Of a stretch of 27,009 nucleotides of DNA, positions 1 to 27,009 are shown one piece after another. Numbering within the stretch: position 1 is the stretch's first letter; each line of letters begins with the position of its first letter. A program made the position numbers and the translations under genes. Source of the DNA: a candidate division WOR-3 bacterium (GTDB lineage Bacteria > Hydrothermota > Hydrothermia > LBFQ01); contig JALUCS010000117.1 of the NCBI GenBank assembly GCA_027050205.1, positions 1 through 27,009 of the forward strand. Reading direction: 5' to 3'. The notes under the pieces are model-generated. The model was not told the DNA's origin, searched no databases, and saw nothing but the letters and a program-made list of their open reading frames with translations.

Positions 1-1619
<1,619 letters not shown>

Positions 1620-3533
1620 CTACCGGACTATTACGACCTTCTCAACCCTGCCCCTCCCGACGCAGAAGTAAGCCCCTCTGCCCCTCGGCTCCACCCTGCG
1701 ACCGGAGACGTCGTAGTACGTGGAGCATCTTCCCGGCCCTTCAACCGGCCTTGAGGATACGCTAAGGGGTAGCCGGAAGCGGAAGGCGTGGACCCCCGCC
1801 ATACGGAAGAGGGCGTAGATGTGGCCGTCGTGGAGCTTTATGGGGTCGGTTGCTGCAGTCTCAAGGAAGTTGTTCAGGTTCGCCTGATAGGAGTAATATC
1901 CGAGGAGGTCAAGGGTGCTGGCCCTGTAAGCCCTGACGTACCCTCCGGGGCTTCCGAGGACGAAGACGTAGTCGTACGCACCGTCCACGTAGGTGCCGGA
2001 GATGTCGGAAACGTGTACGGGGGATGAGGGGTCGGAGACATCGTAGACCTTGACCATATCGGAGGCTACCCCAACGAAGAGGAGGGTGTCGTACAGGTAC
2101 GCATCCCTGACGTTTGAGAGGCCGAGGGAGGAGAGGAAAGCGGGGGCGGAAGGGTCCGTTATATCGTAGAGGGCGTCCCCGACGACCAACAGGTTCCCCC
2201 GTACTGACAGCGGGCCTCCAGCGGGAAGGGTGGAGAGGAGGTAGGGGGCGGAAGGGTCGGATACGGAGATGACGTAAGCGGAGGAGGGGGAGGAGAGTAG
2301 TAGGAGGGTATCCCTAGCGGCGAGCCACGTACCACCCACAGGTAGGGAGGACAGGAAGGTGGGGTTCAGGGGGTCGGCTATGGAGTAAATCTTCAGCGTA
2401 TCACCGGGGAGGAAGAGGAGGGTGTCCAGGGCCATCAGGTTCCCCGGAAGGCCCGTCCTGAAACCGGCTATGCACCTCTCCCGCCTTACGATGTGGGGGT
2501 CGCTAACGTCCAAGATGCAGAGGCTGTCCGGGTAGCCCACGTAGTATAGATGGTTCCCGCTGAAGGTTATGGAGGACATGGGAATCGCCGGGTTGTATGT
2601 CGCCAGCCTGATGCTGCCCTTGAGGATGGCCAACCTCCTCACCGAGTCCACTATCCCGAAGAGGAAGACCGTATCGCCCAAGAGGTCCACCGCAAAGCCC
2701 ATCCCTACGACCGTAGTATCAAAGGCCACCGTGGAGTCAAGGGAGGGGACGGCCGGATCGGACAGGTCTATGAAGTCCAGGTTCCCGTCGTACCGGTAGG
2801 CTCCCACCAACAGGCCGTTCCCCGCCTTCATGCTGCTGTAAGGGGTAAGGAGTACGCCGTAGGTCCGACTTAAGGTGCTTACATCGTAGGCCTCAAGCCC
2901 ACCGTAGGAGTACGAGAGGTAGAGGTAGTTTCCGTAGGAGGCGGAGGATAGGACGTCCTGGACAGGCACCTTGGCCAGAACCGTAGGGGAGGAGGGGTCG
3001 GAGAGGTCAAGGGCTATAAGGGTATCCCCTTCGGAGGTCAGGTCGGTTATGGCTACGGCCGTATCCCCGTAGAGATGCACCGTACTTATGGGCGATGGGT
3101 AGGTGAATACCGGGGAGAGGGAACTGTCAAAGACCGTAAGGCCGCAGGTGGAGGAGAGGAGGACGTACCCCCTGTGGAGGGCGATGTCCTTGGCTATGCC
3201 GCACGGGGAGTTCCAGAGGGAGACCCTCGTAGGGTGGAGGGGGTCGGAGACGTCCCAGACCTCGTACCCGAACCTTCCCGTGGCGACGTATAGCCTGTCG
3301 CCGTAGAACTTGGCCGAAAGGACCGTACCACGGGTGTGTATCGTAGAGAGTTTGGCCGGCTCGTAGGGGTTGGAGACGTCCATCACCTCAACTGCCCCAC
3401 CGAAGGGGACGAAGGCGAGCCTCCTGTCCGGTACTACGAGCTGGGTGTAGGGAGAAACGGGGGCTATGCCGTAGGCGTACGCCCCTACGAAGGTGGCGTT
3501 CAGAGAGTCTATGACGCCAATTAAGGTGAGCAT
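1620..3533 (-). CDS. Secreted LVIVD-repeat beta-propeller protein with T9SS-like C-terminal domain
   Basis: Many (V/I)xDVSDPxxP repeats; C-terminus YYDVSGRRV...GAYF...KVVIVR; strong SD AAGGAGGT upstream of ATG 3533. Confidence 0.85.
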   Translation of the reverse strand: MLTLIGVIDSLNATFVGAYAYGIAPVSPYTQLVVPDRRLAFVPFGGAVEVMDVSNPYEPAKLSTIHTRGTVLSAKFYGDRLYVATGRFGYEVWDVSDPLHPTRVSLWNSPCGIAKDIALHRGYVLLSSTCGLTVFDSSLSPVFTYPSPISTVHLYGDTAVAITDLTSEGDTLIALDLSDPSSPTVLAKVPVQDVLSSASYGNYLYLSYSYGGLEAYDVSTLSRTYGVLLTPYSSMKAGNGLLVGAYRYDGNLDFIDLSDPAVPSLDSTVAFDTTVVGMGFAVDLLGDTVFLFGIVDSVRRLAILKGSIRLATYNPAIPMSSITFSGNHLYYVGYPDSLCILDVSDPHIVRRERCIAGFRTGLPGNLMALDTLLFLPGDTLKIYSIADPLNPTFLSSLPVGGTWLAARDTLLLLSSPSSAYVISVSDPSAPYLLSTLPAGGPLSVRGNLLVVGDALYDITDPSAPAFLSSLGLSNVRDAYLYDTLLFVGVASDMVKVYDVSDPSSPVHVSDISGTYVDGAYDYVFVLGSPGGYVRAYRASTLDLLGYYSYQANLNNFLETAATDPIKLHDGHIYALFRMAGVHAFRFRLPLSVSSRPVEGPGRCSTYYDVSGRRVEPRGRGAYFCVGRGRVEKVVIVR

Positions 3534-3909
3534 ACCTTTACCTCCTTTTAATGCGGCCTAAGAGGGAATTTTAAGGTAGGTAAGAGAGATACACCTATCC
3601 GACACCTGACGTATTCGGATGTCCATCGGGGCGAGCGTAAATTCAAAAACCGAAAGTAAGGCTTTAGAAAACTGAAACTCACACTTCAATAAGCTGAAAA
3701 CTGCACTTCAAGATTCTTGTACCCCTGATGACGAATTTTGAACCCCATCCCATATGTCCCCTTTGGAAGGTTGAAACTAACCTTCAGGGAGTACGAAGTG
3801 CGATTGACGGAAACTTTGACACCTGTGATGCGGGGAATTTCTGTAAAGGCTGAACACCTCCGTAGCCTGCAGGGATAACGGGGGCCGCTTCCGGTATAGA
3901 ATCCCTCCT

Positions 3910-5010
3910 ATGACTTGGAAGAGGATCCTTGAGCTGCGGAAACTCTGGAGCAAGAAGTACGACGCGTACCTCCTGTACAAACCCGAAGCGTGGATATCCT
4001 CCGACATCCGCTACATAACCGGCTTCACGGGGTCTACGGCCGCCTTCCTCCAGACGAAGAGGAGAAACTTCGTATTCGTAGACTTCCGCTACAAGACCCA
4101 GATCCGCCAGGAGGCCCACGAGGGGATAACGATCGTTGATGTGCCTCCGGGTAAGGGCCTGCTTGAGGTCCTGGCCGAGAAGCTAACCTCCCTAAAGGTG
4201 AAGTCCGTAGCCGTTGAGGGGAACGTCCCCGCCTCCTTCCTCAAGGCCCTCAAGAAGGAAACGGCCGGGAAGGGCCTCCGGTACAACGTCGTCTCCGGCC
4301 TCGTCTCCAAACTCCGTACGGTGAAGGACAGGGGGGAGATAGGGAAGATAAGGAAGGCGCAGGAGCTTACGGATGCCCTTTTTGAATGGGTCCTGAACGC
4401 CATAGAGCCGGGGAAGATGACGGAGAAGGACCTGGCCTTTGAGATGGAGGTATGGGCGAGGAGGAACGGGGCGGAGGGGATGGCCTTCGCCCCCATAGTG
4501 GCCGGGAACGAGAGGTCGGCAATGCCCCACGCCAGGCCGACGGACAACCCCATACCCACCGAGGGGGTCCTACTCCTGGACTTCGGCCTCCGGGTGGACG
4601 GGTACGTCTCGGATATGACCCGGACGATTTGGATAGGGAACTCCGTCCCCTCCGACTTTAAAAAGGCCTACGAGGTGGTCTTGGAGGCCCAGAGGCGGGC
4701 CATAGAGAAGCTAGCTTTCAGCCGTCCCGTACCCGCCAAGGAGGTGGATGCGGCCGCCCGTGAGTACATAGAGGGGAGCGACTTCAAGGGTACCTTTGGC
4801 CACGGTCTCGGCCACGGGATAGGGATGGACGTCCACGAGGCCCCCGCCCTTAACCCCAAGTCCAAGTACGTCCTGAAGGGTGGGGAGGTGGTTACGGTTG
4901 AGCCGGGGGTATACCTTGAGGGGAAGTTCGGGGTCAGGATTGAGGACATAGTGGTGGCCGGGAAGGGTGAGAACCTGACCCGCTCTCCGAAGGAGCTGAT
5001 AAAACTGTAG
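3910..5010 (+). CDS. Xaa-Pro aminopeptidase/dipeptidase (M24B, PepP/PepQ-like)
   Basis: RYITGFTGS and DFRY N-domain; metal-site motifs AMPH, LLDFG, SDMTRT, HGLGHGIG, VHE, TVEPG, GVRIED. Confidence 0.95.
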   Translation: MTWKRILELRKLWSKKYDAYLLYKPEAWISSDIRYITGFTGSTAAFLQTKRRNFVFVDFRYKTQIRQEAHEGITIVDVPPGKGLLEVLAEKLTSLKVKSVAVEGNVPASFLKALKKETAGKGLRYNVVSGLVSKLRTVKDRGEIGKIRKAQELTDALFEWVLNAIEPGKMTEKDLAFEMEVWARRNGAEGMAFAPIVAGNERSAMPHARPTDNPIPTEGVLLLDFGLRVDGYVSDMTRTIWIGNSVPSDFKKAYEVVLEAQRRAIEKLAFSRPVPAKEVDAAAREYIEGSDFKGTFGHGLGHGIGMDVHEAPALNPKSKYVLKGGEVVTVEPGVYLEGKFGVRIEDIVVAGKGENLTRSPKELIKL

Positions 5011-5050
5011 GGGCCGTGGAGGGGGCGTTTCCCCAGTATAATCCCCGGTT

Positions 5051-5998
5051 TTGAAGAGGACGGTAGATTTCATAGGGAAGCACGGTAGGGTCGTGGTAGT
5101 GTCCCACATAAGGCCGGACGGGGATGCTGTGGGGAGCGTTCTCGGTCTCACCAACTTCCTCCGGAACGTGGGGATAGAGGCCTACCCCGTACTCAAACAC
5201 GGAGTCCCCACGGTCTTCCAGTTCGTCCCCGGAGCGGAGGGGGTACTTACCGACCTCCCCGACGGCGACTTGTACGTCCTCGTGGATGCCAGCGAATGGG
5301 AGAGGACGGGCTTTGAGAGGCCCGACGCCCCCATAGTGCGGTTTGACCACCACCTCACGGGAGAGAGGTACTCCCACTACGACCTCTTGGATCCGGAGGC
5401 CCCCAGCGCCACTTCCCTTATCCTCCAGTTCCTCCGCACATGGGACGAGAGAGCCATAGACCCGACGGTAGCCCTCCCCCTCTACACAGGTCTGCTTACG
5501 GACACCGGAGGATTCAAGAACAGGGAGGGGACGAGGGCCTTTGAGGATGCCATATACCTCATAAACCGGGGGGTGAATCCGAGGAAGGTGGCGGAGTTGA
5601 TCTTCCGCGAGAAGCCGATAGAGATGTACCGTCTCCTCTCCCTCGCCCTCAAGACCCTCAAGGTGGTGGAGGACGGTAAGGTGGCCTACATGGTCGTCCG
5701 GAGGGAGTTCTTTGAGGAGGTGGGGGCAACGAGGGAGCATTCCGAGGGCTTCGTTGAGTACCCCCTCTCCATAAAGGGCGTGATAGTGGCCATGAAGGTG
5801 GAGTGGGACCCGGAGGGGTACTGGAAGGTGGGCTTGAGGAGCAAGGACGGCGGGCCGAACGTGGCCGCTATAGCCGAGAAGTTCGGTGGAGGGGGACACT
5901 ACTTCTCCGCCGGGTGCCGCATATTCGGAGAGGAGGAGGAGGTGATAGAGGCTCTCCTAAGCGAGATACGGAAGGCCCTTCACAGCACCGTCTCGTAG
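5051..5998 (+). CDS. nrnA: DHH/DHHA1 phosphoesterase (oligoribonuclease/pAp phosphatase NrnA)
   Basis: HIRPDGDAVGS, VD, FDHH, TDTGGF, LRS and GGGGH motifs. Confidence 0.92.
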   Translation: MKRTVDFIGKHGRVVVVSHIRPDGDAVGSVLGLTNFLRNVGIEAYPVLKHGVPTVFQFVPGAEGVLTDLPDGDLYVLVDASEWERTGFERPDAPIVRFDHHLTGERYSHYDLLDPEAPSATSLILQFLRTWDERAIDPTVALPLYTGLLTDTGGFKNREGTRAFEDAIYLINRGVNPRKVAELIFREKPIEMYRLLSLALKTLKVVEDGKVAYMVVRREFFEEVGATREHSEGFVEYPLSIKGVIVAMKVEWDPEGYWKVGLRSKDGGPNVAAIAEKFGGGGHYFSAGCRIFGEEEEVIEALLSEIRKALHSTVS

Positions 5999-5999
5999 C

Positions 6000-6992
6000 A
6001 TGGGAAGGTACCGGTTCATAGACAGGCTCTCCATCATCGTTGAGGGAGGGAAGGGGGGAGACGGGGCCATACACTTCCGTAGGGAGAAGTACGTCCCCAA
6101 AGGCGGACCCGATGGCGGGGACGGCGGCCGCGGGGGGAACGTCTATCTGGTGGGGGACAGGGGCCTCTTCTCCCTCCTTGACCTCAAGTACAAGAGGTAC
6201 TACAAGGCGGAGGACGGTCAGCCGGCGAGAGGGGACCTGAACGGACGGAAGGGGAGGGACCTGTACCTGCGGGTACCCCTCGGCACGGTCGCGATAGACG
6301 AGGATACGGGGGAGGTTCTGGGGGAGATAGTGGAACACGGCCAGGCTCTCCTGGTCGCCAGAGGTGGGAAGGGGGGACTGGGAAACCGCCACTTCGCCAC
6401 GCCAACGGACAGGTCCCCCTCCAAACGCACCCTCGGTGAGCCGGGGGAGAGGAGGAGGCTCCGGTTGGAGCTGAAACTCATAGCCGACGTCGGCCTCGTG
6501 GGCTTCCCTAACGCCGGAAAGACCACCCTCCTGAACGCCCTGAGCGGCACGTCCGCCAAGGTGGGGCATTGGGAGTTCACCACCCTGACGCCCAACCTCG
6601 GGGTCCTCTACACCCCCTACTGCCGCATCGTGATAGGGGACGTACCGGGGATAATTGAGGGGGCGAGCGAGGGGAGGGGGCTGGGGTTGGAGTTCTTAAG
6701 GCACATCTCAAGGGTGAAGGTCCTCCTCTTCGTCCTTGACGGCACCCGCGACCCGGAAGGGCAGTACGAAGCCCTCCTCTCCGAACTCTCCTCCTACGAC
6801 CCCGACCTCTTAAACAGGCCGAGGATAGTCGTCCTGAACAAGATAGACCTGTTGGACTCCCTCCCGGACCTACCCTTTGATTACCTGCCCGTAAGCGCCA
6901 AGACCGGGGAGGGGTTGGAGGAGCTGAAGAGGGTCCTGATGAGGACGGTCTGCCCCCTGAAGACGGAGAGGAAAGTTGAGGATAAGGGTTGA
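6000..6992 (+). CDS. obgE: GTPase Obg/CgtA, short form without a long C-terminal domain
   Basis: Gly-rich Obg fold (FRREKYVPKGGPDGGDGGRGG); G1 GFPNAGKTT, FTTLTPN, DVPG, NKID, SAK. Confidence 0.97.
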   Translation: MGRYRFIDRLSIIVEGGKGGDGAIHFRREKYVPKGGPDGGDGGRGGNVYLVGDRGLFSLLDLKYKRYYKAEDGQPARGDLNGRKGRDLYLRVPLGTVAIDEDTGEVLGEIVEHGQALLVARGGKGGLGNRHFATPTDRSPSKRTLGEPGERRRLRLELKLIADVGLVGFPNAGKTTLLNALSGTSAKVGHWEFTTLTPNLGVLYTPYCRIVIGDVPGIIEGASEGRGLGLEFLRHISRVKVLLFVLDGTRDPEGQYEALLSELSSYDPDLLNRPRIVVLNKIDLLDSLPDLPFDYLPVSAKTGEGLEELKRVLMRTVCPLKTERKVEDKG

Positions 6993-7599
6993 AGGGCTGA
7001 AGAAGGCCTACGGCGGAAGGGTGGTCCTGCACATCCCGAAGTTGGAGATGGGGACGGGCAGGTACATAATAAGGGGACCGAACGGCTCCGGTAAGAGTAC
7101 CTTCCTCAAGATACTCGCCGGGATAGTGCGTCCCACGGAGGGGGAGGTGAGGGTCCTCGGCGGGGACCCTTTCAAAGACCTACGGATCCGGCGGCGGATA
7201 GCCTTCGTGGGCCACAGGACGGGCCTGATAGAGGACCTGAACGGCCGGGAGAACGCCGTACTCTTCCTGTGCGGCCTCTTCTCGTGTCGTAAGGTAGGGC
7301 GATTCCTCGCCCTCGCCGAGAGGTTGAAGGTGATAGACGTCCTAAACAGACCGGTAAGGACCTACTCCCGCGGGGAGAGGACGAAGGTATCCGTGGCCAT
7401 AGCCCTCGCCTCTGGAAAGGAGGTGGTCCTCTTGGACGAGCCTTTCGCTCCCTTGGACCCTCCTTCCAGGGAGGTCCTATCCGAACTCGTAATGGCCGTT
7501 GAGGGGACGGTCGTCCTAACCGCCCATGGGGACATACCGCCTCTAAACGGGGAAACGATTACATTCCCCGCCCATCACGGCTGGAGTTCCGGCGTATAA
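6976..7599 (+). CDS. ABC transporter ATP-binding protein, CcmA-like; no permease in the window
   Basis: Walker A GPNGSGKST, signature YSRGE, Walker B LLDEP, H-loop TAH; overlaps the end of obgE. Confidence 0.85.
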   Translation: MRIRVEGLKKAYGGRVVLHIPKLEMGTGRYIIRGPNGSGKSTFLKILAGIVRPTEGEVRVLGGDPFKDLRIRRRIAFVGHRTGLIEDLNGRENAVLFLCGLFSCRKVGRFLALAERLKVIDVLNRPVRTYSRGERTKVSVAIALASGKEVVLLDEPFAPLDPPSREVLSELVMAVEGTVVLTAHGDIPPLNGETITFPAHHGWSSGV

Positions 7600-7609
7600 T
7601 ACAGCCACC

Positions 7610-10387
7610 ATGATGATGTTTTTGAGCGCGGCGTTGATAGAGCCGCAGTTGGAGGCGAAGTTGAGTGGGGCTGCTCCCGACCAGAAGTTCAAAGTGATCG
7701 TCTATCTCAAAGAGCAGCCCGACTACGAAGGCTTCCTTAGGATGTACCCCGCCAAGTCCCACAGGAGCCGCCAGGTCCTGAAGTCCTTCTTCCAAAGCGT
7801 CAAGGACCTCGCCAACCGTACCCAGCCCGCCGTAGTGGCCCGCCTTGAGGCCCTCGGCATAACGAAGTACAAGAGGTTCTGGATCCGCAATATGATAGCC
7901 TTTGAGGCTACTGCCGAGCAGATAAGGGCCCTCGCATCCGATCCCAACATAGACCGCATAGCCGAGGACAAGCAGATCTTCCTGAAGCCCCTCGCCCGTC
8001 CGAGGGACCCTGCCGACATAACCCCCGACGCCGTCGCCTGGGGTGTGAGGAAGATAATGGCCGACTCCGTCTGGATCAACCTCGGCATAGACGGGAGCGG
8101 TGTCCTCGTCGGTTCTATGGACTCCGGCGTCATGGCCTCCCACCCTGCCCTCAACGGTAAGGTGGTCCTTTGGTACGACGCCTACGGTGGCTCCTCAACG
8201 CCTACGGACGAGTCTAGCTGCTACTACCACGGTACCCATACCACGGGGACCATACTCGGTGGGGATGGCCTCGGTTCCTTCTCCGAGGACATAGGCGTTG
8301 CACCGGGCGCCCACATTGCTATGGTGCGTATATTCGGAGGTTCTGGATGCGGTACCTACCTCTCCACCATCCACGACGGTTTCCAGATGATCACCAGTTG
8401 GAAGGTGGACAGTGGCTACAACATAGTCGCCGTGAACAACTCCTGGGGTAGCTCTTCCACCACCAGTACCGAGTTCTGGGACGACGTCCTCGCCTGGCGC
8501 TCGGCCAACATCATTCCCGTCTTCTCCATCGGGAACAGCGGTCCCGGTGGCGGTACGGCCGGTACCCCCGGAAACTTCCCTACGGTCATAGGCGTGGGTG
8601 CCACGGACAACAGCGACAACATAGCCAACTTCTCCTCCCGCGGCCCGGCTCCCAACTCCAGCCCCTGGAACAACACCTCCTACTGGCCTCGCAGCGACTG
8701 GAACTACATTAAGCCCAACATCTCCGCTCCCGGCGTCAACGTCTACTCCTCCTACGGTTCCTCCGGCTACACCACTATGGACGGTACCTCCATGGCCTCC
8801 CCTCACGTGACGGGTGCCATAGCCCTACTCTTCCAGAGGAACTCCTCCCTGGACTTCTCCACCGTCTATAACCTCCTTCTGGACTACTCTGATCATTACG
8901 GGGACTGCGCCTCCTACCCCAACAACAACTGCGGTTGGGGCCGTCTGAACGTCTGGAACGCCATTCAGCACGTACCCACCACCACGGACCCCTACCTCGT
9001 AGCTAACAGCATAACCGTGGATGATGCCGCCGGCAACAACAACGGCATAATGGACCCCGGCGAGACGGTGGATATAATCGTTGCCCTCCAGAACACCGGT
9101 GGAGCGGACGCCAACAGCACCTCCGCCACCCTCTCCACCTCCAGCCCCTACGTTACCATCACGGACAACTCCTCCTTCTACGGAACCATAGCCGTATCCT
9201 CCACGGTTGATAACTCCTCCGACCCCTTCACCGTGCAGGTCAGTCCCACGGCCCTCGTGGGTATGAGCGTACCCTTTGAGATGTACGTAACGGCCAACGG
9301 AGGCAGCTACGTTGATACCATACGCTTCAACCTGACCATAGGCACCCCCATAGACCTTATAACCATAGACACCGGCACGGCCACCCTAAGCATAAGCGCG
9401 ACCACCGGTGGTATAGGCTGGGACAGCCCGGATCACACCTCCGGTGTCGGTTTCATCTTCCCGGAGGGTGGAAGCAACCTCCTCTACTACGGTGGCGTGG
9501 CCTTCGGAAACGCTCCTAACTACGTCCCCGACTCCTGGTACGATGGCGGAGACCTCGCCCGCTACTGGGGTGGGACCATGCGCACTACCCCCCTCTACGG
9601 GGATCAGAACGGTGCCGCCGGGTGGAGCGATGCCGGCCACTCCTCCCCAAGGGGTATAAGGCTGGATCTGGACGCCTACGCCTACGACGACTACAGGCCC
9701 AACTGGGTCTTCCTCCGCTACAAGCTGATAAACGAGGGTAGCTCTACGGTTAGCAACCTCTACATCGGCGTCTTCGCCGACTTTGACGTTATGTCCAGCG
9801 ATTACAACGACGATTACGTGGGTGTAGACTCCTCCCTCAACCTCGTCTATATCTACGACCCCGATCAACCCTATGGTGCCGGTGTAGCCCTCGTAGACCC
9901 CACCACTCCCGCCAACCTTAGCGCCATAGACAACAACACCTACGTATACAGCGGAACACCCGACTCCGTCAAGTGGAAGTTCCTCAACGGCACCCTCCAC
10001 CAGACCGGTACCTCCGCCGCCGACTACTCCGTGGTTGCCTCGGCTGGTCCCTTCACCCTCGCCCCCGGCGATACCCAGACCGTAACCTTCGCCCTCGTTG
10101 GATACTCGCCCTCTACGGACGTCAAAGAGGCCCTCGCTAAGGTCGTACCTCCTAAGGTCTCCATCCTCCCCACTGCCAAGGGTGCCGTGATAGAGGTCAC
10201 CTCCCCCGCCGATGTACCCATCAAGGTGGACGTCTTCTCACCCAACGGTAAGCTCCTCAAGAGGCTCTTCTCCGGCAAACCCGACGGCAAGCTCACCCTG
10301 AAGACCGGAACCCTACCTTCCGGAGTCTACGTCCTTAGGGTAAGTACGGGCTTCCGTACGACCTTCACCAAGTTCATTGTGCGCTAA
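7610..10387 (+). CDS. Secreted S8 (subtilisin-family) serine protease with propeptide, Ig-like domains and T9SS-like C-terminal domain
   Basis: Catalytic triad motifs MDSG, HGTHTTG, GTSMASPHV; NNNGIMDPGETV domain; C-terminus VFSPNGKLL...LPSGVYVLRV...KFIVR. Confidence 0.95.
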   Translation: MMMFLSAALIEPQLEAKLSGAAPDQKFKVIVYLKEQPDYEGFLRMYPAKSHRSRQVLKSFFQSVKDLANRTQPAVVARLEALGITKYKRFWIRNMIAFEATAEQIRALASDPNIDRIAEDKQIFLKPLARPRDPADITPDAVAWGVRKIMADSVWINLGIDGSGVLVGSMDSGVMASHPALNGKVVLWYDAYGGSSTPTDESSCYYHGTHTTGTILGGDGLGSFSEDIGVAPGAHIAMVRIFGGSGCGTYLSTIHDGFQMITSWKVDSGYNIVAVNNSWGSSSTTSTEFWDDVLAWRSANIIPVFSIGNSGPGGGTAGTPGNFPTVIGVGATDNSDNIANFSSRGPAPNSSPWNNTSYWPRSDWNYIKPNISAPGVNVYSSYGSSGYTTMDGTSMASPHVTGAIALLFQRNSSLDFSTVYNLLLDYSDHYGDCASYPNNNCGWGRLNVWNAIQHVPTTTDPYLVANSITVDDAAGNNNGIMDPGETVDIIVALQNTGGADANSTSATLSTSSPYVTITDNSSFYGTIAVSSTVDNSSDPFTVQVSPTALVGMSVPFEMYVTANGGSYVDTIRFNLTIGTPIDLITIDTGTATLSISATTGGIGWDSPDHTSGVGFIFPEGGSNLLYYGGVAFGNAPNYVPDSWYDGGDLARYWGGTMRTTPLYGDQNGAAGWSDAGHSSPRGIRLDLDAYAYDDYRPNWVFLRYKLINEGSSTVSNLYIGVFADFDVMSSDYNDDYVGVDSSLNLVYIYDPDQPYGAGVALVDPTTPANLSAIDNNTYVYSGTPDSVKWKFLNGTLHQTGTSAADYSVVASAGPFTLAPGDTQTVTFALVGYSPSTDVKEALAKVVPPKVSILPTAKGAVIEVTSPADVPIKVDVFSPNGKLLKRLFSGKPDGKLTLKTGTLPSGVYVLRVSTGFRTTFTKFIVR

Positions 10388-10406
10388 AGAGGTTCTACGT
10401 TTCAAC

Positions 10407-10432
10407 GGGGGGCGAAAACGCCCCCCTTTTTT
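10407..10432 (+). terminator. Intrinsic terminator after the protease
   Basis: GGGGGGCG-AAAA-CGCCCCCC hairpin followed by TTTTTT. Confidence 0.9.
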
Positions 10433-10598
10433 ATGTGTATGTAATGCCCTTCTTGATTTATGGAGATGTAGGAGACATATTCGGCTGATAGAGCGATATC
10501 CCTTCAGGAGATTGGCAAAGGGAAGGGTATTATGCCAATAGAATACCGTCTTACGCTTACGGATTCATATAGAGCATAATTGAAGAGTTCGAATTGCA

Positions 10599-10991
10599 CT
10601 ATCGTACCGTTTTAACCGTTCCCTTTATACATCCGTGGTTGTGAATTATCAGACCTGCCCTTCCCGTGTAAGAAACCGTGCATTGAACGTTGTATGGAGG
10701 TTGGAAGGCGTTTATCAGGACGCATTCTATGTCCCTCACTAGCTGCTTGGTAATCCGTCCGTAGGTGGTACCGGTGATGTAGCCCAAACATATCTGGAGA
10801 CCGTAGGAAGTTAGACCCAGACGGTTTATAGTCCTTCTAACCTCGTCGCTCACGTTTTGGTAATAGGCTATGCCGATGTACAGGACATTTCTGCCTCTCC
10901 GGAAGGCATAAAAGTAAGCGTCCGGCGCGTATGTAAGGTCGGATAGGGACATCTTTTCCCACGTTATCCATACCTCTCCACCTTTGTTCAT
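10599..10991 (-). CDS. Small GIY-YIG nuclease-superfamily protein
   Basis: YFY-x9-YIG (YFYAFRRGRNVLYIG) and the C-terminal IECVLINAFQPPYN (ExxLI...PxYN) motif; SD GGAGGT before the ATG. Confidence 0.65.
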   Translation of the reverse strand: MNKGGEVWITWEKMSLSDLTYAPDAYFYAFRRGRNVLYIGIAYYQNVSDEVRRTINRLGLTSYGLQICLGYITGTTYGRITKQLVRDIECVLINAFQPPYNVQCTVSYTGRAGLIIHNHGCIKGTVKTVR

Positions 10992-11085
10992 ATTACCTCC
11001 GTTTCCGGAGGGTATTGTAAGGCCGCTACCTCTCCCTATGAAGTTTGTGCGATAATATCCTTGAGATGGAGTGTAAACAAAAAAA

Positions 11086-11117
11086 GCAGGTAGCGTGGGG
11101 AAGTGAGGCGACGAAAT
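11086..11117. repeat. 3' arm of the perfect 32-bp inverted repeat enclosing the 23S rRNA (helix 1 plus processing stem)
   Basis: GCAGGTAGCGTGGGGAAGTGAGGCGACGAAAT is the exact reverse complement of 14828-14859. Confidence 0.95.
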
Positions 11118-11249
11118 CCTCGGGCTATTGGAACCGCTCGGCTCAACCCCTTGCGGGGCTTACACCTGCGGCCCATCTACCGGGTAGTCTCCCCGGGCCC
11201 TTACTCCAGAGTCCGAAGACTCTGGATGGGACGCCTTATCTTGGGGTCC

Positions 11250-11280
<31 letters not shown>

Positions 11281-12086
11281 GGTTAGGCACGTGGCTACCC
11301 GGCTTCTGCCGCTGGCGCGACAGCCGGTACACCAGAGGTGCCCCCAACCCTGGTCCTCTCGTACTGAGGGCAGCTCCCCTCAAGCGTCCCACGCCCACGG
11401 CGGATAGGGACCGACCTGTCTTACGACGGTCTGAACCCAGCTCACGTAGCCCTTTAATGGGCGAACAGACCAACCCTTGGGAGCTTGTTCACCCCCAGGA
11501 TGGGCTGAGCCGACATCGAGGTGCCGAACCGGGCCGTCGAAGTGGACTCTCGGGCCCGACTAGCCTGTTATCCCCGGGGTACCCTTTATCCGCTGAGCGA
11601 TGGCCCTTCCACACGGGACCACCTGATCACTAGGCCCCGCTTTCGCGTCTGCTCGGCCTGTCGGCCTCGCAGTCAGGCCCCCTTCTGCCCTTGCACTCAA
11701 CGGGCGGTACCGTCCGCCCTGAGGGGACCTTTGGGCTCCTCCGTTACCCTTTAGGAGGACGCCGCCCCAGCGAGACTGCCCACCAAGCGCTGTCCCCGCG
11801 AGGGTTTGCCTCGCTAGGTTAGGACCCCAACAGGACAAGGGTGGTATCTCACTGGCGGCTCCACCCGGGCTGGCGCCCGGGCTTCACAGCCTCCCACCTA
11901 TTCTGCACATGCCCTGCCAGGGCCCAACGCCAGGCTGCAGTAAGGGTCCACGGGGTCTTTCTGTCCCGCCGCGGGTAGCCAGCATCTTCACTGGCACTGA
12001 AGCTTCGCCGGGTCCCTCCCTGAGACAGTGGCCCAGTCGTTACGCCATTCATGCGGGTCACAACTTACGTGACAAGGAACTTCGCT

Positions 12087-12802
12087 CACCTTTCTCCACG
12101 GCTTTCACCGTGGGGTGGACCGTCCCTTCAGTCTGGCCCACGGTCCGCCTGTGGGAAGCGTCCCTTTATCTCCTCCCTTATGCGGAGGAGAGCGTCTCTC
12201 TTTTGGGTGTTCATCCGCAGTGCTATATCTATTATGTGCAAGAGGCCTTCGGGTGTCAGGTGTTGTCCCTCGGCCATCTTATGGACTATCCGCCGGAAGC
12301 GGATGAAGTCCACGTTCTTCTTGGTCTTGAGGGGATGGCGGGTGAAGAAGTCGCACACCTGCTGCAGGCATGCGAGCTTCCTTATCCTGAAGGCCCACCT
12401 GTCCCCATCACTTCTGCGGACGACACCGCAGCGGAAGAACCGCTTCAGGGCGTAGAGGATCTGGATATCCCTCTCGTGCTGGACGATTACGAACTCGGGT
12501 ATGACCTGGTACCCGAGCGAGGTCTTGGGGTTGCGTACCACCGATACGTGGAAGCAGCCCTCGCCGTCGGTGAAGCCGACGACCCAATCCGGAGTCAGAT
12601 CCATTTACTTACCTCCTTGTCGCTTCCCACGGGCCAGACTGCCCGGCGTACGGCCTCTGAGGATCCCCTCCCGCCTATTGGCGGGAAAGTTTCCTGCGGG
12701 TTGCCCAATCCCGACCATTTTTACGCCAGCCCTGTGGCTGGAAACGTAGGCCGGGCTCTAAGGGCTTTCCCGCATACAGCCGGGTTCAGGCAGCGGTCAG
12801 CT
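12087..12802 (-). mobile_element. Group I intron in 23S rRNA at E. coli position 1931 (716 nt)
   Basis: Interrupts CCTAAGGT^AGCGAA; 5' exon ends in U and the intron ends in G. P1 AGGU-AGC/GCU-GCCU has the U-G wobble at the splice site; guide CGCU can pair with 3' exon AGCG (P10); P7-like GGCCGU/ACGGUC; long P8 (12627-12641 with 12129-12143) encloses the ORF. Confidence 0.95.
12128..12604 (-). CDS. Intron-encoded single-motif LAGLIDADG homing endonuclease
   Basis: WVVGFTDGEGCF motif, FVIVQ, FFRCG, HPLKTKKNVDF, HLTPEGL; own SD AAGGAGGT inside the intron. Confidence 0.95.
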   Translation of the reverse strand: MDLTPDWVVGFTDGEGCFHVSVVRNPKTSLGYQVIPEFVIVQHERDIQILYALKRFFRCGVVRRSDGDRWAFRIRKLACLQQVCDFFTRHPLKTKKNVDFIRFRRIVHKMAEGQHLTPEGLLHIIDIALRMNTQKRDALLRIREEIKGRFPQADRGPD

Positions 12803-13097
12803 ACCTTAGGACCGTTAGGTTTACGGCCGTCGTTTACCGGGGCTTCGGCAGGGAGCTTGCACCCCCCGCCTTGACCTTCCGGCACCGGACAGGCGTCGCC
12901 CCCTATACCTCCCCTTACGGGTTGTGCAGGGAGCTGTGTTTTTGGTAAACAGTCGCCAGGCCCTATTCTCTGCGACCCACCCCAGCTCCTCCCGCGAGGG
13001 GATTCACCGGGGTGGGCCCCCCTTCTCCCGAAGTTACGGGGGCAACTTGCCGAGTTCCTTAGGGAGGGTTAACCCGCGCCCCTTAGCACGTTGCGTG

Positions 13098-13132
<35 letters not shown>

Positions 13133-13635
13133 GGCGCTTCAACGCCCGCGAGGTTATTTCTCGTCGGTGTGCTCCGGGCCCTTCCCCCGGCCCGAAGGCC
13201 GGAGTTCCTTACTCCCCCTCAGGCTCGGGGCCGGGATTTGCCTCGGCCCGTCATCGCCCTACGGGTTTGGAGGGGGTATTCCATCACCCCCCGGGCCCTT
13301 CGCTCCCGCGTCACCCCTCGGGCTCCACGCCGGTGGCGGGGGACTGTTGACCCCACTTCCCATCGGCTACGCCTTTCGGCCTCGCCTTAGGGACCGGCTG
13401 ACCCACCGCGGACGAACCTGCCGGTGGAAACCTTGGGCGTACGGGGAGGGGGATTCTCACCCCCTTAATCGCTACTGATGCCCGGATTCTCACTTGCCAG
13501 GCGCGACGCCTGGCAACGCTCCCCTACCGCTGCTGGCGACCGAAGGTCGCCAACAACCCGCAGCTTCGGCGGCCGGCTTGAGCCCCGTTAAATTTTCGGC
13601 GCGGAGGCGCTCGGCTGGTGAGCTATTACGCACTC

Positions 13636-13668
<33 letters not shown>

Positions 13669-14579
13669 AGCTGTCACAGCGCCTCCACCTCCTTTACCAC
13701 TTAGCCGGCACTTGGGGGCCTTAGCTGGCGGTCTGGGTTGTTTCCCTCCTCGGACGCGGAGCTTATCCCCCGCGCCCTCACTCCCGGGCTGTCGGGGAGC
13801 CGAGGCTCCCCTACCCTACGGGTATTCGGAGTTTGTCGGGGTTCGGAGTTGCCCCCTAGCCCCAACAGTGCTCTACCCCCCGTAGGGACCACCCGAGGCT
13901 GCACCTAGATGCATTTCGGGGAGAACCAGCTATCACCGGGTTCGATTAGCTTTTCACTCCTACCCACAGGTCATCCGAGGGCATTTCACCGCCCACCGGT
14001 TCGGGCCTCCAGCGGGTGTTACCCCGCCTTCACCCTGCCCATGGGTAGCTCACCCGGCTTCGGGTCTGCCGCCGCCGACTAAGTCGCCCTATTCGGACTC
14101 GGTTTCCCTACGGCTGCGCCCCAGAGGGGCTTAGCCTCGCCGACGACGGCAAGTCCCGGGCTCATTTTTCAATAGGCACCCCGTCACCCCACCACCCGAA
14201 GGTGGCGGAGCTCCGAGTTGTTGTAGGCGACAGGTTTCAGGTTCTCTTTCACCCCCCTTCCCGGGGTGCTTTTCACCTTTCCCTCACGGTACTGGTGCGC
14301 TATCGGTCAGGGGGTAGTATTTAGCCTTGGGCGGTGGTCCGCCCGGATTCCCACAGGGTTCCACGTGCCCCGTGGTACTCGGGGTCGTAGCCCCGGGAGA
14401 CCGTTCCCTTTCGCCTACGGGGCTGTCACCCTCTATGGCCGGCCTTTCCAGACCGTTCGGCTAGAGAACGGTTTTGTAACTCCCTGAGGGGTCTGGGGCC
14501 CCCTCCGGCTACGCCCCACTACCCCGCTCCTACCAACGCCCCCAGGCTTTAACGGTAGGAGCGGTTTAGGCTCCTCCCC

Positions 14580-14618
<39 letters not shown>

Positions 14619-14827
14619 TTTCCTCCGGGTACTGAGATGTTTCACTTCCCCGGGTGTCGCCTCGGCACGCCTTTCGGCGCGCCGATGACCCGCTATTAAG
14701 CGGGCCGGGTTTCCCCATTCGGGCATCCCGGGATCACAGCCATTTTGCGGCTCCCCCGGGCTTTTCGCAGCTTTACACGCCCTTCATCGCCTCCCCCTGC
14801 CGAGGCATCCACCTGTCGCCCTTACTA

Positions 14828-14859
14828 ATTTCGTCGCCTCACTTCCCCACGCTACCTGC
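14828..14859. repeat. 5' arm of the 32-bp inverted repeat enclosing the 23S rRNA
   Basis: Exact reverse complement of 11086-11117. Confidence 0.95.
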
Positions 14860-14889
14860 GTAGTTGTCATACCGATAACGAAGCGTAGA

Positions 14890-14918
14890 ATAATGGGGGG
14901 TGTTCCCGATTTTGTCAA
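14890..14918 (-). promoter_or_regulatory. Sigma70-type promoter of the 23S gene
   Basis: TTGACA (14918-14913), 17 nt spacer, CATTAT (14895-14890), about 30 nt upstream of the processing stem. Confidence 0.7.
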
Positions 14919-15020
14919 GTAGGGTGTCCCCCCTCTTACGCTCCTACGCAACCTTTCATTCGGATGCGGCGGGTATTATAAGGGGGAAAAGGGGACGTGT
15001 GGGGAGGGAAGGGGTAGTGC

Positions 15021-15641
15021 CTACCTTACTACGACTTTTTTAACACTGCTTCCGACTTTTACGAAATAGATACCACGCTTCAGATGGAGGGTCCTGGTTC
15101 CCTTGCTTGGCAAGACGAACCGAGTAATCAACCGGCCGGATACGTCCCATACTCCTACCTCTTTGGCTTCACCGTTTGAACGGTTGATAACCTCTACACC
15201 TCCGGGTAAGGATGCGATTTTGAAGTTTTCTACCTTCACTTTAGACTCAGAGTGCGAGTTTTGGGATTTGCCTGCCGGTACTATACCGCTACTTTTACAT
15301 CTACACACAGGGGAACCGCCGGAAGTACAACCACATATTACCACGCCATAGCAGGAGACAGAGCAGGACCCTGCACTACAGTTGGCAGAGCAGCTGGACT
15401 GCTCGTAGTTAGGGGCGGTTTCATCTCCTTTAGGTATAGGAAGACTGAAGGGAGAGGAGGATATACGCTCAAACTCCTTGAGGGTTTCGTCCCACAGGTG
15501 TAGTATCTCCTTTTCTCCCTTACTAAGGGATTGAAGGTCCTTCGGATCTTCGTGGGTAGATACGGTGAGGATATGAGAGGATCCTTCTATAATTACAGAA
15601 CCACCAGCATAGGTGGTCCCGAGGATCATCATCCACAGCAT
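15021..15641 (-). CDS. Secreted protein with an 8-cysteine segment and T9SS-like C-terminal domain
   Basis: CSANCSAGSCSVSCYGVVICGCTSGGSPVCRC; C-terminus VWDVSGRLI...LKRGIYFVKVG...KKVVVR; SD AAGGAGGT. Confidence 0.85.
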   Translation of the reverse strand: MLWMMILGTTYAGGSVIIEGSSHILTVSTHEDPKDLQSLSKGEKEILHLWDETLKEFERISSSPFSLPIPKGDETAPNYEQSSCSANCSAGSCSVSCYGVVICGCTSGGSPVCRCKSSGIVPAGKSQNSHSESKVKVENFKIASLPGGVEVINRSNGEAKEVGVWDVSGRLITRFVLPSKGTRTLHLKRGIYFVKVGSSVKKVVVR

Positions 15642-15782
15642 ACCTCTACCTCCTTCCCCCTTCGCCTATTACCCTCCGGGTGAAGGGGTTAAGCCCCGGA
15701 GAGATAACGCGGTCGGTGGATGGAAGCAGGTATTTCTCCCTTCCCTCCCCACTTACTTAGGGTATCATACACGAGCTGCATA

Positions 15783-15811
15783 ATAATGGTACCAGTATGC
15801 GAAATTGTCAA
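15783..15811 (-). promoter_or_regulatory. Sigma70-type promoter of the Cys-rich gene, same hexamers as the 23S promoter
   Basis: TTGACA (15811-15806), 17 nt spacer, CATTAT (15788-15783). Confidence 0.65.
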
Positions 15812-15876
15812 GTAGTTAAAAGTGAGAAAACTGTGCCAAGCTCTCCAATACCCTTGCTCAAGCTTAAAATTCCCTC

Positions 15877-16629
15877 GTGTTAGTAGCAGTTATATCGTTT
15901 GATACGGCTGTGGTGGATTCCCTTTGGAAGGTGGCGAAGATGTGGCGGGCTGGTACGAACGTTGAGAGGGTGGATTCCGCCAGGAACGCTATAATTTCTA
16001 TCGGGGGAGATGCCGTCCGATACGTTATTTTGAAGTACCTCCCCGAAGACGACCACCTCCAAACGCGGGCCATAAGGGACATCTGCCTCAAGGTACCGGA
16101 CACCTGCGCCCCCGCCGTAAGGAAGGTCCTGTTGCTAAAGGACACCATCGCCCAGAAGAACGCCCTATACGTCGCCGCGGAGGTCAGCATGCCCTCCCTT
16201 GAACCGGTATTGCTCCATCTCCTAAAGCGAAAGAAGGACAAGCGATGGATCTCCCGGATCCTTAGGGCGTTGTACAGGTCGGGTACTAAGGGTGTCTGCC
16301 GTACGGTACCAAAGTACGCGAACCATCCCTACGAGTACGTCCGTATGAGGGCGTTGATGCTGGTAGGGAAATACGGCTGTACTTCCCAGAAGCCTATGCT
16401 CTGGAAGGGGTTGAACGACCCCTACTTCATGGTAAGGGACGCAGCGAGGGAGGGGTTGGTACGTCTGGGTTTTACGACGGACGAGGTGATGGAGCATACG
16501 GAGGACGTCCGGAGGATTGAAATCTTCAAGCTCTTGAGCGAGAAATGTCCCGATGAGGAGATACTGTTCAAACTGAAACCCGCAAACCCCTTTGAGAGGT
16601 ACTGGTACGGCAGGATAAGGTGCGAGTGA
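15877..16629 (+). CDS. HEAT-repeat protein
   Basis: HEAT-like helix pairs NHPYEYVRMRALMLVG and LNDPYFMVRDAAREGLVRLG; TAAAAT 6 nt before the GTG start. Confidence 0.7.
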   Translation: MLVAVISFDTAVVDSLWKVAKMWRAGTNVERVDSARNAIISIGGDAVRYVILKYLPEDDHLQTRAIRDICLKVPDTCAPAVRKVLLLKDTIAQKNALYVAAEVSMPSLEPVLLHLLKRKKDKRWISRILRALYRSGTKGVCRTVPKYANHPYEYVRMRALMLVGKYGCTSQKPMLWKGLNDPYFMVRDAAREGLVRLGFTTDEVMEHTEDVRRIEIFKLLSEKCPDEEILFKLKPANPFERYWYGRIRCE

Positions 16630-16634
16630 GCGCC

Positions 16635-16994
16635 CTACTTACCCGACTCCCTCTTTATGTACTCTATGATGGCCTTCGCCTCTTCCTCGGAGACGTTCTG
16701 GTTGGTCATAGGGGTCTTGTACTTCTTCAGCAACTGTTTGGCTATGGGGTCGTACTTGAGCATGGAATCGGGGTTGGTTATCATGGCGATGAGCCACTCT
16801 GGTTTCCTCCGCTCGGTTACACCCTTGAGATCGGGACCTACTAACCTACCCTTCCCTATCGTGTGGCAGGCCATACATCCCTTCTGTTTGAAGAGCTTTT
16901 CACCCTTGGCGGCTAGATCTTGGTTTATACCTTTCCCAGCCGCCATAAGGACGACGGCTGTACCCAACACGGAAAAAGCAAGCATCCTCCTCAT
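16635..16994 (-). CDS. Class I monoheme cytochrome c
   Basis: Signal peptide MRRMLAFSVLGTAVVLMAA, CMACH heme motif, GPDL, distal Met in TPM. Confidence 0.95.
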   Translation of the reverse strand: MRRMLAFSVLGTAVVLMAAGKGINQDLAAKGEKLFKQKGCMACHTIGKGRLVGPDLKGVTERRKPEWLIAMITNPDSMLKYDPIAKQLLKKYKTPMTNQNVSEEEAKAIIEYIKRESGK

Positions 16995-17192
16995 ATCGGT
17001 GGATATTTTAACCCTGCGAGTTATACAGAGAGCAGGACCTTGTCTAAAAGGAGGGATTTAGATCTCAAGTACTACCTGAAGGCCAAACTTAAAGCGGAGA
17101 AGACGCATTTATAGTTCCTGTATGTGCCAGTTCCATTTATCAGACTTCCTTTGGACGTTATACGTTCTCTCCCCCTTATAATAGACGCTGGA

Positions 17193-17597
17193 ATGCCAAA
17201 AATCGCTGCTTTGAACACCTTAAGGGAAAAGCTCGGCGAAGACGGAGTTAATGCCCTGTTTGAGGTGCTTGAGGAGGAGAGAGAGAAGACGAGGGACCTT
17301 CTCTTCCGTCTCCTTGAGGAGAGGTTCGCCCGGAGGTTAGCCGAGGAGATAGGGAAACTCCGATCCGAGATGTACGAGGAGATGGGAAAACTTCGTTCCG
17401 AGATGCACGACGAGATAGGTAAGCTCCGGGCGGAGATGTATCGGGAGTTGGCCAAGGTGTGGAACGAGATAGGGAAGCTGCGGGCGGAGGTACAGAAGGT
17501 GAGGTCCGACATCATCAAGTGGATGTTCGTACTTGCGATTTCCCAGACCGTGGCGATTATTAGCGTCATCGTTGCGATAATGAGGTTTTTGAGGTGA
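17193..17597 (+). CDS. Membrane-anchored coiled-coil protein (DUF1640/CCDC90-like)
   Basis: Start moved to ATG 17193 (TATAAT just upstream). LREKLGEDG head, 11-residue repeats, IIKWMF followed by a C-terminal transmembrane helix. Confidence 0.75.
   Translation: MPKIAALNTLREKLGEDGVNALFEVLEEEREKTRDLLFRLLEERFARRLAEEIGKLRSEMYEEMGKLRSEMHDEIGKLRAEMYRELAKVWNEIGKLRAEVQKVRSDIIKWMFVLAISQTVAIISVIVAIMRFLR
17343..17441 (+). repeat. Three degenerate 33-bp coding tandem repeats
   Basis: EEIGKLRSEMY / EEMGKLRSEMH / DEIGKLRAEMY, with a fourth copy NEIGKLRAEVQ after a 7-residue insert. Confidence 0.85.
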
Positions 17598-17651
17598 GGG
17601 TAAAGTAGTTTCACACCGGGCAACGTTGCTCACCTCTCCGGCCTCCTTACT

Positions 17652-17681
17652 AAAAAAAGCCCCACCTTCAAGGTGGGGCTT
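17652..17681 (-). terminator. Intrinsic terminator after the aldehyde dehydrogenase, between convergent genes
   Basis: AAGCCCCACCT-TCA-AGGTGGGGCTT hairpin with a 7-T run on the minus strand. Confidence 0.9.
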
Positions 17682-17704
17682 AAATCTAACTGAACCCGTT
17701 TAGG

Positions 17705-19192
17705 CTACTCCATGTCCTCCCACGTGTCTATCTGGGCCTTCTGGAGACGGCCGGAGTAGTCAATGTAGACCGTCTTAAGCTCGGTAAAGATCTCGTACAC
17801 CGTCCAGCCACCCTCCCTGTGGCCGTTGCCTGTCTGCTTTACGCCGCCGAAGGGCAGGTGGGTCTCGGCTCCGATCGTCGGGGCGTTGACGTAGGTTATG
17901 CCGGCCTCAAGCCGCTCTATGGCCTCCATAGCCTCGCGGATGTCGTTGGTGTAGATGGAGGAGGAGAGGCCGTAGCGGATGTTGTTGGCCAGGTCTATGG
18001 CCTCGTCAAAGGACCTGACCTTGAAGACGGCCAGGACCGGACCGAATATCTCCTCCTGGGCTACGCGGGAGTTGGGGTCAACGTCCGTGAATATCGTTGG
18101 CTGGAAGAAGTAGCCGGGCCTGTCCACCCTCTCGCCGCCGTACAGGAGCTTGGCCCCGGAGTCCAGACCGTACTTGATGTAGAGCTGGACCTTCTTGAGG
18201 GCGCCCTCGTTCACGAGCGGGCCCATGTTGGTGTCCTCCTCCCACGGATCCCCTATCTTCAGGGTCTTCACCCTCTCAAGGAGCTTGTCCATAAACTCGT
18301 CGTAGATGGCCTCGTGGAGGATGAGGCGGCTGGTGGCCGTACATCTCTGACCTGTGGTGCCAAAGGCTCCCCAGAGGACGCCGTCCACGGCGAGGTCAAG
18401 GTTGGCGGAGGGCATGACTATCTGGGGGTTCTTACCGCCCATCTCAAGGGAGACCTTCTTGTAGGTGCGGGCGGCTATCTCGGCTATGCGGGCGCCCACG
18501 ATGCTGGAGCCGGTGAAGGAGACCACCCTTATATCCGGATGGGAGGCGATGGCCTCGCCCACCTCTCCACCGCTACCGGTGACCATGTTCAGGACTCCGG
18601 GCGGGACACCGGCCTCCTCAAAGATCTTCACGAACTCGGCGGCCGTCGCCGGCGAATCGCTGGCAGGCTTGAAGACAACCGTGTTCCCGGAGAGGAGGGC
18701 GGGGAAAATCTTCCACGAGGGGATGGCTATGGGGAAGTTCCACGGGGTTATGAGTCCGGCCACACCTATGGGCCTACGGATCACGTAGGCGGCCTTGTTC
18801 TCCAGCTCGGAGGGGGTGGTGAAGGAGAAGAGCCTCCTGCCCTCACCGAAGGCGTAGAAGCCCGTGTCTATGGCCTCCTGCACGTCCCCCCTCGCCTCCA
18901 CTATGGGCTTTCCCATCTCGCGGGACATGAGCTGGGCCAGCTCCTCCTTCCGCTCTATCAGTATCTCCGTCGCCCTCCTAAGGATCTCGGCCCTCTTGGG
19001 AGCGGGTATCCTGGACCACTTCGGGAAGGCCTCCTTGGCCGCCTTTACGGCCTCGTCCACGTCCTCCTTGGTAGATAGGGGATGGACGGAGATGACCTCG
19101 TCGGGGTAGGAGGGATTGCGGTTCTCAAAGGTGCGACCACTCTTGGAAGGCACCCACTTTCCGGCTATGTAGTTCAGGTACTCCTTTGCCAT
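17705..19192 (-). CDS. NAD(P)-dependent aldehyde dehydrogenase
   Basis: [28 protein letters not shown] (catalytic Cys), EEIFGPV, PFGG. Start placed at ATG 19192 (MAKEY), 8 nt after TAAAAT. Confidence 0.96.
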
Positions 19193-19729
19193 AGGAGGGG
19201 ATTTTACCCCCGTCGGGCCGCCCATCCTCCCCTTTTGGGATGCACCGATATTACGCCGACGGTCGGATAAACCGCATTCGGGAAGCCTTCTAAAATCTCA
19301 TAAAATCAATATTCACTGTAGTAGTTTTAAATAAATTTTTGTGAAAAATAATACAAAACTACAAATTTTCATAAAACGTAAGTCATATCTCTGGAAAAAC
19401 GACTTCAGATTGGCAGAACGGTGCGAACGGATACCTTCAAAACGGATACGGGGATACAACGGCCGTCCGTAAGCAACGGAGAGGGTTCGGAAGACCCCCC
19501 TTAACCTAATACCTTACCTCTCCTGGATGGATAACCCCATATCCGGCTGTATGATTCGCAAAATTTAAAAATTTATGGAAATAACGAAATGAAGTGATAA
19601 TTTTCCCAAACCGTTAAACGTTTTGAAACGCCGGCCAAACTTCCCATTTTGGAACCGTTTGCAGTACCGTTAGTACAGTGTGCATATTCCCCCAACAAAC
19701 TCCCACCTCCGGCCTTAGAATTAAGACGT

Positions 19730-22042
19730 ATGCTGTGGTTAGCATTGGGATACATCAAGATAGACAACCTGAAGGTGGACGTGGTGGGCGCCCAGGATAC
19801 GGACCGACGCCCACCCGTCGTTGAGGTGATAGAGGACAAGGACCCATCTGCGGACGTTTATACCGTAGCCCCCAAGTTCGGATGGACCGAGGAGAAGCAG
19901 AGGATCGTAGATACGTACGACCCCCAAAAAGCAAAGGACAAGCTCCAGACCTTAACTCGGAACTGGAACAGGTACCTTAGGAGAGCGCTGAACGACGAGT
20001 TCGTGAGGAGCGGCTACAAGGAGGCCCTCTGCGAGAGGTACACCGCCTTAAACAAGCCCTGCCCGAAGGAACATCCCCTCAACGAGCAGATGAAGGAGCT
20101 GCTCTCCTCCTACGCATCCAAGCCTGACCCCTGGACCTATGCCGAGATAGTCACCACCTACGAGGATATGAACCGCCTTGTAGATGCTATCCTGAAGCAG
20201 AACCCCCCTCACAAGAACCTTGAAGAGGCCAAGCGGAACTACCACCTCGCCCCAGTAAACGCCCAGATAGCCAAGAAGCCCTTCAGTTGGGAGGACGGCA
20301 TCTCCCTCCTGGACGGAAACCAGTGGATGAGCTACGGTGTGGCCTACACCGGTTCCTACGAGTTCAACCCAAGGGTCGTCGCCGTAGGAGGGGCCGATAC
20401 ACTGGTATTCGCCTTCAACGTGAACAACTGCAACAGTTGGTGTTCGGGGACGACGTCCAACGCCTGCGTGGTGGTGGGCCACTCCTACAACCGGGGACTC
20501 ACCATGTCGTTGGACTTCTGCATATACAACACCTCGGCCAACTTCTGGGAGGTGGCCATAGGGGCCGATCCCTACCGACGCACTTTCACCGTAGCTTGGA
20601 CAGACGACTACTACTATCCGGACATAGACATATGGGCCTGGACCTTCTACATAAGGAACCCCCTCTCCAACAACATCGGCCCCAACACCGTAGACTTCTC
20701 CGGCGATAGGACCATCACCCCCTACGTCAACTCCGAGTTCAACTGGGGTAGGCCCGGATGTATGGGCAGGTGGTTCAGTTCCTGCTCCTGCTCCGGTACG
20801 GACAACTGGATATTCGTGAGCTTCACCAAAGTGGGGAGTTCCGACGGTGACGGGGACGGCTACGCCGACGCTCAAGGTGTCAAGATAGCGAGGAGTACGG
20901 ACTGCGGCGACAACTACTCCATCGTGTATAACGGTCCCAGTAGGAACGGTTCGGCCCGCGACAACAACCAGATAATGTTGGAGACCACCAACGACCCCCG
21001 GAGCGGCTCCGTCGTATGCGCCTCCTACAACGGCGGGGACAACACCATACAGGCCGTGTACGACTGGAAGAATCCCTCCACCTGCTCGGACCCCTGCACC
21101 CACAACTACATAACCCACCTCTACACGGACGACTCCCGCGGATGGGGCGGTTCCTGGGTGGCGACGGACATACTTAGCAACTACTGGAAACCGATAAACC
21201 AGCCTTGGCTCTCCGTCGCCCGTACCCTGAACACCTCCTCTATGACCCACCTCGTCCTCTTCGGAAGTTGGTGGTCCTCCTCCGACGGAGATATAAGGGG
21301 TATCTACGGCAGCGGTATCCCACCTTCGGGGTGGAGCAGCATCTTCAACGTAGACTTCACCACCATAGACAGCCGTACCCCCACGGTCCATACCGACGCC
21401 CGTTGGCAGTGGTGTCCCGGCGCCACAACGACCACGGCCAACTACTTCCATACGGCCTTCTACCACAAGTGTCCCAGCTCCTACGACGGTCGCCTCTGTA
21501 GTGCGTCTCCCTCCTCATACAACAATACCTTCAGGGTGGCCGTTATGAGAGCGCCCTGGTCCAACCCCCTGAGCTGGGGTCCGGAGTACTGCAACAGGTG
21601 GGGTGTATACGCCGACACCATAGCCATACCTCCCCCTCCGAGCTTCGGCAACGGCGGTGTATGGCAGAACTGGTGGCAGATAAACGGTACCACCTTCAGG
21701 GCGCACAGTACCTCCGGTTCCTCGTGGTGGTTCGGGACCTTCTGGGTGTATAAGTGGAGCTCCACCGATTACGACATCTACTGGACGATCTTGAGGTGTG
21801 CCGTGGGTAGCGGTGACGACGACCTCGCCGCGGGGGAGGCCAAGGATACCTACGAGGACGTCCGGGTGAGTGTTGAGGGCAGAAGGCTCGTCCTCTCCGG
21901 CTACGGTAAGGCACAGGTCTTCTCCTCCGACGGCCGCCTCGTGGCTAAGACGGAGATCAAGGGGAAGGGGAGCCTGTCCCTGCGGCCCGGAGCTTACTTC
22001 GTACGGACGGGCGACGGTGTAAGGAAGGTGGTCGTGCGTTGA
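19730..22042 (+). CDS. Large secreted Cys/Trp/Ser-rich protein of unknown function with T9SS-like C-terminal domain
   Basis: Start placed at ATG 19730, 8 nt after TAGAAT. Asp-box-like ARSTDCG and [17 protein letters not shown]-terminus VFSSDGRLV...LRPGAYFVR...KVVVR. Confidence 0.85.
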
Positions 22043-22263
22043 AGGTGGCCAACCTACTAAGGGACGCCCTTATCCTTCTCCTCCGGGCCTACCGGAGGTA
22101 CGTATCCCCCCTCAAACCGCCGACCTGTAGGTACGTACCAACCTGCTCCGAGTACTCCATCCAGGCTCTACAGAAGTACGGCCTTATAAAGGGAACGGCC
22201 AAGTCCGTCTGGAGAGTCCTGCGGTGTAATCCATTTTCAAAGGGGGGATACGACCCACCCTAA
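22039..22263 (+). CDS. yidD: Membrane protein insertion efficiency factor YidD
   Basis: [30 protein letters not shown]. Confidence 0.95.
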
Positions 22264-22280
22264 CGGGAAAGTTAAAGGGA

Positions 22281-22307
22281 AGGGGGGCCGAAAGGCCCCC
22301 TCTTTTT
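22281..22307 (+). terminator. Intrinsic terminator between convergent yidD and the DUF505-like gene
   Basis: GGGGGCC-GAAA-GGCCCCC followed by TCTTTTT. Confidence 0.85.
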
Positions 22308-24270
22308 ATTCGTACCTGACCTCCTGCTCCCTCTCTTCCTCCCTCAAGAGCTGGAGGATCATAAGTCCGGCCTCCGTGAGGGTGTTCTGTCCCACGAGAC
22401 CGGCCGCCCTGGCGAGGATCAGGGCCTTCCTGAAGACCTCCGGCTCAAGGCCGGACCTCTTTATGGCCTCCTTGATGTTCCTCGGAAGGATGCGTATCTT
22501 ACGCTCCTTTACGTAGAGGGTACCCACCTCTGCCAACGCCTTGAGGAGACGAACGGTTATGGGTGTCAGGGGGTTTATCATACTGTCGGGGGCGCCCGCC
22601 AAGGCCCTCTTTATCTTACGTCCCTTGTCCGTCAGGATTACCCCTTCGTCGGGCAGGAGGGAGAGGTAGCCGCGGGCCTCCAACTTGTTGAGGGCGTAGG
22701 CTATCTCCTCGTGCCATATCTCGTCAAACTGGTTATAGACGTCCTTCAGGAAGAAACCCTGCTCGGGTACGGACTTCAGGACCTGCAACTCAAACTTCGT
22801 CACGTGGGGTTTGCGAACGATCTTGTAGGAGAGGTCGGCATACAGCCTGCCGGACTCCGTCGGTCCGGCTACGCTCACGAGGTTTCTCTTAAGGGCCTCA
22901 TCGTACCACTTGCCGTTCGGGGCGATGAACTCACCGTAGGATATGGTTATGCTCTTTACGGCCTCGGAGGGGATGTCCCGGAAGCCCCTCCTGTACATAT
23001 CCCCCAGGACCTTTCTGCCGTACTCCGTCAGGCGATAGACCTCTTTGTCCTTCTCTACGGAGGAGTAGGCTAGGTCAAAGGACTCCAGGGAGTAGAGGGA
23101 CTGGAGGACGACCTCCTTCATCTTGTCCCGCCACTTACCGCCCCTCTCGTAGAAACTCTTGAACAACTCCTCCACTGTCTTGACCTCGGCGAACTTCTTC
23201 TCTATCTCCTTCTTCTTGTGATAACCCAGATCCTGGTATATCCGGCGGCCGTAGTGAGAGAGGAGGTGTTTGTACTGCTTTATGGGGCGGTAGAACAGCT
23301 CGTTTATAACCTCATCAACGGTCGGGAGAAGGTCGGGGTTCTGCTCGTGCTTCTTCCAGAGGGAGTCCAAGGTCTTCAGGATCTCGGCGTCCAGAAGGTC
23401 TATGGACAGGGTCTTTACGGGTTTGAACTCCCTGCCCTTCCACAGGTTGTATGCTTCCAAGACGTACTCACCGGCTGGGAGGAGTTCCCCATCCTCGGAG
23501 ACGTAGGCGAGGGCGGCGAGGAGGGTGCGGTCGGCTTCATTAAGGTTTTCCCACCCCTCGTCCATGTACCTTGCGAGTAGGACCATCAGATCCTCGGAGA
23601 GGACGACGTCGCGGGAGGGGGCGATGTAGTCCATAGCCCGCTTTACCACTTGACCCAGACCGGTGAAGGTGAAGACCTCCCGGTGGGGTACGGATAGGGC
23701 TATGAGCCTCATAGACTCCAGTAGCTCGGCGAACCTCTTCTCCTTTAGTAGGTTCTTGGCGGGGGACGGACCCTCCGGCACCTTGCGGATGTACTCGTAC
23801 AGCTCTCGGCTTATCACGAGTTTGGGGTGGGCGCCCCTATAGACCTCCCACACCCTCTCGGCGTACTCGTTTATGACCTTGAAGGTTCCCTTCTTCTTCT
23901 CCTTCCTCAACTCCACGAACCCCCTCTCCTCCAACATCCCCTCCGTAAGGTAGGAGACCTTGTCTCCGTTCCTCCGGGCTGACTCTATGGCCGTAAGGAC
24001 CTCCGAGCCTATCCACCTCCAGTCCTCCGGCCACTCTTGCGGGGGTTTCAGCTTCCCGTTCTCCACCATCTCGCGGAGGGTGTGGGCGAGGAGCCTCCCC
24101 CAGTAGGTCAGGGAGTAGCGGAGGGGACTCCTAAGGGCCACCAGGTTGGCCATGTCCAGCTCTATATGCTCCAACTCGTTGATAGGGTCTATGTCTAGGA
24201 AGGCTTGACCCTCCTCCTCTCTCTCAAGGAGCTTGAGTAAAGCTAACGCGTGTTCTTTCCTTACGAGCAT
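22306..24270 (-). CDS. Conserved hypothetical protein, DUF505-like, with repeated winged-helix-like units
   Basis: 654 aa with SD GGGAGGT and upstream TATAAT; recurring (L/F)TxxG wing motifs (LTYWG, FTGLG, LTEYG, LTDKG, LTEAG). Family assignment is from memory. Confidence 0.65.
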   Translation of the reverse strand: MLVRKEHALALLKLLEREEEGQAFLDIDPINELEHIELDMANLVALRSPLRYSLTYWGRLLAHTLREMVENGKLKPPQEWPEDWRWIGSEVLTAIESARRNGDKVSYLTEGMLEERGFVELRKEKKKGTFKVINEYAERVWEVYRGAHPKLVISRELYEYIRKVPEGPSPAKNLLKEKRFAELLESMRLIALSVPHREVFTFTGLGQVVKRAMDYIAPSRDVVLSEDLMVLLARYMDEGWENLNEADRTLLAALAYVSEDGELLPAGEYVLEAYNLWKGREFKPVKTLSIDLLDAEILKTLDSLWKKHEQNPDLLPTVDEVINELFYRPIKQYKHLLSHYGRRIYQDLGYHKKKEIEKKFAEVKTVEELFKSFYERGGKWRDKMKEVVLQSLYSLESFDLAYSSVEKDKEVYRLTEYGRKVLGDMYRRGFRDIPSEAVKSITISYGEFIAPNGKWYDEALKRNLVSVAGPTESGRLYADLSYKIVRKPHVTKFELQVLKSVPEQGFFLKDVYNQFDEIWHEEIAYALNKLEARGYLSLLPDEGVILTDKGRKIKRALAGAPDSMINPLTPITVRLLKALAEVGTLYVKERKIRILPRNIKEAIKRSGLEPEVFRKALILARAAGLVGQNTLTEAGLMILQLLREEEREQEVRYE

Positions 24271-24323
24271 ACACTTTACCTCCCTTTAGGCGTGTATTAT
24301 ATGGGAGGAAAAATTTAACTACA

Positions 24324-26198
24324 TCATCCCTCCCTTACGCCCTCAACCACCTCCACGATGCGGTTGAGTAGGCCCTCCTCGTCCAACCCCACCTCCTTCA
24401 GCAGCAAGTCCTTTTTGCCATGGGTTATGAAGCGGTCGGGAAGGCCGAACCTTACGATCCGCTTCCCGCTTAGGAGCCTCCTTTCTGCGAGGTACTCAAG
24501 GACTGCGCTCCCGAAACCGCCTGCTATGACGTTGTCCTCAAAGGTGAAGACGTAGCGTGCGTTGGCTACCACCTCCTCCATAACTTCCACGTCCAAGGGT
24601 TTGACGAACCGGGCGTTATAGACCGTAGGGTAGATACCCCTTTCGTTGAGGCCCTCGGCGACGCGGAGGACGGGATAGACGAAGTAGCCAACGGGCAACA
24701 GGACGATGTCCGGGTCCCCCTCAATTAGGAGTTCCCAGCGGCCTATGGGTACGAGTTCCGCCCTGTCCCAAGATGGATGGACGGGTACCTCCCCCCTGGG
24801 GAAACGTACGAATATCGGCCCCTCCTCGTACTTCCAAGCCGTATATACCATATTCCGTAGCTCGTCCCCGTCTTTGGGGGCCATTATTACGACGTTGGGG
24901 ATGGGGCGGAGGTAGGAAAGGTCAAAGACCCCGTGGTGGGTGGGGCCGTCGTCCCCGACGAGTCCTGCCCTGTCAAGGAAGAACCTGACCGGCAACTTTT
25001 GGAGGGCGACGTCGTGAATGACGCTATCGTAGGCCCTCTGTAGGAAGGTGGAGTATATGGCCACGAAGGGCTTCACCCCGGCACGGGCGAGGCCCGCGGC
25101 GAAGGTAACGGCGTGCTGCTCGGCTATTCCCACGTCGTAGTACTGACTGGGTAGGGTGTCCCGCAGTTGGTCCAGGCCCGTCCCCTTGGGCATAGCCGCC
25201 GTTATACCCACCACCCTTATGTCCTGCTGGGCTATCTCCACCACGGCCCTGCCGAAGAGTTTGGAGTACTTGGGCTTAGCATCCGGCCTTCTTCTCGGAG
25301 TTCCGTCTATCTTATCGTAGGAGCCGAGGCCGTGGAATGTCTCCGGGTCCTTTAAGGCGGGTACGTACCCGTGTCCCTTCTCCGTTATCACGTGGATGAG
25401 GATGGGTCCCTTCAGCCGCTTGGCGTCCCGCAGTATCTCGTCCAACCTCCTTATGTCGTGGCCGTCTATGGGGCCTATGTACCGGAATCCGAAGAACTCA
25501 AACAGTGCAGCCGGGTCCTGAACTATGGTCTTTATGACGTCCTCAAGCTTGCTCCCCCAGTACTTTCCCTTATTGGGGAGGAGGCGGTAAATCTTGTCCC
25601 TAAGGGTGTTGTATATCGGATTGACCTGTACGTGAGCGAGCATCTGGGCTATACGGCCGACGTTCTTGTCTATGGACCAACCGTTGTCGTTCAGGATGGT
25701 TATCAGGTCTACGCCGAGGGATCCGGCGTTGTTCATAGCCTCAAGGGTCATGCCTATGGTCAGGGTGGCGTCCCCTATCACGGCCACCACGTGGTAGTCC
25801 TCACCGGTGTAGTCCCTCGCCTTAGCCATTCCGAGGGCGGCCGAGAGGGCCGTACCGGCGTGTCCAGCGCCCCAGGCGTCGTAGTCGCTCTCAAAGATGT
25901 TGGCAAAACCGGATATACCCCCGTACTGACGGAGGGTGTGGAAGCGGTCCCTCCTGTCCGTGAGGATCTTATAGACGTACGTCTGGTGAGAGACATCCCA
26001 AACTATCTTGTCCTTCGGTGGGTCAAAGTTCCGCAGTAGGGATATGGTAAGCTCAACGACCCCTAAGTTCGGCCCGACATGGCCACCGTTCTTTGAGGTT
26101 ACCTCCACGAGAAGCTCCCGGATTTCCCTCGCGAGAGCCTTAAGCTCCTCATAACTCATCCGGCGGAGGTCCCTATAGGACTTCAGATCTTGAAGCAT
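24324..26198 (-). CDS. dxs: 1-deoxy-D-xylulose-5-phosphate synthase
   Basis: GGHVGPNLG, GDA...NDN thiamine-binding motif, YIGPIDGH, IAEQHA, DRAG, DGPTHHG. Confidence 0.97.
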   Translation of the reverse strand: MLQDLKSYRDLRRMSYEELKALAREIRELLVEVTSKNGGHVGPNLGVVELTISLLRNFDPPKDKIVWDVSHQTYVYKILTDRRDRFHTLRQYGGISGFANIFESDYDAWGAGHAGTALSAALGMAKARDYTGEDYHVVAVIGDATLTIGMTLEAMNNAGSLGVDLITILNDNGWSIDKNVGRIAQMLAHVQVNPIYNTLRDKIYRLLPNKGKYWGSKLEDVIKTIVQDPAALFEFFGFRYIGPIDGHDIRRLDEILRDAKRLKGPILIHVITEKGHGYVPALKDPETFHGLGSYDKIDGTPRRRPDAKPKYSKLFGRAVVEIAQQDIRVVGITAAMPKGTGLDQLRDTLPSQYYDVGIAEQHAVTFAAGLARAGVKPFVAIYSTFLQRAYDSVIHDVALQKLPVRFFLDRAGLVGDDGPTHHGVFDLSYLRPIPNVVIMAPKDGDELRNMVYTAWKYEEGPIFVRFPRGEVPVHPSWDRAELVPIGRWELLIEGDPDIVLLPVGYFVYPVLRVAEGLNERGIYPTVYNARFVKPLDVEVMEEVVANARYVFTFEDNVIAGGFGSAVLEYLAERRLLSGKRIVRFGLPDRFITHGKKDLLLKEVGLDEEGLLNRIVEVVEGVREG

Positions 26199-26249
26199 GA
26201 GACTCTATTTTACAGCCGCCTCCGCCGTATCGCAACCCATCAAAAAAAG

Positions 26250-26322
26250 AGCCAGCGGTGGGACTCGAACCCACAACCTGCGCATTACGAATGCGCCGCT
26301 CTGCCGATTGAGCTACGCTGGC
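26250..26322 (-). tRNA. trnT: tRNA-Thr (anticodon CGT); CCA not encoded
   Basis: GCCAGCG acceptor stem, anticodon arm GCGCA-TTCGTAA-TGCGC, T-arm GTGGG-TTCGAGT-CCCAC; upstream TATAAT and downstream T-run. Confidence 0.97.
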
Positions 26323-26419
26323 TTGAGGTGGATATTATACACCCGTAAAGGGAACCGATTGAATATCACTTCCCAGCCTCCCTTTGATCCGGCGAGGGAC
26401 CAGCCGAGGGCGTTCATAT

Positions 26420-26764
26420 TCACCAACCTTCCTTTTCAATTATACTCTTTATCTTTCTTCTCAAATCAGGAATTTTGTTTATCACTACATCCCCCACGAT
26501 TTCGTAATCAATTCCAAAGTATTCGTGTATGAGTACGTTCCTCATTCCGGTGATCTTCTTCCATTCCACCTCTGGATACCTTTCCTTCAGCTCTTCCGGT
26601 ATATTTCTGGACGCCTCACCTATTATTTCAAGGCTCCTAACGAAAGCCCTCTTTAGGCTCTCATCCCTCATAAATTCCTCAAAGCTCAAACCTCTTGACG
26701 CATTTTCCAAATATTCGCACTCGTCCGTTATATGTTTCAGAAAAGGTCTTGCGTCCCTACTCAT
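26420..26764 (-). CDS. HepT-like (DUF86) HEPN ribonuclease toxin
   Basis: [32 protein letters not shown] (Rx4HxY motif); ATGA overlap with the upstream MNT remnant. Confidence 0.92.
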
Positions 26765-26901
26765 ACGAACACCACCTCCTTCTCTATGTACGGCCTAATG
26801 TACGGACTTACGCTTTTAGGCGTTAGTAAATCTATCTTCCTTCCTAGTAATCTTTCAAGAAAGAAGGCGAGATTTATGAAATTTTCAAAATTTTTCTTTC
26901 C
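26761..26901 (-). pseudogene. C-terminal remnant of a minimal nucleotidyltransferase (MNT) antitoxin
   Basis: Manual translation [46 protein letters not shown]; the N-terminal GS...DxD half is replaced by IS-like sequence. Confidence 0.85.
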
Positions 26902-26904
26902 ATA

Positions 26905-27009
26905 TGCTTTGTCCAAAAAGTGAGGGGGTGGTAGTGGTCGGGGATAGAATAGAGGGATATGAAGGAGAAGAAGGAGAAGAAGAGGGACTGGAAGAAGTAC
27001 AACGAGCAG
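26905..27009 (+). mobile_element. Left end of a probable IS5-family element; transposase starts at 26959 and runs off the window
   Basis: TGCTTTGTCC resembles IS903-type termini (GGCTTTGT); ORF MKEKKEKKRDWKKYNEQ fits the RxWxxYNxxL N-terminus of IS5-family transposases. Only 17 codons are visible. Confidence 0.65.

Follow-up and report, generated by a model that had tools for sequence, protein, structure and literature searches.

The window analyzed here, a stretch of 27,009 nucleotides from a candidate division WOR-3 bacterium (contig JALUCS010000117.1 of assembly GCA_027050205.1), carries a 23S rRNA gene in which the loop of helix 69 (H69) reads ACC instead of CUA at positions 1914 to 1916. 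The loop adds a natural variant to what is otherwise a well-known structure. The gene appears to be expressed and spliced as the single 23S copy of its genome, and the divergence of its H69 is probably ordinary, lineage-specific evolution at loop positions that tolerate change, rather than a response to the group I intron in the same gene.

The source genome, that of an uncultured vent bacterium (G000), comprises 2.05 Mb in 135 contigs and is 93.5% complete. A whole-genome model search returned the gene at 11108-14835 as the sole 23S match, with one intron inside, and the 16S gene was located on a different contig. Positions were numbered by alignment to the Escherichia coli 23S rRNA (L204), with the gene read on the minus strand. 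The altered H69 loop and helix 71 (H71), G1938, and the U1836-A1904 pair, all described in a first-pass annotation of the sequence, were recovered in this numbering at the coordinates listed in Table 1. The loss of the m3-pseudouridine 1915 site that it had reported was likewise borne out: with C at 12819, the site is without uridine. CUA, both letters of the 1836-1904 pair, A1938, and the CGG/CCG of H71 are all capitals in the Rfam consensus, and 1836-1904 and 1948-1958 were scored by Rfam as compatible pairs. The predicted stability of the H69 hairpin was unchanged (-6.4 kcal/mol in all variants), and the H71 hairpin was predicted to be kept, at -5.6 kcal/mol for the variant versus -7.1 kcal/mol for the canonical form.

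Table 1. Coordinates of the 23S rRNA gene, its variant positions (E. coli numbering), and its intron in the window
Feature	Position	Strand	Remarks
23S rRNA gene	11108..14835	minus	RF02541, 2460.6 bits, model 1-2925 of 2925
Helix 69 (1906-1924)	12810..12828	minus	Stem canonical; loop GUAAACCUAAC at 12824..12814
H69 loop 1914-1916, A, C, C (canonical C, U, A)	12818..12820	minus	A1914 = 12820, C1915 = 12819, C1916 = 12818
A1904, pairs with U1836 (canonical G-C to A-U)	12830	minus	Common to all five family genomes read
U1836, pairs with A1904	12889	minus	
G1938 (canonical A)	12080	minus	7 nt downstream of the intron insertion site
Helix 71, GUCAC-GUAAGUU-GUGAC	12057..12073	minus	Two compensated pairs: 1948-1958 A-U, 1949-1957 C-G
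Group I intron, 716 nt, inserted after U1931	12087..12802	minus	Boundary ambiguous by 3 nt (AGC)
Intron ORF, 158 aa, predicted single-motif LAGLIDADG homing endonuclease	12128..12604	minus	PF00961, 87.9 bits, one stretch

G000 was assembled from a metagenome, rRNA genes are often mis-binned, and a further genome of the same genus (G003) holds two fragments with the canonical CUA loop; these points would fit a pseudogene, or an rRNA contig that is chimeric or wrongly assembled. We give such an artefact a negligible probability. The gene is a full-length model match within a 27-kb contig, and the exons of the copy in G002, a second species of the genus, are identical to those of G000. The G003 fragments are just 68-80% identical to the window and come from a genome that is 7% contaminated; judged from these values, they were treated as foreign. 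With regard to read support, on which the first-pass annotation had let the reality of the states depend, the DNA contig of an independent study (X6) and the RNA-library contigs of two studies (X15 and X16) carry the variant states. The X6 contig spans 12790-12960 with 0 differences. The X16 contig (686 nt, depth 290.6) matched 12800-12960 with 0 differences and joined 12083 to 12800, so that 716 nt were skipped with a boundary ambiguity of 3 nt; its loose end is the exon with G1938 and the variant H71. The X15 contig (140 nt) was placed on 12800-12929, where a single position differed, and beyond the match it runs on into the exon with G1938. Ligated exons therefore occur in RNA-library contigs of both studies, with exactly 716 nt skipped in that of X16; being assembled contigs, they report presence and not level, and an intron-less DNA allele in the library is conceivable. 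The simplest reading of the RNA contigs is a mature spliced rRNA with all the variant states. The earlier claim that compensation indicates a functional gene is supported, because no second 23S copy was found in the genome, the stem changes are compensated, and the spliced variant RNA was found in two RNA libraries.

The distribution of the loop states was determined by a pattern reading 1904 and 1914-1916, with which 126 of the 272 genomes of the phylum were readable. These 126 comprised 51 CUA, 70 CUC, 3 CCC, and 2 ACC loops. Among them, CCC was found only in G007, G008, and G011, which belong to the sister genus within the family, ACC and with it C1914A only in the genus of the window (G000 and G002), and U1915C was confined to this family; A1904 accompanies the ACC or CCC loop in all five genomes. 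In the sister family within the order, 4/4 genomes have CUA. Outside the phylum, CUA was present in all 41 readable genomes of a Bacillota sample (151 searched), and a Bacteroidota sample of 251 genomes gave no case of a non-A base at 1916, by a pattern that gives no readable-gene denominator. At the H71 stem, 37 of the 136 readable phylum genomes depart from the canonical sequence, in at least 6 lineages, and G1938 is also present in genomes of family f5 and in the intron-less G007. Thus, changes at 1914 and 1915 are rare, and within the phylum both C1916 and swaps in the H71 stem are common. The first-pass description of these positions as near-universal holds for 1914 and 1915; within the phylum it fails for 1916 (C in 70/126) and for the H71 stem. 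The states are specific to lineages, in that CCC marks the family and ACC marks the genus.

A scan of genome contigs with the pattern GCCGTAANVNTAACGGTC yielded matches of which 117 of the 119 listed were chance hits outside rRNA, and no frequency is derivable from it. Among the matches listed, an unrelated metagenome-assembled genome (L139/G272) surfaced as a second CCC-loop lineage, in which the 1836-1904 pair is A-U. The relatives of G272 amount to 121 genomes, and the 38 with readable loops comprised 34 CUA, 3 CUC, and 1 CCC. When metagenomes were scanned for a base other than U at 1915, at least 82 loci were obtained and 80 were parsed, 70 of them CAA or CGA loci on short contigs that were canonical elsewhere. 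We infer that the CAA and CGA loci are reverse-transcription misreads at m3-pseudouridine 1915 and not genomic variants.

The first-pass annotation had also raised the question of whether rlmH and rluD are present, and the answer differs for the two genes. No match to RlmH (PF02590) was found in G000, at its 93.5% completeness, or in the other 11 genomes of its family f1 (0/12), while the gene is present in 7/7 genomes of the sister family f2. Of the two flanks of the f2 rlmH gene, one has a counterpart in G000, a match of 42% identity on another contig; a search for the second gave nothing. A RluD-like gene is present: its best specific model is NF008385 (RluD), at 264 bits, below the equivalog cut-off of 351, and it exceeds the cut-off of the subfamily model TIGR00005 (290.7 versus 192.7 bits). 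U1911 and U1917 are retained in the loop of G000.

Across the phylum, RlmH scored above the curated cut-off in 26 of the 272 genomes, and all 13 of these with a readable loop have CUA. None of the 75 variant-loop genomes has an RlmH match. CUA is nevertheless kept in 39 of the 114 readable genomes that are RlmH-negative. In the G272 group, RlmH was found in none of the 121 genomes, and 4/38 readable loops there are variant. In every case examined, a 1915 without U or pseudouridine, or a 1916 without A, occurs only where RlmH is missing; with about three independent origins, this association carries no statistical weight. Because many RlmH-less families keep CUA, the loss of RlmH is at most permissive for loop change. 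A more general reading is that RlmH, or the m3-pseudouridine 1915 that it makes, freezes 1915-1916 across bacteria and that, once it is lost, the presumed invariant surface facing the A-site tRNA and bridge B2a is free to evolve. We offer this tentatively and consider it rather unlikely, although, if true, it could perhaps entail changed decoding, recycling, or drug binding.

Taken together, the following course of events would account for the variant loop. The family's H69 loop would have diverged to C1915 and C1916, and A1914 would have been added in the genus of the window. With C at 1915, neither pseudouridine nor m3-pseudouridine could be formed there, and RlmH would be left without a substrate; RlmH and its target were probably lost in connection with each other, whichever went first. 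The loop presumably still works because the residues whose mutation is severe in E. coli are kept, namely A1912, A1913, U1917, A1918, and A1919 as the retained set. The H71 and 1836-1904 changes would be neutral, compensated stem substitutions. As reported in the available text of a study of E. coli H69 mutants, C1914A and Psi1915C had no clear phenotype, with poly(U) translation reduced twofold in 1915C, and A1912G, Psi1917C, and A1919G were severe (PMC1190176). A1916G was defective in the same work, and since this is so, it is solely the natural frequency of C1916 that suggests its tolerance. The interpretation of the variants as a lineage-specific ribosome interface, one of the two hypotheses of the first-pass annotation, is supported: the loop states are specific to the family and the genus.

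Covariation in 16S h44, which the first-pass annotation had suggested looking for, did not appear at the bridge positions, and neither did covariation in h45 or h24. The 16S nucleotides that face H69 and H71 (784, 785, 794, 1408-1410, 1418-1419, 1482-1483, 1491-1495, and 1516-1519) do not vary among seven family genomes and 12 class relatives. The unchanged h44 also speaks against the idea that 1914-1915 were altered adaptively, under selection by natural products that occupy the space between H69 and h44, such as thermorubin-like or tuberactinomycin-like ones, to change the bridge B2a drug pocket. The changes lie exactly at 1914-1916, and in thermorubin complexes, as far as the available text of PMC9841432 describes them, the drug is stacked on 1915, C1914 is flipped out, and A1913 is rearranged. 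However, stacking may work equally on C and U, and the idea is speculation. We regard it as very unlikely.

The variant positions were also considered against the general divergence of the rRNAs. A 23S position was counted as conserved when it is shared by E. coli and 13 or more of 14 class relatives, and G000 differed at 44 of 1205 such positions. In the 16S rRNA, it differed at 37 of 943 conserved positions, including the swapped pairs 921/1396 and 928/1389. Many of the changes in the two rRNAs are in compensated pairs. Within the 1825-1965 stretch, 10/95 conserved positions were changed versus 34/1110 elsewhere (P = 0.0015, for a stretch that was chosen post hoc). This enrichment could reflect selection on the interface rather than drift. 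The stretch around the intron is the sharpest part of a general divergence of about 4% in the rRNAs of the family.

The intron belongs to a known type, the L1931 group I introns, and contains a gene for a predicted single-motif LAGLIDADG endonuclease. It matched RF00028 over the whole length of the model (1-253) with 33.6 bits, which is below the gathering score of 50. U ends the 5' exon and G ends the intron, as expected for a group I intron. The best solved relative of the encoded protein is PDB 5gkk_A (E = 2.3e-60), and no paper on 5GKK turned up in the literature search. Intron identity is 96.4% within the genus (G000/G002), 85.6% within the sister genus (G011/G008), about 75.6% between the two genera (G011 versus G000), and about 64% to family f7. 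The intron tree follows host taxonomy and fits vertical descent with loss in G007. L1931 introns were also found in the CUC-loop genomes G106, G127, G131, G154, and G182. Other introns of the class are inserted nearby: L1917-type introns in G030, G031, G038, G044, and G224, introns after about 1923/1924 in G040 and G051, and an intron inside the H71 loop in G014.

Introns of the class at several sites within 40 nt (L1917, about 1923/1924, the H71 loop, and L1931) speak for the other hypothesis of the first-pass annotation, host escape from rRNA-targeting homing endonucleases. The loop and H71 changes would then have been selected as poor targets for the endonucleases and introns of the L1917 and H71 sites. 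The L1917 site, at which introns of class relatives are inserted, lies next to 1914-1916, and no L1917 intron was found in any family genome read. By our own reading, the L1917 introns carry a 5' guide with complementarity to exon 1909-1917; the variant loop would therefore mismatch in P1, which keeps the proposal coherent. However, the comparison of intron-plus and intron-minus relatives goes against it. The CCC loop is present irrespective of the intron, in the intron-bearing G008 and G011 and the intron-less G007, and the intron-bearing G000 and G002 have ACC. Because G007 has the CCC loop, U1836-A1904, and G1938 without an intron, the loop variant is independent of the intron, and the variant states do not track it. 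The variants and the resident L1931 intron occur together in one gene, and L1931 introns persist in a clade of 68 genomes that has A1916C throughout. An endonuclease centered on L1931 would have a footprint of about 22 bp, and the loop (15-17 nt from the L1931 insertion site) and H71 (17-27 nt) would lie outside it. In family f10, the H71 variant is found in intron-less genes. L1917 introns were detected in 5/272 genomes, all with CUA, but this count is circular, the search pattern having included the canonical guide. In addition, a self-splicing intron would be cheap to its host, so that selection for resistance would be weak. With the intron tree following the hosts and the divergence of about 4% extending throughout the rRNAs, which accounts for the changes without special selection, we consider escape from homing improbable and favor ordinary lineage-specific divergence of the loop.

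H71 shows a different pattern from the loop. Its variant is present in G000, G002, and G011 and its canonical form in G007 and G008, a distribution that simple vertical descent does not explain. G011 and G000 share four derived compensated pairs relative to G007 and G008 (1474/1475, 1948-1958, 1949-1957, and 2398/2418), and about 13 other sites group G011 with its own (sister) genus. Recombination between rRNA alleles is possibly behind this patchiness: recombination or exon co-conversion may have moved H71 and some neighboring sites between family members, perhaps together with intron homing. The four shared pairs are in its favor, as is the distance of only 17-27 nt between H71 and the intron. 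On the other hand, the G011 intron is nearer to that of G008 (85.6%) than to that of G000 (75.6%), which means that H71 was not carried along by the intron. The shared sites do not lie in one tract but are dispersed, H71 variants exist in intron-less f10 genes, and the H69 loop is left unaddressed. As an account of the variant states, such transfer has, in our estimate, only a slim chance of being right. Among 20 class genes, H71 variants were found in intron-bearing genes only. Co-conversion of H71 with introns as a rule was considered and rejected, given the variants in the intron-less f10 genes G049 and G052 and the sister-genus type of the G011 intron.

The contacts of H69 include the tRNAs of the A and P sites, h44 of the 16S rRNA, the factors for release and recycling, and several antibiotics. 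In the available text of two reports, its loop and Psi1915 are treated as conserved or "ubiquitous" (PMC3973299, PMC4014445). No description of natural variants of this kind was found in a partial search of the literature. Natural, expressed ribosomes with C1915 and C1916, joined in this genus by A1914, are available in the family, and most readable genomes of the phylum have C1916. These are ready-made variants for asking which loop residues are required, what purpose m3-pseudouridine 1915 and RlmH serve, and to what extent drugs depend on the bases of bridge B2a. The chief interest lies in C1915, which removes a modification site often called ubiquitous, and in a C1916 that prevails in a whole phylum.

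The L1931 intron closely resembles its known counterparts. As described in the available text of PMC1995217, L1931 introns of Thermotoga and cyanobacteria occupy the same insertion site, measure 654-700 nt (716 nt here), encode endonucleases of 143-167 aa (158 aa here), and show vertical descent within a clade, which is likewise seen here. Unlike those introns, the present one has a host in a different phylum and flanking exons with the non-canonical G1938 and H71.

The closest natural comparison for the loop is the CUC loop of 70/126 phylum genomes, which shares C1916 and the absence of RlmH with this family. The CUC-loop genomes keep C1914 and U1915, whereas 1915 is changed only in this family and 1914 only in this genus. 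Compared with the canonical H69 of E. coli, which is modified by RluD and RlmH to Psi1911, m3Psi1915, and Psi1917, the 19-nt hairpin and its stem are the same, as are U1911, A1912, A1913, U1917, A1918, and A1919, and a RluD-like synthase is encoded. The differences are ACC instead of CUA at 1914-1916, a 1915 without uridine, and an RlmH that was not found in the genome or the family. Two of the three changes, C1914A and Psi1915C, correspond to point mutants made in E. coli, according to the available text of Liiv et al. (2005; PMC1190176), where the only change at 1916 is A1916G. In the lineage described here, both are joined with A1916C and stand as the sole rRNA allele of a wild bacterium.

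The family's 16S rRNA departs from the usual bases at several positions. Pair 921/1396 is swapped to A-U, giving U1396, pair 928/1389 is also A-U, and C1390 and A1532 are present as well. As a result of these changes (U1396, 928/1389, C1390, and A1532), the usual GYACACACCGCCCGT stretch is missing from all seven family 16S sequences. Widely used "universal" reverse primers anneal to this stretch, and amplicon surveys may therefore under-detect the family.

In the source genome, the 16S gene lies on a separate contig from the 23S gene, and neither a 16S nor a 5S gene was found in the 27-kb window (1-27009) surrounding the latter. Thus, the rRNA genes appear to be unlinked. The final 84 nt of the 16S gene are repeated with 100% identity on another contig (G000:C17:5546-5629), and similar extra copies were observed in two other genomes, G007 and G010.

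Coordinates and loci of the rRNA features
Feature	Genome	Locus	Coordinates
16S rRNA gene, source genome	G000	L164	C12:4414-5985
Intron-bearing locus, class relative	G030	L017/L294	
Intron-bearing locus, class relative	G031	L019	
Intron-bearing locus, class relative	G038	L018	
Intron-bearing locus, class relative	G044	L292	
Intron-bearing locus, class relative	G040	L023	
Intron-bearing locus, class relative	G051	L293	
Intron-bearing locus, class relative	G014	L016	
CCC-loop locus outside the family	G272	L139	C1:385-404 + flanks

All family 23S genes read, including the window gene (11108-14835), lack ten otherwise conserved positions (E. coli 1212-1215 and 1232-1237), which looks like a shortened domain II helix. 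For the sister-genus genome G011 (L170), most 23S sites group it with its own genus, and comparison with the window, L003, and L004 revealed four derived compensated pairs common to G011 and the source genus (1474/1475, 1948-1958, 1949-1957, and 2398/2418); its 23S may be a mosaic rRNA gene.

Among class relatives, several intron sites are clustered in a segment of 23S domain IV that spans about 40 nt (L1917-type, after approximately 1923/1924, L1931, and within the H71 loop), and G030 carries two introns. The CCC form of the helix 69 loop (1914-1916) was acquired independently in G272, an unrelated 1.0-Mb MAG recorded as Dehalococcoidia, whose 23S reads CC at 1939-1940 and has A-U at 1836-1904. 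Among the 37 relatives of G272 with a readable loop, three are CUC.

Among the matches listed, 80 metagenome contigs in which 1915 is not U were parsed (L205-L284); 70 of them read CAA or CGA at 1914-1916, and these contigs are short and canonical at all other positions. The CAA and CGA readings appear to be errors made by reverse transcriptase at m3-pseudouridine 1915 and kept in metatranscriptome assemblies. If so, misincorporated 1915 bases in such contigs would provide a free marker of the m3-pseudouridine modification.
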